Made by a program: the position numbers and the translations under genes
In this document: positions 1-64,000 of the stretch, piece by piece
Position numbering within the stretch: the first letter of the stretch is position 1
How the letters are laid out: every line of letters starts with the position of its first letter
The notes under the pieces: generated by a model
Database searches by the model: none
What the model saw: the letters and a program-made list of their open reading frames with translations, nothing else
What the model was told of the DNA's origin: nothing
Sequence record: MH051913
Reading direction: 5' to 3' (one strand)
Length of the DNA stretch: 64,000 nucleotides
Origin: Enterobacteria phage vB_EcoM_IME281

Positions 1-642
1 CGAGTTACTAAAGAAGATGGCTCAGAATCTGTTCTAACCGATACATTGATGGAAGCCTTCTGTATTATCCATAAGTTTAAGGTAGCTCCATGTCTGGCCA
101 CCGGTAGCTTTGAAGACCTTATTAAACTTCCTAATGATTTTGATTCAGTTGTTCCTGATTATAATTTTGCAGTGGATAACGCTGGCTTAACTATTGCAAA
201 CTCGACAGACTTTATTCCTAAGGTAGAAGGTAAAGTATTCACGGCTGAAGGCTTTGTACTGAAACCTGATGTTCCTACCTGGCTTCCTAATGGAAATCGT
301 GTAGCGATTAAATGTAAGAACTCTAAATTCAGCGAGAAGAAAAAGTCTGATAAGCCTATTAAAGTTGCAGTGGTTTTGTCCCAAGATGATATGGATTTGA
401 TGTGGCAATTCACCGATTATGTGACTGTTAACCGCATTAACAATGTCATCAGTAAGATTGGTGAAGTATCGCCGAAGGATTTCGGAAAGGTAATGGGCTT
501 GACTGTCCAGGATATCCTTGAAGAAGCCGCCCGTGAAGAATTGGAATTAACTGATGCGGAAAATCCTGTTGAAGTTAAAAAGCAACTTGTTGAGTGCGTA
601 AAAGATACCCTACGAGCAGTATGGATTGAATTAGTGTCGTAA
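1..642 (+). CDS. rnlB: RNA ligase 2 (Rnl2), C-terminal portion; reading frame is open to the window edge (5' truncated)
   Basis: Frame 1 has no stop from nt 1; protein (…[23 protein letters not shown]…[24 protein letters not shown]…WIELVS) matches recalled T4 Rnl2 C-terminus. Confidence 0.8.
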
Positions 643-650
643 AGACGACA

Positions 651-675
651 AAGGGACCGTAAGGTCCCTTTTTAG
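651..675. terminator. Bidirectional hairpin (aagggacc-gtaa-ggtccctt + T-run) between convergent rnlB and gp24 paralog
   Basis: Perfect 8-bp inverted repeat with tetraloop followed by TTTT. Confidence 0.6.
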
Positions 676-1955
676 TTTTTATCCAATGGAGGAAGTTTTA
701 CACCAAGATAAGAACTCAATTGACTTTGATTAGCCATTTTGTCCATATCCGCACCATCAATAATACGAGCTTCTTTGTCGTCTTTAGCGACGGTATAAGG
801 ATTCGCAGTCAATGCATACCGAGCCAATAAAGATATGGTAGGTTGCAATGAATCCGGGTCTACAATAACCTTGAATTCACCTACTGAAGTATCACCTTCA
901 TCATCAACCTCTTCGAGCCCTTCCGTATAAGGCGCATAATACAAAGATGCGACCGTCTGCCCTTCACCCATCTGAGCATTTACACCGACAATAACATAAT
1001 CACACGGGCTATTCATATCGGCATAAAGTGGTAGACCGTTCTTTAATACGCCATAAGCTAATTCGTCTTGGTCTTCTTTTTTCTCAACCCAACCAGATGC
1101 AGCTAAAATAGCAGCGCAGCGAGAAGAAGCTACTGCATAAGTACCTGCAAACGAAGTCTGGCGTTGAACAGCAGAATTCATTTCACACATATAGTAATAC
1201 AAGGTACGTGCTCGGTCTTGGGCGTTATCGTATTGTGGGTCTGTTAAGTTCAAGACACCTTTCTCAGAAACTCCTTGGACTTTAAAACGAGAACTTACTG
1301 TAATTAAGGACTGTAATACGTCTTTATTAATTTCTTCAGCCATTTGAATAGCCAAAATATTGTCTATAAAGTCCGGTGCATTAAACCCGTTGGATTCTAA
1401 ATCCTGGGCCAGTTCCACAGTCAAAGAAGTTTTAAGTTTACGCGATTTAACTTCAGTCTGCCACTTATCAATACGGAACCCTGCTTCAGCAATCTCAGGA
1501 TGGCCTTTTTCAAATTTATTGGTAAAGGCTGCATCAGACATCATACGAATATGGCCCGCGGCAATAGCTTCTGAAATAACTTCACTCAAATCGGTTTCAG
1601 TTGTTCCTGCAAACGGAGAAGCTTCTAATACCTTGAAAACCACACTTTCGAATTGGAACATATCGCCAACAGCATATGCTTCGTCTTTATCGGTGAACTC
1701 AGGAATGTTTTTACGTTCGAACATACCAATTTCACCCGCAAAAGTGGCTCCACCGAGATAAGTCATTTTATCGTCTGGGTTTAAAACACGGACACCATAT
1801 AATGCTGCAACAGGTTGAGTAGTTTTTTGTTCAGCAACAAGGGCTTTAAAAATTCTTTTATTAGTTGCCTGGGTATATGAAAGAAGATTAGGACGGGCGA
1901 CCTGGTTGGCCGCCGTCAAAGTTGATTCTTGTATTAATGCATTAATCTTTTTCAT
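672..1955 (-). CDS. Second, divergent copy of gp24-like head vertex protein (major-capsid fold)
   Basis: 427 aa; clearly related to the adjacent gp24 and to gp23 (…SRKLKTSLTVELAQDLESNGF…YYAPYTEGL…ANPYTVAKDDKEARIID…). Confidence 0.75.
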   Translation of the reverse strand: MKKINALIQESTLTAANQVARPNLLSYTQATNKRIFKALVAEQKTTQPVAALYGVRVLNPDDKMTYLGGATFAGEIGMFERKNIPEFTDKDEAYAVGDMFQFESVVFKVLEASPFAGTTETDLSEVISEAIAAGHIRMMSDAAFTNKFEKGHPEIAEAGFRIDKWQTEVKSRKLKTSLTVELAQDLESNGFNAPDFIDNILAIQMAEEINKDVLQSLITVSSRFKVQGVSEKGVLNLTDPQYDNAQDRARTLYYYMCEMNSAVQRQTSFAGTYAVASSRCAAILAASGWVEKKEDQDELAYGVLKNGLPLYADMNSPCDYVIVGVNAQMGEGQTVASLYYAPYTEGLEEVDDEGDTSVGEFKVIVDPDSLQPTISLLARYALTANPYTVAKDDKEARIIDGADMDKMANQSQLSSYLGVKLPPLDKN

Positions 1956-3236
1956 TTATGCCTCGTAAATAATTGGAGGAAGTTTAACACCAAGCAGATA
2001 AGACATGTTACTCTGGCCTGCCATTAAATCCATATTAGTTGCGTCTATAACACGAGCTTCTTTATCATCTTTAGCAACGGTATACGGGTTTGCTGAAAGT
2101 GCATAACGAACCATCAGAGAAATAGCCGGTTGCAAACTATCAGGGTCTACAATAACTTTATAGGCGCCAACATGTTCTTGGTCGTCTAAATCCAGACCTT
2201 CGGTATACGGAGCATAGAAAATAGAACCAACTACTTCATTACCACCGTAATCTTCTTTAACGCCTACGATAACATAATCTAAAGGACTATTAACATCACA
2301 GAATACAGGCAATCCGTTAATCAAATAACCATAAGCAGTTTCTGGGAGCCAAGCTTCATCTTCAGGTTTGTGTTTCAACCAACCTGAACCAGCGAGCATC
2401 GCAGCAACACGACTAGATGCGACAACAAACGTACCTGAATAAGAAGTGGTTTTCTGAATTTCAGAATTCATCTCACAAACCATTTCGTATAATTTACGTG
2501 CAGATTCTGGAGCACTGTCATAAGACAAATCGACAATACCGTTATCAGACACACCAGTAACTTTATAGCGTTTAGATACAGTTATTAGAGACTGCAGAAC
2601 GTCTTTATTAATTTCATCAGCCATTACAGTGGCTAAAAGGTCTTCTAAGAACGCAGGGGCGTCGAAGCCATTAGATTCCATGTCTTGGGCTAGTTCTACA
2701 GTCAAAGCGGTTTTAAGCTTACGGGACTTAACAGGGGCGTTCCATTTATTAACCTGGAATACTGCATTGCTAATTTCAACATCACCTGCTTCGAATTTTT
2801 CTGTGTGAGCCGCATCAGGAACCAGACGACATGTTAATGACACTAAACCTTCTTGAAGAGCATCAGCCAATTCTGTGGCGCTAGTGGACGCGAGTGGGCT
2901 TGCTTTAAGAGCCTTATAAACCACATTCTGGTACTTGAAATATCCACCCTGAGCAATCGCCTGGGCCTTATCTGTGAGTTCTGGGATAGTTTCACGGTCT
3001 TTAGAACCAACTTCACCACCATAAGAGGCACCTGTCTGGAAACTAAATTCATTATCAGGGGTAAGATATTTGACACCATACAGTGCAGCAATAGGCTGGC
3101 TAGTACGTTGTTCGGCGATAATATCACGGTAAATCAATTTGGTTGTAGCACGGGTCAAAGCAACAAGATTAGGGCGACCCAATGAGTTGCTGGAAGTAGT
3201 TGTTGACTCGCGCAGTAATTCGTTAATCTTTGCCAT
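1956..3236 (-). CDS. 24: gp24 head vertex protein
   Basis: 426 aa; strong match to recalled T4 gp24 (MAKINELLRESTTT…VKSRKLKT…VELAQD…NGFDAP.FLEDLLAT.MADEINKD). Confidence 0.88.
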   Translation of the reverse strand: MAKINELLRESTTTSSNSLGRPNLVALTRATTKLIYRDIIAEQRTSQPIAALYGVKYLTPDNEFSFQTGASYGGEVGSKDRETIPELTDKAQAIAQGGYFKYQNVVYKALKASPLASTSATELADALQEGLVSLTCRLVPDAAHTEKFEAGDVEISNAVFQVNKWNAPVKSRKLKTALTVELAQDMESNGFDAPAFLEDLLATVMADEINKDVLQSLITVSKRYKVTGVSDNGIVDLSYDSAPESARKLYEMVCEMNSEIQKTTSYSGTFVVASSRVAAMLAGSGWLKHKPEDEAWLPETAYGYLINGLPVFCDVNSPLDYVIVGVKEDYGGNEVVGSIFYAPYTEGLDLDDQEHVGAYKVIVDPDSLQPAISLMVRYALSANPYTVAKDDKEARVIDATNMDLMAGQSNMSYLLGVKLPPIIYEA

Positions 3237-3263
3237 TGCGCTTTCCTTATTGAGGGTATATGT

Positions 3264-3271
3264 TTATTTAT
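3264..3271 (-). promoter_or_regulatory. T4-type late promoter box TATAAATA upstream of gp24
   Basis: Plus-strand TATTTATA about 28 nt upstream of the gp24 start. Confidence 0.55.
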
Positions 3272-3278
3272 AAAAGTT

Positions 3279-3322
3279 GTTTACAGCAAGATTCTCACAT
3301 GTTACTATAGACCTATCAAAAC
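3279..3322 (+). promoter_or_regulatory. Early promoter/stem-loop cassette (PeSL-like): GTTTAC -35, TACTATAG -10, ACCTATCAA, flanking inverted repeat
   Basis: tgtttaca…catgttactatagacctatcaaaacatg; IR catgtt/aacatg around the -10. Confidence 0.6.
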
Positions 3323-3337
3323 ATGAGGAGATTAAAA

Positions 3338-3604
3338 ATGAACAAGTTAAACTTTATTCGTACTACTCTTTCCGCTCTTGATAAAGACATCAAAGCTCTG
3401 GTAGAAAAATTCGGTACCAATCCTAACGGTAATGCAGTTAATGCATTGGTTAAGAAATACGAAGCCCTGGCTTATGAAACTGATTTCTGGTGGAACGGTG
3501 AATATTCTACCCATACCAAAGACAAATCCGGTAACTGGCTGAAAATCCAAGAAAATCGTATTGACTTCCGTGATATCATAAACCGTCGAGTTAAGATTGC
3601 ATAG
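3338..3604 (+). CDS. Small hypothetical early protein inserted between gp24 and gp23 on the opposite strand
   Basis: ORF with GAGGAG SD 7 nt upstream of the ATG at 3338; preceded by PeSL-like promoter, followed by hairpin. Confidence 0.5.
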   Translation: MNKLNFIRTTLSALDKDIKALVEKFGTNPNGNAVNALVKKYEALAYETDFWWNGEYSTHTKDKSGNWLKIQENRIDFRDIINRRVKIA

Positions 3605-3618
3605 TATAGAAACAAGAA

Positions 3619-3640
3619 TGGGAGACCGAAGTCTCCCATA
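3619..3640. terminator. Hairpin gggagac-cgaa-gtctccc; probable terminator for gp23 (minus) and the small plus ORF
   Basis: 7-bp perfect stem with tetraloop; same stem sequence recurs at 40225 and 41740. Confidence 0.6.
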
Positions 3641-3653
3641 ATAAGGTTATATC

Positions 3654-5213
3654 TTAGATACCTTTAACATATACGCGACGGAAGTAACCATTCAGACCGA
3701 GGCTGTTAACGATGTCAGGCATACCGCTCTGAATACGTTTGGTAGGAGCCTGTGCAGACGGGTCAGCGAACGGGTTGATACCGATACCGTAACGAGTTTT
3801 GAAGCCCATTACCGGTTGGAAGTTCTTCGGATCGGAACCACGCAGCGGGGTCAGTGCAACGTACGGAGCATAGTAGATACCTGCGTCCATTTCGTTAGCG
3901 CCTTTATAACCGATGGTGAAGTAATCGGAACGTGCATACTGGTCGATGTAAACGCGATATTTACCACCAAGAACACCGGCAAATACTGCTTTGGTTGTGT
4001 CAACGTTGAAACCTTGACCCAGACCTTGAGCTGCATAACTTACAGAAGTATCAACTGCAGCCAGTACGTTAACTACGTTACGGGAAGCGATGATGAAGTT
4101 ACCAGCACCACGACCGGTCTGACGAGCGATTTCGGCTGCTTCTTTATCAATCTGGAACAGAAGGGCTTTAAAGCTCTCACCGGCCCAACGAGCACCACGG
4201 ATATCAATCGGGTCCTGGAAGTCAAACACACCAGCTTTAGCGCCAACGGTGTTGGTCATACCAGATTTACCAACCTGTGCAGAGTAGTTAATCCAATCGA
4301 TAACTTCACGGTTGATTTCGAGCATAATTTCGGTAGCAAGGATACCGGACAGTTCAGCATCTGCATCCATACCGTGTACTGCACGAAGGTCCTGTGCCAG
4401 TTCGATAGAGTAGCTTGCTTTCAGCTGACGGGATTTAGCTTCGATAACTTGTTTGTCGATGCGGAAGCCCATTTCGTTCCACGGGTTATCGGTAGAACCG
4501 TTAAAGCCTTCCTGAAGTTCAGCGATAGAAGTAGCCATACCTTCAGCCAATTCAGCCAACTTACCAGCTTCAATCAAAGCGGTAACAGCAGCATCCAGTT
4601 TAGCGGCATCAGTAGCAGCAGCATCAACGGTTACGGCTTCAACAGCCTGGAAGTGTGCAGCACCGGTAGCTTCGAAGAAGTGAGAATAAATTTTACCAAC
4701 TTCCAGAACTTTGCTTGCAGCCAGTGCTTCGAAAGATTCAGCAGCACCCTGACCAGAGAACATAGAGTCTGGAGAATACATCGGATGGAAAGCTTCTTTA
4801 GCGCCAGAAGCGATAGGGTCTTTACCATAAACTGCACGAAGGGCAAATACCTGGCCGGTAGGGTTATTCAGAGGCTGAACACCACAAATATCAAAAGCAA
4901 TCAGATGAGGAATAGCACGACGAACCATACCCATTACTGCCGGCCCAATCTGAGTTACAGCACCAGAAGTCTGGCCAGCTGCGATATTGGTAGCATCATA
5001 ACCGTGGTCACCACCAATTTCAGCTTCGGTCAGGAAAGAACCAAATGCTTCAGAGATTTTTTCATCACGATATTCCGGAGCAGTCAGGATGTCTTGTTCC
5101 TGGTTTTCGAAAATTTTAGCGATGATAGCTTGTTTAGAAGCACCCACGATTTCAGGAAGGGCTTCGTTTTCCAGCAGAGCGGACCATTTTTGAACTAATG
5201 CATTCTTTTTCAT
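3654..5213 (-). CDS. 23: gp23 major capsid protein
   Basis: 519 aa; long near-identical stretches to recalled T4 gp23 (…NPWNEMGFRIDKQVIEAKSRQLKA.YSIELAQDLRAVHGMDADAELSGILATEIMLEINREV…). Confidence 0.95.
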   Translation of the reverse strand: MKKNALVQKWSALLENEALPEIVGASKQAIIAKIFENQEQDILTAPEYRDEKISEAFGSFLTEAEIGGDHGYDATNIAAGQTSGAVTQIGPAVMGMVRRAIPHLIAFDICGVQPLNNPTGQVFALRAVYGKDPIASGAKEAFHPMYSPDSMFSGQGAAESFEALAASKVLEVGKIYSHFFEATGAAHFQAVEAVTVDAAATDAAKLDAAVTALIEAGKLAELAEGMATSIAELQEGFNGSTDNPWNEMGFRIDKQVIEAKSRQLKASYSIELAQDLRAVHGMDADAELSGILATEIMLEINREVIDWINYSAQVGKSGMTNTVGAKAGVFDFQDPIDIRGARWAGESFKALLFQIDKEAAEIARQTGRGAGNFIIASRNVVNVLAAVDTSVSYAAQGLGQGFNVDTTKAVFAGVLGGKYRVYIDQYARSDYFTIGYKGANEMDAGIYYAPYVALTPLRGSDPKNFQPVMGFKTRYGIGINPFADPSAQAPTKRIQSGMPDIVNSLGLNGYFRRVYVKGI

Positions 5214-5234
5214 GTGTTGTATAACCTTATTAAA

Positions 5235-6050
5235 TTAAGAAATTCGTGATGCTGCGATTGCAGACAGGTCCGCGAAGGACAGGGTAGGCTTAGCGCCTTT
5301 TTCTTCAACTGCTTCTGAAATGTAATTCAGTGCCGCAGCATCGTCTACATTTTTATTTATAGCGGCTTCGGTGATTGGGTTTCCAACGTCAGACTGACCT
5401 TTAACCATTTCAACAATAGCGCCAATTTTTTTACCGAATGCATCGGAATAATCCATGCCTTCTACCAGAGAACTGACTTTTTCTTTTTGAGATTCGGTCA
5501 GGTCTTTAGTTGCTTCCGTAACAGCAACTTCACGCTGTACGTAATTAATATACGCATCGCGCATACCAACTTCTTCGAACAGACGAGCGGTTTCATCTTT
5601 CTGCTCTTGGAGCTCTTCTTCCATTTCAGCAACAACATCTACTGCTTCTTCTGGAACAACCACATTGTGTTCAACAAACAGTTCTTTCATACCCATCAAC
5701 ATGGATTCGAACAGTTCGGCTTTAATACCTTTATCAACAGCCAGCTGGTTTTCAGCCATCCATTCTTTAGCAACGTGGTCAAGGAAACGACCGGCAGCTT
5801 CTTGGATTTTCTTATCGGCTTTTTCTTCAGCTTCTTCTTTATTTTTCTCGACTTCTTCTTCCGCTTTTTCAGCGATTTTAGCGATGTGAGATTCAGCCAG
5901 TTTCACGGCGTGTTGCTTGACGGTAGCTTCGAATACAGTGCCGAAAGTTTCTTTTGCTTCCGGAGAAATATTAACTGATTCGAAAATACTGTCAAGAGCA
6001 ACGGAAGCATCAATATTCTGTGCTTCGGCGATCAGTTGTTCTTTAAGCAT
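5235..6050 (-). CDS. 22: gp22 prohead core scaffold protein
   Basis: 271 aa, acidic/coiled-coil, position between gp21 and gp23. Confidence 0.85.
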   Translation of the reverse strand: MLKEQLIAEAQNIDASVALDSIFESVNISPEAKETFGTVFEATVKQHAVKLAESHIAKIAEKAEEEVEKNKEEAEEKADKKIQEAAGRFLDHVAKEWMAENQLAVDKGIKAELFESMLMGMKELFVEHNVVVPEEAVDVVAEMEEELQEQKDETARLFEEVGMRDAYINYVQREVAVTEATKDLTESQKEKVSSLVEGMDYSDAFGKKIGAIVEMVKGQSDVGNPITEAAINKNVDDAAALNYISEAVEEKGAKPTLSFADLSAIAASRIS

Positions 6051-6077
6051 TTTGTAGTCCTGTTGTTTAGATAATAA

Positions 6078-6085
6078 TATTTATA
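6078..6085 (-). promoter_or_regulatory. Late promoter box TATAAATA upstream of gp22 (overlaps gp21 stop)
   Basis: Plus-strand TATTTATA about 28 nt upstream of the gp22 start. Confidence 0.55.
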
Positions 6086-6716
6086 ACGCTTTTTTCATGG
6101 CCTCTGCGAGAGCCATAAAGGCGTCATCGGCACTGGTATCGGTTTCTACCGTTTGTGATTCTGTAATTTGCTTCGGAGTTACATAAGCATCAGGAGCAGA
6201 TGGTCCCCATACTGCATCAACACCGACGGTTAATTTATAACCTTCGTTTACACGCTTATATCCTTTATTGGTTTCAGTTAAAGAACCAAGACCGCGAGAA
6301 CTAACACCAGGAACCCAGCCAGCTCGGATATTTGCAGCTAGTTTATCACCCGGGCCATGGTCACCTTCGATGATACGTGCACGTCCATAAACATCATTAC
6401 CTTTCCACCACATATCTTCAATAATGATAGCAGCTTGCATAGGGTCAACGTTAGCACGAGGTGGGTGGTTTAATTCTCCTAAAGCTTGTTTAGTAGCAAC
6501 CTGTTCTGCCATATAATCGGCAACGGCTTTTTCCAAAATAGGTTTTGGGTAAAGGCGTTTATTACGGTTAACTACCTCTGCTTGCATGAAAATGCCTTCT
6601 ATATAAAGGCCGGGAGCAAGCCCAGAATTTTTTCCATCATGAGATTCCAACATAGGAACCCCATCGATAATTTCACCTGGTTGTCCCCAATGTTCGATGA
6701 GCAATTCAGGTTTCAT
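6081..6716 (-). CDS. 21: gp21 prohead core scaffold protein and protease
   Basis: 211 aa; conserved position and size versus T4 gp21. Confidence 0.88.
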   Translation of the reverse strand: MKPELLIEHWGQPGEIIDGVPMLESHDGKNSGLAPGLYIEGIFMQAEVVNRNKRLYPKPILEKAVADYMAEQVATKQALGELNHPPRANVDPMQAAIIIEDMWWKGNDVYGRARIIEGDHGPGDKLAANIRAGWVPGVSSRGLGSLTETNKGYKRVNEGYKLTVGVDAVWGPSAPDAYVTPKQITESQTVETDTSADDAFMALAEAMKKAL

Positions 6717-7144
6717 TAGTTAAGTCCAAAAGCTTTACGTTTAGAACGGGCTTTCTTACGCTTACGTTCGGCACGTACTTGAGTAGACGGATTAGCACGT
6801 TTGGTTTTAGATGCTTTACGAGCAATCTGACGGCGTTTTGCTTTAGATAAACCTGTCGTTTGGAACGCATTACGTTGACGGGTTTTAATATCTTTAGTAC
6901 GAGTAAGCTCACCTTTAGAGGAAACGTGTTTAACGATAAATTCGTTAAGAGCCATTGATTCATTTAAAGAACCAAGAGCGATAGCACATTCGATATCGCC
7001 TTCAGCAATCATGTTCTCTACAAGATTATTTATATCGCTTTTCTCGAGCGCTTCAGAAAGAGCAGCAAAACGTCCCTGTGCTTCTGGAATTTTGGCCTCT
7101 ACGCTTTCTAGAGTTAATTCGTAATCATCAGGGATAAGGAACAT
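6716..7144 (-). CDS. 68: gp68 prohead core protein
   Basis: 142 aa, basic C-terminus; synteny 20-67-68-21. Confidence 0.7.
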
Positions 7145-7389
7145 TATTCATCGTCCTCGTCATCATCCGCATCGTCAGATTCTTTTTTGTCTTTCTTATC
7201 TGCTTTATCGGATTTTTCGTCGTCTTCGTCATCTTCGTCAGCTTCTTCGCCTTCAATCATAACGGAGCGAGCAATTTCTGCTTTACGGGCTTCAATCAAA
7301 GCGGTTACTCGAGATTCGATAAGCGGGGCTGCTGCTTTACGAACTGCTACGAGGTCGTTTGATTTAATAGCTTCGATTAAATCTTCCAT
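7144..7389 (-). CDS. 67: gp67 prohead core protein
   Basis: 81 aa with poly-acidic C-terminus (…[34 protein letters not shown]); synteny. Confidence 0.75.
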
Positions 7390-8963
7390 TAGAAATCCTC
7401 TTCTTCTTCATCTGGGTTTTGGAAACGAGCCTCTTTAGACTCTTCTTCAATTTGCTTAGCTTCTTGATTAATTTCTTCGTCGGTCATTTGGAGGAAATCT
7501 TTCATAGCCGTTTGATGTGAAATATACTTACCAATAAATGGTTCAGCCATCGTTAGCATATTGATTCTGCGTTCCATGATTTCAGCATCTTTCATTTCAC
7601 TGAAATAGCTATCACGGTTAAACGTAACTTTAATATTATTTATTTCCTTTTCCCACTCATCTTCTGTAATAATCTTTTTAAGAATGAGGTTTGTTTTTAA
7701 CGGGTCTAGGAAAATTTCTTCAAATTTGTTTTGTAGTTGACGAATCCATTTAGAGAATTTTAATTCGTCACGAGTGATTGCTGTACCGGCATCAAACATA
7801 ACACCAGAATTAGACTCGCTAGGGATACGTGATTCAGGAACACGCAACGCACGGTAAAGTGCTGTGCGGAAATAAAGAACGTCATCCATATCACTCATAC
7901 CAGTAGCACCTGGCATTGTATCAACTTCTGTTACCGCTTTACCATCACGACGTTGCAACCAATAGTCTTCAGTCATGGACATATTGTGTTGTTGGTTTTT
8001 AATTTTACCTGTCGAAGCATCATACACCACACGGTTTTTCATCGTGTTCATGATATGTTGCATTTGTGCTGCAGCCTTACGTGAAGGCATATTACCTGTA
8101 TCGATATAAAACACACGACGGTCAGGAGCACGTGTAATACGGTAGATGACCATTGCGTCTTCCATCAATTTAAGCTGGTTTGCAGGCTTAATAGCACGTT
8201 GCAAATAGCCAATGATGTTTTTACCACAACAATCTAATAATCCAGAATGAGCATAAACCACTGCAGCACGAGGAATTTTAACTTTAGTCCCGGCTGAATA
8301 AATGCGTCCGTCAGCGCAATAACTTTCATGGCCTGTATCATAAACGAAAAACTCGCGATATCCGTCTACAACTTTAACGCCATCTTCCATACGTGTAACG
8401 ATTTCACGAATATATTGGACTTGGCGTGGGTCTAAGCGACGAAGCTCTTGTACGCCATCTTTCATTTTTTTAGGGTTTATAATTTTATGAAAGAAAATTC
8501 TTGAGTCTACATACCAGCGTTGGAAATGGTCAGTACCTTTACGTTGGAAATTTAAAAGGTTTAAAACTTCACTGAATTCGGCCAAGATTTTATCTTTAAT
8601 TGCTTGACTAAATTCTGTCCCGTCTAAATTCAATGCAACTACTTCTTTATCATCCTCATAGACAATAGCGTCAGACACAATTTCCTGTACGGCGTTGTCG
8701 ACTTCATAGTTGTTCATTAAATTACGGTAGGTATCAATAAGTTCCCTGGTATTTTTAACTTCAGGCTCATTACTACCAAACATCTGTTGCATAAGAGCAT
8801 TATAAGGAATATTTTGCTCTTGTGTCTCAATTTCGCGAGCGCCATCATCAAGCTTAGGTGCGGTGACAGACTCTAAATTGTTATTAATTTGTTGTTTATA
8901 TTCTTTTTCGTCTTCATTAGCCCATGGCTTAAGAAAACTTAATATTGTATTAAAGTTTGCCAT
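7389..8963 (-). CDS. 20: gp20 portal vertex protein
   Basis: 524 aa; synteny and size match T4 gp20. Confidence 0.9.
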
Positions 8964-8986
8964 TAGAGTCTCCGATGAATGGGATA

Positions 8987-9003
8987 AGGAGCCGAAGCTC
9001 CTT
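8987..9003 (-). promoter_or_regulatory. UUCG-type hairpin (aggagc-uucg-gcuccu on the minus strand) in the gp20 leader
   Basis: 6-bp stem around a CTTCGG loop, between a late promoter box and the gp20 start. Confidence 0.45.
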
Positions 9004-9011
9004 GATAATTC

Positions 9012-9019
9012 TATTTATA
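9012..9019 (-). promoter_or_regulatory. Late promoter box TATAAATA upstream of gp20
   Basis: Plus-strand TATTTATA. Confidence 0.5.
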
Positions 9020-9020
9020 C

Positions 9021-9512
9021 TCATTCCCACCAATCGATAGCGAACGTAGATTCGAAAGTTTCTACCTCGTTGTTGCTGTCCCAATCCATCTGGACTTCAC
9101 CAACGTTAGTAGGCCATAAGCCGTAAATTGTAACTTCTTTGGTCACAGTCTTGCCGTCACGATGGAACTGGCGAACTACTGCTTGTTTCTTATATTCTGC
9201 AGGTGCTGCACCGGTAATTTCATTGGTCATACCGTGACAGAGATTCTGCCAATCGACAATTGCTTGACGGGTGTCATGTGCATCATCGTTATAAATGGTA
9301 ATGGTCCAATCATCAAACGTACGGTCACCGGCTACGTTAATTTTACGGTTCATGTAGCCAACCGGTACTTTTTCTACAATGCCTGCCGGCATAGGTGCTG
9401 CTTTACATTTAAAGCTAAAGTTTTTACCTAGAAATGGAATTTCCACTTCGAAAAGGTTAGGGCGTGCAAAGTCACCTGACTCAAACGCACGAGTGATATC
9501 TGTCAACTCCAT
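9021..9512 (-). CDS. 19: gp19 tail tube protein
   Basis: 163 aa (same as T4 gp19); synteny after gp18. Confidence 0.9.
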   Translation of the reverse strand: MELTDITRAFESGDFARPNLFEVEIPFLGKNFSFKCKAAPMPAGIVEKVPVGYMNRKINVAGDRTFDDWTITIYNDDAHDTRQAIVDWQNLCHGMTNEITGAAPAEYKKQAVVRQFHRDGKTVTKEVTIYGLWPTNVGEVQMDWDSNNEVETFESTFAIDWWE

Positions 9513-9530
9513 GGGATGCCTCTTAAGTCA

Positions 9531-9551
9531 GTTCCTGGACACACCAGGAAC
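9531..9551 (-). promoter_or_regulatory. 8-bp hairpin (gttcctgg…ccaggaac) in the gp19 leader
   Basis: Perfect inverted repeat between the late promoter box and the gp19 start. Confidence 0.4.
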
Positions 9552-9564
9552 GTTCTGATTAATT

Positions 9565-9572
9565 TATTTATA
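9565..9572 (-). promoter_or_regulatory. Late promoter box TATAAATA upstream of gp19
   Basis: Plus-strand TATTTATA. Confidence 0.5.
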
Positions 9573-9697
9573 ACAGTTGATAAATCATATTCCTAAAGAA
9601 TAATCAATCCCAGGCGCAATTCTACGTGATGTACGCTGTAACCAAACTCATGGTATAATGGTTTTAGGTTCTTTATATTACAGCCTGGGATAATAGA

Positions 9698-11680
9698 TTA
9701 TACTAAAGGTCCAATCAATTCATCAAAATCAGCACCAGTGCTCGTTGCAACGAAGTTCAACGTGATGTAGTTAATAGAACGGGCCGGTTTAACGTAGATA
9801 TTAGCAATAAACTCATTACGGTCGATAACCGCAGGGGTGTTCACTGTAGTATCACAAACCACACGTCCTTCATAAATCCCACCAAGTGCCTTAATACCAT
9901 CTAAGTACTGAGAAACTTCCATACGGAAGCTTGAACGAGTGAAGTTGTCGTTCAATTCAAACAGTTTATATTTAGAGGCATCACCGATATTTTTCTTAAG
10001 CATGTTGAACAGACGGCGAACGTTAATGTGGTCCATCGGAGATGGAACTTTGGTTGCAGTCTTATCACCAAACAATACGAAACCATCGCCACCAGCAAAA
10101 CCAACAACTGGGTTAATAGCTTCTTGGTACATGCGGTCACGTTGAGCTTGGCGCGGTTCAATTGCCAATTTCAGAACGTTAAGAATCTGGCCACGGTTAT
10201 AACCTGCCGGAGACATCCAAGGCTGAGAAACATCATCAGTACGTGCACACAAACCAGCCATATCAGCGGCCAGAGGCACCCAACGGTTTACGTCATTATA
10301 TTTGTCATACTGATATTTATAGTTACCATCAATAGCAGCATAAGTGGTGCTAATGTTCATGTTGTTGGTATCGAAAGTACCTGCACCGGTACGCCAGTCG
10401 ATAAGATTATCTACTGCACGAGTCAATGGAACGTTAACCAACAGTCCTTTAGGAGGAGAAATAAATGCCAAGCAATCCTGACGTTCATCAGCAATACTAA
10501 CAACGTGTTTCTGGACGGTAGAAGCAACTTCATCACCTTCACCGGCAACGGCACCAGCAATCAAAAGGTTAATATGGAGTGCTTCACGGTCGGCAAACAA
10601 ATCCCAACCCTGCATCAAATCACTCGCAGTAACCTGATCGTTAGCAGATACACCACCCATAAGATTGATGATACCACTAAAACCGGCCGGCCAGTTCAGA
10701 GAGGTAGCGAAGATATAGTTCGAAGTGCCTTTAGCGAAATAATCATCCAGATAGATGTTATTACCGTAAACGTCTTTTTCGCCTTCTTTGGTAGAAAGTA
10801 CGACGGATTCTACGATTGCACCATCACGACGAACAATAATAGCATACTGGTTATCGGACTGAGGGCCGTAGTTGAATACCGCTTTAGCTACAGAAGCACG
10901 AGTACCACCGTTTGGATAAATATCCAACATTTTAGTAGAACCAGCATCATAAGCCGCTTTAGAAACAATTTCAACTTCCAGAGTACTACCAATTTCACCA
11001 GGATAAAGGGCGACCACACCAGGCATACCAAACTGTTTAAGAGATGCTTGGAACTCCAGGGAAGTAATAGCTTCTTCACTGTTCTCTGCTTCAGTCAACA
11101 GAATACCGGAATCGGTTACAATTTTACCGACAGTAATAGTACCAGAAACACCGGAAGAGGCAGAAGTAACTTCAGCAGTCCACGCAGGGCCTAGGTTCGG
11201 ATACTGGTTAACAGAACGAGCATAAGAAATAATCTTGCCGGTAGGAATAAACACTGATAGAATTTTACCGTCTGTATCGACCGAAGTTACACGACCTTCA
11301 GATTCAACAACAGTCTGGTTATATTTGATATTAATTTTATCGCCTACCGCATAGTTAGAACCTGCAGTAGTAATAGTGGTTTGGACGTTACCCGCTACCG
11401 GAGACGCGTTTTTAGCGAATTCACGGTTAACAACACGAACAGTACGAAGGTCGTTACCATACTGGAGGAAGTTCATACCCGACATGAAGTAATCAGCAAC
11501 TTCGTTATTAGGACCTCCAAATAAGTCGACCAGTTCAACTTCATTAGTAATCTGAGTTACCTGGAAAGCAGGGCCCCACTGGAATTTACCAACCAGCGCT
11601 GCACGACCCGTTGCGTTACGAACGACAGTACTCTGTACGGACGTTTCTTTGAGCTCAATGCCCGGTGATAATAAAGACAT
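9698..11680 (-). CDS. 18: gp18 contractile tail sheath protein
   Basis: 660 aa; N-terminus MSLLSPGIELKETSVQSTVV… and long blocks match recalled T4 gp18. Confidence 0.95.
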   Translation of the reverse strand: MSLLSPGIELKETSVQSTVVRNATGRAALVGKFQWGPAFQVTQITNEVELVDLFGGPNNEVADYFMSGMNFLQYGNDLRTVRVVNREFAKNASPVAGNVQTTITTAGSNYAVGDKINIKYNQTVVESEGRVTSVDTDGKILSVFIPTGKIISYARSVNQYPNLGPAWTAEVTSASSGVSGTITVGKIVTDSGILLTEAENSEEAITSLEFQASLKQFGMPGVVALYPGEIGSTLEVEIVSKAAYDAGSTKMLDIYPNGGTRASVAKAVFNYGPQSDNQYAIIVRRDGAIVESVVLSTKEGEKDVYGNNIYLDDYFAKGTSNYIFATSLNWPAGFSGIINLMGGVSANDQVTASDLMQGWDLFADREALHINLLIAGAVAGEGDEVASTVQKHVVSIADERQDCLAFISPPKGLLVNVPLTRAVDNLIDWRTGAGTFDTNNMNISTTYAAIDGNYKYQYDKYNDVNRWVPLAADMAGLCARTDDVSQPWMSPAGYNRGQILNVLKLAIEPRQAQRDRMYQEAINPVVGFAGGDGFVLFGDKTATKVPSPMDHINVRRLFNMLKKNIGDASKYKLFELNDNFTRSSFRMEVSQYLDGIKALGGIYEGRVVCDTTVNTPAVIDRNEFIANIYVKPARSINYITLNFVATSTGADFDELIGPLV

Positions 11681-11709
11681 TTTGAATCCTCTTGGTTATG
11701 CTTTATTGT

Positions 11710-14019
<2,310 letters not shown>

Positions 14020-14023
<4 letters not shown>

Positions 14024-14889
14024 GGGTTTCTCCTTGGTGCTGGAGGCGCTGGCTCGACAGGCACTGGAATATCTTGTGAATATGTTTGAATGGACTTACC
14101 GTCCCATTCTTTTTCTTCTACATCTCTAGGAACCACTTCGCTATCAACCGATTCGAAATTACCTTCAGGAGCGAGTTCCTTTGAGTTGGCAAAGAAATCA
14201 AGATAAATGGTTTTAATTTCGCCTTCCATTTCTTTAACTGGAGGATATAACCACCCGTTAACCTCAAACATCATGGACCATTCTAAACGACGACGTGAAG
14301 TGGTATCGCCTTCTAATTGTTCGTCCATTGCAATAGACTGGAACACAATACGAATATCACGGTCAAATTTAATCTCGTTTGTATAGAGTTCAGTGATTGT
14401 TGTATTAAAGTGAGGTTGGAAATAAGGCATAATCTGTTCCACAATTTGGAACATATCATCTTGGGTTCTAGTGTAAATACCCAGTTCGAAAATCATTTTT
14501 ACTGGAGTAGGAGAATATTGGCTAACTCGTTTTCTCGGGTCACCATTCTCAAATTGGATTTGTGTTCTGTTCTGAAGAGCTGTTTTGTATTGTGAGTTAT
14601 AAAGCATATCAACCATTTGAAGGTTCATACGTGGAAGAACCGTTTCCACTTTAGCCTTTTGTTCAGCTCGTTCTTTAGGAGACATATTAGGATTTGGAAT
14701 ATTCTGTACTGCCGTCCATTTACCCAAATTTGCCATAAATCTTTCTTTAGAAGCATACGTAATAGGAACCTTAATAAATTTAAGTCCTGTATCTTCTCTT
14801 TGACGTGCTACTTGAACATGGGAAAATAAATCACCCATCAAAACAATATAGCGACGTAGCGAACTATTATACCAATGTCCAAACATCAA
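14020..14889 (-). CDS. 15: gp15 tail sheath stabiliser/terminator
   Basis: 289 aa; synteny 13-14-15-16. Confidence 0.8.
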
Positions 14890-14899
14890 ACCTCCTAAA

Positions 14900-14918
14900 A
14901 TGGCGCACCATGCGCCAT
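14900..14918 (-). promoter_or_regulatory. Hairpin (atggcgca…tgcgccat) between gp14 and gp15, immediately 5' of the gp15 SD
   Basis: 8-bp perfect inverted repeat; AGGAGG SD follows on the minus strand. Confidence 0.4.
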
Positions 14919-14925
14919 GTATTAT

Positions 14926-15699
14926 TTAATCATCTAAAAAAGCATCATCAAATGCTGTAGGAGGAGCATCCTCTCCTCGTCCATTAATTACAACATAAGG
15001 ATGTACGAATTCCGCCGCTTCAGCATTAATCTCATTGACCTCTTCATATTGAATGTCGGAGATATCAGCCAATCCGTCGATATTCTTAACAGGCATTAAA
15101 TCAAGCTCACTAAACTCAGGGATATTAATACCTTCATTTCTCTGTAATTCAGGGCGAAGTTCTTCACCATTGTAAATGAACTTGGTAGCGGTGATGCGCC
15201 GCTGGACGTTAGCTCCTACTTGATAGAATGGGTCGTAAGGTTGTACCCAGTTAATTTCGAATAGGCTGTTGTCCATTGGGAAATAAATCAAATCACCTGA
15301 AACAGGTTCAGTGCCATTGCATTGATGTTTAAAAAGGTTAGGGTTAATTGTGATTGTTACTTCATCATTAACCATCATACCGAACTTACTGAAATAAGTA
15401 TTGTCACCGGAATAACCTTCAAAGGAATCCAAATAACCTGCAAATTTCCAGGCTTTAGTAAATTTGTTCTGAAGGTCTTCGCCAAATAGCTGGTCTGGAT
15501 TAACGTATTCACGTGGTATATAATAAAGCTCAATACCACGCATTTGAATAGACTCAGCAACTAAAGCATCAGCCAATGTTTGGGTATTCTCATGCTTGTA
15601 GAAGTTGACGAACGGATTCATTATTTCAGTTTCGTTCGTGTTAGCATAGCCAGTATTATTTTCCAGCTTGGCAAATAAACTCGAATCGAAAGTAGCCAT
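14926..15699 (-). CDS. 14: gp14 neck protein
   Basis: 257 aa; synteny. Confidence 0.8.
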
Positions 15700-15701
15700 A
15701 A

Positions 15702-16637
15702 TTATCCAATTAAAATAGGTGTTGGTGGGTCGAGTAAATCTAATTCTTCGCGAAGGCGTTCTTTTTCTAAACGAGCTTCTTCAATCAATCGAATACCATC
15801 TACAGTGGTTCCACCCGCAAGTTGCATGCCTTGGTGTTTGGCCAAAATATTACCATTGACTTCTTTAACCAATGCCGTCGCATAATCTTTGACCCAACGG
15901 TTATTATATGAACCATCTTGCAAACCAAGGTCTTCACCTGCCCTCATACCTGAAATACGACGAGCCGGGTTATCCCAAATAGCTCCAGGGCTCCATTCAT
16001 TTTCGTCGCACCCACCAGAGGCATATCCATATCCTGCAGTATTTCCTACCATAGAATCAACCCCATTAAAAGAGCGAGTATAAACTTCAATTACAATAAA
16101 ATCGCCTTTAACAAAGTTACCCATTACCTTCAACTGTTCAGTGGCATCGTTATACCAATAATCAGGCAATGGAACCAAAAGGTCCTGCATCATAGAACGA
16201 TATTGCATTAATTGTGTAAAATACCCGAGGTCAGCACCAAAGGCATTAGGCCCAAAGCTGTTACAAGAAGTTCCAAGACCGCCGTTAATACCAGCTAGGC
16301 CTAATACAAAATCAGTAAACCATGGATAAGTCGCTTGGCCATCCATAGATGTTAAAGAACCTACATTAGTTCTTAAAATTTGTGTTACTGCAAATATATT
16401 ACGGCCTTTAAGGTCAAATACGCCGTTACGGAATTTTTCTTCGTCATCATGGCCTATATAAAAAGCCTGATAACCTTTGTTATAGCCGTTATAATGATAC
16501 TCACCGTAGAGCTCCAGGGCGCGCTGGATGCAATCGTATACTTGGTCTGTAGTTACTTCAATATTCGTAATCGGTGCACCCAGGCGGCGCAGGATTGCGT
16601 CCTTGAGTTGCTTAGGGTTATATGATTCACTTGCCAT
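15702..16637 (-). CDS. 13: gp13 neck protein
   Basis: 311 aa; synteny. Confidence 0.8.
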
Positions 16638-16658
16638 GGTTTATTCCTCTAATAACCG

Positions 16659-16666
16659 TATTTATA
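16659..16666 (-). promoter_or_regulatory. Late promoter box TATAAATA upstream of gp13
   Basis: Plus-strand TATTTATA about 22 nt upstream of the start. Confidence 0.5.
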
Positions 16667-16671
16667 GCAAA

Positions 16672-16689
16672 AAAGGGCCGAAGCCCTTT
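16672..16689 (-). terminator. UUCG hairpin + T-run terminator after wac
   Basis: aaagggc-cgaa-gcccttt on plus strand (agggc-uucg-gcccu on the transcript). Confidence 0.55.
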
Positions 16690-16691
16690 TA

Positions 16692-18281
16692 TTATGGTGC
16701 TGGGTTTAAAGTCACAAAATCTGACAATAGCACCCACGCATTATCAACAAGAACATATGGAAGTCCATCAGCAACTGGAGCCACTGGTGGACGTTTAGCA
16801 AGTTCAGTTTCTAATGCAGTGATTTTATCTTCTGCTGTAGTAACTCTAGAAGTTAAAGCTGCCACATTACCATCGGTAACAACTAAATCAGCTTTAACGG
16901 TCCCTATTTCAGTAGAAACGTTAGGAACTTCGGTCCACGTAGCATTACGACGAGCATAAAGCTTACCATCGGAAGGGGCATCATTCAACTTACCTAACAT
17001 CTGGGTTTCTAAAGAAGTAACCGCGTTAATAAGACCACGTTCTTCTACAGTAGTACCGTTAGGGTTTGTCCCGTCAACCTTATTGGTGAGTTTAAGTAAA
17101 GTACCCTTAATACCGGATTGGTTATTTCCAATTTCTACTTGAATATCCTGGATAGATGAAGTAGATTGGTTTGCTTGGATAATAACGTCATTTAAACGCT
17201 TATTAATGGTCCCAGCTGCCGGAGATACTTCACTACCTAAACGGCGGTTGATATCAGTAACTTGGAAACGTAAGCCATCACTTGAACTAACACCCACTAT
17301 GGTTTTAAGGTCATTTACATCAGTACGAAGACCGCTTAAACGTCCATTAATAGAAGTAGGAGTTGATTCAGAACCTATTTGGGTTTCAATTGATGTTACA
17401 CGAGGTTTTAAATCAACGTTGACTGAATTTTCTAGGGTAAGAGTTTTGCTTTCTAAAGTAGTTACTCGGTCCTTTATAGGCATACCGGAGAAATCAATAT
17501 TAGTCTTAATTTCGTCGATAGATGTATTGAAATTAATTGCAGCCGTTTCTAATACAGAAATTCGGGTATAAGCCTGTTGTTTACCTACCGTATCGGAATG
17601 GGGCCCGAGTTCAGCACGAATTTCATTTAATTTAATACCTAGTTGCCCGACGTCAGAATCTTCATAATTCCTTTCAAGGGTATCAATGCGAAGACGATGG
17701 TCGACCAATTGAGTGGTATTATCAATGATGCGACGTTTCATACCGGTGGCTTCGCTGGTTTCACCAGGAGGCAACGGATTACCATTTATATCCTGGTTTT
17801 CATAATGACCTATTTCGGTTTTAAGAAGAACAATATTTTCACGTACAGTTAAATATGGGCCATCTTGTAAAGGGTCATGGTAACCAACGTCTTCTTTTAG
17901 GTGGTCTAAATTTATGGTTAAATTGTTTAGCCCAGTAGTGGTTTCGCCTTCTACTCTCTTAAGCTCTACGATATCAACACGGTTTTTCTCAATTTGTTGG
18001 ATGACGGAAATATCCGTAGCCATTTCTAAGGCATCATTGATATTATTAACGTTTTCTACCAGTTCGTTAACTTTATCTGCGGTTTTCAAATCATTCGCAT
18101 CAAGAGCTTCAACGTTTTTCTGAACTCCTAAAGCAGCAGCGTTCAAATTACCTTCATTGCCGTATTTTGTTTTTGCTGCAGACATACAATCACCCTCGCG
18201 TATCCATTGGATACGCTTTTGAGGAGCATCAGGTACGCCGTCAACAAATGGTAACTCACTAAGTTCCAATTTGTTAATCAT
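16692..18281 (-). CDS. wac: Fibritin (whisker/neck antigen), coiled-coil with foldon-like C-terminus
   Basis: 529 aa; heptad-rich; C-terminal …LPYVLVDNAWVLLSDFV resembles the T4 foldon. Confidence 0.8.
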   Translation of the reverse strand: MINKLELSELPFVDGVPDAPQKRIQWIREGDCMSAAKTKYGNEGNLNAAALGVQKNVEALDANDLKTADKVNELVENVNNINDALEMATDISVIQQIEKNRVDIVELKRVEGETTTGLNNLTINLDHLKEDVGYHDPLQDGPYLTVRENIVLLKTEIGHYENQDINGNPLPPGETSEATGMKRRIIDNTTQLVDHRLRIDTLERNYEDSDVGQLGIKLNEIRAELGPHSDTVGKQQAYTRISVLETAAINFNTSIDEIKTNIDFSGMPIKDRVTTLESKTLTLENSVNVDLKPRVTSIETQIGSESTPTSINGRLSGLRTDVNDLKTIVGVSSSDGLRFQVTDINRRLGSEVSPAAGTINKRLNDVIIQANQSTSSIQDIQVEIGNNQSGIKGTLLKLTNKVDGTNPNGTTVEERGLINAVTSLETQMLGKLNDAPSDGKLYARRNATWTEVPNVSTEIGTVKADLVVTDGNVAALTSRVTTAEDKITALETELAKRPPVAPVADGLPYVLVDNAWVLLSDFVTLNPAP

Positions 18282-18290
18282 TTTTTACCC

Positions 18291-19817
18291 TTATTCTACT
18301 TTAATAATAAAAAGAACGGACATTGTCCATGGACGTGTTTCGTTGGCAATAAGACCTTCACTATTCAATGTGGTATGTCCATCACGGTTCCAAGGATCGG
18401 TGGTCTCAAAACCTTCGTTGGTATAATAACTACGGTTATCCCAGTCAAGGCCTTTACGAGTACCAACATATCCGGAGTTAGCGGTGTTACCAAAAGCGCC
18501 ATAGTTATCATGTTCACCAAAACCACCAGCATGTTTATGATAACGTAATGCTTGGGCTTGAACGGAAGATTGCGGGAAAGAACCAACACCATTACCTAAA
18601 CGGGCTTTACCTTTACCGTCTTCTCCTCGGTTACCGGCAATATGCGGGTTAACTTCGCCTTCAGAATATCCACCGACCATGTTAGCGCCACGAGGATATA
18701 ATCCACGGAAATCTGGAATAGCACCCCACCATCCCCAACGCCCACCAACAGCATTTAAATATGCACCACCAGTGTAAGTCCCACCTACACAAGCACGCCA
18801 TTTACCAGGTATATTACCTTCATTGCCACCCCACATGCAAATAGTACCCACCGGAACGCTATCTGATAATTGGTCATGGGTAACAACATCAACACCATTA
18901 CGACGTAATGCTCCATTAACGTTTAAAGTACCCCATATTTCGCCGCCTGAAGTAGAAATAACGTTAGCATTATAAGCCAGCGCCGTATTACCATCGCCTT
19001 GGCCTACAGTAGTAGATAAACGAACCAACCCAATACGTCCAGTATTACCTGTACGAGCTAACAAAGAAGCCGGTGTAACTGCGGCGGTATGGTCGGTACC
19101 ATTAGATACCATATCCCAACCTGCGAGTTTAATAATACCGCTTCGTTCTTCGGTGGAAGTTAATGTGGCTAATCCTGCCGGAGAAATAGCGATACCTACC
19201 GAAAGACTTCCATTACCAACCTCTGCATTGGTCGCTAAACGAACTAAACCTTCATTTGTAGTCGTTGCTGTAGAATAAACCGGTAACGCGGCCGTCGCTG
19301 CACCAATTGCCTGAGATACTTTAAGTGGGGTCATTGCTGTGGTATCATCGGTACCAGCTAATGCGGCAGGTGTAGTTGAAATCTTGATAACGCCTGTGGC
19401 GTTCTCTGTTGATAAACGGTTCTCAAATGTATAATCCATTACCGCTTTCAAAGAAGTTGCTACGATTGCAGCCTGGGGCTCTGTGCCTGCTATAGCTTCA
19501 GCGTTAGTAGCATAACGGGTGATACCTACATAAGTTTCTGTTGCCTGAGTAGGAATATCTAAACGGGCTTTTAAAGTTGCCGGTGTCACTGCACTATAAG
19601 CATCCAGACCATCCATTACTTCTTGTGTTGTGGCAAGACGAATAATGCCTTGGGACGTTTCTGTAGCTGAAGGAACATTACCTGTGACGCCGATTAATGA
19701 AATAGTTGCCAATGCTTCTTGAACATTAGTAATATCAGGCGGGAAATTCGACCCAGTAGGGTCGAATGATTTGAATTCCGATTTATCACTAATGTGTTTT
19801 AGTGTGTTTGTTGACAT
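18291..19817 (-). CDS. 12: gp12 short tail fibre
   Basis: 508 aa; Thr/Ala-rich repeats; synteny 11-12-wac. Confidence 0.8.
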   Translation of the reverse strand: MSTNTLKHISDKSEFKSFDPTGSNFPPDITNVQEALATISLIGVTGNVPSATETSQGIIRLATTQEVMDGLDAYSAVTPATLKARLDIPTQATETYVGITRYATNAEAIAGTEPQAAIVATSLKAVMDYTFENRLSTENATGVIKISTTPAALAGTDDTTAMTPLKVSQAIGAATAALPVYSTATTTNEGLVRLATNAEVGNGSLSVGIAISPAGLATLTSTEERSGIIKLAGWDMVSNGTDHTAAVTPASLLARTGNTGRIGLVRLSTTVGQGDGNTALAYNANVISTSGGEIWGTLNVNGALRRNGVDVVTHDQLSDSVPVGTICMWGGNEGNIPGKWRACVGGTYTGGAYLNAVGGRWGWWGAIPDFRGLYPRGANMVGGYSEGEVNPHIAGNRGEDGKGKARLGNGVGSFPQSSVQAQALRYHKHAGGFGEHDNYGAFGNTANSGYVGTRKGLDWDNRSYYTNEGFETTDPWNRDGHTTLNSEGLIANETRPWTMSVLFIIKVE

Positions 19818-20482
19818 TAATATAATCTCTTATAGTAATATAAAGGAATCGTGCCGTTAACTGTACCACCTGCTAACGATTGGGTAGAGTTACCTAAGTA
19901 TTCCCACTTACCGTATCCAGCCCTTGGCTGTTGGACTATAGTATGGGAAATTGTACAACCCGATTGTTTATATGGTGAAAAAATATGATTCTGATAGTCA
20001 TTGTATTTAATATTCAAGGTAGATTGGTCTAAGGCATCAATAGCAGTTTCGGCCAAAATATAGCTATTAGCAATAGCGTCTAAAAACACATCATTTACTT
20101 TAGATGCAACCAATACAGATGAATCGCCAACTAAGACCTCTACAGGAAGCCCAAACACTTTAATAATAACCGGGTCGCCAAGTTCACCGCCTGAAGAAAT
20201 AGAACCGGTAAATGTAATTTTATCAGATTGCTGGATAAATCCAGGTGCTCTGTTTTCTGTGGTAATAATAACAGAGTTCACAGGAAGCTCTGTTCTAAAT
20301 GCAATATCATCTATTGCACTTTGGACCGTAGGAAAATAAACACCCTTCTGGGTTTGGTTTGCAGAAGGACCACCAATAGGACGTTGGTCAGCGACAGCAG
20401 TAGGCTTGTCACTAGTGTAAGATAATTCCAAATAATCGGCTAAGCGGGATTTTAACCCGCTTTTCATTTCAGTTAAAGTCAT
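19817..20482 (-). CDS. 11: gp11 baseplate wedge / short tail fibre attachment
   Basis: 221 aa; synteny. Confidence 0.8.
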   Translation of the reverse strand: MTLTEMKSGLKSRLADYLELSYTSDKPTAVADQRPIGGPSANQTQKGVYFPTVQSAIDDIAFRTELPVNSVIITTENRAPGFIQQSDKITFTGSISSGGELGDPVIIKVFGLPVEVLVGDSSVLVASKVNDVFLDAIANSYILAETAIDALDQSTLNIKYNDYQNHIFSPYKQSGCTISHTIVQQPRAGYGKWEYLGNSTQSLAGGTVNGTIPLYYYKRLY

Positions 20483-22293
20483 TATGCAATCCTCATCCAG
20501 CGATGAACAGTTAAGTATGGTGGTAGAGTATTAACCGGGATAGGAGTGGTTCCTTGAGCCTTATTAATACTGGCTTTATCTTCACGATATTTTGTATAAG
20601 CCGGTCCTTGTGAATCAGGGTCAACTAAACATCCACCTACAAAAATAGGGCCATCGTTATCAGCAATAAGGACTTTATCATCGGTATTAAGTTCAGGGAT
20701 ATTCTCATATTTCAAATTAGCCACATGAGCGCCACCAGTACCGCCAGCAGTTGACTGTGGAATACCAGCAGAATCCAGATCGTTGTTATTTGCATTAAAC
20801 AAAGAACTAGCGTCAGGAGACCAACCTACCAAGAACACATCAGATAAACGCTTCCATGAACCAAAGCCCATATAAGTTTTAGGGTTATTAGGATTCACCG
20901 TGTTCTCATAGATGGTTCCTATAGGGTAAATTAAATCAAAAAATGTCGATGCCGTATCTATTGTAATATTAGATGGGGCGACAGGTTCAACGTTAGGTGC
21001 AAAAGGATTATCTACATCAGTGATACGAACTTGACCTGTTATATCGATAGAAGGCCCTTTAGAAATATAGATGTTGTTGGTATAATCCAAAATCTCATCA
21101 ATTTCCATGGTGGTACCGATATCATTATTGTACCAAATTACTGTAAGAATATCGCCGTGTTCAAAGTTACGTCCAAATTCAATAGATTCAATCTTGTCTT
21201 CAGGAGTCAAATTAAAAATATAATCTGATTTAGATTGGGTCCATTGACCACCAGCATTAAAACACTCGGTAGCAGTACGACCATCAGCACCTTCACAATA
21301 AAACGAAGGAAGTCCTGCTGTACCCGCTTGATGAAGTAATGTGCTATTAAGCATGACTTGACAAGCATTTGGGTTGATAGGGCTGTTAACAGAAATATTC
21401 AAATCAGCGGCTGATATAACATGCGAAGTATTCAAATCTCCGACGAAAGAAGAACCAGGAACAGAAACGTTTTTAGTCAATTCTGAACTTTGGATTGTTA
21501 TATCACGGCGGTTATAAGAACTACGCCATTGGGCAAGTCCGTCATTATATGATTTGATAATAACAGTATCACCCGCTTCACAAGGATATTTTAAACGGAT
21601 GTCCTTACCATTCAAAGCTACCAATTCGCCTGGTTGAGCACCCGGAGAACCGAACTCTGCGGTAGCGGCGTCAAAAATATCATCAACACCGTAGAACAAA
21701 TTGTTACCGCGTTGTGAAACGCTTAAACTCGCTACGTTATAAGAAAGCCCTGGGAAAATGTCTAGAAAATCTGTTTGGCCTTCAGTGGCAATAAACTGCT
21801 TAGTTGCTACAGTAGCGAGGTCGTTATTTGGAATACGGTTTACTTGCTTATTTTCAACGTATTCCCATCGTCCTGGGGCACAATAAACTAATTCAAGGTC
21901 CGAGAAGTTGCGAGCAATTTCTACTTGAGTAGCTGAACCCTTAATGGTATCACCTGTAGCAGGGATTAGGGTTACTGGGTTAGCTTGCCATGAAGAATAC
22001 ACGTCACGTACACGGATAACAAAGTTATATTCTTCAGGAGAGCCTTTAGGAAGCTGAACGTTAATACGCCCACCTTGGGTATTAAGTGTATAGCTATGAC
22101 CCATTACAGCGTTCAACAAAGCACCGTCTGCAGTAGAATGTTGTTTCCAAGCGCCTGCTGCATGTGGGTTGTTGCCATCACCTAATTGGTAATAAAGCTC
22201 ATTGAAGTTGTTATTAATTTTAAGACCACCTGCGCGCAGGTAATCACCGGACCCGTCATCAACAGCGGAACCTACTTTTAAGTCTTGTTTCAT
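20482..22293 (-). CDS. 10: gp10 baseplate wedge subunit
   Basis: 603 aa; synteny. Confidence 0.85.
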   Translation of the reverse strand: MKQDLKVGSAVDDGSGDYLRAGGLKINNNFNELYYQLGDGNNPHAAGAWKQHSTADGALLNAVMGHSYTLNTQGGRINVQLPKGSPEEYNFVIRVRDVYSSWQANPVTLIPATGDTIKGSATQVEIARNFSDLELVYCAPGRWEYVENKQVNRIPNNDLATVATKQFIATEGQTDFLDIFPGLSYNVASLSVSQRGNNLFYGVDDIFDAATAEFGSPGAQPGELVALNGKDIRLKYPCEAGDTVIIKSYNDGLAQWRSSYNRRDITIQSSELTKNVSVPGSSFVGDLNTSHVISAADLNISVNSPINPNACQVMLNSTLLHQAGTAGLPSFYCEGADGRTATECFNAGGQWTQSKSDYIFNLTPEDKIESIEFGRNFEHGDILTVIWYNNDIGTTMEIDEILDYTNNIYISKGPSIDITGQVRITDVDNPFAPNVEPVAPSNITIDTASTFFDLIYPIGTIYENTVNPNNPKTYMGFGSWKRLSDVFLVGWSPDASSLFNANNNDLDSAGIPQSTAGGTGGAHVANLKYENIPELNTDDKVLIADNDGPIFVGGCLVDPDSQGPAYTKYREDKASINKAQGTTPIPVNTLPPYLTVHRWMRIA

Positions 22294-23153
22294 TATACTG
22301 GAACTCCAATAGTTTGGGTTTCTACGACCTTAATTGCAAGCCTCATAGGATTGACAGAAGAAGCAGTCGCGATAATATAGTTTGATGTATCGAATTTAAA
22401 ATCTAGAGAATAAATTTCGTCATCATCTGAAGTTTGTCCACGTTTAATAACTGCGTATTCAGTGGAATAAATCTTTTTAGCTTGGTTGTCAATAAACACA
22501 AGATATTCCGAAGCTTTGTAAATGGTTTCGTTGGCATTCACTGCAGTAACTAAAAGTTTGACCAATGAATACTGACCTGAATAAACCAGTGGGATATCAC
22601 GAGCGACAGAAGATATATTATATGTCTTATTTAATGGAACTCGTTTATCACCAAACATGCTTTCAATTGAATAATCCCATACCGCAACACCGTTTGTATC
22701 TGATACACACCATAAAAGAACTCGGGTATAAGGTGTTACAATACGCAGGGTTGAAGTAGGGTGACTTGCAAAAGTATCTAATATACGGATTTCAAGATAG
22801 TTGGTAGATGAAATACTTCCATTAGAGTTGATAATCTCAATTCCTTCACCAACTGCACCCTTTACGGTGGTTAATACGATAGAACCGCTAGAAGCATCAA
22901 TATCCACCAAAGAGCCTAAATCAACCGAGCTTGCTTGGTCCATATCACCAAATTTTTGATAATAACCTGTAGCGTGTAATTTCTGGCCGGTCAATTCGCC
23001 GGTTAAAGCAGTTTTACGTTGGTCGCCGAAAGTATTATAGATGTTGTTTAAGTCAGTGTTCAGTTTAACACCGCCGTCATAAAGAATGTCGCCGGTGCTG
23101 GCATTACCAATTTCACCGACGTCAATTAGTTCTTTACCAGTTTGCTTAATCAT
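22293..23153 (-). CDS. 9: gp9 baseplate wedge / long tail fibre connector
   Basis: 286 aa; synteny. Confidence 0.8.
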   Translation of the reverse strand: MIKQTGKELIDVGEIGNASTGDILYDGGVKLNTDLNNIYNTFGDQRKTALTGELTGQKLHATGYYQKFGDMDQASSVDLGSLVDIDASSGSIVLTTVKGAVGEGIEIINSNGSISSTNYLEIRILDTFASHPTSTLRIVTPYTRVLLWCVSDTNGVAVWDYSIESMFGDKRVPLNKTYNISSVARDIPLVYSGQYSLVKLLVTAVNANETIYKASEYLVFIDNQAKKIYSTEYAVIKRGQTSDDDEIYSLDFKFDTSNYIIATASSVNPMRLAIKVVETQTIGVPV

Positions 23154-23195
23154 AGGTATGCCTCATTATTGATATACTGTATTTATTAAACCCGA

Positions 23196-23213
23196 AAGGG
23201 CCTTGCGGCCCTT
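23196..23213 (-). terminator. Hairpin agggcc-ttgc-ggccct between gp8 and gp9
   Basis: 6-bp GC-rich stem; adjacent late-promoter-like TAATAAATA on the minus strand. Confidence 0.45.
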
Positions 23214-23214
23214 A

Positions 23215-24219
23215 TTAGAATTCGAAGACAATGTTAATTTCTTCTGTTTGGTCCATGGAACGAATAACCGGAGGACGGTTTTCCATATAAATCATTTCAC
23301 CGGAGTGGCGGGAGAGGTCTATAACATCATAATACTCTTTTTCGGCTTTAATGATCGGATCGGATGGGTGAGCTTTAGCTTCCAATGGATTAGAAATTAT
23401 CGAAAGCTGTCTAAAACCTTTGTTGCCTGGCAAACTAAATTCAGGGAAATAAACCGAATCTAAGAATGCTTTAAAGCGAATAGTATTGGCTTTAATACGG
23501 TAAATTAACCCATAATCGTCTTGTTGCCAAGTGAGATTATTCTCGTATCCCCAACGTTCCGGGTCCTCAGCAATTTCTTCTGGCCATGGAACTACAATAT
23601 ATTCATTAGTGCATCGGTTAATACTTACATCAGGTGGAATCTCATACAAATATTCCCAGAGATATCCGTCACCAGTATCCACAATACCTTCCGTATCACC
23701 TTGTCCTGCCGGGGCTTTAACTGATTGCACATTTGAAGTCCATTTGCCACCAAGTTTAATACACTCGGTTTTATTATCAAGGGACAAAATAGAACATGTA
23801 CCTGATTCAGGAATATCTACACAACGATAAACCATCCATCCAGCACCTACATCAGTACGGTTTTGTGGCTGGCTATTCGCTACCACAATTTCACCTATCT
23901 GGAAAGTAAATGGGTTAGGATAAGTTGTGTCGCCCCAGTCTTTGCGTGGGACAACACAATCCAGCATACTCTTATAAACCTTAACACAACCCATCATGTT
24001 GGTCCAGACGTCTTCTACGCCTTCAGAATCATCTACAGGATAGGGTGGTGCAAAACCAGGGTCATTTTCGTTATCGGCCCATGGTCGGGCCCTTCCGAAA
24101 GATACATACATAGTGTTCTGGTCTTCGCCATCACCTATTGTTCTGTAAAAGTTGTACATTTTTTCCGTTCTAAATTTTGAAGTAACAATAGAACGATAAA
24201 CTACTGTAGAATTAATCAT
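23215..24219 (-). CDS. 8: gp8 baseplate wedge subunit
   Basis: 334 aa (same as T4 gp8); synteny. Confidence 0.8.
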   Translation of the reverse strand: MINSTVVYRSIVTSKFRTEKMYNFYRTIGDGEDQNTMYVSFGRARPWADNENDPGFAPPYPVDDSEGVEDVWTNMMGCVKVYKSMLDCVVPRKDWGDTTYPNPFTFQIGEIVVANSQPQNRTDVGAGWMVYRCVDIPESGTCSILSLDNKTECIKLGGKWTSNVQSVKAPAGQGDTEGIVDTGDGYLWEYLYEIPPDVSINRCTNEYIVVPWPEEIAEDPERWGYENNLTWQQDDYGLIYRIKANTIRFKAFLDSVYFPEFSLPGNKGFRQLSIISNPLEAKAHPSDPIIKAEKEYYDVIDLSRHSGEMIYMENRPPVIRSMDQTEEINIVFEF

Positions 24220-27200
24220 TAATTTTTACCTGAGTTGGAACTTTAGGGTCTCTAGGATTTCCAATATCGTCTTTAAGACGCTTATCAACCAGTGCACGCC
24301 AATTGGCAAAAGTCACAGCACTTTGGTCAAACAATGGACTATGCTTTTTAATACGTTCGTGTGGTAATTGACCTTGGAATACAGAGAAATCATTTTCTGC
24401 ATCATAATCGGCAGGAATATCAAACGGTTCACCTGCTTTAGGTCCAACGTTGTACATCGGAGCACCTGTACGAGGGTCTCGTTCTATATTACCATCAAAA
24501 CCTATTACAGCAACTCTATCATACCATTCAGATGGCAAACCTGAGTCCCATTTATAGTTCTTAAGGATATTAATAATGGTTTCTGTATGTTTTAGTGTTA
24601 AACCAACGTTAACAAACATAGAAAGCAAAGTTATACCTATAAAGCCGAAACCCACCGGGTGAACAAATCTCAAAACGTCGTTGCGATAACGAGAGGTTGG
24701 GAGATTAGACTTAATAGTCATCACATAGTAAGAACGGTTACGGTTGATATAATCGATATTGTTACTCAAAAGCTCTTTGCCGCGAACACCTTGAACAATC
24801 ATACCCTTAAATGAAGTACGTTCAGATTTGATTTCCTGACCGACTATAAAACGACCTAAAAGATTATGAATGGTTAAACGCCATTGCAATTTGCCATCTT
24901 TGTAATTTCGTTCTATATAAGTAACATTACTTCTTCCTGTAGGAGTATAAATCGTTTGGCCTACGATATCTTCACTGATATTGTCGGATTCTACGATGAT
25001 ATCATATTCGATAGAGTTCTTGGACTCGATATCAATTTCGACATCTTCATTATAAAGCAATTTAAACAGGAATTTATATGAAGCTTCAGTACCTTTAGTT
25101 GACCAAAAATCAGACTGACGAGCTTGGAAAAATCTAACAACTTCGTCGCGTTTTTCTTTTGACAAATAGATATTACGTTTATAAATTTCAGACCATAGGT
25201 ATTCCCATGAGTCTTCTTCACGAGGATACTGATTACGAATAAGGTTTAACAAATTATTATAATGAGTGCCAGAACCATCACTAATAAACTGTAGATAATA
25301 TTCGCAGAATTTTTCAAAATTGGAATCTTGGAGTAAATAACTATCCGGAACCATTTTGACCAATAACGGTTTCAAATCAGGGTCTTGTTCGCCAGTCTCT
25401 TCTTTAGGGGCCCATGGAATTTCATGCTCTTGGTTTTGGAGCTCTGCCGTAAACATAATTTCTTTAGGCTTCCAAATAACACGGACTTCATCACGCACAC
25501 GATAGTCGAATTCAAAATAACCAACTAATTCACCTGTAGATTTGTGAATCATCATACCTGAGGAATATTTTTTAAAGCCATTAAATTCGATATTAGGGGA
25601 CGTAACTTTGCAAAATCCTTTATTCCAAATCTCATGAACAATACGTTCTGGCGATGAACCACTATTAAGGTCGATTATTTTCTGATACAAAGCATCGTTA
25701 TAAACAACCATCGCATGGTCACCTGTAGTAATCCAAGAACGGGTTCCATCACGACGTGACCAACTGAAGAATGGTTCAGCATAATAAGCCATACGACCCG
25801 GTTTAAATTCTTTAAAATCTGATTTAGAGTTAGACCTAAAGCTCATCATCAAATAATGCTTATTATGAATCCACTGTTCGTCTTTAACGTATTTAACGGC
25901 GGAAGTAACAATTTCAGGATATTTCCAAGGAAGTTCAGAATCAACCTCTACTTCATATCTAAAGTTGCTTGAACTGAAAAATAATTCTTCACCATCTGTA
26001 GACATGCTAGTATATCCATGCTCTATACGACGACGTTCTTCTTCAGTATTTCCGAATACACGAGTCCAAGTATCTGTTTCTACATCCAACCAATAGACAC
26101 CTTTAGATTCAGAATCAATTACGTTAGCCTCTACTGTAGGGTCCATTTTTTCTTCTTTAACTTCGCCTGTAATTAAAGCAAACGTATGTCCTTGGATAGA
26201 ATCTAATTTATAACAAACAGCTTTAGGGTTCCCTGTGATAGTTGAATATCCGCTTTCAAATATCTTCTCGCCGTAAGTTGGTGAGCTAGGGTCAGTGTCT
26301 ATAGGGGCCTCGGATGTTTTTGCTTTATAAACTCTGTCTCTACCCGCAACATAAATGAAATCGTCAGAAGCACACATAGCTTCGGCAATAGTGGAAATAG
26401 GCAATGGGAGTTTTGCGTATGACCCAAATATTTCTATTTCAAACGGAAGGTCGATATCACTACCGATTTTAGCAAAAGTTACATCCTGAGAACTAAAGCG
26501 AACGTCATCAGCAGACCATCTAATATCACTTGATTTACGCCCGTAAAATATTTGGTCATAACCTAGTACGTATGTAGTAGTTTCTGTTTGGTAATGAGCC
26601 GTTCTAGATACCGGATTACCCACTCTATCGTTAAACAATCTAATATAGTGCCAGTTTTGTCCTTTATCATTAGAAACTTTAGCTGTGCTTTGGAATCTTT
26701 CTAAAAGATACAGAACTCCACCAAGTTCCATTAAAATAGAACGTCTAGGGTCTTTACAAACTGCTTGAATGCTTCCTTGGATTTCATGGAATCGGTCGGC
26801 TTTTAAAACATAATTTGATATAGATGACAAATGTGAATACGCCGGCGTAAAGTTAAAATCTTCCGTCATTAAGGAAGCCATAATGGCATCAGTATTAAAG
26901 TTCACATAATTCTGATTATTTTTTGTGAATTTTTCTTCAATAAATTTATTAGACAATGTGAATTCACGCATATGCTCAAATGTATATGCGTTGGTAGAGA
27001 AAGTTTCAAATTCTTCAGTGTAAACCCACTCAGACTGCTCAAACCCCTGAGCAGCGACCGCAACTCGCATTTTATAAAATGAATTAGGAGAAATGAATGC
27101 CTCTTCAAACCATTCGTTATTAGGGGTGTAACCTAAATTTCTCCAAAATAATCTATCGTCGGGAATTTCTACACCCGCATCCTTCGTTTGGGCCAGTTCT

Positions 27201-27307
27201 ACGAAATAATAGAAGTTGGCGCCTACGTCATCCCAAAGAATGCTCACATGGTTAGCCGAGAGCTTATCAATTCTCAGACTAGTAACATAAGGCGCTTGTA
27301 CAGACAT
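24212..27307 (-). CDS. 7: gp7 baseplate wedge initiator
   Basis: 1031 aa; synteny and size. Confidence 0.85.
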   Translation of the reverse strand: MSVQAPYVTSLRIDKLSANHVSILWDDVGANFYYFVELAQTKDAGVEIPDDRLFWRNLGYTPNNEWFEEAFISPNSFYKMRVAVAAQGFEQSEWVYTEEFETFSTNAYTFEHMREFTLSNKFIEEKFTKNNQNYVNFNTDAIMASLMTEDFNFTPAYSHLSSISNYVLKADRFHEIQGSIQAVCKDPRRSILMELGGVLYLLERFQSTAKVSNDKGQNWHYIRLFNDRVGNPVSRTAHYQTETTTYVLGYDQIFYGRKSSDIRWSADDVRFSSQDVTFAKIGSDIDLPFEIEIFGSYAKLPLPISTIAEAMCASDDFIYVAGRDRVYKAKTSEAPIDTDPSSPTYGEKIFESGYSTITGNPKAVCYKLDSIQGHTFALITGEVKEEKMDPTVEANVIDSESKGVYWLDVETDTWTRVFGNTEEERRRIEHGYTSMSTDGEELFFSSSNFRYEVEVDSELPWKYPEIVTSAVKYVKDEQWIHNKHYLMMSFRSNSKSDFKEFKPGRMAYYAEPFFSWSRRDGTRSWITTGDHAMVVYNDALYQKIIDLNSGSSPERIVHEIWNKGFCKVTSPNIEFNGFKKYSSGMMIHKSTGELVGYFEFDYRVRDEVRVIWKPKEIMFTAELQNQEHEIPWAPKEETGEQDPDLKPLLVKMVPDSYLLQDSNFEKFCEYYLQFISDGSGTHYNNLLNLIRNQYPREEDSWEYLWSEIYKRNIYLSKEKRDEVVRFFQARQSDFWSTKGTEASYKFLFKLLYNEDVEIDIESKNSIEYDIIVESDNISEDIVGQTIYTPTGRSNVTYIERNYKDGKLQWRLTIHNLLGRFIVGQEIKSERTSFKGMIVQGVRGKELLSNNIDYINRNRSYYVMTIKSNLPTSRYRNDVLRFVHPVGFGFIGITLLSMFVNVGLTLKHTETIINILKNYKWDSGLPSEWYDRVAVIGFDGNIERDPRTGAPMYNVGPKAGEPFDIPADYDAENDFSVFQGQLPHERIKKHSPLFDQSAVTFANWRALVDKRLKDDIGNPRDPKVPTQVKIND

Positions 27308-27321
27308 TAAATCTCCTTAAA

Positions 27322-27333
27322 CCTCCGAAGAGG
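27322..27333 (-). promoter_or_regulatory. UUCG tetraloop hairpin (ccuc-uucg-gagg on the transcript) between gp6 and gp7, just 5' of the gp7 SD
   Basis: Seen in sequence; AAGGAG SD follows on the minus strand. Confidence 0.4.
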
Positions 27334-27334
27334 C

Positions 27335-29293
27335 TTATATTGTAATTGGTTCCAACTCTATAGTTGTGTACTGAGGACGAAGGTCATCTTCAAATACAAT
27401 TAAAGAGCCGTCTTTGGTAAAGATGTTGTCTTGGTCTGGTCCTGCATAAAGTTCAATAGACTGGACTTCAAAACGGTCGGAAGTAAGGCCTATTGCGGCG
27501 ATATCCCAGAAAATAAAGTCTGAGTAATAATCAATTTCGCCAATAACATAGTAGACCGATTGGTCTGCAGGAGCTGTCATTTTATCGAAGTCATCTCCGG
27601 TATAAGGTTGGATGTATTGGTTTTCAATTACATCACCTGGTCGGAAAGGACCTATAACCATTTTACCATCGCCTCGTTCGTCTTTATCTGTAGCAACAAT
27701 ACGTACGTTATAAGATTTAATATCGTCCGATACGTTTGTTGGGACGAACTCAAATTCACTAGAAGTTACAGAACGGTTGGTGTATTGATTATAGTATTTA
27801 ATACCCGCTTCAGGTGTTTTGAAGAAGTTTAATACCTCGCGAACCATTGTTACCGTAGCCGAAGAGCCAAGGATACTGTGGTCTGCATTATCAATATAAG
27901 TCAGCATTTTAGACTTGGCAAATCCATGGTTGAATATTTCAACTTCGTTAATATAATAACGGTCTATTTGGGAAAGGATTTGAGCCGTTAGCCATTGTTC
28001 GGATTCCTGTAATTTGTTCAGTGCATATGAAACCTTAATTTTATGCTTTAAGAACAAGTAGTCCGGAGAAATAACCGAAGGAGTAATAGGCGCCAAGTTA
28101 AATTCTGAAAGATAATTTTGGATATCTTCACGTTGAACCGCTGTCAAATACAATCCTGATTTAGGTTTAATAGTAACAAAGGCGTAACCCGGTTTATTTG
28201 GGTCTGTAAAGGTTTGTACTGCTTGTACAATAGAACCAAATCGTTCTGAAACGAATGTATCATAATCTGTACCGGTTACAGCACGCATCTGGGCTTCACG
28301 TTTAACTACAGCCAGTTCACGAATACGTTCGATATCTTCAGGGTCACCGCCGCCATCAGCACCTACATAATCAGGGTTCCCATCATAGTTTTCTGTAATT
28401 TTTTCAACCGTAATATATGCCAAAGAATCCGCATAACTAAAGTCCACGGCTCCGTTAGCAACTTCACCATCGGTACGAAGATATTCTATAACAATGGTAG
28501 CATCTTTAACAGGTTTTAAACCACCAATATAGTTAGCTTCTAATACACCGCCCGCAACTGATTTTTCGGCAACGCCTTCACCAAAGAAGAATTCAGTATT
28601 ACCATCTACGGTTTCACGCATATAGTAAATGGTTGATGTACTACCAGCATGAACCATGGATTTATTAGTCCAGTTAGTCCATTCTGCACCATCGACATAA
28701 AGTTTAACTTCTTGTCTATCAATATCCGGGTCACGAATAAGAATAGGGGTTTTAGGGTCATACTTAAGTTCGGTACGAATAATACGACCTTGTGCTAAAG
28801 ATACAATAGGGAGATATTGGTTATTAACATCACGTACGGCAATAACGTTTTCCGTGGTAACAAAAGCATACGGGTCTGCCGAAGTATCACGAGCATAGGC
28901 CAAGAATTTAGTACCACGTGGGATACGAATATTCTTTTCATTCAGGGCCTGAGTACAGGTCAACATAATACTTGTTTTTGCCGCCGATTTAGAACTAGGA
29001 AGATATCCGTTATCTTGTGCAGCCTGGACAACCGAAGAACGAAGGTTTGCCGTTCCTATAAAAGACTCGTATAAAGCTGTGTTAGCAAATTGCTGTATAT
29101 AAAGAGTATTATAAGCAAGCATATCAATAAGGATATTCATTCGAGAACCAACGAAATCATAATCCTTAAATTCTTCCTGGCTGGAAAGCCAATCGATAAT
29201 ATTCTTTTTAATTTCTTCAAACGTAGCTCCCACAAATACTTTTGGGATAGCGTTAACGGTTCTTGTTAATTGGTAATTCGTAGGAGTAGCCAT
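27335..29293 (-). CDS. 6: gp6 baseplate wedge subunit
   Basis: 652 aa; synteny. Confidence 0.85.
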   Translation of the reverse strand: MATPTNYQLTRTVNAIPKVFVGATFEEIKKNIIDWLSSQEEFKDYDFVGSRMNILIDMLAYNTLYIQQFANTALYESFIGTANLRSSVVQAAQDNGYLPSSKSAAKTSIMLTCTQALNEKNIRIPRGTKFLAYARDTSADPYAFVTTENVIAVRDVNNQYLPIVSLAQGRIIRTELKYDPKTPILIRDPDIDRQEVKLYVDGAEWTNWTNKSMVHAGSTSTIYYMRETVDGNTEFFFGEGVAEKSVAGGVLEANYIGGLKPVKDATIVIEYLRTDGEVANGAVDFSYADSLAYITVEKITENYDGNPDYVGADGGGDPEDIERIRELAVVKREAQMRAVTGTDYDTFVSERFGSIVQAVQTFTDPNKPGYAFVTIKPKSGLYLTAVQREDIQNYLSEFNLAPITPSVISPDYLFLKHKIKVSYALNKLQESEQWLTAQILSQIDRYYINEVEIFNHGFAKSKMLTYIDNADHSILGSSATVTMVREVLNFFKTPEAGIKYYNQYTNRSVTSSEFEFVPTNVSDDIKSYNVRIVATDKDERGDGKMVIGPFRPGDVIENQYIQPYTGDDFDKMTAPADQSVYYVIGEIDYYSDFIFWDIAAIGLTSDRFEVQSIELYAGPDQDNIFTKDGSLIVFEDDLRPQYTTIELEPITI

Positions 29294-29301
29294 TTTAATT
29301 C

Positions 29302-29595
29302 CTATTTTATGAATACTTTAGATGAGGCTTGTGCGACTGTATCTCCGCACGAAATAGGGTCTGCCATTTGGACAGCCTTTTTGCCTGTAACATATACCTT
29401 TGATGTTCTAGGTTGGGTTACCCCACCGTGGGTTTCATATGGTTTTTTAATTTCTGTATGAGGAGTTATTGGGTCCCCATCGACTAATACAGGAATGCCG
29501 CCTGTAAATACTTTACCCTGGGTGGCATTTATTACTGTAGGAGGCCATGCTTCATGACCTGCTGTTACGCATTGGTTATAACTTAAGCCCGACAT
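29302..29595 (-). CDS. 5.4: gp5.4 PAAR-repeat tail-spike tip protein
   Basis: 97 aa; size, position and PAAR-like composition. Confidence 0.75.
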
Positions 29596-30116
29596 TATGG
29601 CCTCGCATATACATATTCTCTAAGTTGATTAGCCCATTTGCTCCAATTACCCACTATAACCTTGGTATAAACCTTAGTAAGAGTTTTTCTTACCGGTGCT
29701 GGAGGAGGGTCTGTTTCGTTACCGGCTCTAGAATTACTTCCTCCTGAGCTCCCTGTATCACCTCCTGATGACTCTTCCTGAAAGTCATAGATTAATGTGA
29801 CGGTATAGGAAAAAGTCTTCTTAAGATTACCAGGGGCTTTCCAGAGGTATAATTGAGTGCTCTTGTCCTCTGGTAAATCTTTCCACGAACCTGCTGTTTT
29901 AAATTCATCACCTAATCGATATTTTAACGCATCTTCAGAAAATCCGAATACCGATTCATAGGTTCCGTATAAACGAGCCCCATCGACAATAATGCCTTCT
30001 GTTGGCTCATATTCTGTTATATTTATTTCAACTAATGTTTCGTTTGTTTCTAATTGAGCGGTAAACGTAACATCGATTGAGGCTCCTTCCATGGAGTCTC
30101 CTAAATCTGTGCTCAT
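29595..30116 (-). CDS. Hypothetical baseplate-region protein (5.1-like position); start ambiguous (30116, 30152 or 30176)
   Basis: ORF between gp5 and gp5.4; the longest form overlaps gp5 by 50 nt, so a downstream ATG is preferred. Confidence 0.5.
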
Positions 30117-30126
30117 AGGTAAAATA

Positions 30127-31869
30127 TTAGCCAATGTCAATCCTCGAACCATCAATAGTATATTGACCGGACGCAATAGAACTCATAGTCGACATAGTTT
30201 CAGACCAATTACCGGCAACAGTCATATCGACGTTTCCGTTTACCGACCACTTAACATTTCCATTTACTGTATAATCGTGGTTGCCTTCGACTAAGGTTTT
30301 TGCATCACCTTTAACAGTTATATCAGCATTGCCTTCAACAATAACCGTAACATTTCCTTTAACAATAAGGGTTCCGTCACCTTCTACCGTTTTGGTTTCA
30401 TTACCACGAATATGAATGCTTTCAGAACCGTCAGTTTGACGTCGAACGTTTGCCATATTATAATAGGTTTCATCACCACCTATATTGACTTTATTATTAC
30501 CGCCAACATAAGTATTAGAATCGCCTTGGGTCATATAATACCCGTCGGCTACGGTCTTAGAAGTTTTACGTCCGTCAGGAGCGACTTCTTCATAACTACC
30601 TGTAGGGTGGATTAATCGGTAACGTTCTTGCCCTGGGGTGTTATCGAATTCTTGGATATGCCCACCTTCAGTTTGCATGGTTTGGACATACGGGTATTCG
30701 CCTTTATAACTAGAATCAGGCTCTTTAAAAAGAATCCTTGTATCTTCCGGAGTCCATGGGTCGGCTGGGTCGGAATTTTTAGGGGCCGCAAAGGTTTGAA
30801 TCATTCTATAAGAACGACCTTTAAATTTCCTTTCTTTAGGTGCCATAATACCATATGATTCCATATTACCTGTAAGGATAATCATTGACACCCTTGAGGC
30901 GCGACCTTTAGTTTGGTTAAACCATACAGAATCACGAGCGGCATCAAATGCTTTCTTATAATCTCCAGCTAACATTGCAGAGAGCATCGTTTTAAATTTA
31001 GCAAGCCCACCTAAACCCATTTGGAAAGCCATGTTTTCAAGAGCCATTTGTCTTGAACGGTTTTCTTTATTGTAAACTGGACCCACAACACTGTGCCGGC
31101 CTATATCACTCTGGACTTTTTTAAGGTCTTCTTGGAATAATTTAGAAGCCTCGTCCATTGATATTGCACCCGGGTTTCCTTTAACTTCACGACCTATTTG
31201 ATTAGATAATATTTTGTTTATTTGATTCATATCTCTAATAGGTTGTGGAGTAATAAGGTGACCTATACCTATGGTAGGATATCCTTCAGTGTCCCAATAT
31301 ACCTTAAGACGAAGACCCTCATCACGATGAAGCATGTTTTCTATTGTGAAATTAGGATTATCATCAGGCTTAACCTGGCTTAAATCTAATCCATCAGGAT
31401 TAATACCTACGTCAGTGTTTGCATCTTGTATTACGTTAGAAGTGGCGTCATATCCAACTTCACCACCTCGGTTTAGTGCAGCAGCGTCATTACCTAAATA
31501 AAGTGGGTATTGTCCTGTAGGGTCACTAAAACCTTCGTTTGGATTGGCCTTTTGTTTTGAAGCCGAACCGTATGTACCAAGGACAAGACCGTTTAATTTC
31601 CACTTATCAAGAAAGTGCCCGTAAACTTGTGTACCCGGGACCATACCTGTCATGGCGGTTTGGATACCGGAAACAGAGGCAGAAGATGTGGGCATTAATA
31701 CCGACATCCATGGTAAATCTTCTGTACGAAGGCCTTTTACAGGACCCTGTACTTTTTCATACGGATGCATACCCCATACGCGTACGCGTACTCGGCCTTG
31801 TTTGAGTGGGTCCATTCGGTCTTCAACTACGCCGACGAACCAACTTAAATTATCAGACATGTTAATCAT
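30127..31869 (-). CDS. 5: gp5 baseplate hub + tail lysozyme with C-terminal beta-helix
   Basis: 580 aa; lysozyme block YWDTEGYPTIGIGHLI; C-terminal VxGN repeat. Confidence 0.9.
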   Translation of the reverse strand: MINMSDNLSWFVGVVEDRMDPLKQGRVRVRVWGMHPYEKVQGPVKGLRTEDLPWMSVLMPTSSASVSGIQTAMTGMVPGTQVYGHFLDKWKLNGLVLGTYGSASKQKANPNEGFSDPTGQYPLYLGNDAAALNRGGEVGYDATSNVIQDANTDVGINPDGLDLSQVKPDDNPNFTIENMLHRDEGLRLKVYWDTEGYPTIGIGHLITPQPIRDMNQINKILSNQIGREVKGNPGAISMDEASKLFQEDLKKVQSDIGRHSVVGPVYNKENRSRQMALENMAFQMGLGGLAKFKTMLSAMLAGDYKKAFDAARDSVWFNQTKGRASRVSMIILTGNMESYGIMAPKERKFKGRSYRMIQTFAAPKNSDPADPWTPEDTRILFKEPDSSYKGEYPYVQTMQTEGGHIQEFDNTPGQERYRLIHPTGSYEEVAPDGRKTSKTVADGYYMTQGDSNTYVGGNNKVNIGGDETYYNMANVRRQTDGSESIHIRGNETKTVEGDGTLIVKGNVTVIVEGNADITVKGDAKTLVEGNHDYTVNGNVKWSVNGNVDMTVAGNWSETMSTMSSIASGQYTIDGSRIDIG

Positions 31870-32471
31870 TAGAGGGCTTTCTCCATTTCACGAATAAGAG
31901 CAGAAATAAAAGACTCAATATCATTAGGGTCTATAATTTTTATTTCACGCTTATATTCATTTTTGCGAATAGCATCCTCGTAAATATCTACTGCGGCCAA
32001 TGGGCCTTCGTATTGAGGATAACGTTTTTCTGTATCGCCTTTATCATACCAAGTATACGGATTTTCCGGTGTGTTGACAAGATTCCAGAATTTCTCGCCT
32101 TTTTCGTTTACATGGTAAAGGACCTGGTTTCCACCAGCAGTAGAATATCTTTGGATGGCTGCTTGGTAGGCGGCTTCTTGGCCGGTAATCCATCCATAAT
32201 ACGGGTCGTATATATTATTACACATCAGTAGAACCCAATATAATTGGACATTGCCATAAAGAAGATGGGCTAATTCTTCCGGACGCGGGGCTCCATTGAT
32301 ATAATAAGTTTTTAGTGTATAATTTTTAGCCACTCTATCAAAATATTCTTTATAATTTCTAAATATATCAGTCATCGGCACGCTCAATACATCGGCATTT
32401 GTTAATGAGCCAGATTCTGGCTTGACTGTTTTTGATTCGTAATCGATAGGATCGAAAAATGAGAAGAGCAT
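31869..32471 (-). CDS. 53: gp53 baseplate wedge subunit
   Basis: 200 aa; synteny, divergent from gp4. Confidence 0.8.
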   Translation of the reverse strand: MLFSFFDPIDYESKTVKPESGSLTNADVLSVPMTDIFRNYKEYFDRVAKNYTLKTYYINGAPRPEELAHLLYGNVQLYWVLLMCNNIYDPYYGWITGQEAAYQAAIQRYSTAGGNQVLYHVNEKGEKFWNLVNTPENPYTWYDKGDTEKRYPQYEGPLAAVDIYEDAIRKNEYKREIKIIDPNDIESFISALIREMEKAL

Positions 32472-32483
32472 AGGGCCTCCGAG

Positions 32484-32491
32484 TATAAATA
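32484..32491 (+). promoter_or_regulatory. Late promoter box TATAAATA for gp4 (plus strand)
   Basis: 26 nt upstream of the gp4 ATG. Confidence 0.55.
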
Positions 32492-32498
32492 ATATTAA

Positions 32499-32506
32499 TA
32501 TTTATA
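32499..32506 (-). promoter_or_regulatory. Late promoter box TATAAATA for gp53 (minus strand)
   Basis: Plus-strand TATTTATA 28 nt upstream of the gp53 start; interleaved with the gp4 promoter. Confidence 0.55.
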
Positions 32507-32517
32507 AGGAGGCAACT

Positions 32518-32967
32518 ATGGCTTACTCAGGGAAATTTAAACCTACCAACTTACAAAAATATAAAGGTGACTGGAAGAAAATCCAATATCGTTCCTCATG
32601 GGAAGCATGGCTCATGCGTTGGCTTGACAATCATCCTAACGTAGTCCAATGGAACTCTGAAGAGGTAGTTATTCCGTATTTTAGTAATGCTGATGGAAAG
32701 AAACGTCGATATTTTATGGACTTCTGGGTTAAGTTTGATAATGGCCAACAATTCTTTTTTGAAGTCAAACCTTTTAAAGAAACCCATCCTCCAGCGGCTC
32801 CTGCTAAAATGACTACAGCCGCTAAAAAGAGATATATCAACGAACATTATACATGGAGTGTAAATAAAGATAAATGGAAAGCTGCTAAAGCTACAGCAGA
32901 TAAAATGGGAATCAATTTTAGATTGATAACTGAAAACTCACTGAAAAAATTAGGATGGAAAGGATGA
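32518..32967 (+). CDS. 4: gp4 head completion protein
   Basis: 149 aa; synteny 53|4-2-3-1-57A-57B. Confidence 0.8.
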
Positions 32968-33791
32968 GTATATTTTCCTACATCAATGAGGCCACTGAAA
33001 CCACAAAAGGTTCCAAGCCTACTCGTTCAGAGCAACAATGGATAGCTTTAGGTGTTGAATATGCCAAAGCTAAGGCCAAAGGTGTCTCGGCTAAGAAATT
33101 CGCTGAAGATAAAGGCATTAAGTATTCTAGCTTTACATCTGCGATGTCTCGATACTCGAGTCGAATTAAAACTGCTGTACAGGTCGAAAAACTCCAGAAG
33201 AAACCTGGCAATAAATTAACCAAAGCTGAACGTCAATTAATTTTGGTTAATAGTTTTAGAAAGAGTATTCGTGATAAGATTGCTAACGAAGGCGCTGCTG
33301 TAAACAATAAATCAGCTAAATGGTTTACAGAAACATTAAAGAAAGGAATTCGTGGACACCAGGTATCTAAACCATCTCCTGGTAAGCTTTATGCTTATAT
33401 CTATGACGCCAAACATAAGGATACCCTACCATACTGGGACAAATATCCATTAATCATTTATCTTGGGTTAGGTAAGCATAATCTGATGTACGGGTTGAAC
33501 TTACACTATATTCCACCTAAAGCACGTCAACAATTTCTAGAAGAATTGCTGAAGCAATACGCGAGTACGCCTACCATTACGAACTCGACTAAATTAAAAA
33601 TCGATTGGAGTAAGGTAAAAGGATTCGCTGGCACTGACGTGATGATTAAAGCTTATATCCCTGGAAATATCAAAGGACCTTTAGTAGAGATAAAACCTTC
33701 TGATTGGGCTAATGTCGTAATGATGCCTCTCCAGCAGTTCATGTCTAAAGGTAAGCGTTACTCAGCTCAGACAGTATGGAAGAACGCATAA
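32955..33791 (+). CDS. 2: gp2 DNA end protector protein
   Basis: 278 aa; synteny. Confidence 0.75.
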
Positions 33792-33876
33792 TAATCTATT
33801 ATCCCAGCCAGTTATTGAATGGAACAGACCTAGGACCATTATACACTGGCTAGGACTTAAGCAATATAGGAATCCT

Positions 33877-34467
33877 ATGAACGGTTTATTTAACCAAACT
33901 AACACTACCAACTTTATCTTAGAGGTTAGTGACTCAGGAATGACGCAGGCATTCAAATTGAACGTACAAGATGTAACACTACCGGGCATCCATATTCCGG
34001 TCTCAGACGTCCCAGGATCGACCCAAGGTATAAACCGTGCTAAACTGCCAGGTTCTACTGTAGAATTCGACCCTTTGATTGTGAACTTTCTTGTAGACCG
34101 CGAGTTGAAATCATGGCTGGACGTTTATAAATGGATGCTATCATTAAACAACTATGTAACACATGAATCTGAAGCCTGGCATCCTAAAGGTCAGCCTGAG
34201 GCTATCACCCTCCACATTCTTGATAACAACAAACAGAAAATCGTAATGAGCATTCATTACTACGGTGGTTGGCCATCCGACCTTTCCGAGATTCAGTACT
34301 CTTATAAAGAAGATTCCGACCCTGCGATAATCGCTACAGCAACATTCAACTTCAAATCGTTTGCTGTAGAAATAGATGGTACAATAGTTACAGGTCGTCC
34401 ACAAATTGATTCGTATGCCGAACAACGTGTGGCTCGTATGTCTATGCATCCATCTATGAGAAAATAA
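33877..34467 (+). CDS. 3: gp3 tail completion / tube terminator protein
   Basis: 196 aa; synteny. Confidence 0.7.
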   Translation: MNGLFNQTNTTNFILEVSDSGMTQAFKLNVQDVTLPGIHIPVSDVPGSTQGINRAKLPGSTVEFDPLIVNFLVDRELKSWLDVYKWMLSLNNYVTHESEAWHPKGQPEAITLHILDNNKQKIVMSIHYYGGWPSDLSEIQYSYKEDSDPAIIATATFNFKSFAVEIDGTIVTGRPQIDSYAEQRVARMSMHPSMRK

Positions 34468-35220
34468 TGAAACTAATATCAATTGTAGGAATCAAACGTA
34501 GCGGTAAGGATACCGTTGCTAACTATGTAATTGAGAATATGGATTCCGTAAAATTCCAACTCGCTGGTCCTATTAAAAAGTATCTGGCTGAAGCTTATGA
34601 ATACATATCTGATGACCCTGTATTCGACCGTAGCTATATGCCTAAACTTGATTTTAACTGTTTTGAAGGTATCGGTTACGACCGTGAAGAAATCATTCCT
34701 TTAAAACCATATGATGTGGTTGATATTTTTGAAAATGCTATTGTTAAGCTGAATAATATCCTTCCTATTCCCGGAATTGATGTTCGTACCGCATATCATT
34801 ATGGTCTTACCCCGGTCCAATATCTGTCTGAAGAAACAAAAGACCAGCTATTTGAAGTAATAAATAAAAATAACAATTGGTCAGTACGTCGTCTCATGCA
34901 GACCCTTGGGACTGATATTATTGTTAACCAATTTGATAAGATGTATTGGGTTAAGTTGTTCGCTTTAGACTATTTTGATAAAATATACTCTGATGCGAAA
35001 TACTATGTCGTACCTGATGTTCGTCAAACACATGAAATTGATTCGCTCAGAGCGATGGGTGCTACGATTATTCATGTAGTTCGCGCTGAAACCGGTCAAG
35101 TACAAGACTCGCACATCACTGAAGCGGGTCTACCAATTTTACCTGGTGACGTTGTTGTTGAAAATAACGGCACTCTTTCTGAACTATACACTACTATTGA
35201 TAAATTATTAGGAAATAAAA

Positions 35221-35228
<8 letters not shown>
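34467..35228 (+). CDS. 1: gp1 deoxynucleoside monophosphate kinase
   Basis: 253 aa; P-loop-like N-terminus GIKRSGKDT; synteny. Confidence 0.85.
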
Positions 35229-36112
<884 letters not shown>

Positions 36113-36124
36113 TTTAAAAAAGGT

Positions 36125-36166
36125 GTTTACAAGGTCTATAGACATGATACTATAGGCCTATCAAAC
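36125..36166 (+). promoter_or_regulatory. PeSL-like early promoter cassette
   Basis: gtttacaaggtctatagacatgatactataggcctatcaa. Confidence 0.6.
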
Positions 36167-36190
36167 CAAACCAACCACATGGAAATCAAA

Positions 36191-36415
36191 ATGAAAACTT
36201 ATCAAGAATTTATTACAGAAGCTAAAAAACACGAAGACCAACTGCCGGTTGTTACAAAAACCTTTGACGGTACATTGGCCGATTTTAAAAAAGTCCCTAG
36301 TGATAGGCTCGCTAAATTGACCGGGAGTATCGGTGAAAAAGATGGCAAGGTCACGTTTTCTGCTCAAGGTACAGCCAATCTTAAAAAACTTTTGAAAGCC
36401 GCTGGCGCAGAATAA
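36191..36415 (+). CDS. CTS-bearing small protein (MKTYQEFITEAKK…)
   Basis: Start chosen at the MKTY methionine (alternative ATG at 36179). Confidence 0.55.
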   Translation: MKTYQEFITEAKKHEDQLPVVTKTFDGTLADFKKVPSDRLAKLTGSIGEKDGKVTFSAQGTANLKKLLKAAGAE

Positions 36416-36416
36416 A

Positions 36417-36689
36417 ATGAAAACTTATCAAGAATTTATCGCTGAATCTATTCTTAATGAGGAAGTAAAAATTAACAAATCTGTTAAGACTATGATTGAT
36501 GATATAAATCATCTCTATAACATTGATTTGACTAATCATGTAACTTTAGGCAATAAGCGAAACTTTTTTGTATTTGATACTTCAGAACTTGACCAGAATC
36601 AAATTAACAATATTGAACGTTTTGCTAATGAAAAAGGGTTGCGCCACGAGACGGCTGGTTATAAAAAGTATGCAATTTATTTAAAATAA
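36417..36689 (+). CDS. CTS-bearing small protein (MKTYQEFIAESIL…)
   Basis: 90 aa; conserved N-terminus. Confidence 0.55.
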   Translation: MKTYQEFIAESILNEEVKINKSVKTMIDDINHLYNIDLTNHVTLGNKRNFFVFDTSELDQNQINNIERFANEKGLRHETAGYKKYAIYLK

Positions 36690-36691
36690 TT

Positions 36692-36733
36692 GTTTACAAT
36701 GGGCTTTAGTGATGATACTATAGCCCTATCAAA
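36692..36733 (+). promoter_or_regulatory. PeSL-like early promoter cassette
   Basis: gtttacaatgggctttagtgatgatactatagccctatcaa. Confidence 0.6.
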
Positions 36734-36757
36734 ACAAATGAGTGATTGGAGAATAAA

Positions 36758-36943
36758 ATGAAACGTTGTGAATTAATTAGAAATGTTACTGCACTGACCG
36801 CCGTTACTGCTTTTGGCTTTAGTATGTTTGCAGGATTCATGTTGGATTTGCTTACAACTTCCGAGAATACAATCTCTTTAGTAGTGGCATTCTTAATTGG
36901 TTCAATCTCTTTCGTTATGGATAAAATCTCTAAAGGTGAATAA
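36758..36943 (+). CDS. Small hydrophobic (membrane) protein
   Basis: 61 aa; GGAG SD 6 nt upstream; two hydrophobic segments. Confidence 0.5.
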   Translation: MKRCELIRNVTALTAVTAFGFSMFAGFMLDLLTTSENTISLVVAFLIGSISFVMDKISKGE

Positions 36944-37344
36944 TGAACGTTGAATATTATGTATATGCGGATTACGAAAATAATCCGTCTAAAGATGAAG
37001 ATAACCGTTTAGGTGTAGATGCTTTTGAATCCCCTGCAGCGGCATGGCAATGGGTTGAAAGAACTGATATTCCTTACCGTTATATTGAAGTTGTCGACCA
37101 CGCAGGAAACAAGTATCCTAAGGAAGCATATGTTCCTTCCGGAAAGGTAAATTTCCTTTTGTTTGCGGGTGATAATTATTATCCACGCGGCGGGTATACT
37201 GATTTAATCGCTAAAGCCTTCTCTGAAGATGAACTGCGCGATATCATTAAAGAAAACGAGAATAAGCCTCTTTACGGTTCTAATCGTTTTGGCTGGTGGC
37301 AGATTGTTAATGCCAATACCCACACTATTGTAGACGAGGGTTAA
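36943..37344 (+). CDS. Hypothetical protein
   Basis: 133 aa ORF, translationally coupled. Confidence 0.5.
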   Translation: MNVEYYVYADYENNPSKDEDNRLGVDAFESPAAAWQWVERTDIPYRYIEVVDHAGNKYPKEAYVPSGKVNFLLFAGDNYYPRGGYTDLIAKAFSEDELRDIIKENENKPLYGSNRFGWWQIVNANTHTIVDEG

Positions 37345-37635
37345 ATGTTATACGTTAAGGTTACTAATCCAGAGAATGGCTATAAATCCGATCAGGTTGC
37401 AGCTGAGTTGTTGATTCGAAATTACGGCAAAGATGCTGTGCTTGATGTTCAACAGGTTAATATTGGCCGTAGTTCAAGCGATGTTAAACTCAAAGTTAAC
37501 AGCCAACGCTATAATTCTGTTAACTTTACTTTTTATACGGCAAATGAAAATGGGTTGGTCGAATATGACATCTTTAAAAATCCTTTGAAAATTGCTTCTA
37601 TTAAACTTGATTATATTAATATGTGGCCACAATGA
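37345..37635 (+). CDS. Hypothetical protein
   Basis: 96 aa ORF. Confidence 0.5.
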   Translation: MLYVKVTNPENGYKSDQVAAELLIRNYGKDAVLDVQQVNIGRSSSDVKLKVNSQRYNSVNFTFYTANENGLVEYDIFKNPLKIASIKLDYINMWPQ

Positions 37636-38108
37636 ATATTAAATTCGGACAAATTATCCCTAAAGGTTATGCAATTGAAATTGAAACCTGGGAAAATGAT
37701 GGCGATAACTATAAAACCCAGACTGTATTTGGCGTAGAAGAACATGAAATCCAACAGTACAAATATATCCTAGAACTTTTCCATGGTTCTCATTGCAACA
37801 ACCCGGATAAATGTGGTAATTCGGAATGGGACGTAGTTAAGCATCTGGTTATTGCCCACATTGAATCGGGTGTAAAATCAGGCCAGTTGACCCCTGAATT
37901 TTTAGATAAGGCCCTCGGTATCCAAGACTTAGAAGCCTTGCTGAATGACGACGAGGAAGAATACTACTTGAATGAAGCCCTTACTGAGCTCCTTGGTATG
38001 GCTTGTGAATATGATGGTGATTTCATCCGTGTAATTTCTTACGTTAAGCTGTATATTATTGAAGAAGAAATTAAAATCCCTGATGTGAAAGCACTTGATA
38101 TGCTTTAA
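37632..38108 (+). CDS. Hypothetical acidic protein
   Basis: ATGA overlap with upstream stop; 158 aa. Confidence 0.5.
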   Translation: MNIKFGQIIPKGYAIEIETWENDGDNYKTQTVFGVEEHEIQQYKYILELFHGSHCNNPDKCGNSEWDVVKHLVIAHIESGVKSGQLTPEFLDKALGIQDLEALLNDDEEEYYLNEALTELLGMACEYDGDFIRVISYVKLYIIEEEIKIPDVKALDML

Positions 38109-38237
38109 GAATTATGTGATATTATTACTCTATCATTAATACCCTCTATTACCAAAGGTTCTTCCCTCAAAGAGCCTTTCATAATAGACAAGGTCTATTA
38201 ATCAAACTTACTTTACTTAATTTTATTTGAGGTGTTT

Positions 38238-38504
38238 ATGTTAGTATTAAAATTAGCTTTTTATGACCCAGAAACCAAGACAACAACTACTAAACGTTGT
38301 TCTATTTCATATGAATGCCAATTTGGCGAAGTTGAGACCGACGGCGAGCCCTTTATGGCAATTGCCGATAGCACATTCGCTAAACCAAAAATAATTCCAC
38401 TAGTTAATGCTGCGGCTTATCTGGTTGCTCCTGAAGAAATGACTTATCATACAATTCAGCACATGGCTAAAGATGATAATGCTCCTGCTGGATTTGTAAT
38501 TTAA
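38238..38504 (+). CDS. Hypothetical protein immediately upstream of the tRNA cluster
   Basis: ATG with GAGGTG SD; 88 aa. Confidence 0.45.
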   Translation: MLVLKLAFYDPETKTTTTKRCSISYECQFGEVETDGEPFMAIADSTFAKPKIIPLVNAAAYLVAPEEMTYHTIQHMAKDDNAPAGFVI

Positions 38505-38509
38505 ATTAA

Positions 38510-38583
38510 GGCCCTGTAGCTGGACGGTCAAGCGAGCGACTCATAATCGCTGGATGGTGGTTCGATTCCACCCAGGGCCACCA
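38510..38583 (+). tRNA. tRNA with CAT anticodon (Met or Ile2-type), CCA encoded
   Basis: Hand-folded cloverleaf: acceptor GGCCCTG/CAGGGCC, anticodon stem AGCGA/TCGCT, loop CTCATAA, T-arm GGTGG-TTCGATT-CCACC. Confidence 0.7.
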
Positions 38584-38587
38584 ATTT

Positions 38588-38662
38588 GGATGTGTAGCTC
38601 AGCGGTAGAGCAGTTGACTGTTAATCAATTGGTCCATGGTTCGAATCCATGCATGTCCGCCA
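38588..38662 (+). tRNA. tRNA-Asn (GTT anticodon), CCA encoded
   Basis: D-stem GCTC/GAGC, anticodon loop CTGTTAA, T-arm CATGG-TTCGAAT-CCATG, acceptor with two G-U pairs. Confidence 0.7.
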
Positions 38663-38666
38663 AATA

Positions 38667-38742
38667 CGAGGCATAGCTCAGAAGGAAGAGCAACGGTCTT
38701 CTAAACCGTAGGTCGTAGGTTCGATCCCTACTGTCTCGACCA
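38667..38742 (+). tRNA. tRNA-Arg (TCT anticodon), CCA encoded
   Basis: D-stem GCTC/GAGC, anticodon stem ACGGT/ACCGT, loop CTTCTAA, T-arm GTAGG-TTCGATC-CCTAC. Confidence 0.75.
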
Positions 38743-38910
38743 AACAAGAAACCGGGTCGCTACCGGTAAGTCGTCGGACTGAAGCTCCCTGAATAAGACC
38801 CGACTTTAAGGCGTACATGAGTTGACCTCTTAAAGTCCCTTATCTCACAGCTGAAACGGCGCACCGAACACTTGCCTAGCAGGTGGAACCCCGACAAGGT
38901 TACCCTAGGT
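38743..38910 (+). ncRNA. Candidate small stable RNA downstream of the tRNAs (analogous in position to T4 RNA C/D)
   Basis: About 170 nt non-coding, GC-richer, several internal inverted repeats, ends at a strong terminator. Confidence 0.3.
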
Positions 38911-38913
38911 GAA

Positions 38914-38943
38914 AGGCCCTTCCGAAAGGTTGGGCCTTTTTTT
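38914..38943 (+). terminator. Intrinsic terminator (aggccc…gggcct + TTTTTTT); copy 1 of a duplicated module
   Basis: Stem followed by T-run; near-identical copy at 39538. Confidence 0.7.
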
Positions 38944-38944
38944 G

Positions 38945-38952
38945 TATAAATA
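38945..38952 (+). promoter_or_regulatory. Late promoter box TATAAATA
   Basis: 27 nt upstream of the ATG at 38979. Confidence 0.55.
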
Positions 38953-38978
38953 TACAGTAAACTAACTTAGGAAATAAT

Positions 38979-39533
38979 ATGAAACTTTTAAAATATTTGA
39001 GTTGGATTCTGTTGGTCCCACTAGATTTTATCTCTATGGTTCTAGCCGTTATCCTTGCGCCTTTTGTGGTTCCTTTTCATAATAAAAAGACTGGTAAATT
39101 GCCATACGGTTTTGATTGGATGATGACATACGATAATCCAATTGACGGCGATAAAGGTCATATTAAACGTTGGGCTAAAATCAGGAAAATGCCTGGTGGT
39201 GTTTATCTCCAGAGAGTAGCTTGGCTATGGCGAAATAAAGCTTATAACTTTGCTTATCATAAACTAGGCCGTGATTGTAGCTCGGAATTCCATTATCGTG
39301 GTAATCCTGACGTAGAATCAGGTTCTCCTGATAAAGCTCACCATGGTTGGTTGTGGATGTGGAATGATGACGCCTGGGGTGTATTTGCTTCAGTTCCTTA
39401 TCTTAAGGTCGGCGGAATCACATTTTACCTTCGCGTGTACTGTGGCTGGAAGCTTAAGAGTCTTTTGTCTCGTAAAATCCCTAAAGCTATGTTGGCCTTC
39501 CACGTGAACCCGTTCCGGTTCTACAAGAACTGA
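38979..39533 (+). CDS. Late-promoter-driven protein with N-terminal transmembrane anchor, Trp-rich C-terminal domain
   Basis: 184 aa; N-terminal hydrophobic helix LSWILLVPLDFISMVLAVILAPFVVPF. Confidence 0.5.
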   Translation: MKLLKYLSWILLVPLDFISMVLAVILAPFVVPFHNKKTGKLPYGFDWMMTYDNPIDGDKGHIKRWAKIRKMPGGVYLQRVAWLWRNKAYNFAYHKLGRDCSSEFHYRGNPDVESGSPDKAHHGWLWMWNDDAWGVFASVPYLKVGGITFYLRVYCGWKLKSLLSRKIPKAMLAFHVNPFRFYKN

Positions 39534-39537
39534 TTTA

Positions 39538-39565
39538 CGGCCCTTCCGAAAGGTTGGGCCTTTTT
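39538..39565 (+). terminator. Intrinsic terminator, copy 2 (ggccc-ttccgaaaggtt-gggcc + TTTTT)
   Basis: Same sequence as the 38914 terminator. Confidence 0.7.
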
Positions 39566-39566
39566 G

Positions 39567-39574
39567 TATAAATA
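39567..39574 (+). promoter_or_regulatory. Late promoter box TATAAATA
   Basis: 29 nt upstream of the ATG at 39603. Confidence 0.55.
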
Positions 39575-39602
39575 GATAAGTTAATTAACACAGGAAACAA
39601 TA

Positions 39603-40220
39603 ATGAAAACTTACAATGAATTTTTGAACGAAAGCGTTCTGAATGAAGCCGGCGTGCGCATGACTAAAGATATGTGGCAAGCTGCTTATGATAAAATTTC
39701 CGGGACTAAAACCACTACCGAGTTCTTTAAAAACGTTTATGATATGTATGGTTTTGATACTAGTAGCCAGAAAGAATATTACAAAGCTTCCAAAGCTTTT
39801 AAAGATATCGTAGCCGGTGGCTCTACTAAGCCTGCTAAACCTGCTAAAGCTCCTGTTGCTAAACCTGCGGCTCAGCCCAAAGTTGCAGCACCGAAACCTA
39901 CACCTAAACCAGAACCTGTAAAAGAAGCTCCTAAATCTAAAATCAAGTTTGACACCAGCACTATAGTTAAAAAATATAACCAACTGGCTTCTTTAGTTTC
40001 TGAAATCGAATCTGAAACTAAACACCTTGTTCGTGAATTCAACGCTCTTCGTAACGGTCAACACATTAACAACCTGGATACCCCAGACCTGTATCGTCTC
40101 TATCTGACGGTTGAAGGCCTTAAGTATACCCAGCCTATGCGCGAAGAAATCAATAACAAACTTCGCCAAGCGGGCCGCATTGCTGGTGACGCAGCACAGT
40201 TCGAAAAGACTCGTAAATAA
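39603..40220 (+). CDS. CTS-bearing lysine-rich protein with Pro/Ala/Lys linker (IPIII-like candidate internal protein)
   Basis: 205 aa; N-terminal MKTYNEFLNESVL; KPAKPAKAPVAKPAAQPKVAAPKPTPKPEP linker; late promoter upstream. Confidence 0.55.
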   Translation: MKTYNEFLNESVLNEAGVRMTKDMWQAAYDKISGTKTTTEFFKNVYDMYGFDTSSQKEYYKASKAFKDIVAGGSTKPAKPAKAPVAKPAAQPKVAAPKPTPKPEPVKEAPKSKIKFDTSTIVKKYNQLASLVSEIESETKHLVREFNALRNGQHINNLDTPDLYRLYLTVEGLKYTQPMREEINNKLRQAGRIAGDAAQFEKTRK

Positions 40221-40224
40221 TGAA

Positions 40225-40245
40225 AGGAGACTTCGGTCTCCTTTT
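40225..40245 (+). terminator. UUCG hairpin terminator (aggagac-ttcg-gtctcct + TTT)
   Basis: 7-bp stem with CTTCGG loop. Confidence 0.6.
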
Positions 40246-40279
40246 AGGGGGTTTAATCTAAAAATAATTTCACAAAGTT

Positions 40280-40322
40280 GTTTACACCTCCTTTAAACAT
40301 GATACTATAGACCTATCAAAAC
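40280..40322 (+). promoter_or_regulatory. PeSL-like early promoter cassette
   Basis: gtttacacctcctttaaacatgatactatagacctatcaaaac. Confidence 0.6.
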
Positions 40323-40343
40323 AACAGAGTGAAGGAGAGTAAA

Positions 40344-40607
40344 ATGGATAATTATGGTGAATTGTTTAATTTCTTTATGAAATGCGTTCCTGAAGAATTT
40401 GGTGCTACTGTTAACGATATTAAAGTTATCGGTCCTGAACACCCAGTGTATGAAACCTATGCAGTAATGGGTAATGAAGATGGACAGTGGTATACAATTA
40501 AAGTTGTGATTAGTATGTTCTCAGCTGAAGGCTACGCCAAATCGTCTACCAAAGTTTATCATGATAACGATTTTGATGCGGAAGAGTATTTCAATAATAT
40601 GAAATAA
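40344..40607 (+). CDS. Hypothetical protein
   Basis: AAGGAGAG SD upstream of ATG; 87 aa. Confidence 0.5.
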   Translation: MDNYGELFNFFMKCVPEEFGATVNDIKVIGPEHPVYETYAVMGNEDGQWYTIKVVISMFSAEGYAKSSTKVYHDNDFDAEEYFNNMK

Positions 40608-40609
40608 TT

Positions 40610-40650
40610 GTTTACATGGGCTCATGATTAAGATATTATGAGCCCATAAT
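40610..40650 (+). promoter_or_regulatory. PeSL-like early promoter (variant stem tgggctcat…atgagccca)
   Basis: gtttacatgggctcatgattaagatattatgagccca. Confidence 0.55.
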
Positions 40651-40664
40651 TTGAGGAGAACATA

Positions 40665-41063
40665 ATGAATATCGAAGATAAAGAAATGCAAGAGTTGTAT
40701 AATTCATTAACGCCTGAACAACAAAAAGCTGCCAAAGAATTAGAGAAAGCTCTTGCTTTCAACTTGGCAAAAACTGATTGGGCTGCCATGTATGAAGAAA
40801 AAACTAGATTAGAACTTGAAGCTGCTGAGAGAAATGAATGGATTGTCGAAACCAAGATTTCTGATGGTGGTTGCTCTGTTGAGGTGTCAGCTGTAGTTAA
40901 AGGCACTCATGGCGAAAAATCATGGGGTTGGCATAATGAAGCAAACAAACATATTGTTCTCTCAACGTCAAAAACTTATGGCCAAAGGGCTCCTGTATCC
41001 AAAGCTATTATTAAGCAAGCTCAATGGGAAGCCAATGAAATCTGCCTCGCAAAAATGAAATAA
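40665..41063 (+). CDS. Hypothetical protein
   Basis: 132 aa; GAGGAG SD. Confidence 0.5.
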   Translation: MNIEDKEMQELYNSLTPEQQKAAKELEKALAFNLAKTDWAAMYEEKTRLELEAAERNEWIVETKISDGGCSVEVSAVVKGTHGEKSWGWHNEANKHIVLSTSKTYGQRAPVSKAIIKQAQWEANEICLAKMK

Positions 41064-41066
41064 AAT

Positions 41067-41103
41067 GTTTACATCCCTCAGAGGACAGGGTATAATGTCC
41101 TCA
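41067..41103 (+). promoter_or_regulatory. PeSL-like early promoter (GTTTAC -35, TATAAT inside gaggaca…tgtcctc stem)
   Basis: gtttacatccctcagaggacagggtataatgtcctc. Confidence 0.55.
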
Positions 41104-41138
41104 TGGATTATAAATCTTAATCAACTGAAGGAAATACT

Positions 41139-41732
41139 ATGAACACTTTAAAGAAAATCGTTGAATTCATCCGTTCTAAACTGGGTACTGCAATGGCTCA
41201 GAACCTGTCAATCGAAGACCAATACACCAAAGCTGCTTCTACCCTGATTGATAAGATTACTGAACTCCAGACTGCTCATGTTAAGTCCGTGAATGAAGAA
41301 AAACGTATTCGTGCGTTGGCTAATGAAAAAGACCAGCTTGCTGCTTCTAAAGAACGTGAAATTCGTAAACTGATTGCCGAAGGCGCTGATGTCCAGGTAC
41401 ATGCTAAACTTGGCCTCCTTTATCGTCGTACAGCTACTCAGCTTCGTAAGAAAGCCGATGATTATATCGAAATGCGTAATGAAATTAAACTGAAGGTCAA
41501 GGAACTTGATGACTCTCGTCAAGAACTGGCTGTTAAGCTCGAGTACATCCGTGAAACTCGTAATATGGCTGCCCTTGGTATTGCTACTGCCGATGATGTT
41601 GTTGAAATCGCTGCACTGACTAAGATTGATATTGAAGATACCCTGCTGCGTGTAGAAACGTTTAAAGGCCCACAAGTTGGAATGGATACGACTTCTGCCG
41701 ATATCGACGACTACATTAATTCACTTAAGTAA
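41139..41732 (+). CDS. Coiled-coil protein (possible PspA/IM30-like fold; weak)
   Basis: 197 aa, almost entirely heptad-like helical sequence. Confidence 0.45.
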
Positions 41733-41739
41733 TGTTACT

Positions 41740-41762
41740 GGGAGACTTCGGTCTCCCTATTT
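41740..41762 (+). terminator. UUCG hairpin terminator (gggagac-ttcg-gtctccc)
   Basis: Same stem as at 3619 and 40225. Confidence 0.6.
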
Positions 41763-41780
41763 GGAGGAGAGGAGAATATT

Positions 41781-42323
41781 ATGAGTTTATATGACGACCT
41801 GATATCAAATATTGATTGGTTTAAGCATAGTGGTCTTTCACATGAAACTAATTCAGTTCTTTATAGAATTCGCCAAGACTTAGGTTATTCCAATGATTTC
41901 TTAAGTCGAACAAATAGCCGTGGATACACTAGCAAATTACCTTTTATCTTTGCTTTAGCTGAGGACCTTTCTTTTGCAGAAGCTTTAGAAATTATTGACT
42001 TAAATCTGGGTATTCAACGAGTGGAATTCGCTGGATTATGCTATTCAGTATACGCTTTAAATGAACCGAGTGATTGTAAACAGCTTGTTGATGCTGACGA
42101 TGATTACCATTTAGTATGCTATTTGATGTTAGAAAATGGTGACCACTTTGGTATGGTCGACCGCCGCCCGAGTTATTCGGATATTAAAAATTACGATAAA
42201 GATGAGCTTATTATTTTGGCTAATGAGTATACATCAGAGATTCGAAAACAACAACGGAAGCTTAATCGTTTTATTGCTGAATGTCGCGAATACGCTAAAG
42301 AGGTTCAAAATGGAGCGGCCTAG
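41781..42323 (+). CDS. Hypothetical protein (C-terminal …NRFIAECRE motif)
   Basis: 180 aa ORF. Confidence 0.5.
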   Translation: MSLYDDLISNIDWFKHSGLSHETNSVLYRIRQDLGYSNDFLSRTNSRGYTSKLPFIFALAEDLSFAEALEIIDLNLGIQRVEFAGLCYSVYALNEPSDCKQLVDADDDYHLVCYLMLENGDHFGMVDRRPSYSDIKNYDKDELIILANEYTSEIRKQQRKLNRFIAECREYAKEVQNGAA

Positions 42324-42663
42324 TCTTTCATCACATGTTTATCAATTGACTGAATATGATATTGGTGCCAATTTATTATTAGGGATTGTTACAGCCATGC
42401 TTGGTGGCTTAATTGGCCTGGTAATGACCGTGGTTATGGCTGTAATCGAAGGAGTCACACCTATTGAGATGGGGTTCTATATGATAATCGCTCCGGCAGT
42501 TGTGGCCTATTTTATCCCTGTTGTGTATGATATTTGCCATACAAACGCTTTGAATGCTCCAATCCGTAAGAGATATGCTTTAGAGATGGCTAATTATAAT
42601 GAGTATGTAAATCAAACTAAACGTAATGACCTTGAAATCTTTATTAAGGAATGTAAATCATGA
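42310..42663 (+). CDS. Membrane protein with C-terminal …FIKECKS motif
   Basis: Start at MERPSLSS with AAAGAGG SD; two hydrophobic helices. Confidence 0.45.
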   Translation: MERPSLSSHVYQLTEYDIGANLLLGIVTAMLGGLIGLVMTVVMAVIEGVTPIEMGFYMIIAPAVVAYFIPVVYDICHTNALNAPIRKRYALEMANYNEYVNQTKRNDLEIFIKECKS

Positions 42664-42950
42664 ATAAAATTGAAATTGAAATCCCAGAACACAACGACGA
42701 GAAATCTGCAGAAAAGGCTATCTATGCTCTTCTGAATAAAGTGAATACCATCGAACATGAATGTGAAGCTATTGCCGATAAGTATGGTATCCAATTCGGT
42801 ACCGGTGATTATGGTTCAGGCCGTACATATTATCCTGTCGGTTATGAATGCTCCCAGTGGTTTAAAGATGAAATTGAAAACAACGGCGGTGAAGTTGAAA
42901 ATGGTGTCGTTACAGTTGGTGCTTGGGTCTCCTCTTCGGCAATGTGCTAA
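42660..42950 (+). CDS. Array member 1: small acidic protein ending …AWVSSSAMC
   Basis: ATGA-coupled start; 96 aa. Confidence 0.55.
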   Translation: MNKIEIEIPEHNDEKSAEKAIYALLNKVNTIEHECEAIADKYGIQFGTGDYGSGRTYYPVGYECSQWFKDEIENNGGEVENGVVTVGAWVSSSAMC

Positions 42951-42959
42951 GGAAACGCT

Positions 42960-43241
42960 ATGATGAATGATTACCGTAAAAATAAAGAGCTGGCTGAAGC
43001 AGTAAATGATATTCATAAAGCTATTCGTCGTGCTGAGGAAATTGCAGACAAATATGAGACTCATTTTAATATATACCCTGCTCGCGGTATGGGCGGTGAC
43101 TATTATTCTCCTGGCGCCCTGAAAGCCGACCTTGCTCACTGGGAAGAATACGGTGAAGCTCAGTACGCTATTGTAAACCAACATGATTACACTACCAGCC
43201 TAGAAAATGGTGGATGGGTATCCTCTTCTTCTGAATGTTAA
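42960..43241 (+). CDS. Array member 2: small acidic protein ending …GWVSSSSEC
   Basis: 93 aa; TAAGGA SD overlapping upstream stop. Confidence 0.55.
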   Translation: MMNDYRKNKELAEAVNDIHKAIRRAEEIADKYETHFNIYPARGMGGDYYSPGALKADLAHWEEYGEAQYAIVNQHDYTTSLENGGWVSSSSEC

Positions 43242-43250
43242 GGAATTATT

Positions 43251-43448
43251 ATGTCTCGTGAACTAGATTGTGCAATCCGTACTGCCGCGGCGGCTATTGA
43301 AAACGTTATCCAGATTTGCAAAGAAGAACGTGAAGAAGCTGATATCTATATCGATGGTCAACGTGACCTGGAACGTCATATCACGCTTTATAACGGTTGT
43401 ATTACTATTAGTGGTACCTCTTGGGTGTCCTCCTCTTACGAATGCTAA
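43251..43448 (+). CDS. Array member 3: small acidic protein ending …SWVSSSYEC
   Basis: 65 aa. Confidence 0.55.
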   Translation: MSRELDCAIRTAAAAIENVIQICKEEREEADIYIDGQRDLERHITLYNGCITISGTSWVSSSYEC

Positions 43449-43457
43449 GGAAATAAA

Positions 43458-43667
43458 ATGACTATTGATGAAATTGAAAAACAAATCCGTGAATTAGTAC
43501 GTAAAGGTCAGTCCGTGGCTGACGAAACAGGTCAGCACTTCCACGCCGGCGGCGAAGAATATATTCCAGCTTCTAGTCCGGAATATGGCGATTACGAATG
43601 GGCCCGTGATGATTACGGTATTCCTGAAGGTGAAGGTTTCTGGTTTAGCTCCTCTATGTCTTGCTAA
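43458..43667 (+). CDS. Array member 4: small acidic protein ending …FWFSSSMSC
   Basis: 69 aa. Confidence 0.55.
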   Translation: MTIDEIEKQIRELVRKGQSVADETGQHFHAGGEEYIPASSPEYGDYEWARDDYGIPEGEGFWFSSSMSC

Positions 43668-43677
43668 GGTGATAAAA

Positions 43678-43902
43678 ATGACTGATATTAATGAATTAGA
43701 AAAAGCGGCACTTGAACTGGCTGCACTGTATAAGAAAGTAAAAGATATGGCTTCTGCTCAGGATTTTGGTGTTGAGCTCGACGATTATGACGGTGAAGTT
43801 CGTCTCGAAGATTGGCTGAATAGTTCTTGTTATGGTGAAGAAGCTGGTCGTACCTTCGTTGCTCGTGCCGATGGTAAAATCTGGTACCCAAGCTCATGCT
43901 AA
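43678..43902 (+). CDS. Array member 5: small acidic protein ending …IWYPSSC
   Basis: Start at MTDINEL (the ORF-track upstream start lies in another gene); 74 aa. Confidence 0.5.
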   Translation: MTDINELEKAALELAALYKKVKDMASAQDFGVELDDYDGEVRLEDWLNSSCYGEEAGRTFVARADGKIWYPSSC

Positions 43903-44123
43903 AATTGAAAAAACGATACATTCGTAAAATAAATGGTCTTCGCGATTATGCCAAAGGTTGGCCACTAAGTATTATTATGGCTGATAGACACCCACGTTAT
44001 AATACTGAGATGACTTATTACAAAAAGTACGATTCATATTGTCGGTCTAAAGCGGGTCGTTTAGATGGTTCTTATGAGGACTATTTTGGTAAAAAACCTA
44101 CTCGTGTTTCGTTAGGAAAATAA
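43896..44123 (+). CDS. Small basic hypothetical protein
   Basis: 75 aa ORF. Confidence 0.4.
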   Translation: MLKLKKRYIRKINGLRDYAKGWPLSIIMADRHPRYNTEMTYYKKYDSYCRSKAGRLDGSYEDYFGKKPTRVSLGK

Positions 44124-44153
44124 TTTAACCACATGGATGTGATAGGAGGACTT

Positions 44154-44483
44154 ATGCATAAAGATTCAGTATTCAAATATCTTTTGAAAACAGATAAAGA
44201 ATTCTATATGAATGGGCAAGCTTTCTTGTTCGTTCGTGGTAAACGTGAGATGTTTTACAAATGCGACCTCTCAATGCACCATCATATGTATCACACCCAT
44301 GGCGAGCCTATACTGGGGTTCTCTGGTGACGAAACTAGACGTATAGCTATGTACTACGACCATTTTAAGCTCAATGATTGTGGTGACAACGCTTTGGTCT
44401 GGAATCCATCTTGGCGTCGTTGGGATACGGTAGACAACGATAAATTATTTTTAGAATATTGCAGAAGTGATGTACAGCTCTAA
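44154..44483 (+). CDS. Hypothetical His-rich protein
   Basis: AGGAGG SD; 109 aa. Confidence 0.45.
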   Translation: MHKDSVFKYLLKTDKEFYMNGQAFLFVRGKREMFYKCDLSMHHHMYHTHGEPILGFSGDETRRIAMYYDHFKLNDCGDNALVWNPSWRRWDTVDNDKLFLEYCRSDVQL

Positions 44484-44526
44484 AAATACGTGTTACTATT
44501 ACCCTACACAAACATGAGGAGAACAT

Positions 44527-44766
44527 ATGTGGTATTACGCTCCGATGTCCGATAAGTCTAATGAACCGGTACGCATTACTCGTGCCAAGTTTAAAAAGAT
44601 TTATGGCTTTGCTTATAAGAAGTCTGATTACGGTGTTCGTTTTGAAGATGCTCACTGTATCAATGATCCTTATGCAGAAGAAATCTCTAATGAGATAATT
44701 CCTATCGTTGAGAGTAATTCCAATGATATGTGGGAATTACATAATACTTACGTTGCCGAAATTTAA
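44527..44766 (+). CDS. Hypothetical protein
   Basis: 79 aa; GAGGAG SD. Confidence 0.45.
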   Translation: MWYYAPMSDKSNEPVRITRAKFKKIYGFAYKKSDYGVRFEDAHCINDPYAEEISNEIIPIVESNSNDMWELHNTYVAEI

Positions 44767-44785
44767 GTTTACTGAGGAAAATATT

Positions 44786-45745
44786 ATGATGCTAGTTATT
44801 GGTTCTCGTGCACTGCACCACGCAGGTCTGATTGAAAATAAGTATATCGAAAATTCTGATTGGGATTTCATTGCCGACCAAGGCTCATGGAACCACTTTA
44901 AAGCTCGGATGTTCGGCGCCCATGTACACGTTGACAATCCTGATGTTCAGGCTTTCAAATGTATGCATAATGGTAAAGAAACCTATTTCGAAGCTTATAT
45001 CGTCCGTGCCCTGACTAATGTACGAGAAATTACCGGTGAGCTCCAAGATGAAGACTACACCTCAAGCTATCGTCTCCTGAAATATGCTGAAAATCATATT
45101 AAAAAGGACCGTCTTACAGGTTTCTATTGGGCGACGCCTGATATCTGTCTGGCTATCAAAACCTCTCATCGTTTCCTGAAGAATAATCCGTTCTTCTTGA
45201 AAACTATGTCCCACATCAAATACCTTCGTAATAAAGGTATCACCCTGAATGAAGAACTCCGGGAAATTATGCTGCAACGTCAAAAAGAAACGTTGAGCTA
45301 TTCCCATCCTAAATTGGATGTAAACAAATCATCGTTCTTTAATGATACCATTTATACGCTAGACCATGACTCCATCCATGAAGCAGTAGCATTGGCAGGG
45401 CGTCCTGCATATACCTTTTATATGAAGGAAGGTTCTGAAGTCATGACCTCTCGTGAGAAGTTCGAGGCTTTGCCTGAAGCTATTAAATTGGCTGGTGTGT
45501 ATGAAGAAACTTGTGTCCTGGCACTAGAACGTTCACAGGTTCCTAATGACTTCAATATTTCACCATCATTAAGTTTCTATATGGCTCTTGAGAAAGTGTG
45601 TACCTCAATCACTTCAGGTTGGTTCCGTGAGTACGCCTGGGAAAACTACCAAGCTGTGGTTAATATGTACAAGACTTTAGGTGAAAACGACTACATCAAA
45701 CGATTCCAAGACAACCATCATTTAATTCGTCCTTTCGAAAAATAA
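44786..45745 (+). CDS. Hypothetical protein, possible nucleotidyltransferase fold
   Basis: 319 aa; N-terminal LVIGSRALHHAG…SDWDF resembles a G[SG]…D-x-D motif with a long spacer. Confidence 0.4.
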   Translation: MMLVIGSRALHHAGLIENKYIENSDWDFIADQGSWNHFKARMFGAHVHVDNPDVQAFKCMHNGKETYFEAYIVRALTNVREITGELQDEDYTSSYRLLKYAENHIKKDRLTGFYWATPDICLAIKTSHRFLKNNPFFLKTMSHIKYLRNKGITLNEELREIMLQRQKETLSYSHPKLDVNKSSFFNDTIYTLDHDSIHEAVALAGRPAYTFYMKEGSEVMTSREKFEALPEAIKLAGVYEETCVLALERSQVPNDFNISPSLSFYMALEKVCTSITSGWFREYAWENYQAVVNMYKTLGENDYIKRFQDNHHLIRPFEK

Positions 45746-45757
45746 TTGCACAAAACA

Positions 45758-45799
45758 GTGTACAAGGTCTATAGGTGTGATACTATAGACCTATCAAAA
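45758..45799 (+). promoter_or_regulatory. PeSL-like early promoter cassette (GTGTAC -35 variant)
   Basis: gtgtacaaggtctataggtgtgatactatagacctatcaa; stem ggtctatag/ctatagacc. Confidence 0.55.
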
Positions 45800-45823
45800 C
45801 AACAGAGTGAAATGGAGAATAAA

Positions 45824-46039
45824 ATGAAACTTTCTAACCAAGCAATCAACATGTTAAACGAAGTTCGTGCAGCTGGTGCTAAATGCCTGATGGTTAACAC
45901 TCGTGACGGTGACCTTCGTCAAGCATTTGGTGAATTGAAATCTGCTGACCTGGTTAAATGTTCAGTTGGTATTGGTAACGCACTTCGTGTATCCTTATCC
46001 CCTAAAGGTAAAATGTACTTTTCAACAAAAAGTAAGTGA
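45824..46039 (+). CDS. Small hypothetical protein
   Basis: GGAG SD; 71 aa. Confidence 0.45.
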   Translation: MKLSNQAINMLNEVRAAGAKCLMVNTRDGDLRQAFGELKSADLVKCSVGIGNALRVSLSPKGKMYFSTKSK

Positions 46040-46049
46040 GGAAAATATT

Positions 46050-46739
46050 ATGAACGGCCCGAAAACTTTTAATTCTCAAGCTCGTGCAGTCGGTGGTTTT
46101 GCTCAAGATATCAGTAATGATATGATTAAAAATGAGCCTATGTTCTTTAATTGTGATGCTTATTTTGCTCATAAACACGGCGGTCCTATTACTCGTAGCT
46201 TTATTGAAAACCTGCCTGAAGATTGGCAATGTGGCCCTGATATTGTATTTGATTCCCGTGTACACATGTTAATGCCTGGCTGGTACCCTGCAATTCCAGG
46301 CTTCCACCATGATGATGTACCACGCCCGGATATTCCGGTCGGTCAACACTTTATTACCGCAGGGCAACCTGATTATGATAATCCTCGTTACCATTCTGAA
46401 CATATTCTTGGTCTTGTTAACGCTGATGTGTGTCCTACCCATTTTGCAACCGGAACTGCACAGTTCAGTCGGATTCCTGAAGGCGAACTTATCTATCGCC
46501 AGTGGCATAAAGAAGTTCTGGAAAAAATTGAGTCCAATGAATTAACCAAGTGGGATGCTCCTGACCGCACGTTACTCCAGTTTGATTGGCAGACATGGCA
46601 TACAGGTTCTCGTGCAGTAAGTAATGGGTGGCGCTGGTTTGGTCGTGTGTCTCGTAATACAGACCGTGTTAAAAAGATTACAAATGAAATCCGCGTTAAT
46701 GCTCAAGTATATCTGGAATTCCCTATGGAGGGCTGGTAA
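46050..46739 (+). CDS. Hypothetical protein with His/Asp clusters (possible metal-dependent enzyme)
   Basis: 229 aa; FHHDD…HSEH. Confidence 0.45.
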   Translation: MNGPKTFNSQARAVGGFAQDISNDMIKNEPMFFNCDAYFAHKHGGPITRSFIENLPEDWQCGPDIVFDSRVHMLMPGWYPAIPGFHHDDVPRPDIPVGQHFITAGQPDYDNPRYHSEHILGLVNADVCPTHFATGTAQFSRIPEGELIYRQWHKEVLEKIESNELTKWDAPDRTLLQFDWQTWHTGSRAVSNGWRWFGRVSRNTDRVKKITNEIRVNAQVYLEFPMEGW

Positions 46740-47326
46740 TGGCCCTTTATGAACCTGGTTGTATGGGTATTGATACAAACTTCATCCGTCGGTCGGAAAA
46801 TGCTGGAATTATTATCCCAAGTGGTGAGACTATGATTATTAAAAAGTCCTGGCGAAATATAGATGACGGTGATGAAGGAATTTCAGCCAGTACAATAGAT
46901 TGGTCAGGTTGTACTGCCGAAATGAAACAGCTTTTAATTGAGGAATATAAAATGGGCTATATCGTAAACGGCTGGCAAGCGGAACCACATAAAGAACAGA
47001 CTCCAGACCCATTGATTTGTTATAGCAAAAAATACGGCTTCCGTGCATGGAGTGATGAATACGACAAATTGGTGAGTTCTAGATTCTATGTTTGGATGGG
47101 TATATTATTTTTCCCACTCCTAGGGTTTTTCCTGACAACAGATAATGACCTGCCTATTTGTGTATTCGCTTCAGCGATGTCTGCTGCTATCTTAGGTCTT
47201 ATCGCATCATTTTTATGGACATCGGTTATCGAAGTACCTTTTCGTATTTCTAAAGTTAAAAAGGTATATGATGATATCACTAAGAAAAATACATTAAACT
47301 CTTTTATTAAGGAATGTCGTAAATGA
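46739..47326 (+). CDS. Membrane protein with C-terminal …FIKECRK motif
   Basis: 195 aa; two C-terminal hydrophobic helices. Confidence 0.5.
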   Translation: MALYEPGCMGIDTNFIRRSENAGIIIPSGETMIIKKSWRNIDDGDEGISASTIDWSGCTAEMKQLLIEEYKMGYIVNGWQAEPHKEQTPDPLICYSKKYGFRAWSDEYDKLVSSRFYVWMGILFFPLLGFFLTTDNDLPICVFASAMSAAILGLIASFLWTSVIEVPFRISKVKKVYDDITKKNTLNSFIKECRK

Positions 47327-47559
47327 GCATTGCAATTTATATTAAATCTGAGTCATGTGATTCATATCTATATTCCTATGATACCGGAACATCAGAAGAG
47401 AAAATTAAAGAAGACTTAGAAAGCGATATGGATATGTTCTGTCCTATTGGTGACTATATGCTTCAAGTGTCTGATAGTGAAAGTCCATCATCAGAAAATA
47501 GACTTCAAATTATTATGCAAGATATTTTTAAACAATCATGGGAACGAGACGATGGGTAA
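47323..47559 (+). CDS. Small acidic hypothetical protein
   Basis: 78 aa; ATGA coupling. Confidence 0.45.
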   Translation: MSIAIYIKSESCDSYLYSYDTGTSEEKIKEDLESDMDMFCPIGDYMLQVSDSESPSSENRLQIIMQDIFKQSWERDDG

Positions 47560-48001
47560 GAAAGCTAAGGAATTATCGGCAGGTATTTTATTCATGACCG
47601 TTGATAAAGAACTGGTCATGGGCCGTGTAACAGGCTCTCGTAATCCAGAGAACATGCGTCATAAATGGGACATTCCTAAAGGTCATGTCGAACCAGGCGA
47701 AGAGCCTATTCAAGCGGCAATGCGTGAAACCGAAGAAGAGATTGGATTCACAGCATACGATCCTGCATTCCTGAAAGACCTAGGTGAGTTCAAATATTCA
47801 AGCAATAAGAATCTACATCTGTTCTTATATACAGTGCCTGTGGAACACGAGCAGTTCAAGGATTGCAAATGTACGGCTTACCATACGTTCCCTGATGGTC
47901 GTACTATTCCTGAATTCGATGCGTTCGCCTTGATTAAACGTCCGCAATGGGAATATGTCATGGGTAAGTCGATGTTTAAGGTTTTAGATTCGCTCTTTTG
48001 A
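47552..48001 (+). CDS. nudE: Nudix hydrolase
   Basis: Nudix box GHVEPGEEPIQAAMRETEEEIG; adjacent to e as in T4. Confidence 0.85.
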   Translation: MGKKAKELSAGILFMTVDKELVMGRVTGSRNPENMRHKWDIPKGHVEPGEEPIQAAMRETEEEIGFTAYDPAFLKDLGEFKYSSNKNLHLFLYTVPVEHEQFKDCKCTAYHTFPDGRTIPEFDAFALIKRPQWEYVMGKSMFKVLDSLF

Positions 48002-48031
48002 TATAAATACCTCCTATACTCAGGAGGTATT

Positions 48032-48526
48032 ATGGATATTTTTGATATGTTACGTCAAGACGAAGGTCTTGATTTAAATCTTTATAAAGACACTGAAGGT
48101 TATTGGACTATTGGTATTGGCCAGTTAGTTACCAAGAACCCATCTAAAGATGTTGCTCGTGCTGAACTTGATAAGCTTATGGGCCGAGTTTGTAATGGTC
48201 GTATTACTATGGCTGAAGCCGAACAACTCTTTAACCGATCGGTTGAAAATGCTCGTAGAGCTATTCTGCGTAATCCTAAATTGAAACCTGTTTACGATGT
48301 ATTGGACGAAGTTCGTCGTTGTGCTTTAATTAACATGGTCTTCCAAATGGGTGAAGCAGGTGTAGCAGGGTTCACTAACTCTTTACGTATGCTCCAACAG
48401 AAACGTTGGAACGATGCGGCAGTTAACCTGGCTCAATCCCGTTGGTATAAACAAACCCCTAATCGTGCTAAGCGCGTGATTTCAACATTTAAAACAGGTA
48501 CTTGGAAAGCATATGAAAACTTATAA
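48032..48526 (+). CDS. e: Endolysin (T4 lysozyme family)
   Basis: 164 aa; about 75% identical to recalled T4 lysozyme; Glu11, Asp20, Thr26 present. Confidence 0.95.
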
Positions 48527-48911
48527 TGAATTTATCGCAGAGAATGTAGTTCCTGCATCTAAAGAACTTCTGGCGATGTTTGAATCAGAAGAATTCACCG
48601 AAGAACTGAACGAGAACCTGACCCAGGCCACTCCTCAGGTTATTCGCGTTCGTAATGCCCTTCAGACTGGCATGCAGGCTCGTGTATCTAAGACTATGAA
48701 GCTGGCATTCACTACTTCTAAGAACGAAGACTATGGCGATGGTATCGCTATGAACACCGGACAGTATTATGTTGAGTGGAATGGCGAAACCGGTACTGCT
48801 AAGATTCGTCAGACACGTGCCGCTGGTGGCAAAATGCTGGACGTTAAATTGAACGTTAAAGAGAAAGACGTCGCAGCTTTGTTTAAGAATTGGATGAAAA
48901 CTTACAAATAA
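48513..48911 (+). CDS. CTS-bearing protein ([13 protein letters not shown]…), candidate internal protein
   Basis: 132 aa; adjacent to e as T4 ip genes are. Confidence 0.6.
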
Positions 48912-48960
48912 GTTTACTTCTCCTGTAGGCATGATACTATAGACCTATCAACTACAGGAG
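48912..48960 (+). promoter_or_regulatory. PeSL-like early promoter cassette with 9-bp stem ctcctgtag/ctacaggag
   Basis: gtttacttctcctgtaggcatgatactatagacctatcaactacaggag. Confidence 0.65.
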
Positions 48961-48969
48961 ATTAAAAAA

Positions 48970-49386
48970 ATGACTCGTATCAACCTTACCTTAGTATCTG
49001 AATTGGCTGACCAACACTTAATGGCTGAATATCGTGAATTACCACGTGTTTTCGGTGCAGTTCGTAAGCATGTTGCTAACGGTAAACGTGTTCGTGATTT
49101 TAAAATCAGTCCTACTTTTATCCTTGGCACAGGCCATGTTACATTCTTTTACGATAAGCTCGAATTTTTACGTAAGCGACAAATTGAGCTTATAGCCGAA
49201 TGTTTAAAACGTGGTTTTAATATCAAGGATACTACGGTCCAGGACATTAGTGATATTCCTCAGGAATTCCGTGGTGATTATGTTCCTCACGAAGCTTCTA
49301 TCGCTATTTCACAAGCCCGTTTAGACGAAAAAATTGCACAGCGCCCTACCTGGTACAAACATTATGGTAAGGCTATTTACGCTTAA
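48970..49386 (+). CDS. denV: Endonuclease V (pyrimidine-dimer DNA glycosylase)
   Basis: 138 aa; N-terminus [28 protein letters not shown]… matches recalled T4 DenV. Confidence 0.9.
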
Positions 49387-49428
49387 TTAAATCCGTGATA
49401 GAATACTTCTATCAACTTAAGGAATAAT

Positions 49429-49728
49429 ATGAAAACTTATCAAGAATTTATTACAGAAGCCAAAGCCCCTAAAGCATTTCAAATTGGAGTCCAAGGCACT
49501 TTAGACCAAGAATATGTTGACGCTATTGTAGCAAGCCTCGGTAAACAAGGTGTACAAGTGGATTTGGTTGATTTTACTAAAGGCAACACTTTTAATATTG
49601 TTACATCTAAAGGCTCTTTAGCTAAAGTTAAAAAGGCCTTTGGTGTAGCCCAAGCATACGAAATCGACCACTCTGAATTAGAAAATAAAGGTCGCCAGAA
49701 TACAATTAAAGGTTCTGGTTCTTTCTAA
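49429..49728 (+). CDS. CTS-bearing protein (MKTYQEFITEAKAP…), candidate internal protein
   Basis: 99 aa. Confidence 0.6.
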   Translation: MKTYQEFITEAKAPKAFQIGVQGTLDQEYVDAIVASLGKQGVQVDLVDFTKGNTFNIVTSKGSLAKVKKAFGVAQAYEIDHSELENKGRQNTIKGSGSF

Positions 49729-49887
49729 TAAAGGCAAGCCGACCCTCTCCTCATGAACGTCGCGTCCTCTGAGTGATGGACCTTTCCCTACCTGTAATAA
49801 GGTCGAGCCCAAGTGCGGTAAAGGGTTTACATACGGATACATGGATGAATTATGTGCCAAGGAACGGCCCCTCTACTGGAAACCACT

Positions 49888-50415
49888 ATGAAATTTTTAA
49901 CTCCCATTTATCTAACCTTAATGCACGCCTTCGCTGAACGCGCCATTGAACGTTTAGACTCGGACCAATATACCTGGTACGAACCCACTTCAAGAATGCA
50001 AGAGTTTGGTACTCTTCGACTTGACGGCGGGCGTCAAACAGGTAAAACAAGTGCCCTTGCCCAGTTCGCAGCTGATTGGGTTTCCAAGGGTAATGATGTG
50101 ATTGTTATGTCAAGTTCTTCGCATCGCTCACGAGAAATCTGTAATATAATAAAAAGGGTTTCTAAGGCCCAACCGCACCTTCAAGTAGAAGGTCCTGGGT
50201 TTGTTGTATATGATACCGTGCGTTCATTTTTAGACGAAGACAACTTCCATAAGTATCGTGGTCTATCAGTTACTCGATTATTGATTATTATCGAAGAGCC
50301 AATGCGCCTTCCATCGATGGATAAGTTCTATGAAGCTTACCAGGTAATGATTAACAAATTTATGTGCCAGGGTTCTAAACCTCTGCCACTGTTCTTTGTG
50401 ATAGGAATGCAATGA
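49888..50415 (+). CDS. Small P-loop NTPase (Walker A GGRQTGKTS, Walker B LLIIIEEP); alternative start 49852
   Basis: Motifs seen in translation. Confidence 0.5.
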   Translation: MKFLTPIYLTLMHAFAERAIERLDSDQYTWYEPTSRMQEFGTLRLDGGRQTGKTSALAQFAADWVSKGNDVIVMSSSSHRSREICNIIKRVSKAQPHLQVEGPGFVVYDTVRSFLDEDNFHKYRGLSVTRLLIIIEEPMRLPSMDKFYEAYQVMINKFMCQGSKPLPLFFVIGMQ

Positions 50416-50708
50416 TGACTGATGAAGAGCTTTTTGAGTTCTGCTATTTCTCACGTAAGGTTCGAAGAGAGGACCTTACTGCAAATTTCGAATATGCTTA
50501 TTTCTATCCATTAGAGTATGTATTCATGTCAGGGCCCTTTAAGGGCTCTCGTTTTAGATGTCATGCCCCAAGCATCCGATTAATGAAACAGGTTCCTTAC
50601 TTCACTCTCGAGTTCATCTCTGGGCCGTGTAAGGGTATTATTACTCGCAGTCTCTTGACGTATGACCAAGAGATTCATATGATTTCTGACTGGAAAAAAT
50701 ATGTCTAA
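50412..50708 (+). CDS. Hypothetical protein
   Basis: 98 aa. Confidence 0.45.
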   Translation: MMTDEELFEFCYFSRKVRREDLTANFEYAYFYPLEYVFMSGPFKGSRFRCHAPSIRLMKQVPYFTLEFISGPCKGIITRSLLTYDQEIHMISDWKKYV

Positions 50709-50919
50709 ATTGACTATTGAAGGTTCTGAAGAAGTTCTGAAGATGTTTGTTGACTGGTTCCACGAGCAAGGCGAACAAGGCTTTATGGAATGTTGGGGCG
50801 GCGGCCAATGGAATGGTAAAGAAATTGTTTACCCGACCACGTATATCTCTGTTAGTGGTGGATATGATGGCCTTCGTTTTGTAGAATATGATATTGCATC
50901 TGATGAGGAAGTAAAATGA
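50701..50919 (+). CDS. Hypothetical acidic protein
   Basis: 72 aa. Confidence 0.45.
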   Translation: MSKLTIEGSEEVLKMFVDWFHEQGEQGFMECWGGGQWNGKEIVYPTTYISVSGGYDGLRFVEYDIASDEEVK

Positions 50920-51194
50920 TTGAAGATATCAAAGGTTACAAGCCGCATACCGACGATAAAATCGGTAAAGTGAATGCCATTAAAGATGCTGAAGTTCGAT
51001 TAGGCTTAATCTTTAAAGCATTAGAAGAAGAATACGTTGAAGCCTTTACATGCTCAGGTGTCGATAAAATGAGTGATGAAGAATTCGACCTCACTCATGA
51101 ACGTCTCGCCCAGATTCGTACGGCAATCGAACGCTTGAAAGAAGCATCCATGTGGGCCTGTCGTTCCGTTTTCCAACCTGAAGAAAAATACTAA
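50916..51194 (+). CDS. Hypothetical protein
   Basis: 92 aa. Confidence 0.45.
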   Translation: MIEDIKGYKPHTDDKIGKVNAIKDAEVRLGLIFKALEEEYVEAFTCSGVDKMSDEEFDLTHERLAQIRTAIERLKEASMWACRSVFQPEEKY

Positions 51195-51199
51195 AAGCA

Positions 51200-51247
51200 G
51201 TTTACATCTCCTGTAGACGTGGTACTATAGACCTATCAACTACAGGA
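51200..51247 (+). promoter_or_regulatory. PeSL-like early promoter cassette (stem ctcctgtag/ctacaggag)
   Basis: gtttacatctcctgtagacgtggtactatagacctatcaactacaggag. Confidence 0.65.
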
Positions 51248-51256
51248 GATTACAAA

Positions 51257-51715
51257 ATGTCAGAAATTAATTCAGAAGTATTCATCCGCCGCAACAAATT
51301 ACGTCGTCAGTTCGAAACCGAATTTCGTGAACTTAACGCGTCCATCAAAAAAGCCGCCATTAAGAGCGGTGTCCCAGCTTTCTTTATTAAGTACTCTAAT
51401 CACTTGTTGGACCGTGCTATCCAACGTGAAATTGACGAAAAATATGTTTTCTCTTTGTTCAAGAAGCTCCATAACCATGTTAAAGAAATCCATGAATTTT
51501 TAATCCAGGAGCCTCTTCCTGACATAGAATCTGAAATTGTCCCAGGTAAAGTGTATCGTCCACTGCGTCTCGAGATTACTGATAAAACCTTATGGTTGGG
51601 TATGACCGTAGATCGTAAACATCCTGATAAAGGATATTCATTAAAATGTCGTATGGCATTTGTTAACTCTAAACGTTTAGAAGGTAAAACCAGCACGAAA
51701 GTAATCTATCTTTAA
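51257..51715 (+). CDS. regB: RegB-like endoribonuclease
   Basis: 152 aa; EVFIRRNKLRR.FE.EFR…LLDRAIQREIDE.YVF…RLEITD…LWLG…CRMA matches recalled T4 RegB. Confidence 0.75.
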   Translation: MSEINSEVFIRRNKLRRQFETEFRELNASIKKAAIKSGVPAFFIKYSNHLLDRAIQREIDEKYVFSLFKKLHNHVKEIHEFLIQEPLPDIESEIVPGKVYRPLRLEITDKTLWLGMTVDRKHPDKGYSLKCRMAFVNSKRLEGKTSTKVIYL

Positions 51716-51727
51716 TAATGAGGTCTC

Positions 51728-52267
51728 ATGAAAAAAGTATTAGCCACTTTACTATTGACAGTTAGTATGTCTGCCTATAGCGTAGAGCCTACTTTCAGTA
51801 ATGAACAACTCGATAATTTACATTATGCGTATGCTTTCGGTGAACAATACCAAAAGTCGGGAAAGTTCAAAGAAAACCCTAATCAAAAAGGATTAGGATA
51901 TATAATGGCCGGATTATTATGGCAGGAATCATCTGCTGGAATTAATCAAGGTTTAAATAAAGATAAGCACCATGCTTATGGCATGTTCCAAAATTACTTG
52001 CCTACGTTAAGAAGTCGTGTTAAACAGGTAGGTTGGAAGATGTCAGACAAAGAAATAATCCGTATGGTCCAAAAACGACAGAACAGTGCCTCTTGGGCCT
52101 ACATTGAGCTGTCTTATTGGATTGATGTTCACAAAGGTGACCTGAGAAAAGCGATTGCTTCTTATAATGCGGGCTGGAATGTCAAAGCAGGCAGTAAATA
52201 TGCTTCCGAAGTTCTAGAAAAGGCCAATTACCTAAAATCTAAAAAGATGTTTGAGGCGGTGTATTAA
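51728..52267 (+). CDS. Secreted protein with lytic-transglycosylase-like motifs
   Basis: Signal peptide MKKVLATLLLTVSMSAYS; ES…GMFQ…AYNAG motif order. Confidence 0.5.
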   Translation: MKKVLATLLLTVSMSAYSVEPTFSNEQLDNLHYAYAFGEQYQKSGKFKENPNQKGLGYIMAGLLWQESSAGINQGLNKDKHHAYGMFQNYLPTLRSRVKQVGWKMSDKEIIRMVQKRQNSASWAYIELSYWIDVHKGDLRKAIASYNAGWNVKAGSKYASEVLEKANYLKSKKMFEAVY

Positions 52268-52624
52268 ATGATTAAGCAGATGACTATAGCGCTTATGTTG
52301 ATTGCTCCGGGAGTATTAGCGTCACAAGTTGATGATAGTAATAATTCAATTGTCGAGTATGCTACCCGTACAGCAAAAGATTATTGTCATCCGAGTAATA
52401 CTGAATGCATTATCGAATTCAGTTCAAAAATCACAGCTGCTTTTAAAGATGGCCAGAATGACGTAGAGCATCGCCGAATGAAAGAGAAAACTCTTTCTAA
52501 AAGATACGAGCAACGTCTAAACGTTACTGAATGTATTCCATCTGATAAAAAGTACAAAGAAATGTGCGCGTCTATGGTAGACAGACTCGTTGATTCATAC
52601 AATCGAGGATTAAATTCTAAATGA
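52268..52624 (+). CDS. Secreted Cys-containing small protein
   Basis: Signal-peptide-like MIKQMTIALMLIAPGVLAS; four Cys. Confidence 0.45.
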   Translation: MIKQMTIALMLIAPGVLASQVDDSNNSIVEYATRTAKDYCHPSNTECIIEFSSKITAAFKDGQNDVEHRRMKEKTLSKRYEQRLNVTECIPSDKKYKEMCASMVDRLVDSYNRGLNSK

Positions 52625-53100
52625 TTATTGATTATATTAAGGGCGATATTGTCGCCCTATTTCTCCAAGGTAATATTATTGCACACGGGTGCAACTGTTT
52701 CCACACAATGGGTTCTGGCGTAGCCGGACAGTTGGCAAAGGCTTATCCAAAAGTTTTAGAAATAGATAAAACCTCTACTGAATATGGTTCTCGTGATAAA
52801 TTAGGCAATATGTCTATTGTTTTTAAACATAAGCCTACAGGTTTTGGCATGTGCTATAACTTGTATACGCAATACGAACCAGGCCCTAATCTTGATTATG
52901 GCGCTTTAGTAAATTGTATGATAGAATTAAATCTACAAGCAGAAACCCTTTTGTTTAAACCAAGAATTTATATCCCTCGCATTGGTTGTGGTATTGCAGG
53001 TGGAGATTGGGAAAAGGTTTCTAAATTAATCAACATGTTTACTCCTGACATTGATCTGATAGTGGTGGATTATGAAAGCCCATTACCCGCATCCGTTTGA
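52621..53100 (+). CDS. Macro-domain protein, Poa1p-like (candidate ADP-ribose / ADP-ribose-1''-phosphate processing enzyme)
   Basis: 159 aa; IIAHGCNCFHTMGSGVAGQLAKAYPK resembles the Poa1p signature [21 protein letters not shown]..YPKA (from memory). Confidence 0.55.
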   Translation: MIIDYIKGDIVALFLQGNIIAHGCNCFHTMGSGVAGQLAKAYPKVLEIDKTSTEYGSRDKLGNMSIVFKHKPTGFGMCYNLYTQYEPGPNLDYGALVNCMIELNLQAETLLFKPRIYIPRIGCGIAGGDWEKVSKLINMFTPDIDLIVVDYESPLPASV

Positions 53101-53284
53101 CCCTAAAAACAAAGCGGAAATTATTCGACGCTGGACCGAAACTCGAGTAACTAAATGTCCTATAAAAAGTCAACACAACACCGATAAATGGTATATTGGC
53201 GAATATGTTGAATATACTTTTATAGATAAAAATAAACGTAAACAGCACGTAGAAGAATATTGCTTAAAGGTACAATGGTTATGA
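53072..53284 (+). CDS. Hypothetical protein (overlaps 3' end of the macro-domain gene)
   Basis: 70 aa. Confidence 0.35.
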   Translation: MKAHYPHPFDPKNKAEIIRRWTETRVTKCPIKSQHNTDKWYIGEYVEYTFIDKNKRKQHVEEYCLKVQWL

Positions 53285-53487
53285 GCCAAGCCCGAATTCT
53301 TAAAACGGCTAAATGTGAAAAATGCGAATGGCCAGTAATCGCAGCTTTATGCAACGATGAAATGGAATGTGAATTTGATTACTGGTGGTACTGTTCTAAT
53401 AAAGGATGTTCTAATCATAAGGGTGAAGGTTTTCATTCTGGTTATTGTGAACATCCTAAATTTGTGCGATATGGTGAACCTAAATGA
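53275..53487 (+). CDS. Cys-rich (zinc-finger-like) small protein
   Basis: CEKCEW…CNDEMEC…CSNKGC…CEH. Confidence 0.45.
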   Translation: MVMSQARILKTAKCEKCEWPVIAALCNDEMECEFDYWWYCSNKGCSNHKGEGFHSGYCEHPKFVRYGEPK

Positions 53488-53657
53488 GTTTGAGTAAAGA
53501 ACAAAAAGATAAATTGTTTGAGCTTATCCATGAGCTCATGGAACTTAATACAGAATGTGAATTTGATAACTCTCTAGACTGGGATTGGCATGCTGGTGAA
53601 GAAGATGAGTTTTCTAAAAAGGAAAATGAATTAATTGCTTATGTAAATAGTCTTTAA
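53484..53657 (+). CDS. Small acidic hypothetical protein (57 aa, below ORF-track cutoff)
   Basis: ATGA-coupled ORF filling the gap before tk. Confidence 0.35.
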   Translation: MSLSKEQKDKLFELIHELMELNTECEFDNSLDWDWHAGEEDEFSKKENELIAYVNSL

Positions 53658-53666
53658 GAAGGTAAT

Positions 53667-54239
53667 ATGGCTCAACTTTATTTTCACTATGCTGCAATGA
53701 ATTCTGGGAAAACTGCTTCATTGCTAACAGCCGCTCATAACTACAAAGAACGCGGTATGGGCGTACTCCTTTTAAAGCCTGCGATAGACAATAGAGAATC
53801 AAGCCATAGCATTTCATCTCGTATAGGGATTAGCCAGGAGGCTAATGCAGTGACTCCGGATATGGACCTATACGAGTTCTATCGTTGGGCTGAATCTCAA
53901 AAAGATATCCACTGTGTATTTGTGGATGAAGCACAGTTCTTAGAACCGGCACAGATAAAACAACTGGCGAAGATAGTAGACAATTATAATGTTCCAGTTA
54001 TGTGCTATGGGCTAAGAACTGATTTTCAGGGTAAACTGTTTCCTGGCTCTGCTGAATTACTCGCTACAGCAGATAAACTCGTTGAGTACAAAGGTGTGTG
54101 CCACTGTGGCCGTAAAGCTACTATGACTGCTAGGGTCCAAGATGGTATCGCAATTAAGGACGGCGCCCAAGTTTCTATAGGTGGCAACGATTCTTACGTG
54201 TCATTGTGCAGGAAGCACTGGATAGAAATAACGAGTTGA
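53667..54239 (+). CDS. tk: Thymidine kinase
   Basis: 190 aa; P-loop AAMNSGKTASLL; VDEAQF; C-terminal CHCGRKA…SLCRKHW zinc site; matches recalled T4 Tk. Confidence 0.92.
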   Translation: MAQLYFHYAAMNSGKTASLLTAAHNYKERGMGVLLLKPAIDNRESSHSISSRIGISQEANAVTPDMDLYEFYRWAESQKDIHCVFVDEAQFLEPAQIKQLAKIVDNYNVPVMCYGLRTDFQGKLFPGSAELLATADKLVEYKGVCHCGRKATMTARVQDGIAIKDGAQVSIGGNDSYVSLCRKHWIEITS

Positions 54240-54246
54240 GGGTACT

Positions 54247-54525
54247 ATGGACCTAAATTCAAAGATTTTAATTCTAGCGTTCGCTGTGGCTATTTCTTAC
54301 ATTGTTCTTTCGCCTATCATGGATGATGCGGCTTACAAAAGAGAGATAGAAGTTGTAGCAGCGACGTATAATGCTAATAATAAAGAATGCCCTAATAAAA
54401 ATGGAATGGATTTAATTAAAGCACATTATATGCTTTCCATTACCTCGCCTATACAGAGGAATTGGGTTGAATATAATTTTAACGACGTGTTCTATTCTTA
54501 TTGTCGTAAGCTTAAAAAGCTATAA
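54247..54525 (+). CDS. Small protein with N-terminal transmembrane segment
   Basis: 92 aa; ILILAFAVAISYIVLSPI. Confidence 0.45.
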   Translation: MDLNSKILILAFAVAISYIVLSPIMDDAAYKREIEVVAATYNANNKECPNKNGMDLIKAHYMLSITSPIQRNWVEYNFNDVFYSYCRKLKKL

Positions 54526-54618
54526 ATAGTAATACTAACCGTAGAGCTTTAGCTTTTGGTAATCGCTATCGGTTAAGGCCGAAAGGCAAATTCGTATAAA
54601 ATAACAAAGGACTTTTGT

Positions 54619-54912
54619 ATGGGTATTTTCCGTACAGTGGCTTGTATCCTTATGATTGGATGTTTAAGCCCAACATCTTCACTAGCAAACAAATCCGACC
54701 CTAAATTGATGGACGCCTTTGCTAGTAGTGCGATGCCAGTTTATGCGCAAATGAGTAAACCTAGTGTAAAGGCCTCCGAAGACTACTGGGCTTATGTAAC
54801 TGCTTCTTGGAAAATTTCAAATTGCAATACAATAGAGTCTTGCTCGATTGAAGGTCGGGCTATCGGAGAACGATACGCTAAACTAATGAAGGTAGATGAT
54901 GAAATTCAATGA
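54619..54912 (+). CDS. Secreted protein or lipoprotein
   Basis: 97 aa; N-terminal MGIFRTVACILMIGC|LSPTSS signal/lipobox-like. Confidence 0.45.
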   Translation: MGIFRTVACILMIGCLSPTSSLANKSDPKLMDAFASSAMPVYAQMSKPSVKASEDYWAYVTASWKISNCNTIESCSIEGRAIGERYAKLMKVDDEIQ

Positions 54913-55282
54913 TTTCGTACTTAGTCGAGGGACTGAAGTAGATTCTTATATTGGTTGGCTGTTGGTTTCTTTAGCCTATTTTAAGTCAGCCCATTTGGAA
55001 ACCAAAAGCTATGCAAGACACAAAGCATATGACTTCTATTATACAGAAGTTCAAGGACCACTAGACCAGTTCAGTGAACAGTATTTAGGATTTAGTGGCA
55101 AAGAATATAAAGCATCACTACCATCTGCTTCAGAACTGCCTAAAGACCCCATAGATTTTCTTGATGAACTTATTAAAGCGTCTGATAAAATCTACAAAAA
55201 TCTTCCTAAGGCCATCCAATCGACTTTGGACGACATCACTGGTGTCTTTTACCAGACTAAGTATTTGTTAACGTTAGAATAA
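54896..55282 (+). CDS. Hypothetical protein
   Basis: 128 aa. Confidence 0.45.
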   Translation: MMKFNDFVLSRGTEVDSYIGWLLVSLAYFKSAHLETKSYARHKAYDFYYTEVQGPLDQFSEQYLGFSGKEYKASLPSASELPKDPIDFLDELIKASDKIYKNLPKAIQSTLDDITGVFYQTKYLLTLE

Positions 55283-55286
55283 TCAA

Positions 55287-55314
55287 AGGTCTCACTTCGG
55301 TGGGACCTTTTTTC
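55287..55314 (+). terminator. UUCG hairpin terminator (aggtctcac-ttcg-gtgggacct + TTTTTT)
   Basis: 9-bp stem, T-run. Confidence 0.7.
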
Positions 55315-55322
55315 GTTTAGGT

Positions 55323-55362
55323 GTTTACTTCCTCTAGGAACGTGATACTATAGACCTATCAA
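55323..55362 (+). promoter_or_regulatory. PeSL-like early promoter cassette
   Basis: gtttacttcctctaggaacgtgatactatagacctatcaac. Confidence 0.6.
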
Positions 55363-55379
55363 CTAATGAGGAGAACAGT

Positions 55380-55616
55380 ATGAAACTTACAAGTACTACG
55401 GTTTCATTGGAATATGAAATCAATAACCGCCTCCTTGAGATTAAGATATTCGACGACCGAAGTATCTTTGCTGACTACCGAGGGTACAGAATTCGCCTAG
55501 AAAAGGACGAGCTCAAGGAACCACGGCTCCTTAAAGACACATTAAAGGGATGTGGGTGTAAGCTGAAGACCACTCAAGCCCAAGAATTAATTTCTACTAT
55601 CAACAAATACTGGTGA
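55380..55616 (+). CDS. Small hypothetical protein
   Basis: 78 aa; GAGGAG SD. Confidence 0.45.
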   Translation: MKLTSTTVSLEYEINNRLLEIKIFDDRSIFADYRGYRIRLEKDELKEPRLLKDTLKGCGCKLKTTQAQELISTINKYW

Positions 55617-55620
55617 TATT

Positions 55621-55803
55621 ATGTTAACTACTGAACAGATTGAGAAAATTATTAAACTCGCCCAGCATATTGAAAACGCATCCAATGACCTAGCTGTTGA
55701 ATATTGCGAAGGTTATTCATATTCTGGAATAGAGCAGTGTAAACGAGATTTGGCTAATTCTAAAGCGGCCTTGGTTGAGTATCTTAATGAGTTGAAAGCA
55801 TAA
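55621..55803 (+). CDS. Small hypothetical protein
   Basis: 60 aa. Confidence 0.4.
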   Translation: MLTTEQIEKIIKLAQHIENASNDLAVEYCEGYSYSGIEQCKRDLANSKAALVEYLNELKA

Positions 55804-55828
55804 TGGCTGATGGCACAGGAGCCTGAAG

Positions 55829-55924
55829 ATGATTTACTATCTTGAACCTTGGGCTTGGTCAACAATGATTATAGGCCCTATTTTAATCGGTTTATTCTTT
55901 TCATGGTTAGTGAGGAAATTGTAA
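55829..55924 (+). CDS. Candidate 31-aa hydrophobic micro-protein (MIYYLEPWAWSTMIIGPILIGLFFSWLVRKL)
   Basis: AGGAG SD 7 nt upstream; stop overlaps next ATG (TAAATG). Confidence 0.35.
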   Translation: MIYYLEPWAWSTMIIGPILIGLFFSWLVRKL

Positions 55925-56122
55925 ATGTTATACGATCCAAATGGTTGTTCTGAAGATGGTGTGATTGCCCTTTTAGCAGATGTTGAAGAATCTGACGATG
56001 ACGTCTTTGTTAAAGATTGGGAAGAAAAAGGTGGAATCACGCTCCAACAAGAAAATGATATGATTTGTCTGAATGCAGACCAAGTCGAAGAGCTTTATAG
56101 TATTTTAAAACATAACCGTTGA
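55925..56122 (+). CDS. Small acidic hypothetical protein
   Basis: 65 aa. Confidence 0.45.
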   Translation: MLYDPNGCSEDGVIALLADVEESDDDVFVKDWEEKGGITLQQENDMICLNADQVEELYSILKHNR

Positions 56123-56132
56123 GGAATAGAAA

Positions 56133-56693
56133 ATGATTATTGAAACAACTGAATTGTTTGGCGAACTGTCCGCTGAAGTAGTTAATAACGCAATTGAGCT
56201 TTCACAAGAAGACGATAAAATCGTACTGACTATCGCTGATATTAAACCGCTTTATGATTTAATGGTTTTAGATAGACACGATTATCTTAACGGTCGGGCT
56301 AGTGCTCCTATCGATATCAATGATGATATGTTTGCCTATATCTATAAAAATGAAACCGGGTTTAATCTGGAAAATGGTATTGAATGTCTGAGCATCAGCG
56401 ATTCTGATAAATTCTTTGATTGTATTTTCAAACTGTTCCAGGAAGAATGCAAGCCGGAAGTTGAATGGAAAGTCCCTGGCCAAGATGCCGTGATTCGTTC
56501 TAGTGAAACCTTTGAAGGTGATGAAGAAGAACTGAATTATGATACTGAATTAACCGTGTATCAACATCAGGGCCGTGATTTGTTATCCTTGACCCAAAGA
56601 CACGATGGTGAAAGTGAAGTGGTATTTACTAAAGACGAACTAAAAGTTTTAGTCTCTTATCTGAACTCTGTTATCCCAACTATGAACTCTTAA
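56133..56693 (+). CDS. Highly acidic hypothetical protein
   Basis: 186 aa; high Asp/Glu content. Confidence 0.5.
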   Translation: MIIETTELFGELSAEVVNNAIELSQEDDKIVLTIADIKPLYDLMVLDRHDYLNGRASAPIDINDDMFAYIYKNETGFNLENGIECLSISDSDKFFDCIFKLFQEECKPEVEWKVPGQDAVIRSSETFEGDEEELNYDTELTVYQHQGRDLLSLTQRHDGESEVVFTKDELKVLVSYLNSVIPTMNS

Positions 56694-56703
56694 GGAAAAT
56701 ATT

Positions 56704-57162
56704 ATGATTATGATTATCAATGCAAACTCTTGGCACGCTAAACTTCATGACCGTTTTTATGACAGTCATTCTCGACCGCACTCTTTATGTGCTTACTTCT
56801 GGAAAATGGTTTGGGCTTGTTTTGCTTGTGCTGTTGTTGCAGGTAGTACGCTTTTTGGATTAACTGTTGCAGGTGTTGGTGTATTAGAGCATTTCTTTGT
56901 ATTAAGTACCCCTGTTCTGTTGAGTCTAGGGTTTGTTTTAGGATTGGTTGCAATAGCTCTTATTATTGCGCTATCCATTGGTTTGGCATTCGGTGCGATG
57001 AATTTACACGCATGGTATGATGCCCGTAGAGAAGAAAAGGAATGGCAACGTATTCAAGCTGAGCGTGAAGGCCGAGAAACTAAAGAAAACATCGTTATTC
57101 AATACATTAAAGCTCGTAAATCTAAGGTCTGTCCGGTAATCCACTTCGAGGACAAAGAATGA
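56704..57162 (+). CDS. Membrane protein (about three TM helices)
   Basis: 152 aa; ATGA-coupled to the downstream NTase gene. Confidence 0.5.
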   Translation: MIMIINANSWHAKLHDRFYDSHSRPHSLCAYFWKMVWACFACAVVAGSTLFGLTVAGVGVLEHFFVLSTPVLLSLGFVLGLVAIALIIALSIGLAFGAMNLHAWYDARREEKEWQRIQAEREGRETKENIVIQYIKARKSKVCPVIHFEDKE

Positions 57163-58169
57163 GAACAGTTATGAAAGGCTACTTCGGTAGTCACCTTTAT
57201 GGAACAAGTACTCCAGAATCTGATGTTGATTTTAAAGAAATCTTTGTTCCACATCCGCGTGATATTCTGTTAGGTACGGCTATGAACCATACCAACCTGA
57301 ATACGAATAACACTGCTTCCAAAAACACTAAAGATGATGTTGACCACGAGCTTTACAGCCTGAAATATTTCTTTAAACTGGCGGCAGATGGCGAAACCGT
57401 TGCTCTGGATATGCTCCACACTCCACCTGAAATGGTGGTTAAATCTGATTTACCTGGTGTATGGAAATTTATCCAAGACAATCGTTCTCGGTTCTATACG
57501 ACTAACATGAAAGCCTATTTAGGGTACGTCCGTAAGCAAGCTTCTAAATATGGTGTTAAGGGTTCTCGACTAGCTGCACTGCGTGGTGTACTGGCTATTG
57601 TTAACCAGATTCCTGAACAGTGGGTCGATTATCAAGAAGGAATCCCTGATAGACTTCGTCGTACTAAGGTAGAAGATATCAAACACAGACTCCCTGAAAA
57701 TGAGTTCTGTGAATGGGTATTCCATAACCATGAGAAAACAGGTCCGCAAACGTTCTATACTGTTCTAGGACGTAAGTACCAAACTACTTTGTCTTTAATC
57801 GAGCTCAAGCAATCTCTGAATAAGCTCGATGCTGAATATGGTGAACGTGCCCGTAAAGCTGAAGCTAACGAAGGTATTGACTGGAAAGCTCTGAGCCATG
57901 CTTATCGGGCTGGGTATCAATTGTTGGAAATCTACCAAACAGGCGACCTGGTATTCCCATTGCGCGAAGCCTCTATCATTAAGCTGATTAAGGCCGGTGA
58001 ACTTCCATTTAAAGAGGTCCAAGAACTTCTTGAAGACACTGTTGATTTAGTCGAAGTACTGGCTATCCAGGCTCATAAGAACGGTATGCCTGCTAAGGTA
58101 GATATGAAGTTCTGGGACAAGTTTGTTGAAGAGGTATACCTTGACAACCACAACTCTTATTATCGATAA
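57159..58169 (+). CDS. Polymerase-beta-superfamily nucleotidyltransferase-fold protein
   Basis: 336 aa; N-terminal GSHLYGTSTPESDVDF. Confidence 0.55.
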   Translation: MRTVMKGYFGSHLYGTSTPESDVDFKEIFVPHPRDILLGTAMNHTNLNTNNTASKNTKDDVDHELYSLKYFFKLAADGETVALDMLHTPPEMVVKSDLPGVWKFIQDNRSRFYTTNMKAYLGYVRKQASKYGVKGSRLAALRGVLAIVNQIPEQWVDYQEGIPDRLRRTKVEDIKHRLPENEFCEWVFHNHEKTGPQTFYTVLGRKYQTTLSLIELKQSLNKLDAEYGERARKAEANEGIDWKALSHAYRAGYQLLEIYQTGDLVFPLREASIIKLIKAGELPFKEVQELLEDTVDLVEVLAIQAHKNGMPAKVDMKFWDKFVEEVYLDNHNSYYR

Positions 58170-58176
58170 CGAAGAA

Positions 58177-58365
58177 ATGAAGGTCTTTTTATCATATGGA
58201 AGACCCCATAAAACCCGACGTTGGTATCTTGAAGCTGTCTGTAAAGAAACCGGACGTCGAGTCAATATCAAGTACGTGTGCAAACCTACGCCTAAACAGA
58301 CAAGACAATTTGTTAACTGGGCTATAAATGATATACGCTTCCATAATTTTTGGAGCGCAATTTAG
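58177..58365 (+). CDS. Small basic hypothetical protein (start ambiguous; alternative 58123)
   Basis: ORF between the NTase gene and a terminator. Confidence 0.4.
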   Translation: MKVFLSYGRPHKTRRWYLEAVCKETGRRVNIKYVCKPTPKQTRQFVNWAINDIRFHNFWSAI

Positions 58366-58386
58366 GAACCTTCGGGTTCCTTTTTT
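58365..58386 (+). terminator. UUCG hairpin terminator (ggaacc-ttcg-ggttcc + TTTTTT)
   Basis: 6-bp stem, T-run. Confidence 0.7.
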
Positions 58387-58405
58387 GGGTTTAGTGCAAA
58401 AAAGA

Positions 58406-58448
58406 GTTTACACCCTCGTAGAGCATGTTATTATGGACCTATCAAATC
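58406..58448 (+). promoter_or_regulatory. PeSL-like early promoter cassette (TATTATGG -10 variant)
   Basis: gtttacaccctcgtagagcatgttattatggacctatcaaatc. Confidence 0.55.
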
Positions 58449-58471
58449 TACTGAGTGAAATGGAGAATATA

Positions 58472-59452
58472 ATGTTAACTATCAAAATCAACAAAGGTAT
58501 CTATCGCGGTAATGTAATCTCCGGTACGTTCATGAGTTCAGGTAAAACCTGGTTCCCTAATAAAATTCATGAATCCGAAGCTCACCTCGGTGATGGTAAG
58601 GTATTTGTACAGATTGATGGTGTTGAACGTGGTGTATGGGTGTTCAAATGTGACGTTGAAATGGAAGGTGCTGAAGCTCCTGCAATGGTTACTGAATCCG
58701 CTGAAGAAATGAAACATCGCATCAACAAACGTTTTAAAGTAATGAACATGATGACTAACGGAATCATCGATGGTAAAATTCGTTCCCTTATCATCTCTGG
58801 TGCCGCAGGTATTGGTAAAACTTATTCTTTGGATAAAGCATTACAGAATGCCCACGAAAATGAAACTATCGAATATAAATCAATCAACGGAAAGATTAGT
58901 GGAATCGGTCTTTACGAGCAGCTTTGGAATAACCGCGGCCCTAATAGTGTTCTTCTTATCGATGATGTTGATGTATTCTCTGATATGGATATCCTGAACC
59001 TGTTAAAAGCAGCATTGGATACCGGTGAAAAACGTAAGGTGTGCTGGAGCACTTCAAGTTCTTATCTCGATGATAAAAATATCGATAAAGAATTCGAATA
59101 CGAAGGCACCATCGTGTTCATCACCAACGTTGATATTGACCGTGAATTAGAGCGTGGAACTAAACTTGCTCCGCACCTCCAGGCTTTAGTATCTCGTTCA
59201 GTTTACTTAGACCTCGGAGTTCACTCTAACGAAGAGATTATGGTTCGTGTTGAAGACGTTATCCTGTCCACTGATATGATGCAAAATCGAGGTCTGACCG
59301 ATGCTGAGACTTATCAAGCACTGGCATGGATGAAGGCTAATGTATCTCGTCTTCGTAACGTATCATTACGTACAGCTCTTTATCTGGCGGACTTCATTGC
59401 CACCGATAAAAATGACTGGAACGAAATTGCTGAAGTTACACTTCTGAAATAA
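58472..59452 (+). CDS. P-loop ATPase with about 80-aa N-terminal domain
   Basis: Start at ATG after GGAG SD; Walker A GAAGIGKTY, Walker B VLLIDDVD. Confidence 0.55.
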   Translation: MLTIKINKGIYRGNVISGTFMSSGKTWFPNKIHESEAHLGDGKVFVQIDGVERGVWVFKCDVEMEGAEAPAMVTESAEEMKHRINKRFKVMNMMTNGIIDGKIRSLIISGAAGIGKTYSLDKALQNAHENETIEYKSINGKISGIGLYEQLWNNRGPNSVLLIDDVDVFSDMDILNLLKAALDTGEKRKVCWSTSSSYLDDKNIDKEFEYEGTIVFITNVDIDRELERGTKLAPHLQALVSRSVYLDLGVHSNEEIMVRVEDVILSTDMMQNRGLTDAETYQALAWMKANVSRLRNVSLRTALYLADFIATDKNDWNEIAEVTLLK

Positions 59453-59461
59453 AGGTGAATT

Positions 59462-59803
59462 ATGTTTGAACAATTTATTTACAATCTTTATAAAGCAGGT
59501 TTGGCCCATCGTGATGCCATGAAACAGTCCGTCGAGGACTATGATAAAGAAGTTATCGACGGATATACTAATAGAGTTTATAAAACAGATTGTGAAGAAG
59601 GAGATTACAAGAGACTGCTCTTGGCTGCGAAGACCCAGGCCTTAATAAATCTAGACCGTAAGCAGGTAAAGTTGGCAGGCGACTTCCGAGGTGAACTCTG
59701 CGCCATCAGGAATGAATATCGCATTCGTATTGAACATCAACGGAAACCTAATACCCAATCAGCGTGGTTTAGTGGACATGCCGGTGAAAAAAGTTTCTAT
59801 TAG
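59462..59803 (+). CDS. Hypothetical protein
   Basis: 113 aa. Confidence 0.45.
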   Translation: MFEQFIYNLYKAGLAHRDAMKQSVEDYDKEVIDGYTNRVYKTDCEEGDYKRLLLAAKTQALINLDRKQVKLAGDFRGELCAIRNEYRIRIEHQRKPNTQSAWFSGHAGEKSFY

Positions 59804-59805
59804 TT

Positions 59806-59853
59806 GTTTACATCTCCAGTAGAAATGATACTATAGACCTATCAACTACTGGA
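59806..59853 (+). promoter_or_regulatory. PeSL-like early promoter cassette (stem ctccagtag/ctactggag)
   Basis: gtttacatctccagtagaaatgatactatagacctatcaactactggag. Confidence 0.65.
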
Positions 59854-59860
59854 GGTTATC

Positions 59861-60385
59861 ATGAACGCTAAAGATATTTTTTCACTGATTAATTTTAACA
59901 ATGGTAATTTCAAATCTGAAAAACAAAGCAAGTTCTTTAACGACGTTGCTTGTGGTAATGAGATTACCGTATCTGGAGGAGAGATTTACAAAAGCCGTTG
60001 GAACTGGATTGTTGTCATTGATTCAGTTGGTATTGTAGAGCTCTATAAAAACACTAACAAAAAACGTACTCTTCACTGGAGTCGTGAAACCAATCAAGCT
60101 TATCAAGCTGAACGTAACAAACGTTTAATGCCTACCGAATCTGACCTGGCAAACGTTAAATCTGATATCGCTTATTTCGATAATCTGATTGCCGAGGAAC
60201 AAGCGGTTATTGATAAGTTTGATGAAATCAAAGCTTGTAAAGAGATTCCTGAATTCATGCGGGAATCAGTAAATGAACAGTACGCCCTCACTTCAGGTCG
60301 TATCGAGCAGTACAAATCACAACGAGCTGAACGCCAAGCTCTGCTTCAGAAATTTGAAGAGCGTTTAAAGACGGTTCTCGCATAA
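59861..60385 (+). CDS. Hypothetical protein
   Basis: 174 aa. Confidence 0.45.
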   Translation: MNAKDIFSLINFNNGNFKSEKQSKFFNDVACGNEITVSGGEIYKSRWNWIVVIDSVGIVELYKNTNKKRTLHWSRETNQAYQAERNKRLMPTESDLANVKSDIAYFDNLIAEEQAVIDKFDEIKACKEIPEFMRESVNEQYALTSGRIEQYKSQRAERQALLQKFEERLKTVLA

Positions 60386-60448
60386 ACGCTTTATACCAAG
60401 GATGGTATAATGGTTCTAGGTTCTTAATTACTTACTGAGGAAATTATT

Positions 60449-61294
60449 ATGTCACAGGCAATTAATCAAATTCGTTCTGAAGTTAAAAAAGTTGTTAAAT
60501 TTGGTCGTATTCCTAGTTCTAAAGAAGTGGTTGAAAAGGTCCTATATATGATGTGGGACAAGTTCAATGTTTGTACTGTTAAAGATGACTTCACTAAAAT
60601 CTTTGACAAGACTAAAGGTTCGTTTACGTTAGAAGACCGAGTCATGAAAACCCTTCGTAAAACGGGTATGTTGTCTCGTGCTAATGCCAAAATTATTCTT
60701 AAAAATTATAACAAAGGCTACGACCTCTATGGTCGTTTAATCCCGGCGATGTCATTTGATGAAGTTGTTCAAGACCTTCATGCCAACCAACGACGTCTAC
60801 TGGCGCTTGGCGCTCGACTTGCAAAAGGTCAAGATAAGCAAATGCCATTTAAGACTAATGGTTCGGGTGATTGGATTATCTTTAATATTGTTAACCACCC
60901 TGGAAATGAAAATGAGTACACCATTTCAACTTTTAGTGGTTGCCAATATGACAACTGGAAGTTCCATCTGCGCTTGGCCCTATCTGAATTAGAACAACAC
61001 AGTGTTCTTAGTTTTGGTGATGCTGAAACTGGAGTAGGTCAACGTATTAAACTTTATAAAATTAAAGACCTGGCTGAAGAGCATTCAGAACAAGCTCCTA
61101 AAATGGAACCTGTACCAGTGCGAAGCAATGAGAAACATCAAGCCCAGATTGAGTATTTTAGCAATTTGCTTACTTGCTTGAATGTTACAATCCAACAACA
61201 AGATGATGAGATTTTCCGACTCTCTGGTCTGAATGCCAAAGCTAAGGCTGAACGCCAGAAATATATCGATATCCTAAATCTTCTTAAGGATTAA
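60449..61294 (+). CDS. Hypothetical protein
   Basis: 281 aa; GAGGA SD. Confidence 0.5.
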   Translation: MSQAINQIRSEVKKVVKFGRIPSSKEVVEKVLYMMWDKFNVCTVKDDFTKIFDKTKGSFTLEDRVMKTLRKTGMLSRANAKIILKNYNKGYDLYGRLIPAMSFDEVVQDLHANQRRLLALGARLAKGQDKQMPFKTNGSGDWIIFNIVNHPGNENEYTISTFSGCQYDNWKFHLRLALSELEQHSVLSFGDAETGVGQRIKLYKIKDLAEEHSEQAPKMEPVPVRSNEKHQAQIEYFSNLLTCLNVTIQQQDDEIFRLSGLNAKAKAERQKYIDILNLLKD

Positions 61295-61296
61295 TT

Positions 61297-61377
61297 ATGG
61301 AATGGCTCGCTGTTCTTGGATATGTAATCGTAGCCACGGGTGTTCTGAGGCTAATTTTCTCAAACATTGTAGGTTAA
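61297..61377 (+). CDS. Candidate 26-aa hydrophobic micro-protein (MEWLAVLGYVIVATGVLRLIFSNIVG)
   Basis: AAGGA SD 6 nt upstream; tightly packed between neighbouring genes. Confidence 0.3.
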   Translation: MEWLAVLGYVIVATGVLRLIFSNIVG

Positions 61378-61378
61378 T

Positions 61379-61594
61379 ATGGAAATCTTAGGTTTTATTC
61401 TCCTTTACTTTGTGCTAGGATTTATGACGACCTTTATCATTCATAAATCAGGTGATTGGAATCCAATCGAAATTGAATCAAGCTATGATGCAGTATTCAT
61501 TACACTAGTATGGCCCCTACTTTGGGTTGTTTTGGTCATTATGATGGTGTTTTGGCCTATTGCTAAATTCTATGAAAAATTATTTGGACTTTAA
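61379..61594 (+). CDS. Small membrane protein (two TM helices)
   Basis: 71 aa. Confidence 0.45.
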   Translation: MEILGFILLYFVLGFMTTFIIHKSGDWNPIEIESSYDAVFITLVWPLLWVVLVIMMVFWPIAKFYEKLFGL

Positions 61595-61595
61595 T

Positions 61596-62477
61596 ATGAA
61601 CATTAAAACACGTAAAGAATACTCTATATACGACCATGACACTACTCGTCGTATCGCTATTGACCGGTTAGCAGACTTTGGTTATATTTGTAATGGTAAT
61701 TATACTTATGGCGTAGGACGTAAAGGAACTTATATCGGTTCTTTGAACGATTATTGCCGTTGCCCAGCCCACCTGTTTGGTGCAACATTGCGGGCTAATA
61801 TCAAAGACCTCTTGGCTACCGCAGGACGTATTTCTACGGTTCCTGTTAATATCAAAAGTATTAATTTTACGGCTCGTAACCTAGTCATTAATATTCTGCC
61901 TGATGGTATTCAAGTTCGTTTCCGTCCCACCTCAAAAGGCAATAAAGCCCTTCGTGAAGCATTCGAAACCTTATTCAGGGAAGCAATGACTCGTATTAAG
62001 GCAGTAGAATCATATAAAGTTACAACCGATGAATATGCCGATTGTTCTGGGCGAGCAGATGCAGTTTATTTTAATGTTAAACTAGCTCGCGAATATCTTT
62101 TATCTTATGCCCCTTATCAACCCCAACAAAAGGACCCACAAATGGAACGTCGTATATCTATCGCTACCTCTACAGTATCATGTGACAGTGTAGGCCAGTA
62201 TGCAGCCTATGACAAATTCAAAACCACTGCTGTGCCTAGTCCATTCAATTCCGAACCATATCATTGGAAAATTAAACCTGATAATTCTTTGGTTGTTACT
62301 AACCCTACGATGAAACCTATTGAGACCTATTATGCAGATAGCATTCAGGAATCAATCCACCGTTTAAATGGTCAGATTGAAGATGAGAAAAAGAGCATTC
62401 AAGACGTATTGACCCGCATCAAGAATATGGAAAACCAGCGTGACAAGCTCAGCGCGGCACTATTAGCTCTAAAATAG
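61596..62477 (+). CDS. Hypothetical protein with C-terminal coiled coil
   Basis: Start at MNIKTRKEY; 293 aa. Confidence 0.5.
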   Translation: MNIKTRKEYSIYDHDTTRRIAIDRLADFGYICNGNYTYGVGRKGTYIGSLNDYCRCPAHLFGATLRANIKDLLATAGRISTVPVNIKSINFTARNLVINILPDGIQVRFRPTSKGNKALREAFETLFREAMTRIKAVESYKVTTDEYADCSGRADAVYFNVKLAREYLLSYAPYQPQQKDPQMERRISIATSTVSCDSVGQYAAYDKFKTTAVPSPFNSEPYHWKIKPDNSLVVTNPTMKPIETYYADSIQESIHRLNGQIEDEKKSIQDVLTRIKNMENQRDKLSAALLALK

Positions 62478-62478
62478 T

Positions 62479-62520
62479 GTTTACATCCAAGGACGGATGG
62501 AGTATAATCCTTTTATCAAC
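62479..62520 (+). promoter_or_regulatory. Early promoter (GTTTAC -35, TATAAT -10 in aagga…tcctt stem)
   Basis: gtttacatccaaggacggatggagtataatcctt. Confidence 0.55.
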
Positions 62521-62536
62521 TACTGAGGAGAATATC

Positions 62537-63547
62537 ATGACCCGTACTGAATACATCAATGCCTTTACTAAGTATATCACTGACAATACCCCTCCATTAA
62601 CACCGTATGAGGTGATAGTTTCTAATATCAATAAATGGGTAGACCAAATTGATAAAGCATTATCCAATTGTTTCAAAGATGAAATCGAAAAGATTGCAGG
62701 CCGTTTGTTTATTTCTGATATCGTAGATACATTTAAAGGTTCTCGACTGCTTTCACGGTTGGTCAATAAGGATATCCTTTCAGAGTTTGGCAAAGAGAAA
62801 CACCCAGGTTCCAGCCACGTTGTTAGCTACCAATGGTTTGGTGATGTTTTAAAAAGCTATATCAAAATGAAAGGTACCGACCCTAAGGGCTTATTTCCTT
62901 TACGTTGGGCCGGTGAATTTAAGGCTAACTCCGCATTAATTCTAAAAGCAGCAACCAAAACCTTTGTAAAGGGTGATTGTCGTACTATCCACCCTATGGC
63001 TGATGGCATGATTAAAACAAACAACTATAAAGGGAAGGTGCTTATTTCTATTATTTGGTCGCCTAGTTGGAAACCTAAAGAAGTTGAAGTTTCGAAATAC
63101 CAAGATATTTCCTACAATACCCTGAATATTGTAGAACAAGCTTTAGCTTTGATGGATACAGTAGAGAAATATGAGATTCAAGAAATCAACCACCACTTAG
63201 GCTGGAAAGGATATGAAGTTTTAGTAACAGTTCGCGAAATCAAATGCCCTGTTCCAAAAACCGACGCTGAAATTTACCAAGAAAAATGTGAGGAAATTGT
63301 GAACACTGATAAAGAGCCTGCAACCTTAGAAGACTTGATTGATGAGCTGAATGGCCCAAGGCTACTGGCCTGTGCACCAATTACTAAATCCAAGCCGCCA
63401 GAAGTAGTTGCTCTGGAAAAAGCATATAAAGATGCCCTTGCTATCAACAAAAAACTGACCGGACAATATACTGCTGCCAAGAAACTTTGGGAAGAGTCTA
63501 CCAATCGTCTGGATAAACTGGAACAAGCCCTGGAGCTGTTGAAATGA
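62537..63547 (+). CDS. Hypothetical protein
   Basis: 336 aa; GAGGAG SD. Confidence 0.5.
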   Translation: MTRTEYINAFTKYITDNTPPLTPYEVIVSNINKWVDQIDKALSNCFKDEIEKIAGRLFISDIVDTFKGSRLLSRLVNKDILSEFGKEKHPGSSHVVSYQWFGDVLKSYIKMKGTDPKGLFPLRWAGEFKANSALILKAATKTFVKGDCRTIHPMADGMIKTNNYKGKVLISIIWSPSWKPKEVEVSKYQDISYNTLNIVEQALALMDTVEKYEIQEINHHLGWKGYEVLVTVREIKCPVPKTDAEIYQEKCEEIVNTDKEPATLEDLIDELNGPRLLACAPITKSKPPEVVALEKAYKDALAINKKLTGQYTAAKKLWEESTNRLDKLEQALELLK

Positions 63548-63765
63548 AATACCAATTAGCTGACGATATTGACCAAACTATTCCTGATTGGAATGCTGTT
63601 ATTAAAATTGTCGAACGTCGTGAAAAAGCTTCTAAGAATGTTCCAAACTGTCCTATGTGTGGAACTGAACAGGTCCAGTTGGTTCAATGGCGCCATAATC
63701 CGCTTCAGTATAAATGCCGCCATTGTAAACACCGATTTGAGCGAGACGAAAATGGCAAAGCGTAA
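63544..63765 (+). CDS. Small zinc-ribbon protein
   Basis: CPMCG…x…CRHC. Confidence 0.45.
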
Positions 63766-63988
63766 AGAATATGTAGAGGCCGCCGATAAGGCGGTTCGTG
63801 AACTTACTCTGGCTTATTATAAAGAGCATGGTAAATTCCCGGACAGTTATTCAGTATTGAAATCTGCTTTAACTCGTTCATATAATAATATGCGTTCAGA
63901 AGTTTATGATATTATGGACAAACATAAAGAACAAACCGGTCAATACCCGGATTATACTGAGACCTTCAAACAAGTATTAGGAATTTAA
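63752..63988 (+). CDS. Small hypothetical protein
   Basis: 78 aa. Confidence 0.4.
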
Positions 63989-64000
63989 AATGTTTAAAAT

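What the first reader, a model, noticed from the sequence alone, without database searches (positions are those of the whole stretch)
42660..43902. Tandem array of five small acidic paralogs with a conserved C-terminal W-x-S-S-S-x-Cys end
Five consecutive plus-strand genes of 65-96 aa, separated by only 9-10 nt, end in …AWVSSSAMC, …GWVSSSSEC, …SWVSSSYEC, …FWFSSSMSC and …IWYPSSC. Each is strongly acidic and otherwise divergent, and two carry the terminal Cys as their only cysteine. The pattern suggests a diversifying effector family with a conserved C-terminal tag (modification site, degron, metal or partner-binding site). Small acidic tandemly amplified early phage proteins are typical of DNA-mimic or anti-defence factors. 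I cannot tie this motif to any family I know. Each stop is followed by the same TAAGGA(A) SD, so the array looks generated by cassette duplication.
Basis: seen in the sequence. Interest (0 to 1): 0.78.

Follow-up and report, generated by a model that had tools for sequence, protein, structure and literature searches.

The report
Tagged small proteins with partner enzyme
Five adjacent small acidic phage genes all end in the same eight-residue tail (Trp-x-Ser-Ser-Ser-x-x-Cys), and such tail-bearing genes are almost always followed by a nucleotidyltransferase-like gene in hundreds of large phages, pointing to an undescribed two-part system of unknown function.

Summary
Five translationally coupled plus-strand genes (42660-43902) of a JS98-like T4-type phage (Dhakavirus) end in W-x-S-S-S-x-x-C.

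The tail is selected as peptide, not as DNA. All six Ser codons and both Cys codons are used across 141 distinct homologous tails, and orthologs have dN/dS of 0.07-0.25.

The family is large: 422 clusters at 50% identity, about 92% ending exactly in the 8-residue tail. A confident AlphaFold model (pLDDT 91) has no PDB fold match, and there is no functional annotation.

About 0.9 kb downstream (44786-45745) lies a 319-aa DUF7277+DUF7275 protein.
- It has invariant G-S...D-x-D...E residues.
- Of 80 loci fetched with the partner, 79 carry tail-bearing ORFs, nearly all upstream on the same strand.
- Of 24 informative loci fetched through the tail alone, 24 carry the partner.
- The tail also sits on bodies that are not detectably homologous, so it behaves as a portable tag.

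Best reading, inferred and not shown: the tail is the docking or acceptor site through which the enzyme modifies or engages a set of early small proteins. There is no evidence for DNA mimicry. I found nothing published on it.

The parts
42660..42950 (+). Small protein 1 (96 aa, GDYGSGRTYYP loop, tail AWVSSSAMC at 42924-42947)
   Evidence: ORF; phrog_899 E 1.4e-23; AF2 pLDDT 91.2; dN/dS 0.15
42960..43241 (+). Small protein 2 (93 aa, ARGMGGDYYSP loop, tail GWVSSSSEC at 43215-43238; the terminal Cys is its only Cys)
   Evidence: ORF; phrog_899 E 5.5e-21; homologs in 290 phage records; dN/dS 0.25
43251..43448 (+). Small protein 3 (65 aa, tail SWVSSSYEC at 43422-43445); body not detectably related to the others
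   Evidence: phrog_4882 E 1e-36; hhalign against the other types aligns only the last 10 residues; dN/dS 0.09
43458..43667 (+). Small protein 4 (69 aa, tail FWFSSSMSC at 43641-43664; the terminal Cys is its only Cys)
   Evidence: phrog_899 E 1.9e-12; dN/dS 0.08; not annotated in the JS98 record
43678..43902 (+). Small protein 5 (74 aa) with two motif copies: internal DWLNSSC (43813-43830) and terminal IWYPSSC (43882-43899)
   Evidence: phrog_899 E 6.4e-10; same double-motif type in Marfavirus and the rV5-like phage tuntematon; dN/dS 0.07
44786..45745 (+). Partner: 319-aa DUF7277 (N-terminal, nucleotidyltransferase-like) + DUF7275 (C-terminal helical domain), phrog_2141
41068..41096 (+). Candidate early (sigma-70-like) promoter, TTTACA-17-TATAAT, upstream of the e.6 homolog. 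It may drive the gene block that contains the array and the partner.
   Evidence: 11/12 consensus match. No terminator-like site on the + strand between it and the partner. No late-promoter TATAAATA on the + strand between 39574 and 48002. A consensus match only; function is inferred.

Best explanation
Shown: the five genes are the small-protein component of a conserved two-part phage module.

Component 1 is one to five small (about 60-110 aa) acidic proteins. Their universal feature is the C-terminal tail G-x-W-x-[S/A/P]-S-S-x-x-C, usually the very end of the protein. Most also share an N-terminal helix and a Y-G-(M/S)-G-G-x-Y hairpin.

Component 2 is a roughly 300-330 aa protein encoded shortly downstream on the same strand. 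It has an N-terminal Pol-beta-type nucleotidyltransferase-like domain (G-S ... D-x-D ... E) and a very highly conserved helical domain (DUF7275).

Inferred: the tail is a portable recognition and acceptor tag. After early co-expression, the nucleotidyltransferase-like partner binds the exposed tail and covalently modifies a Ser hydroxyl, or the Cys thiol. The modification would be nucleotidylylation, or phosphoryl transfer as MenT-type enzymes can also do. One enzyme would thereby switch on, switch off or load a set of divergent client proteins. Each client body would have its own, still unknown, host or phage target.

The array therefore looks like 'several clients, one tag, one enzyme', not a set of free-standing DNA mimics.
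For: Linkage:
- 80 IMG/VR loci were fetched with the partner as bait. 68 have at least one small-family ORF by HMM, and 11 more have a tail-bearing ORF by pattern.
- 198 of 202 strict-tail ORFs lie upstream on the same strand, among 9,529 ORFs.
- Loci fetched through a DNA pattern for the tail alone: all 24 with about 900 nt or more of downstream DNA contain the partner.
- Only these two families are shared across T4-like, rV5-like, jumbo, Ackermann-like, Acinetobacter and Aeromonas phage loci.
- T4's syntenic e.6-e.2 region lacks both.

Tag behaviour:
- W, the two Ser and the Cys are invariant in the 166 canonical tails, which make up 166 of 180 family representatives.
- Selection acts on the peptide.
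- The tail occurs on bodies that are not detectably homologous. hhalign aligns only the tail for paralog 3. With tails removed, 74 of 202 tail-bearing ORFs, in 13 body clusters, fail a body-only HMM.
- 12 of 180 members carry extra internal W-x-S-S-x-C copies, including paralog 5.
- Model confidence falls from about 96 to 79 in the last ten residues.

Enzyme:
- Invariant G6-S7, D25-x-D27 and E69.
- AF2 pLDDT 92.4.
- Some GenBank annotators already call it a nucleotidyltransferase.

Established knowledge, not tested here: Pol-beta NTases nucleotidylylate protein hydroxyls in GlnE, GlnD-PII, DrrA and MntA-HepT.
Against: - No modification or physical interaction has been shown or modelled. I had no multimer prediction available.
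- Known protein-modifying NTases target Tyr, or Ser/Thr only rarely.
- About 4% of family members have one residue after the Cys, so a free Cys carboxylate is not strictly required.
- Three unrelated small genes separate the array from the partner in this window.
- Distant DUF7275 homologs in actinophages and KVP40-like vibriophages have no obvious tail-bearing neighbour. The enzyme can therefore exist without these clients.
- The biological output (target, benefit to the phage) is unknown.
Confidence: 0.42

Rival explanations
1. Toxin-antitoxin-like or regulatory pairing. The partner would be a MenT/AbiEii-like nucleotidyltransferase that acts on tRNA or another RNA 3' end. The upstream small proteins would be its inhibitors or specificity subunits, with the conserved tail plugging or docking at the active site without being a true substrate.
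For: - MenT1 is neutralised by a 68-aa protein encoded immediately upstream, which blocks the active site (PMC7450476, PMC10435456).
- The gene order here is the same, small genes upstream of the NTase.
- In T4-like phages the module sits next to the tRNA gene region. RNA ligase or polynucleotide kinase genes flank it in RSP15, Limpid and Kaldavass.
Against: - Up to five divergent, separately conserved small proteins per enzyme is not the pattern of an antitoxin, and some carry several tail copies.
- Unrelated bodies share only the tail.
- The small proteins are confidently folded, whereas MenA1 is predicted to be disordered; the AF2 model here has pLDDT 91.
- tRNA genes are near the module in only 6 of 46 non-Dhakavirus loci.
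- The Pfam DUF1814 model does not hit the partner.
Confidence: 0.25
2. The small proteins would be stand-alone early effectors, such as DNA mimics or anti-defence factors. The C-terminal tail would be a degron, a metal or partner-binding site, or a site modified by a host enzyme. Linkage to the DUF7275 gene would reflect shared regulation or a shared host target, not direct interaction.
For: - Acidic (pI 4.3-4.9).
- Early-type location, with no late promoter nearby.
- They sit in a hyperplastic region between the tRNA genes and gene e, which differs between T4 and JS98-like phages.
- 91 of 180 family members have the terminal Cys as their only Cys, which would fit a thiol-based function.
Against: - Linkage with the partner is near-obligatory in both directions, across unrelated phage lineages in which nothing else is shared. 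That is hard to explain without functional dependence.
- No PADLOC, Pfam or NCBIfam hit.
- Charge density (-0.08 to -0.14 per residue) is only at about the window's most acidic tenth.
Confidence: 0.12
3. RiPP-like maturation. The S-S-S-x-x-C tail, and the internal W-x-S-S-x-C copies, would be a core peptide. The partner would activate a Ser by nucleotidylylation or phosphorylation. Elimination to dehydroalanine and attack by the Cys thiol would then give a lanthionine-type ring, or a Trp/Cys crosslink, on a protein scaffold.
For: - The Ser-x(2-4)-Cys spacing and the repeated motif copies resemble lanthipeptide cores. That comparison rests on my own knowledge.
- The tag sits at the extreme C-terminus, with a dedicated enzyme gene downstream.
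- Ser activation before elimination is how class II-V lanthipeptide synthetases work (established knowledge).
Against: - No LanB/C/M/KC-, YcaO- or radical-SAM-like gene is conserved near the module. Only the two families recur, and the partner matches no such Pfam family.
- The tail is part of a confidently folded 65-100 aa domain, not a leader-core peptide.
- No lyase or cyclase domain can be recognised.
Confidence: 0.07
4. By-product of a nucleotide-level signal. The conserved tail would reflect a conserved stop/Shine-Dalgarno junction, or an RNA hairpin in which the UCCUC Ser codons pair with the downstream AAGGA.
For: - In three of the four junctions the minimum-energy fold pairs UCCU with AGGA.
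- TAAGGA follows four of the five stops.
Against: - Junction folds are no more stable than shuffled sequences (z +0.35 to +1.7).
- Across 141 distinct tails, the invariant Ser positions use AGY 38 times against TCN 103 and 95 times. Cys uses TGC 92 and TGT 49. Stops are TAA, TGA and TAG, and the downstream sequence varies.
- Internal motif copies lie far from any junction.
- No Rfam family matches.
Confidence: 0.01

Closest known systems
MenT/AbiEii (DUF1814) nucleotidyltransferase toxins with a small upstream antitoxin (e.g. MenA1-MenT1 of M. tuberculosis)
   Same: - G-[ST] and D-x-D residues.
- A small protein is encoded immediately upstream on the same strand (PMC10435456).
   Different: - No sequence-level membership: the Pfam DUF1814 model does not hit.
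- The C-terminal domain is the separate, far more conserved DUF7275.
- Found in phage genomes and phage-like contigs only.
- One to five folded small proteins share an invariant C-terminal W-x-S-S-S-x-x-C tail, which has no counterpart in MenA antitoxins.
- tRNA activity is untested.
Protein-modifying Pol-beta nucleotidyltransferases: MntA-HepT (type VII toxin-antitoxin), GlnD-PII, GlnE-glutamine synthetase, DrrA-Rab1
   Same: An NTase-fold enzyme paired with a specific protein client that it nucleotidylylates on a side-chain hydroxyl. In MntA-HepT the two genes are adjacent.
   Different: - Those acceptors are Tyr in a folded loop. Here the candidate acceptor is a Ser/Cys tail at the C-terminus.
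- The clients here are many, divergent and non-HEPN.
- The modification itself is not demonstrated.
Acidic phage DNA mimics and anti-restriction proteins (Ocr, ArdA, Arn)
   Same: Small, acidic, early phage proteins in variable genome regions.
   Different: - Lower charge density.
- A conserved C-terminal tag and an obligatory enzyme partner, which DNA mimics do not have.
C-terminal tag systems (CaaX prenylation, ThiS/MoaD C-terminal adenylation, RiPP cores)
   Same: A short invariant C-terminal motif on otherwise divergent proteins, read by one dedicated enzyme.
   Different: - Different motif, and different enzyme fold (Pol-beta NTase-like rather than prenyltransferase, E1 or Lan enzymes).
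- No beta-grasp fold or Gly-Gly end.
- The Cys is the last residue, not at position -4.

Membership tests
PHROG phrog_899 / phrog_4882 (phage proteins of unknown function) | Significant match to the family HMM | tested here: met
   Paralogs 1, 2, 4 and 5 match phrog_899 (E 1e-23 to 6e-10). Paralog 3 matches phrog_4882 (E 1e-36).
W-x-S-S-S-x-x-C small-protein family (defined here) | C-terminal G-x-W-x-[SAP]-S-S-x-x-C, with Cys as the last residue | tested here: met
   Paralogs 1-4 have the canonical 8-residue tail. Paralog 5 has the short form W-Y-P-S-S-C plus an internal W-L-N-S-S-C. 166 of 180 family representatives are canonical.
W-x-S-S-S-x-x-C small-protein family (defined here) | A DUF7277+DUF7275 gene downstream on the same strand, within a few kb | tested here: met
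   The partner is at 44786-45745, 884 nt after the last small gene. The general rule holds in 79/80 and 24/24 loci.
W-x-S-S-S-x-x-C small-protein family (defined here) | Shared body: N-terminal helix plus a Y-G-x-G-G-x-Y hairpin | tested here: inconclusive
   Present in paralogs 1, 2 and 4. Absent or undetectable in 3 and 5: hhalign aligns only the tail for 3, and the body-only HMM misses both the type-3 and type-5 bodies. 134 of 180 family members have the hairpin motif.
Pol-beta superfamily nucleotidyltransferase (partner gene) | h-G-[GS] x(9-13) D-h-[DE]-h motif plus a third acidic residue on a later strand | tested here: met
   [not shown]
DUF1814 / MenT / AbiEii toxins (partner gene) | Match to the DUF1814 profile, and the family-specific C-terminal motifs III and IV | tested here: not met
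   [not shown]
DUF1814 / MenT / AbiEii toxins (partner gene) | Growth toxicity and nucleotide addition to tRNA 3' ends | not testable with these tools
   This needs expression and tRNA assays. The neighbourhood gives weak support at most: tRNA genes lie within 6 kb in 6 of 46 non-Dhakavirus loci.
DNA-mimic / anti-restriction proteins | Structure that imitates the charge pattern of B-DNA, or similarity to a known mimic | tested here: not met
   [not shown]
Lanthipeptide / RiPP precursor | A leader-core peptide next to a recognised maturation enzyme (LanB/C/M/KC/L, YcaO, radical SAM) | tested here: not met
   Only the small family and the DUF7275 partner recur across loci. The partner has no such Pfam domain. 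The small protein is a compact folded domain.
Ubiquitin-like / sulfur-carrier proteins (ThiS, MoaD) | Beta-grasp fold with a C-terminal Gly-Gly | tested here: not met
   [not shown]

The most novel reading that the evidence does not exclude
Large phages of Gram-negative bacteria would carry a previously unrecognised tag-directed protein modification system. A dedicated Pol-beta-fold enzyme (DUF7277-DUF7275) would read a portable C-terminal W-x-S-S-S-x-x-C tag and covalently nucleotidylylate it, or otherwise activate or crosslink its Ser/Cys residues. The tag sits on a family of small early proteins whose divergent bodies would address different host or phage targets.
Probability: 0.35. Interest if true: 0.85.

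Novelty: new variant of a known kind. Interest (0 to 1): 0.72.

Why it matters
Both gene families are common. The partner is in 732 of 50,697 deposited phage genomes, including therapeutic-type T4-like, rV5-like, Acinetobacter, Klebsiella and jumbo phages, and in more than 2,000 clusters at 90% identity. The small family has 422 clusters at 50% identity. Both are annotated only as hypothetical or DUF.

T4 lacks both genes in the syntenic e.6-e.2 region, the only part of its genome I checked. That may help explain why the module has had no genetic study.

Pairing the two families turns two anonymous ones into a concrete hypothesis that can be tested cheaply: one enzyme, one eight-residue tag, several clients. 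If the tag is covalently modified, that would be a new post-translational chemistry in phage early infection and a potentially useful orthogonal tagging system. If the pairing is toxin-antitoxin-like, it would be a phage-borne relative of the MenT tRNA toxins.

Tried and rejected
1. Nucleotide-junction or RNA-hairpin origin of the motif. Rejected: codon diversity, junction folds no better than shuffles, no Rfam hit.
2. Recent cassette duplication. Rejected: no DNA repeats, and each paralog type has orthologs in other genera.
4. Pfam, NCBIfam and PADLOC on the small proteins and the partner gave nothing beyond the two DUFs.
5. A general tRNA link. Rejected as a rule: 6 of 46 non-Dhakavirus loci.
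6. A third conserved component. Clustering all ORFs of the 80 loci found none. The next-best clusters are T4-lineage synteny (e.6, nudE, e, denV) or antisense artefacts. A NinI-like phosphatase recurs, but only in two lineages.
7. The search for related loci with the small-family alignment failed because it has no sufficiently conserved 7-10 column stretch. I replaced it with a DNA-pattern scan for the tail.
8. P0051, a 1,446-aa hit in the HMMER search, is an unrelated Ig-repeat protein that matches 'GSGRTYQW' by chance.
9. Literature searches for DUF7275, DUF7277, the PHROG ids, RB69 ORF names, phage-encoded NTases, MenT-like proteins and C-terminal cysteine found no description of this module. 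The library lacks most papers from subscription journals, so this is not proof of absence.
Full report
**What is there**

The window is a JS98-like T4-type phage (genus Dhakavirus). The 2.6 kb around the finding is 97.6% identical to Escherichia phage AnYang and about 90% identical to JS98.

The five ORFs exist as described:
- 42660-42950: 96 aa, ...AWVSSSAMC
- 42960-43241: 93 aa, ...GWVSSSSEC
- 43251-43448: 65 aa, ...SWVSSSYEC
- 43458-43667: 69 aa, ...FWFSSSMSC
- 43678-43902: 74 aa, ...IWYPSSC

They are 9, 9, 9 and 10 nt apart. pI is 4.3-4.9. Paralogs 2 and 4 have the terminal Cys as their only Cys. No other ORF of 30 aa or more in any frame of the 64 kb window ends in such a tail.

- The TAAGGAA Shine-Dalgarno sequence follows stops 1-3. 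Stop 4 has TAAGGTGA. Stop 5 is overlapped by the next gene's ATG.
- Paralog 5 carries a second, internal motif copy (DWLNSSC).
- There is no DNA-level repeat that would indicate recent cassette duplication.

The array lies in the variable region between the tRNA genes/e.8/e.6 and e.2/nudE/e. It corresponds to JS98 orf129-126, and paralog 4 is unannotated in that record. In the same position T4 has e.5, e.4 and e.3, and no homolog of the array.

**Are they real genes, and is the motif a peptide signal?**

Among Dhakavirus orthologs, dN/dS is 0.15, 0.25, 0.09, 0.08 and 0.07 for paralogs 1-5, against 0.06 for the downstream enzyme gene. That is purifying selection, not diversifying selection.

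I collected 141 distinct nucleotide versions of the canonical tail from related loci:
- The two invariant Ser positions use TCN 103 and 95 times and AGY 38 and 38 times.
- Cys uses TGC 92 times and TGT 49 times.
- All three stop codons occur.
- The sequence after the stop varies.

Moving between TCN and AGY needs two nucleotide changes, so the constraint is on the amino acid. The junction RNAs fold no better than shuffled controls (z +0.35 to +1.7), and no Rfam family matches. The by-product-of-a-junction explanation is therefore rejected.

**How big is the family?**

PHROGs places paralogs 1, 2, 4 and 5 in phrog_899 and paralog 3 in phrog_4882, both of unknown function. Pfam, NCBIfam and PADLOC give nothing.

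An exhaustive HMMER search of 1.84 billion representatives found 422 clusters at E of 1e-3 or better. Nearly all are 70-110 aa, and the match runs to their last residue.

Of 180 representatives:
- 166 end in W-x-[S/A/P]-S-S-x-x-C with Cys last. In that canonical set, W, both Ser and Cys are invariant by definition of the pattern, and position -5 is S in 123, A in 21 and P in 12.
- 8 have one extra residue after the Cys.
- 91 have the terminal Cys as their only Cys.
- 134 have a Y-G-(M/S)-G-G-like hairpin.
- 12 carry extra internal W-x-S-S-x-C copies, for example QWNSSGCEWESSGC...GWNSSSAHC.

**The partner gene: the main new result**

While reading distant homolog loci, I found that the small genes are always followed by a protein of about 300-330 aa homologous to window 44786-45745. 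This held in:
- Klebsiella phage Marfa
- the 366 kb Erwinia phage Kaldavass
- Ralstonia phage RSP15
- Acinetobacter phage Melin
- the rV5-like phage tuntematon

That protein is Pfam DUF7277 plus DUF7275, phrog_2141.

I tested the link in both directions.

Partner as bait: 80 IMG/VR loci with 6 kb flanks.
- 68 contain at least one small-family ORF by HMM.
- 11 of the remaining 12 contain a tail-bearing ORF by pattern.
- The single exception (L029) has a block of seven tRNA genes in that position.
- Of 202 strict-tail ORFs, 198 are upstream on the same strand, among 9,529 ORFs in all.

Tail as bait: a DNA pattern for W-x-S-S-S-x-x-C-stop returned 120 loci.
- 32 contain a genuine family member.
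- All 24 with about 900 nt or more of DNA downstream contain the partner.
- The 8 without it have less than 900 nt downstream.

Clustering all ORFs of the 80 loci shows that only these two families are shared across lineages. T4's syntenic region lacks both. Distant DUF7275 homologs in actinophages and KVP40-like vibriophages have no obvious tail-bearing neighbour. The pairing therefore characterises the large clade found in phages of Gram-negative hosts, not every DUF7275 protein.

**What the partner looks like**

In an alignment of 44 diverse homologs, 57 columns are invariant. They include:
- G6-S7, D25-x-D27 and E69
- K125, H128, R165, E168, Y172-x-H174-P175
- D193-H194-D195-x-x-H198
- E240-E241, E248-R249
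- the stretch K-V-C-T-S-I-T-S-G-W-F-R-E

The AF2 model is confident (pLDDT 92.4). It places G-S at the beta1/alpha1 junction, D-x-D on beta2 and E69 on beta5, which is the classical Pol-beta nucleotidyltransferase arrangement.

- three putative NTases
- two poly(A) polymerases

The scores are moderate, and Pfam's DUF1814 model does not hit. I therefore call the partner nucleotidyltransferase-like and closest in fold to MenT toxins, but not a member of DUF1814. The partner occurs in 732 of 50,697 phage records and in more than 2,000 clusters at 90% identity. A few annotators already label it 'nucleotidyltransferase'.

**The tail behaves as a portable tag**

In a profile-profile comparison, paralog 3 (the phrog_4882 type) aligns with the other types only over the last ten residues.

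With tails removed, 128 of 202 tail-bearing ORFs next to partner genes still match a phrog_899-type body HMM. The other 74, in 13 body clusters that include the paralog-3 and paralog-5 types, do not.

What is universally conserved is therefore the tail and the partner, not the body. 'Five paralogs' is safe for 1, 2 and 4, plausible for 5, and unproven for 3.

**Expression**

An 11/12 sigma-70-like promoter lies upstream of the e.6 homolog at 41068-41096. No terminator-like site on the + strand follows before the partner. There is no late-promoter TATAAATA on the + strand between 39574 and 48002. Early co-transcription with translational coupling inside the array is likely, but it is inferred.

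**Mechanism**

Shown: a conserved pairing of tail-bearing small proteins with an NTase-like protein.

Inferred: the tail is the site through which the enzyme recognises its clients and probably modifies them on Ser-OH or Cys-SH, by nucleotidylylation or by phosphoryl transfer. This fits the following:
- an invariant short motif on divergent or unrelated bodies
- extra motif copies in some members
- several clients per enzyme
- an equally invariant enzyme
- the known ability of this fold to nucleotidylylate hydroxyl groups. ANT and Lnu enzymes do so on antibiotics; GlnE, GlnD, DrrA and MntA do so on proteins (established knowledge).

I put this at about 0.4.

The main rival, at about 0.25, is a MenT-MenA1-like arrangement in which the small proteins inhibit or steer an RNA-directed NTase (PMC7450476, PMC10435456). 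The multiplicity of small proteins, their unrelated bodies, the repeated motifs and the lack of a general tRNA linkage argue against it.

It does not explain the linkage and has no structural support (about 0.12). A RiPP-like Ser-activation and thioether route is a more exotic subset (about 0.07).

**Novelty**

I found nothing on these families or on the motif in the searchable literature. Both families exist in databases only as DUF or PHROG entries of unknown function.

The nearest known kinds are NTase toxin plus small antitoxin pairs and NTase plus protein-substrate pairs. I rate this a new variant of a known kind, and it could turn out to be a new tag-directed modification system.

Noticed in passing
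L004 6624-7403; L090 1540-2283; 13 of L007-L086 (e.g. L045, L046, L051, L072): A NinI-like Ser/Thr phosphatase gene lies 1-5 kb from the module in jumbo-phage and rV5-like lineages. This could hint at phospho-Ser chemistry on the S-S-S tail, or it could be lineage synteny.
   Followed up: partly
L029 4615-5567: This is the only partner locus of 80 with no tail-bearing ORF. It has seven tRNA genes exactly where the small genes normally sit, immediately upstream of an intact partner gene.
   Followed up: partly
window 42319-42663 (+): A roughly 114-aa predicted membrane protein whose stop overlaps the first paralog's start codon (ATGA). A similar membrane-protein gene precedes the array in Mosigvirus and Marfavirus. 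I did not test whether it belongs to the module.
   Followed up: no
window 43896-44766 (+): Three small genes sit between the array and the partner: 75, 116 and 79 aa, in phrog_7065, phrog_9796 and phrog_3723, all of unknown function. They are under strong purifying selection (dN/dS 0.02-0.16) but are restricted to the T4-like lineage.
   Followed up: partly
L005 3435-3995 and 5803-6825; L004 1-654; L087 3064-3723: RNA-repair-type genes flank the module, or its distant homolog, in several unrelated phages: a macro-domain phosphatase and RNA ligase in RSP15, polynucleotide kinase in Kaldavass, and RNA ligase in Streptomyces phage Limpid.
   Followed up: no
GenBank records MW679410, OR842557, vB_KpnM-VAC36, OM386655, NC_010105: Likely annotation errors. 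Paralog 2 is called 'tail completion protein'. The partner is called 'prohead assembly scaffold protein' or 'baseplate hub subunit'. JS98 does not annotate paralog 4.
   Followed up: no
L088 5847-8287 (Gordonia phage Cucurbita): A distant DUF7275 homolog (gene 15) lies next to a tRNA cluster that includes tRNA-Trp, tRNA-Tyr and two tRNA-Ser. No tail-bearing small ORF is nearby.
   Followed up: no
window 41139-41732 (+): An e.6 homolog (197 aa, phrog_1203, coiled-coil-like) with the strongest sigma-70-like promoter of the region just upstream, at 41068-41096. It co-occurs with the module in 31 T4-like and Aeromonas-phage loci.
   Followed up: partly

What the first reader, a model, noticed from the sequence alone, without database searches (positions are those of the whole stretch)
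42640..47326. Recurrent C-terminal FI(K/A)EC(K/R) motif coinciding with a conserved gene-junction sequence
Three proteins end in …NRFIAECRE… (41781-42323), …EIFIKECKS (42310-42663) and …NSFIKECRK (46739-47326); the latter two are membrane proteins. At the nucleotide level the motif is TTTATTAAGGAATGT, which contains the AAGGA SD for the immediately overlapping downstream gene. Together with the Cys-stop-TAAGGA junctions of the W-x-SSS-x-C array, this suggests conserved junction modules at which small-gene cassettes recombine, leaving a peptide footprint.
Basis: seen in the sequence. Interest (0 to 1): 0.45.

Follow-up and report, generated by a model that had tools for sequence, protein, structure and literature searches.

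The report
Shared C-terminal FIxxCR tail motif
A short peptide tail (Phe-Ile-x-x-Cys-Arg) ends many otherwise dissimilar small early proteins in one variable region of T4-like phages; selection acts on the amino acids, not on a DNA recombination signal, and its function is unknown.

Summary
The window is a JS98-like (Dhakavirus) T4-type phage. The three genes are an e.5-like gene (41781-42323), an e.3-like two-helix membrane gene (42310-42663) and e.2 (46739-47326).

The motif is far more widespread than three copies. [FW][VIL]xxC[RK] lies within the last 22 residues in 115 unique instances across about 38 T4-like loci, in at least 23 sequence clusters. It is roughly 100-fold enriched at C-termini. 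In T4 positions 1-76,000 it occurs only in the e.2-e.5 cluster.

Selection acts on amino acids. Cys, Arg, Phe and Ile use all their synonymous codons. The AAGGA positions (residues 3-4) are the least conserved. The exact 15-mer shared by two window genes is not significant as DNA.

Within the Dhakavirus/Gaprivervirus relatives compared, the tail-plus-junction forms a conserved island next to swapped membrane-domain blocks. Decayed genes in two phages keep the tail just ahead of the next gene's start codon. However, junction conservation is general in this region, and the true repeated DNA modules here are PeSL-type promoters.

Function is unknown. My best guess is a shared cytoplasmic docking helix.

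The parts
41781..42323 (+). orf131-type gene (180 aa, soluble), a divergent counterpart of T4 e.5. It ends ...LNRFIAECREYAKEVQNGAA and overlaps the next gene by 14 nt.
   Evidence: ORF. JS98 orf131 annotation. phrog_8788. hhalign against the e.5 family gives 93% probability and E = 3.6e-7 with the tail, and E = 9e-4 in the same register without it.
42270..42287 (+). Motif copy 1: FIAECR (TTTATTGCTGAATGTCGC), with no AAGGA.
42310..42663 (+). orf130-type gene (117 aa). It has two transmembrane helices and a roughly 40-residue helical cytoplasmic tail. It belongs to the same family as T4 e.3.
   Evidence: phrog_2330, E = 1.9e-44; T4 e.3 hits the same family. Alignment A1. AlphaFold helices 18-47 and 51-116, mean pLDDT 78.
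42313..42560 (+). Hypervariable, swapped block that encodes the N-terminus and both transmembrane helices of orf130.
   Evidence: Nucleotide identity falls to 0.37-0.67 in L005, L006, L016 and L017, while the flanks are 0.9-1.0.
42565..42670 (+). Conserved nucleotide island: the last 32 codons of orf130, the ATGA junction and the first codons of the next gene.
   Evidence: 83-100% identity in 30-nt windows in all 7 relatives, and 100% at 42640-42669. Synonymous-codon identity 220/233 = 0.94 against a background of 0.77, Fisher p = 3e-12; the comparisons are not phylogenetically independent.
42640..42663 (+). Motif copy 2: FIKECK-S-stop. It holds the exact 15-mer (42640-42654), AAGGA (42646-42650) and the ATGA stop/start overlap (42660-42663).
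   Evidence: The RNA around it is less structured than shuffled sequence (z = +1.64).
44133..44483 (+). orf124-type soluble gene that ends ...DKLFLEYCRSDVQL. This is a relaxed fourth motif copy (FLEYCR, 44448-44465).
   Evidence: phrog_9796. The Kanagawavirus gene at the corresponding position (L013 8321-8599), which shares the VWNP segment, ends ...SFIQMCRGNQNVS.
46739..47326 (+). e.2 (195 aa): a soluble N-terminal domain, two transmembrane helices and a cytoplasmic tail.
   Evidence: phrog_2203, E = 1.5e-70. PF26896 is recorded on its homologues. Alignment A2 shows F, I, E, C, R and K invariant at the tail down to 38% identity.
46975..47295 (+). Swapped block that encodes the e.2 membrane domain and most of the tail.
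   Evidence: No detectable nucleotide similarity in L006 and L008. The left flank is about 100% identical in L006 and 73-93% in L008. Similarity resumes at about 47300, where the motif begins.
47303..47326 (+). Motif copy 3: FIKECR-K-stop. It holds the exact 15-mer (47303-47317), AAGGA (47309-47313) and the ATGA overlap (47323-47326).
   Evidence: Most relatives have GAG (Glu) instead of AAG, and TGC instead of TGT.
42660..43902 (+). Context: a tandem array of five paralogues that end in W-x-(S/P)SS-x-x-C. Three of the four inter-gene junctions read TG[CT]-TAAGGAA-N5-ATG.
   Evidence: phrog_899. The same array occurs in moha and ZX14.

Best explanation
The recurring FI(K/A)EC(K/R) is the core of a conserved C-terminal peptide. 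Its consensus is hydrophobic(-3), x, x, F/W(0), I/V(+1), x, x, C(+4), R/K(+5), followed by a usually basic residue.

This peptide terminates a large and fast-diverging set of small early proteins encoded between e.6 and nudE in T-even-type phages. The set includes the e.5-like soluble proteins, e.2, e.3, other two-helix membrane proteins and orf124-like soluble proteins. e.4 carries a shifted variant (FVKESRC).

Shown here: selection acts on the amino acids. The motif lies at the end of a predicted helix. Its conserved residues fall on one helical face.

Inferred: the tail is cytoplasmic and serves as a shared docking or oligomerisation element. It would bring these proteins to a common partner or to each other.

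These genes are packed head to tail without promoters or terminators. The last codons of each gene therefore also carry the ribosome-binding site of the next, overlapping gene. The free positions of the motif (residues 3-4, or 6-7) are used to spell that site. In this window that gives Lys-Glu = AAGGAA in two genes, and hence an identical 15-mer.

The membrane-domain segments upstream of the tail exist as deeply divergent alleles that are exchanged between phages. The conserved tail and junction is where homology resumes. It may therefore secondarily act as a crossover patch, but it is not a dedicated recombination signal.
For: Positional specificity:
- There are 3 of 3 strict matches at C-termini in the whole window.
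- There are 48 tail matches against 3 internal matches in 13 representative loci, about 100-fold enrichment, Fisher p = 8e-38, all on the coding strand.
- In T4 positions 1-76,000 the only matches among 331 ORFs are in e.2, e.3 and e.5.

Breadth:
- There are 115 unique instances.
- With the tails removed, the proteins fall into at least 23 BLASTP clusters, soluble and two-helix membrane.
- These span several PHROG families: 8788, 2607, 2330, 2203, 9798 and 9796. e.4 (2604) carries the shifted variant FVKESRC.

Amino-acid-level selection:
- Codon counts are Cys TGT 45 / TGC 41; Arg CGT 26, AGA 23, AGG 17, CGC 8, CGA 7; Phe TTT 57 / TTC 25; Ile ATT 44, ATC 15, ATA 10.
- Positions 3-4 take more than a dozen residue types.
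- F, C and R are among only 9 invariant columns in e.5 relatives at 20-47% identity.
- The tail is invariant in the orf130 and e.2 families down to 38-51% identity.
- Four of the five full-length representatives found in a scan of 1.84 billion proteins keep it. The fifth has Val in place of Cys.

Helix:
- The AlphaFold model runs one helix from residue 51 to 116, through the motif.
- Positions -3, 0, +1, +4 and +5 span about 140 degrees of a helical wheel (my calculation).

Coupling:
- The next ATG overlaps the stop as ATGA in 28 of 88 junctions and lies within about 45 nt of the motif in most.
- The SD starts at +5 to +7, +15 to +18 or +23 to +30 relative to the motif.
- No promoter or terminator signal above chance lies between 41.8 and 45.7 kb.
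- The junction RNA is unstructured.

Allele swaps.
Against: No function is known for any member. There are no solved-structure relatives and no literature hit for the peptide. The docking role is therefore inference only.

The soluble e.5-like protein could not be modelled (pLDDT 41.5). It is unknown whether the motif helix is buried in a fold or exposed.

Excess synonymous conservation in the orf130 and orf131 tails within the Dhakavirus/Gaprivervirus relatives compared (0.94 and 0.90 against 0.77) shows that some nucleotide-level constraint, or recombinational homogenisation, operates as well.

It is unresolved whether all carrier families share ancestry or acquired the tail by junction duplication. 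BLASTP between orf130 and e.2 gives E = 5e-5, driven largely by the tail.
Confidence: 0.6

Rival explanations
1. One reading: the motif-encoding DNA is a conserved junction module. It would be a homology patch at which small-gene cassettes recombine, and the peptide is merely its translated footprint.
For: There is a conserved nucleotide island at 42565-42670 next to variable blocks, with reduced synonymous divergence there and in the orf131 tail.

Similarity in the e.2 allele swap resumes at the motif.

The tail is retained ahead of the next gene after the carrier gene has decayed, in moha L012 8064-8141 and in T4 e.2.

The same tail abuts different downstream genes in different genera.

The T4 e.5/e.4 and e.4/e.3 junctions share AAATTTGTTAAGGAAT followed by ATG-NNN-AAGCC. 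This suggests the duplication unit included the upstream tail.
Against: There is complete synonymous codon turnover at every conserved residue across paralogues and genera.

The two window copies share only 15 nt, which is no more than chance repeats in this window. T4 recombination is described as needing small (<50 bp) patches of homology (PMC2839356); whether 15 nt suffices for efficient exchange is untested.

The e.2 tail shows no excess synonymous conservation.

Translation-initiation-region conservation exceeding gene-body conservation is general for genes between 39 and 50 kb.

The swapped units are intragenic membrane-domain blocks, not whole genes.
Confidence: 0.18
2. The peptide is a by-product of nucleotide constraints on the translation-initiation region of the overlapping downstream gene. 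Those constraints are the SD, unstructured RNA and coupling by termination-reinitiation.
For: AAGGA lies 9 nt before the overlapping ATG at both window junctions.

Unusual residues at the free positions spell an SD in other genera, for example Lys-Gly = AAAGGA and Arg-Gly = AGAGGT or CGAGGA.

The junction RNA is less structured than shuffled sequence.

The tail is retained ahead of downstream genes after the upstream gene has decayed.
Against: The conserved residues (F, I/V, C, R) are not those that encode the SD, and their codons vary freely.

The SD register relative to the motif varies over about 25 nt and is sometimes entirely downstream of it.

In the e.5 and orf131 family the motif lies 5-15 codons before the stop.

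Other overlapping junctions in the same operon lack the motif.
Confidence: 0.1
3. Chance recurrence of a short peptide or 15-mer in an AT-rich genome.
For: The DNA 15-mer alone is within chance expectation.
Against: There are 3 of 3 strict peptide matches at C-termini, roughly 100-fold tail enrichment with p = 8e-38, and conservation across at least 6 genera.
Confidence: 0.01

Closest known systems
PeSL elements (promoter-early stem-loop cassettes) of T4-type phages (Arbiol et al. 2010, PMC2839356; Comeau et al. 2014, PMC4122927)
   Same: Both are short conserved sequences at gene boundaries in hyperplastic regions. Both flank variable genes, end in an SD and a start codon, and are proposed as homology patches for modular shuffling.
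   Different: PeSLs are intergenic, about 100 bp long, and contain a sigma-70-type early promoter plus a stem-loop. The FIKEC junctions are coding, overlap the next gene (ATGA), show no promoter or terminator signal above chance and are unstructured. Genuine PeSL-like promoters do occur in this window, at 7 other sites.
Capsid-targeting sequence (MKTYQEFIAE) of T4 internal proteins, a conserved terminal tag on hypervariable proteins (my own knowledge of the T4 literature)
   Same: Both are short invariant terminal peptides shared by otherwise unrelated or hypervariable proteins. Both sit beside a conserved expression signal, so the gene body can be replaced while the tag-plus-junction persists. 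The window itself shows this for IP-type genes: three share 26 nt at 36188, 36414 and 49429, and the gene bodies at 39603 and 48513 are replaced in relatives while their translation-initiation regions stay at 0.7-1.0 identity.
   Different: The present tag is C-terminal, not N-terminal. It has no L-x-E protease site, it occurs largely on membrane proteins, and its function is untested.
Translationally coupled overlapping genes (ATGA stop/start overlap with the SD inside the upstream coding sequence)
   Same: The stop/start overlap, the SD 9 nt upstream inside the upstream gene and the lack of an intervening promoter or terminator all match.
   Different: Coupling explains the AAGGA, but not the conservation of F, I, C and R with free codon choice.
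T4 e.2, e.3, e.4 and e.5 gene families (PHROGs 2203, 2330, 2604, 2607; Pfam PF26896 for e.2)
   Same: The window genes are members or divergent counterparts of these families.
   Different: I found no description of the shared C-terminal motif across these families. The PHROGs treat them as separate families, none with an assigned molecular function (2203 is labelled only 'membrane protein').

Membership tests
PeSL (promoter-early stem-loop) cassette | Intergenic location between the stop of one gene and the start of the next | tested here: not met
   The stop and start codons overlap (ATGA) at 42660-42663 and 47323-47326. The orf131/orf130 pair overlaps by 14 nt.
PeSL (promoter-early stem-loop) cassette | Sigma-70-type early promoter (-35 and -10) | tested here: not met
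   The promoter scan of 41000-48100 found 20 sites, against 22.8 expected from shuffles. Only a 9-of-12 match overlaps 42632-42661.
PeSL (promoter-early stem-loop) cassette | Stable stem-loop | tested here: not met
   Folding z-scores are +1.64 and +1.05 at the two FIKEC junctions. A hairpin at the orf131/orf130 junction (z = -2.24) is not conserved in 9 relatives.
Translationally coupled overlapping gene pair | Stop/start overlap with an SD 5-10 nt upstream, inside the upstream coding sequence | tested here: met
   AAGGA lies at 42646-42650 and 47309-47313, 9 nt before the ATG of an ATGA overlap.
Translationally coupled overlapping gene pair | Downstream translation depends on upstream translation | not testable with these tools
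   This needs reporter fusions with premature stop codons in the upstream gene.
T4 e.3 family (phrog_2330) | Profile match over the full length, plus two transmembrane helices and a C-terminal tail | tested here: met
   The window gene 42310-42660 scores E = 1.9e-44 over profile positions 1-122. T4 e.3 scores E = 2.9e-57 against the same family.
T4 e.2 family (phrog_2203 / PF26896) | Profile match | tested here: met
   E = 1.5e-70. PF26896 is precomputed on all 30 homologues. The local Pfam copy gave no hit.
T4 e.5 family (phrog_2607) | Homology beyond the shared tail | tested here: inconclusive
   BLASTP aligns only the 15-residue tail, and the PHROG families differ. hhalign gives 93% probability with the tail, and E = 9e-4 with 22% probability in the same register without it. 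The genomic position is the same, between e.6 and the e.3/e.4-like gene.
Capsid-targeting-sequence type terminal tag | N-terminal MKTYQEFIAE-like peptide with an L-x-E cleavage site | tested here: not met
   The motif is C-terminal and has no L-x-E. This is an analogy only.

The most novel reading that the evidence does not exclude
FIxxCR is a C-terminal addressing tag, a counterpart of the N-terminal capsid-targeting sequence of the internal proteins. It would recruit a rapidly diversifying repertoire of soluble and two-helix membrane early proteins to one common partner or membrane complex. The tag-encoding DNA, together with the embedded ribosome-binding site, would also serve as the homology patch that lets phages exchange the variable (specificity) domains as cassettes. 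That would couple a protein-level address to a DNA-level shuffling system.
Probability: 0.2. Interest if true: 0.65.

Novelty: new variant of a known kind. Interest (0 to 1): 0.42.

Why it matters
T4 genes e.2-e.5 and dozens of neighbouring orphan genes have had no known function or known relationship to each other. A single invariant tail that unites at least 23 sequence clusters gives a concrete experimental handle. The tail peptide can be used as bait, and point mutants can be compared with synonymously recoded versions.

The finding also suggests that these proteins act through a common partner. The membrane domains exist as deeply divergent, exchanged alleles between conserved flanks. That pattern resembles a specificity determinant under diversifying selection, such as exclusion, defence or counter-defence.

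The case also shows how a protein-level tag plus an embedded ribosome-binding site can look like a DNA recombination module.

Tried and rejected
- **Collection scan for the exact 15-mer.** It was uninformative, because the word is too short.
- **AlphaFold model of the e.5-like protein.** With a shallow alignment (at least 79% identity) the model reached pLDDT 41.5 and was unusable beyond a suggestion of a C-terminal helix. No fold search was attempted.
- **Coupling hairpin at the orf131/orf130 junction.** A hairpin pairs the FIA codons with the orf130 start codon (-23 kcal/mol, z = -2.24). It looked like a translational-coupling structure, but the consensus fold over 9 relatives is only -3.95 kcal/mol with no covariation. 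I rejected it as a conserved element.
- **Family and structure databases.** Pfam gave nothing for the motif carriers and only DUFs for neighbouring genes. The solved-structure searches found no relative.
- **Literature.** Searches for e.3, e.4 and e.5 and for the peptide strings found nothing relevant.
- **nudE as a locus anchor.** A single-protein query found only 8 loci. An e.6 alignment worked better and found 33 loci.
- **RegB cleavage sites.** I considered whether the junction SD sequences might be RegB targets (GGAG). The window junctions read AAGGAA, and relatives have GAGGAA, so neither contains GGAG.
- **Nascent-peptide stalling signal.** I considered and rejected this because the distance from motif to stop varies from 0 to 15 codons.

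Full report
**What the window is.** A megablast of 41700-47600 matches Dhakavirus (JS98-like) T4-type phages: AnYang at 97%, IME08 at 94% and JS98 at 91%. Using the JS98 and AnYang annotations, the three genes in the finding can be named.
- 41781-42323 is JS98 orf131. It sits between e.6 and the next gene.
- 42310-42663 is JS98 orf130.
- 46739-47326 is e.2. It is followed by an RB69-ORF130c-like gene (47323-47559), then nudE and the lysozyme gene e.

**Checking the observation.** TTTATTAAGGAATGT occurs exactly twice, at 42640 and 47303. In both places AAGGA lies 9 nt upstream of an ATG that overlaps the stop codon as ATGA. The third copy, TTTATTGCTGAATGT at 42270, has no AAGGA, and its downstream gene uses a separate AAAGAGG.

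As DNA, the 15-mer repeat is unremarkable. Twelve of 100 shuffles give at least 2 matches at up to 2 mismatches. The window also contains about ten other unrelated exact repeats of 15-17 nt.

As a peptide it is highly non-random. F[VIL].[ED]C[RK] occurs three times in the six-frame translation of all 64 kb, each time 1-11 codons before the stop of a real + strand gene.

**The motif is much bigger than the finding.** In T4 itself the same tail appears repeatedly.
- e.5 ends ...EKFVKECREYVKAITIPSK.
- e.4 ends ...KFVKESRCKSQS.
- e.3 ends ...EFVIDCRKIK.
- An out-of-frame remnant of e.2 ends ...NFITECRKLK immediately before the nudE start codon.

I anchored on the conserved e.6 protein and collected 33 IMG/VR loci. 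To these I added T4, moha (Mosigvirus), ZX14 (Kanagawavirus) and pKp20 (Jiaodavirus). A nudE-anchored locus from IME-CF2 (Pseudotevenvirus) has no tail match under the [CS]-allowing regex.

The relaxed pattern [FW][VIL]xxC[RK], within the last 22 residues, gives 115 unique instances, typically 3-5 genes per phage. In 13 representative loci there are 48 tail matches against 3 internal ones among all ORFs of at least 60 aa on both strands. That is about 100-fold enrichment (Fisher p = 8e-38), and all 48 are on the coding strand. In T4 positions 1-76,000 (331 ORFs of at least 35 aa) the only matches are in e.2, e.3 and e.5. In the e.6-anchored loci, all but one short and probably spurious ORF lie downstream of e.6.

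With the tails removed, the carrier proteins fall into at least 23 BLASTP clusters.
- e.2, which has a soluble N-terminal domain followed by two transmembrane helices.
- e.3/orf130.
- Many other two-helix membrane proteins of 88-136 aa.
- e.5-like and orf131-like soluble proteins.
- orf124-like soluble proteins.

The window's own orf124-type gene (44133-44483) ends ...LFLEYCRSDVQL, which makes it a fourth copy. PHROGs place these proteins in separate families: 8788, 2607, 2330, 2203, 9798 and 9796. e.4, which carries the shifted variant FVKESRC, is in 2604. None has an assigned molecular function; 2203 is labelled only 'membrane protein'.

orf131 and T4 e.5 align by BLASTP only over the 15-residue tail. 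Profile-profile comparison aligns about 100 columns at 93% probability. Without the tail it still aligns in the same register, at E = 9e-4. orf131 is therefore probably a very divergent e.5.

**Protein-level or DNA-level conservation?** Across unique instances every conserved residue uses its full set of codons.
- Cys: TGT 45, TGC 41.
- Arg: CGT 26, AGA 23, AGG 17, CGC 8, CGA 7, CGG 1.
- Phe: TTT 57, TTC 25.
- Ile: ATT 44, ATC 15, ATA 10.

Positions 3 and 4, which spell AAGGA in this window, are the least conserved. They take more than a dozen residue types.

Within families the tail is the most conserved part.
- It is invariant in orf130 relatives down to 51% identity and in e.2 relatives down to 38%.
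- F, C and R are among only nine invariant columns in e.5 relatives at 20-47% identity.
- Four of the five full-length e.3-family representatives found in a scan of 1.84 billion proteins keep the motif. The fifth has Val in place of Cys (FIREVR).

An extended pattern emerges. A hydrophobic residue at -3, F at 0, I/V at +1, C at +4 and R at +5 all fall on one face of a helix (my calculation). An AlphaFold model of orf130 (mean pLDDT 78) runs a single helix from the second membrane span through the motif to residue 116. This is the signature of selection on a peptide, not on a DNA word.

**The ribosome-binding site.** These genes are packed without promoters or terminators. Nothing above chance lies between 41.8 and 45.7 kb. 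The next start codon overlaps the stop as ATGA in 28 of 88 junctions, and lies within about 45 nt of the motif in most.

The Shine-Dalgarno (SD) sequence is often written into the free positions of the motif, but in different registers. It can start at +5 to +7 (Lys-Glu AAGGAA, Lys-Gly AAAGGA, Arg-Ser AGGAGC). It can start at +15 to +18 (Arg-Lys AGGAAA, Arg-Gly CGAGGA). It can also start at +23 to +30, beyond the motif.

The junction RNA is less structured than shuffled sequence (z = +1.6 and +1.1), as expected for an open initiation region. Even so, the SD is a passenger on the motif, not its cause.

**What supports the recombination idea.** The tail and junction (42565-42670) is 83-100% identical in 30-nt windows in seven relatives, and 100% at the motif itself. 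Upstream, the block encoding the transmembrane helices (42313-42560) drops to about 40% in four of them. Downstream, the start of the next gene drops to 40-60% in another. Synonymous-codon identity is 0.94 in the orf130 tail and 0.90 in the orf131 tail, against a background of 0.77. These comparisons are not phylogenetically independent.

In e.2, a block of about 320 nt (46975-47295) has no detectable similarity in two relatives. One of them (L006) is about 100% identical on the left flank, and the other (L008) is 73-93% identical there. Similarity resumes at about 47300, where the motif begins. In L006 this is allele replacement, not gradual divergence.

Two 'footprints' exist. In moha, the 98-nt gap before the first W-SSS-C gene holds a decayed e.3-like gene. 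It consists of a 16-codon start fragment and a 25-codon ORF, MISYNELLARRENETIENFIKECRK. It still ends in TTTATTAAGGAATGT...ATGA, overlapping the next start. An intact version is present in L085. The reference T4 e.2 is split in a similar way, while related phages keep an intact 162-aa gene.

**What limits the recombination idea.**
- Translation-initiation regions are more conserved than gene bodies for most genes between 39 and 50 kb. This includes genes whose bodies are entirely replaced, such as the internal-protein genes at 39603 and 48513. The motif junctions are therefore not special in this respect.
- The e.2 tail shows no excess synonymous conservation (0.86, p = 0.11).
- The two window copies share only 15 nt. 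PMC2839356 describes T4 recombination as needing small (<50 bp) patches of homology; whether 15 nt suffices is untested.
- The swapped units are intragenic membrane-domain blocks, not small-gene cassettes.
- Across genera the junction DNA is not conserved. Compare T4 e.3/e.2, TTTGTGATTGATTGCAGGAAAATTAAATGA, with this window.
- A boundary of divergence shows where two alleles become similar again. It does not show where the crossover happened.

**The real repeated DNA modules.** The window contains seven copies of a T4-type early promoter with a conserved core, TGATACTATAGACCTATCAA, and a GTTTAC -35 element. In most copies an inverted repeat encloses the -10 and pairs with the SD, for example CTCCTGTAG...CTACAGGAG, which becomes CTCCAGTAG...CTACTGGAG in another copy. 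These match the published description of PeSL elements (PMC2839356, PMC4122927). The FIKEC junctions fail every PeSL criterion I could test.

**Conclusion.** The finding is a real feature and, as far as I could find, an undescribed one. It is a C-terminal FIxxCR tail shared by a large, locus-restricted and fast-diverging set of T-even early proteins. It is maintained by selection on the peptide, and the ribosome-binding site of the next gene is written into its free positions.

Conserved islands do lie next to swapped blocks, and footprints do exist. As a mechanism it is probably wrong.

The function of the tail is unknown. I favour a shared cytoplasmic docking or oligomerisation helix, which is an inference. 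The closest analogy is the conserved terminal targeting tag of the T4 internal proteins.

Noticed in passing
window 3303, 40303, 45781, 48935, 51223, 55346, 59829: There are seven copies of a T4-type early promoter with a conserved core, TGATACTATAGACCTATCAA, and a GTTTAC -35 element. In most copies an inverted repeat encloses the -10 and pairs with the downstream SD, with a compensatory change between copies. These look like PeSL elements, the known shuffling modules of T4-type phages.
   Followed up: partly
window 38915-38950 and 39539-39575, flanking gene 38979-39533: A DUF7338 gene is flanked on both sides by the same element of about 40 nt: a terminator hairpin (GGCCCTTCCGAAAGGTTGGGCC), a T-run and GTATAAATA (a late-promoter-like sequence). 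The gene body is absent in relatives L004 and L012. It looks like a cassette bounded by direct repeats.
   Followed up: partly
window 42660-43902: This is a tandem array of five small paralogues (65-96 aa, phrog_899). Each ends in W-x-(S/P)SS-x-x-C, with Cys as the last residue. The array is conserved in Mosigvirus and Kanagawavirus, and Ser codons vary, including AGC against TCN. Function is unknown. The Ser/Cys-rich C-terminal core on multiple precursors is faintly reminiscent of modified-peptide precursors, but I found no modifying enzyme.
   Followed up: partly
L003 5492-5652 (T4 67491-67651, minus strand): In the reference T4 genome, e.2 is split. The annotated 103-aa ORF stops inside the membrane domain. 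A 36-codon ORF (MFIEMPWRLRRQQKIFDEKKYAQNLNNFITECRKLK) carrying the tail lies unannotated before nudE. Related phages (L145-L147) have an intact 162-aa gene.
   Followed up: partly
L012 8022-8141 (phage moha): The 'intergenic' 98 nt between the e.4-like gene and the first W-SSS-C gene is a decayed e.3-like gene. A start fragment and the tail are retained, and the membrane domain has been deleted with a frameshift.
   Followed up: yes
window 36188, 36414, 49429 (also 39603 and 48513): Five genes begin MKTY(Q/N)EF..., the internal-protein capsid-targeting sequence. Three share 26 identical nucleotides across the start. The bodies at 39603 and 48513 are replaced in relatives while the start region is kept.
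   Followed up: no
window 44773, 46037, 56693: The 15-mer AGGAAAATATTATGA, an initiation region, is shared by three unrelated genes. Two of them (44773 and 46037) share the longer 17-mer TGAGGAAAATATTATGA.
   Followed up: no
window 40226 and 41741: An identical hairpin, GGAGACTTCGGTCTCC (UUCG loop), follows both the internal-protein-like gene (stop at 40220) and e.6 (stop at 41732). These are probably terminators or RNA-stability elements.
   Followed up: no
window 42266-42318: A stable hairpin (-23 kcal/mol, z = -2.24) pairs the Arg-Phe-Ile codons of orf131 with the start codon of orf130. It is not conserved in relatives that carry the other orf130 allele.
   Followed up: yes

Follow-up and report, generated by a model that had tools for sequence, protein, structure and literature searches.

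Does the gene at positions 44786-45745 of this stretch of phage DNA encode an active nucleotidyltransferase (NTase), and what would such an enzyme do for a phage? The gene lies on the + strand of a Dhakavirus-like T4-type phage, within the early accessory region and outside the structural module. The window is the whole stretch of 64,000 nucleotides (record MH051913) that was analyzed.

Gene start and family assignment

The reading frame described in an earlier note, which was made from the letters of the window, is present: a longer open reading frame (44708-45745; 345 aa from a TTG codon) contains ATG 44786, from which a 319-aa protein is read that starts with MMLVIGSRALHHAGLIENKYIENSDWDFIAD, as quoted there. 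The ATG was preferred over the TTG because the preceding gene stops at 44766, a GAGGA sequence lies between that stop and the ATG, and the N-termini of homologs begin 'ML.IGS'; the IME08 annotation uses the longer TTG start.

44786..45745, + strand: NTase gene (319 aa plus stop), with Pfam DUF7277 (residues 2-101) and DUF7275 (residues 120-305); PHROG 2141
44774..44778, + strand: GAGGA ribosome-binding site, 8 nt 5' of ATG 44786, favoring the 319-aa start over TTG 44708

Both Pfam families matched by the protein are uncharacterised, and no match was found in NCBIfam or PADLOC. A search of the literature for the DUFs, the PHROGs and RB69 ORF134c returned nothing, and in a promoter and terminator scan sites were no more numerous than in shuffled sequence, with no dedicated promoter. 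The predicted pI of the protein is mildly acidic (6.4; family mean 6.2).

Predicted fold and catalytic motif

The AlphaFold2 (AF2) model of the protein (pLDDT 92.2, pTM 0.86) places beta1 (residues 2-5), a helix (6-12), beta2 (26-31), a second helix (32-41) and three strands (45-47, 54-61 and 64-73) ahead of two further helices, so that the elements run beta1-[GS]-helix-beta2[DxD]-helix-beta-beta-beta[E69]. Compared with a clade of minimal homologs, residues ~35-105 constitute an insertion. The best Foldseek match in the PDB was MenT1 (8an4; prob 1.00, E 5e-3, TM 0.52 over 187 of 195 target residues), followed by an NTase-like protein (5uvd; prob 0.99), with E-values that were modest throughout (at least 5e-3). 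Lower matches included Pol X enzymes (prob up to 0.72) and Cid1, OAS1, TUTases and CCA-adding enzymes (prob about 0.1-0.2). Structures of MenT3, MenT4 and AbiEii were absent among the top 50 Foldseek matches, and PDB sequence searches with both family profiles gave nothing useful. The earlier note had tied its proposal of a nucleotidyltransferase-like protein to a polymerase-beta-like fold in the structure prediction, and such a fold is predicted by AF2 and Foldseek alike.

44786..45100, + strand: predicted polymerase-beta-type NTase domain, residues 1-105 (AF2 model, Foldseek)
44801..44806, + strand: G6-S7, hG[GS] motif, without exception in the 55 homologs and also invariant in the minimal clade
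44858..44866, + strand: D25-W26-D27 at the start of beta2, with two invariant Asp as the putative metal-binding carboxylates
44990..44992, + strand: E69, mid-strand in 64-73, putative third carboxylate (h[DE]h), present in each of the 55 homologs

The G-S...D-x-D signature that had been noticed at the N-terminus is well borne out by the alignment. Mean column conservation across the N-domain is only 0.38, and G6, S7, D25, D27 and E69 are its sole invariant columns among the 55 homologs; all five coincide with polymerase-beta NTase motif positions. In the model, I5-G6-S7 sits at the junction of beta1 and the following helix, D25-W-D27-F begins beta2, and E69 lies in an F-E69-A context within strand 64-73. 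All 55 long-form and all 39 minimal-clade sequences have the G-S pair; G-S and D-x-D are retained in shortened versions from Gordonia, Streptomyces and Vibrio phages, and the minimal forms have an acidic residue on a short strand equivalent to that of E69. The spacer between G-S and D-x-D is, as claimed, unusually long at 17 residues (canonical, 9-13); lengths of 9 to 21 occur in the family, 17 being the most common. A strict form of the motif, hG[GS]-x9-21-D-h-[DE]-h, occurred in 0.4% of 5000 shuffles of the 319-aa protein and in none of 5000 within the first 45 residues. The motif thus exceeds chance.

It has also been implied, in a few homolog records named 'prohead assembly scaffold' or 'baseplate hub subunit', that the protein is structural, in which case it would be inactive and the G-S...D-x-D pattern a coincidence or a relic. 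These names are isolated and conflict with other annotations, the gene lies apart from the structural module, and the NTase fold is supported; moreover, the motif residues are the only positions held invariant in a fast-evolving domain, across both long-form and minimal-clade sequences. An inactive or purely structural protein is scarcely credible, and NTase fold and activity are highly probable.

Comparison with the RlaP/NrdC.11 NTase in the same window

The present protein had been ranked as the second, more divergent NTase candidate of the window, and that ranking holds: the other (57159-58169; RlaP/NrdC.11) has a canonical spacer and is unrelated to it at the profile level. Kinship between the two was rejected, as BLASTP was negative and hhalign gave a probability of 0.1%. 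RlaP and T4 NrdC.11 (PF10127) resemble the 319-aa protein in being phage polymerase-beta NTases of ~300 aa whose N-terminus bears GS...SDxD and whose C-terminal part is helical, but the RlaP spacer is ~10 residues rather than 17 and the gene neighborhoods differ. The motifs of RlaP-like phage NTases are GS-x-AY[GAN]T-x4-SDxD, then NP-x-h2[DE] ~60 residues downstream (bioRxiv 10.1101/2022.06.09.495361). Both are missing from the 319-aa protein, in which only 'SDWD' is common to the two and the sole NP (51-52) is misplaced, and PF10127 matched neither this protein nor its 54 homologs. A 374-aa ORF beside the RlaP gene was considered as an RNA ligase and rejected, since it gave only weak AAA/STAND-type matches.

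The RlaP-like NTases of Bcp1 and Av-05 are reported to make competitor cyclic dinucleotides and to act against TIR-STING (bioRxiv 10.1101/2022.06.09.495361). With such enzymes as precedent, the 319-aa protein might interfere with nucleotide-based immunity of the host by making or consuming a nucleotide signal or decoy, for example a cyclic or linear oligonucleotide. Its early accessory location, its frequent Nudix/MazG-like, Sir2 and nucleotide-metabolism neighbors and its near-neutral to acidic pI would fit a small-molecule enzyme, and the extreme conservation of its C-domain across phages of unrelated hosts would fit a universal small ligand. However, the defining RlaP-like motifs are missing, profile similarity to the RlaP member of the window is negligible, Pfam and PADLOC gave no CD-NTase/SMODS-type match, and the small proteins encoded upstream (see below) are left unexplained. 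We consider this role quite unlikely.

Relationship to the AbiEii/MenT lineage

AbiEii and MenT proteins are bacterial toxins; by attaching nucleotides to the ends of tRNAs they arrest phages or growth. The earlier note had the NTase class right and missed these toxins, which are the closest known relatives. The corresponding profile, PF08843 (AbiEii/DUF1814, MenT family), matched neither the 319-aa protein nor its 54 long-form homologs, even at E<=10. Short homologs that pass it are from actinophages: the remote homologs P0409 (32.7 bits, E 9.6e-8) and P0404 (26.7 bits) exceed the cutoff of 22.5 bits, and P0405, P0423 and P0433 have sub-threshold scores. The two matched stretches are collinear, one covering motif I and the other, in P0423, the start of the C-domain; in remote homologs the first ~65 residues of this domain correspond to positions 137-199 of the AbiEii profile, the region of motifs III and IV. 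The minimal clade in turn aligns with the long-form family of the 319-aa protein over 268 columns (hhalign probability 100%, E 5.8e-41). When P0409 was searched against plasmids by tblastn, only family members were recovered.

Motif III of MenT is a conserved Lys on a C-lobe helix (K137 in MenT1, K189 in MenT3), and motif IV is an essential Asp 15-22 residues after it (D152 in MenT1). K125 of the 319-aa protein is invariant and lies on the first C-domain helix, in the region that aligns to profile positions 137-199 in P0423, an alignment of regions rather than of residues. The apparent counterpart of the motif-IV Asp is as follows.

45212..45214, + strand: H143 (K125+18), apparent counterpart of the MenT motif-IV Asp, equivalence by spacing only

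Position 143 is Asp in 31 of 55 homologs and invariably Asp in the minimal clade, and His in 18 of 55, including the 319-aa protein. At the level of sequence, the gene family probably represents a branch of the AbiEii/MenT (DUF1814) lineage that is carried by phages and has diverged strongly.

Like MenT and AbiEii proteins, MenT1 (8an4) in particular, the predicted protein is bi-lobed, with an N-terminal polymerase-beta NTase sheet and a helical C-lobe, and motifs I and II occur in both; the invariant Lys on the first helix of the C-lobe is a candidate counterpart of the motif III Lys. In addition, MenT1 is controlled by the small helical MenA1 (68 aa) encoded upstream, and small proteins are also encoded upstream here. 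The differences are considerable: the C-domain here is approximately twice as large, far more conserved and without a PDB match, a full D-x-D replaces the [ST]-x-D of MenT, and the motif-IV Asp position, as judged by spacing, is occupied by His. Furthermore, the carriers are lytic phages and prophages rather than chromosomal toxin-antitoxin loci, and the partners are multi-copy acidic proteins whose C-terminal W-x-S-S-x-x-C tail is unknown in MenAT and AbiE systems. An AbiEi (COG5340) or MenA-type antitoxin neighbor was found in none of the examined loci; an AbiEi-type partner was thus rejected, the upstream partner being an unrelated family of small acidic proteins.

Other NTase systems are more distant. 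In MNT-HEPN systems and kanamycin/aminoglycoside NTases a minimal NTase core is likewise followed by a helical domain, but no Pfam match to the NTP_transf_2, KNTase_C or HEPN families was obtained for the 55 members, the R-x4-6-H of HEPN proteins is not conserved (position 136 is H, F or N), and such structures did not lead the Foldseek list. Class II CCA-adding enzymes and poly(A) polymerases share the polymerase-beta NTase core and are weaker fold matches (3wfp-3wfs, 1ou5); however, TM is ~0.2, and the present protein has no Pfam PolyA_pol match and no neck, body or tail domains.

The conserved C-terminal domain

The rest of the protein had been described as lacking any recognisable feature. 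This description did not hold, since the remainder is DUF7275 and is better conserved than the N-domain.

45101..45742, + strand: predicted all-helical C-terminal domain, residues 106-319, DUF7275 (214 aa; 49 of 214 columns invariant)

A polar core is shared family-wide, comprising K125, H128, K139, H194-D195-x2-H198, Y209, E240-E241, E248-R249 and T273. When the C-domain was modeled in isolation (pLDDT 91), the top 50 Foldseek matches in the PDB contained no fold match (best E 1.2, prob 0.09). As the minimal clade retains the conserved core and lacks the small upstream proteins, the core is not simply a binding site for their tails. Any role given to this domain is speculative, as it has no structural relative in the PDB.

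One suggestion arises from the invariant His, Asp and Glu residues, whose pattern (H...HD..H...EE) and spacing resemble the H...HD...D signature. The C-domain could then be an HD-like metal-dependent phosphohydrolase (H128...H194-D195-x2-H198...E240/E241/E248) fused to the NTase, comparable to bacterial CCA-adding enzymes or GlnD. This candidate was rejected: the 50 best Foldseek matches included no HD protein, none of the 55 members matched an HD family in Pfam at E<=10, and there was no PDB sequence match. A bifunctional enzyme of this kind is very improbable.

Small acidic proteins encoded upstream

The gene belongs to a conserved module with small proteins encoded upstream, which the earlier note did not detect. 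Between one and five small acidic proteins with a G-W-x-S-S-x-x-C ending are encoded on the same strand, no more than 3.5 kb upstream, at 73 of 80 viral loci, representing 19 of 20 lineages. In total, 191 ORFs with the tail motif were located on the same strand within 3.5 kb upstream, compared to 12 elsewhere within +-10 kb and none in reversed-sequence controls. The median gap between small protein and NTase gene is 608 bp, and the two genes directly adjoin in phiPsa300 and Phapecoctavirus. The small proteins have a median pI of 4.4 and a net charge of -8, gave no Pfam match as a family, and occur as up to five divergent paralogs per locus with only the tail in common; its W, S and terminal C are invariant across 128 unique sequences. 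Tail-motif proteins are missing from the syntenic interval of T4, an interval that has no NTase gene, and from seven of seven minimal-clade loci. The family was detected by clustering over 80 loci, then scanning for the C-terminal motif. BLAST of the immediately flanking ORFs at 11 loci had revealed no conserved partner, an approach that missed the family because its members share little beyond the tail.

Five small tail-motif genes (42660-43902) are present in this phage, separated from the NTase gene by three others.

42660..42950, + strand: small acidic tail-motif protein, copy 1 (96 aa; central ...GDYGSGRTYYP...; ends ...GAWVSSSAMC)
42960..43241, + strand: small acidic tail-motif protein, copy 2 (93 aa; ends GGWVSSSSEC; matches phrog_899)
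43251..43448, + strand: small tail-motif protein, copy 3 (65 aa; ends TSWVSSSYEC)
43458..43667, + strand: small tail-motif protein, copy 4 (69 aa; ends GFWFSSSMSC)
43678..43902, + strand: small tail-motif protein, copy 5, variant tail (74 aa from ATG 43678; ends KIWYPSSC)
43896..44766, + strand: three intervening small uncharacterised genes (43896-44123, 44133-44483 and 44527-44766)

The three intervening genes are placed outside the conserved core because small protein and NTase genes are directly adjacent in other phages. On balance, a functional partnership between the NTase and the small proteins is slightly favored.

Such a partnership could take the form of protein modification, in which the acceptor is a serine hydroxyl in the W-x-S-S-x-x-C tail and the small proteins are NMPylated, or phosphorylated in the manner of MenT auto-phosphorylation. 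The variable bodies of the paralogs would then carry different functions that all need the same modification of the tail. The conservation of the tail alone among as many as five divergent paralogs, and the tight positional coupling to the NTase gene, are what would be expected. There are also precedents for either chemistry. MNT polymerase-beta NTases AMPylate their HEPN toxin partners on a conserved residue near the C-terminus. In addition, DUF1814 active sites are able to phosphorylate serine (PMC11375011). On the other hand, the minimal clade has no such proteins and yet keeps both the catalytic residues and the C-domain core, which requires a different ancestral acceptor, and the closest characterised relatives act on tRNA. 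We regard protein modification as unlikely.

Distribution of the family in phages

The family comprises 1,588 clusters at 50% identity, nearly all of ~300 aa, and 732 phage records contain members. Carriers include T4-like phages, Phapecoctavirus, Otagovirus, jumbo phages, actinophages and some giant viruses; members were found only in phages, prophages and two giant-virus proteins. A scan of ~186,000 species genomes yielded only five loci, all in metagenome bins, and all four actinobacterial chromosomal copies lie inside prophages. A cellular origin or toxin-antitoxin context was rejected on these grounds and on that of the lacking AbiEi-like neighbor. Database names for homologs are 'hypothetical' in hundreds of cases and 'nucleotidyltransferase' in several, besides the few structural names mentioned above.

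The neighborhoods often contain genes for a Nudix/MazG-like pyrophosphatase, Sir2 or nucleotide metabolism. An RNA ligase or RtcB gene lies 1-7 kb away in three actinophage or prophage loci and is not a consistent neighbor in the other loci examined. Linkage to tRNA genes was considered and rejected: such genes occur ~6 kb away here and near a few homologs, but only 4 of 51 divergent loci have one within 10 kb. The tRNAs of the phage already encode CCA, which, together with the absence of tRNA-gene linkage, sets the family apart from CCA-adding enzymes.

These neighborhoods bear on a role in RNA-end repair, in which nucleotides would be restored at nuclease-damaged 3' ends of tRNA or other RNA in concert with RtcB, Pnk or an RNA ligase of the phage. 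A role of this kind has been proposed for RlaP and for the CCA-adding enzymes that are known from phages, and the concept is established for jumbo phages (PMC7824862); the fold neighbors of the 319-aa protein are NTases of RNA 3' ends, and a ligase or RtcB gene is at hand in the three loci. Yet the ligase association is inconsistent elsewhere, tRNA genes are not linked, the phage already has an RlaP-type NTase (57159-58169), and characterised MenT relatives damage rather than repair tRNAs. Repair accordingly has little probability as the function of this family.

Proposed mechanism

The best explanation, and in our assessment a moderately probable one, is that the NTase is active, is related to AbiEii/MenT and forms a working module with the small proteins. 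In this enzyme, two divalent metals and the triphosphate of the NTP would be bound by the G6-S7 loop, D25, D27 and E69. The helical C-domain would close on the active site and may contact NTP and acceptor through K125, H128, K139, H194-D195-H198, E240/E241 and E248-R249, and NMP would be passed to an acceptor hydroxyl. The acceptor is tentatively suggested to be an RNA 3' end, for example the acceptor end of a tRNA, as with MenT1, MenT3 and MenT4. Several observations count against this explanation, namely the mildly acidic pI, which is not typical of RNA-binding enzymes, the absence of a PF08843 match to the protein itself, the weak Foldseek E-values, the His at the motif-IV position and the absence of family-wide tRNA linkage.

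The small acidic proteins would most likely control the enzyme or themselves be modified on the tail. MenA1, a small protein encoded upstream of MenT1, blocks the MenT1 active site (PMC10435456). There is an approximately even chance that the module is a hitherto undescribed two-component system of large phages, in which a MenT/AbiEii-derived NTase acts on, or is switched by, the G-W-x-S-S-x-x-C tail. In one version of this proposal the tail serines would be nucleotidylated or phosphorylated; in the other, the tail would plug the active site of the enzyme as MenA1 does that of MenT1. In either case, a bacterial anti-phage toxin scaffold would have been turned by the phage, together with a new type of partner, to host takeover or counter-defence. 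The analysis establishes the invariant motif, the predicted fold, the link in sequence to AbiEii, the restriction to phages and the module of genes; catalysis, the nature of the acceptor, what the small proteins do and what the phage gains (host takeover or counter-defence, expressed from the early accessory region) are inferred.

Implications

These findings point to a large branch of the AbiEii/MenT lineage (~1,600 clusters at 50% identity) that is carried by phages themselves, and that combines an expanded, extremely conserved domain without a solved structural relative with almost universal acidic partners that have an invariant tail. If the enzyme is active, a biochemical class would be provided for DUF7277 and DUF7275 and for the function-less PHROGs 2141 and 899. 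The enzyme and the tail peptide constitute a directly testable biochemical pair. The family also raises the possibility that phages use a toxin scaffold of the defence type for their own ends, which may include reprogramming of the tRNA pool, counter-defence or protein modification.

Gene, locus and start codon

The gene at 44786-45745 (+) is real, and the reading of its 319-aa product as a nucleotidyltransferase (NTase) is supported. The source of the window is a Dhakavirus-group phage of the T4 type, and the gene shares 94-97% DNA identity with IME08, IME341, QL01 and their relatives. It lies among tightly packed small genes of the same strand, in the variable interval that runs from a tRNA cluster to nudE/e (lysozyme)/denV.

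38510-38742 (+): tRNA-Met/Asn/Arg cluster, with the 3' CCA encoded in all three genes

No counterpart was found by annotation or tblastn in the syntenic interval of T4 (e.2-e.8). In IME08 the gene is annotated as gp116 ('hypothetical protein, similar to RB69 ORF134c') at 5923-6960 of the locus (L001), with a TTG start; this start creates a 59-nt overlap with the upstream gene and adds the stretch equivalent to window 44708-44785. The ATG at 44786 is the likely start: it is preceded at 8 nt by a GAGGA ribosome-binding site, comes after the end of the upstream gene (44766) and fits the homolog N-termini ('ML.IGS') better than the TTG does. Downstream, a 229-aa protein (46050-46739, +) is assigned to phrog_1843, has no Pfam match and contains 'PGFHHDD ... 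WHTG', which may resemble the HxD...H iron-binding motif of 2OG-Fe(II)/cupin oxygenases.

Catalytic motif and predicted fold

The N-terminus quoted in the earlier note matches the window translation exactly, and the NTase-like signature noticed there holds across the family; the spacer between G-S and D-x-D, which that note found unusually long, is 17 residues here and 9-21 in the family. The strict motif arose in 0.4% of shuffles, never within the first 45 residues. It is conservation that decides the reality of the motif, because the N-domain (residues 1-105) evolves fast (mean column conservation 0.38 among 55 homologs) and its only invariant columns are G6, S7, D25, D27 and E69. Even the 250-aa versions of Gordonia, Streptomyces and Vibrio phages, with an N-domain of about 50 residues, keep G-S and D-x-D. 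An inactive protein is thus the less likely reading; catalysis would proceed by two-metal NMP transfer through D25, D27 and E69.

In Pfam the protein comprises two function-less domains, DUF7277 (residues 2-101, E 6e-27) and DUF7275 (residues 120-305, E 3e-77), and in PHROGs it belongs to phrog_2141, for which no function is given. It had no match in NCBIfam or PADLOC, and neither DUF was mentioned in any paper found by literature search. An AlphaFold2 model built from a 55-sequence alignment (pLDDT 92.2, pTM 0.86) predicts beta1 (2-5), a helix from G6-S7, beta2 from D25-D27, a helix, three strands, the last of which carries E69, and an all-helical C-domain (residues 106-319). The polymerase-beta-like fold on which the earlier note had staked its reading is therefore present, as NTases lead the Foldseek list against the PDB: the tRNA-modifying toxin MenT1 ranks first (8an4, prob 1.00, E 5e-3, TM 0.52 over 187 aligned columns of a 195-residue target) and the fungal NTase-like protein 5uvd second (prob 0.99). 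The matches below these, with much lower scores, include Cid1, OAS1, TUTases, CCA-adding enzymes and Pol X, and unrelated proteins (nucleoside phosphorylases, for example) are scattered among them.

Modelled alone, the C-domain reached a pLDDT of 91 and had no meaningful Foldseek match in the PDB (best E 1.2, prob 0.09), which ruled out an HD-domain identity. Its family-wide polar core (K125, H128, K139, H194-D195-x2-H198, Y209, E240-E241, E248-R249 and T273) is without known counterpart. The C-domain would supply contacts to the NTP and the acceptor; that it makes the protein a bifunctional hydrolase is less likely.

Relationship to the AbiEii/MenT lineage

Long-form members of the family (about 300 aa) matched no named NTase family in Pfam, even at E<=10. 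Searches seeded with the minimal forms, whose N-domain is shortened, recovered actinophage and prophage proteins, several with matches to PF08843 (AbiEii toxin, DUF1814, MenT family) of up to 32.7 bits (P0409, E 9.6e-8; P0404, 26.7 bits; curated cutoff 22.5), with three further homologs just under the cutoff. The matches are collinear: motif I falls at profile positions 19-43, and in P0423 the start of DUF7275 falls at 137-199, the region of AbiEii motifs III and IV. Profile comparison by hhalign (probability 100%, E 5.8e-41, 268 columns) places the homology of the minimal clade and the window family beyond doubt, the main difference being an insertion of about 70 residues in the N-domain of the long form. 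Sequence, through these homologs, and structure, through MenT1, agree and so indicate the AbiEii/MenT lineage independently.

The catalytic set of MenT1 is T39, D41, K137 and D152 (PMC10435456). Compared to MenT, the window family retains the full D-x-D and has an invariant lysine, K125, in the first C-domain helix, but the position that by its spacing would correspond to the motif-IV aspartate (143) is histidine in the window protein, where 31 of the 55 long forms and every minimal form have aspartate. Because these differences are substantial, the protein is treated as a very divergent relative, one that probably functions as AbiEii/MenT enzymes do, and not as a Pfam member of the family.

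The other nucleotidyltransferase in the window

The earlier note called the protein at 44786-45745 a second, more divergent NTase candidate, and rightly so, as the other one is canonical and unrelated to it at the profile level.

57159-58169 (+): canonical NTase, 336 aa, 'FGSHLYGTSTPESDVDF', Pfam RlaP (PF10127, E 1.8e-11)

This homolog of T4/T2 NrdC.11 is a near-exact match to GS-x-AY[GAN]T-x4-SDxD, the motif of Ho et al.; such homologs are mislabelled 'thioredoxin' in many database records. The RlaP/NrdC.11-type family is reported to make competitor cyclic dinucleotides (bioRxiv 10.1101/2022.06.09.495361) and is also predicted to act in RNA repair. For the protein at 44786-45745, signalling-nucleotide synthesis like that of the RlaP-type Bcp1/Av-05 enzymes is less likely, as is a role in RNA repair. 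Adjoining the RlaP-like gene is a 374-aa ORF (58328-59452, +) for which RNA ligase was ruled out, its only matches being weak, sub-threshold ones to AAA/STAND-NTPase and HTH profiles (best E 2.9e-5).

Distribution

An exhaustive profile search yielded 1,588 clusters at 50% identity (574 at E<=1e-30), nearly all of about 300 aa. The 732 phage records with a match span many T4-like genera, Phapecoctavirus, Otagovirus, Acinetobacter, Aeromonas and Vibrio phages, jumbo phages, and Gordonia and Streptomyces phages. Two giant-virus proteins also match (BFVD A0A3G5AJ90, Sylvanvirus, 508 aa; A0A3G5AE53, Satyrvirus, 571 aa); they combine DUF7275 with about 200-250 extra residues, and these extra domains might hint at function. 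Among approximately 186,000 prokaryotic species, each represented by one genome, only 5 loci were found, all in metagenome bins. Actinobacterial chromosomal copies (L018-L021) lie within prophages, near genes for DnaB, Prim-Pol, PDDEXK nuclease, endonuclease VII, class II RNR, ThyX, SSB and Lsr2. There and in Streptomyces phage Limpid (L006), the minimal form sits inside a replication/nucleotide-metabolism module; in L020 its 5' end overlaps the 3' end of thyX, with a class II RNR nearby. RNA ligase or RtcB is encoded 1-7 kb from the minimal form in three actinophage or prophage loci. A few homologs are annotated 'nucleotidyltransferase'; others are labelled 'prohead scaffold' or 'baseplate hub', surely wrongly.

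An upstream family of small acidic proteins

No conserved partner was found among the immediate neighbours in 11 diverse loci, and linkage to tRNA genes was not a family-wide feature (4 of 51 divergent loci). Clustering of every ORF within 6 kb in 80 viral loci, which fall into 20 lineages at 60% NTase identity, brought out one family that recurs upstream of the NTase gene, on its strand, in 11 lineages. The proteins of this family are short, with a median length of 92 aa, and strongly acidic (median pI 4.4, net charge -8); they often occur as several tandem copies. All share the tail G-G-W-x-S-S-S-x-x-C, of which the Trp, a single Ser and the final Cys never vary across 128 unique sequences; a YG.GG.YY-like motif occupies the centre of 67 of these.

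42660-43902 (+): five tandem small acidic paralogs with the tail W-x-S-S-x-x-C (last: WYPSSC)

No further copies occur elsewhere in the 64-kb window. Scanned by the tail pattern alone, the 3.5 kb upstream of the NTase genes contain 191 matching ORFs on the same strand, against 12 in the rest of the 10 kb on either side and none in reversed-sequence controls. Of the 80 loci, 73 have such ORFs upstream, as do 19 of the 20 lineages; variant '...SSC' tails occur just upstream in three of the seven remaining loci. The nearest copy is a median of 608 bp from the NTase gene; the two are adjacent in phiPsa300, Phapecoctavirus and contig L016. Even a loose pattern finds no member of the family in the syntenic T4 interval or in any of the seven minimal-clade loci. 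The hosts in which BLAST can detect the family parallel those of the NTase, with no Tequatrovirus among the matches listed. The family has no Pfam entry; one window copy matches phrog_899, which has no given function.

Since these phage groups share little accessory-gene order, common descent alone is unlikely to account for the module, and on purely genomic evidence the long-form enzyme and the small proteins are read as functionally coupled. Other neighbours, namely a Sir2-family gene 2-3 kb downstream in two phage groups unrelated to each other (Phapecoctavirus-like L003, L013 and L014; Vibrio phage VH7D, L007) and a Metallophos phosphatase about 3-5 kb upstream (L003, L013 and L014), may be coincidences of the accessory region.

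Potential acceptors and significance

MenT1, MenT3 and MenT4 add nucleotides to tRNA 3' ends (PMC7450476, PMC10435456). By analogy, an RNA 3' end is the leading acceptor candidate, to which we give clearly less than even chances because the protein is not basic (pI 6.4), tRNA-gene linkage is lacking and the motif-IV position differs. MenA1, a 68-aa helical protein, occupies the active-site face of MenT1 (PMC10435456), and the small acidic proteins could likewise be inhibitors or regulators bound there. Alternatively, they could be substrates modified on their tail serines. As many divergent paralogs have only the tail in common, it is favoured as a site of recognition or modification; the minimal clade, however, keeps the catalytic and C-domain core without these proteins, which suggests a different ancestral acceptor.

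The protein is not of a new kind: it belongs to a catalogued, uncharacterised DUF family for which a tie to the AbiEii/MenT lineage can now be proposed. The novelty lies in a branch of that lineage carried by phages, whose hyper-conserved C-domain lacks a structural match, and in its near-universal partnership, seen purely at the genomic level, with a family of small tail-motif proteins.
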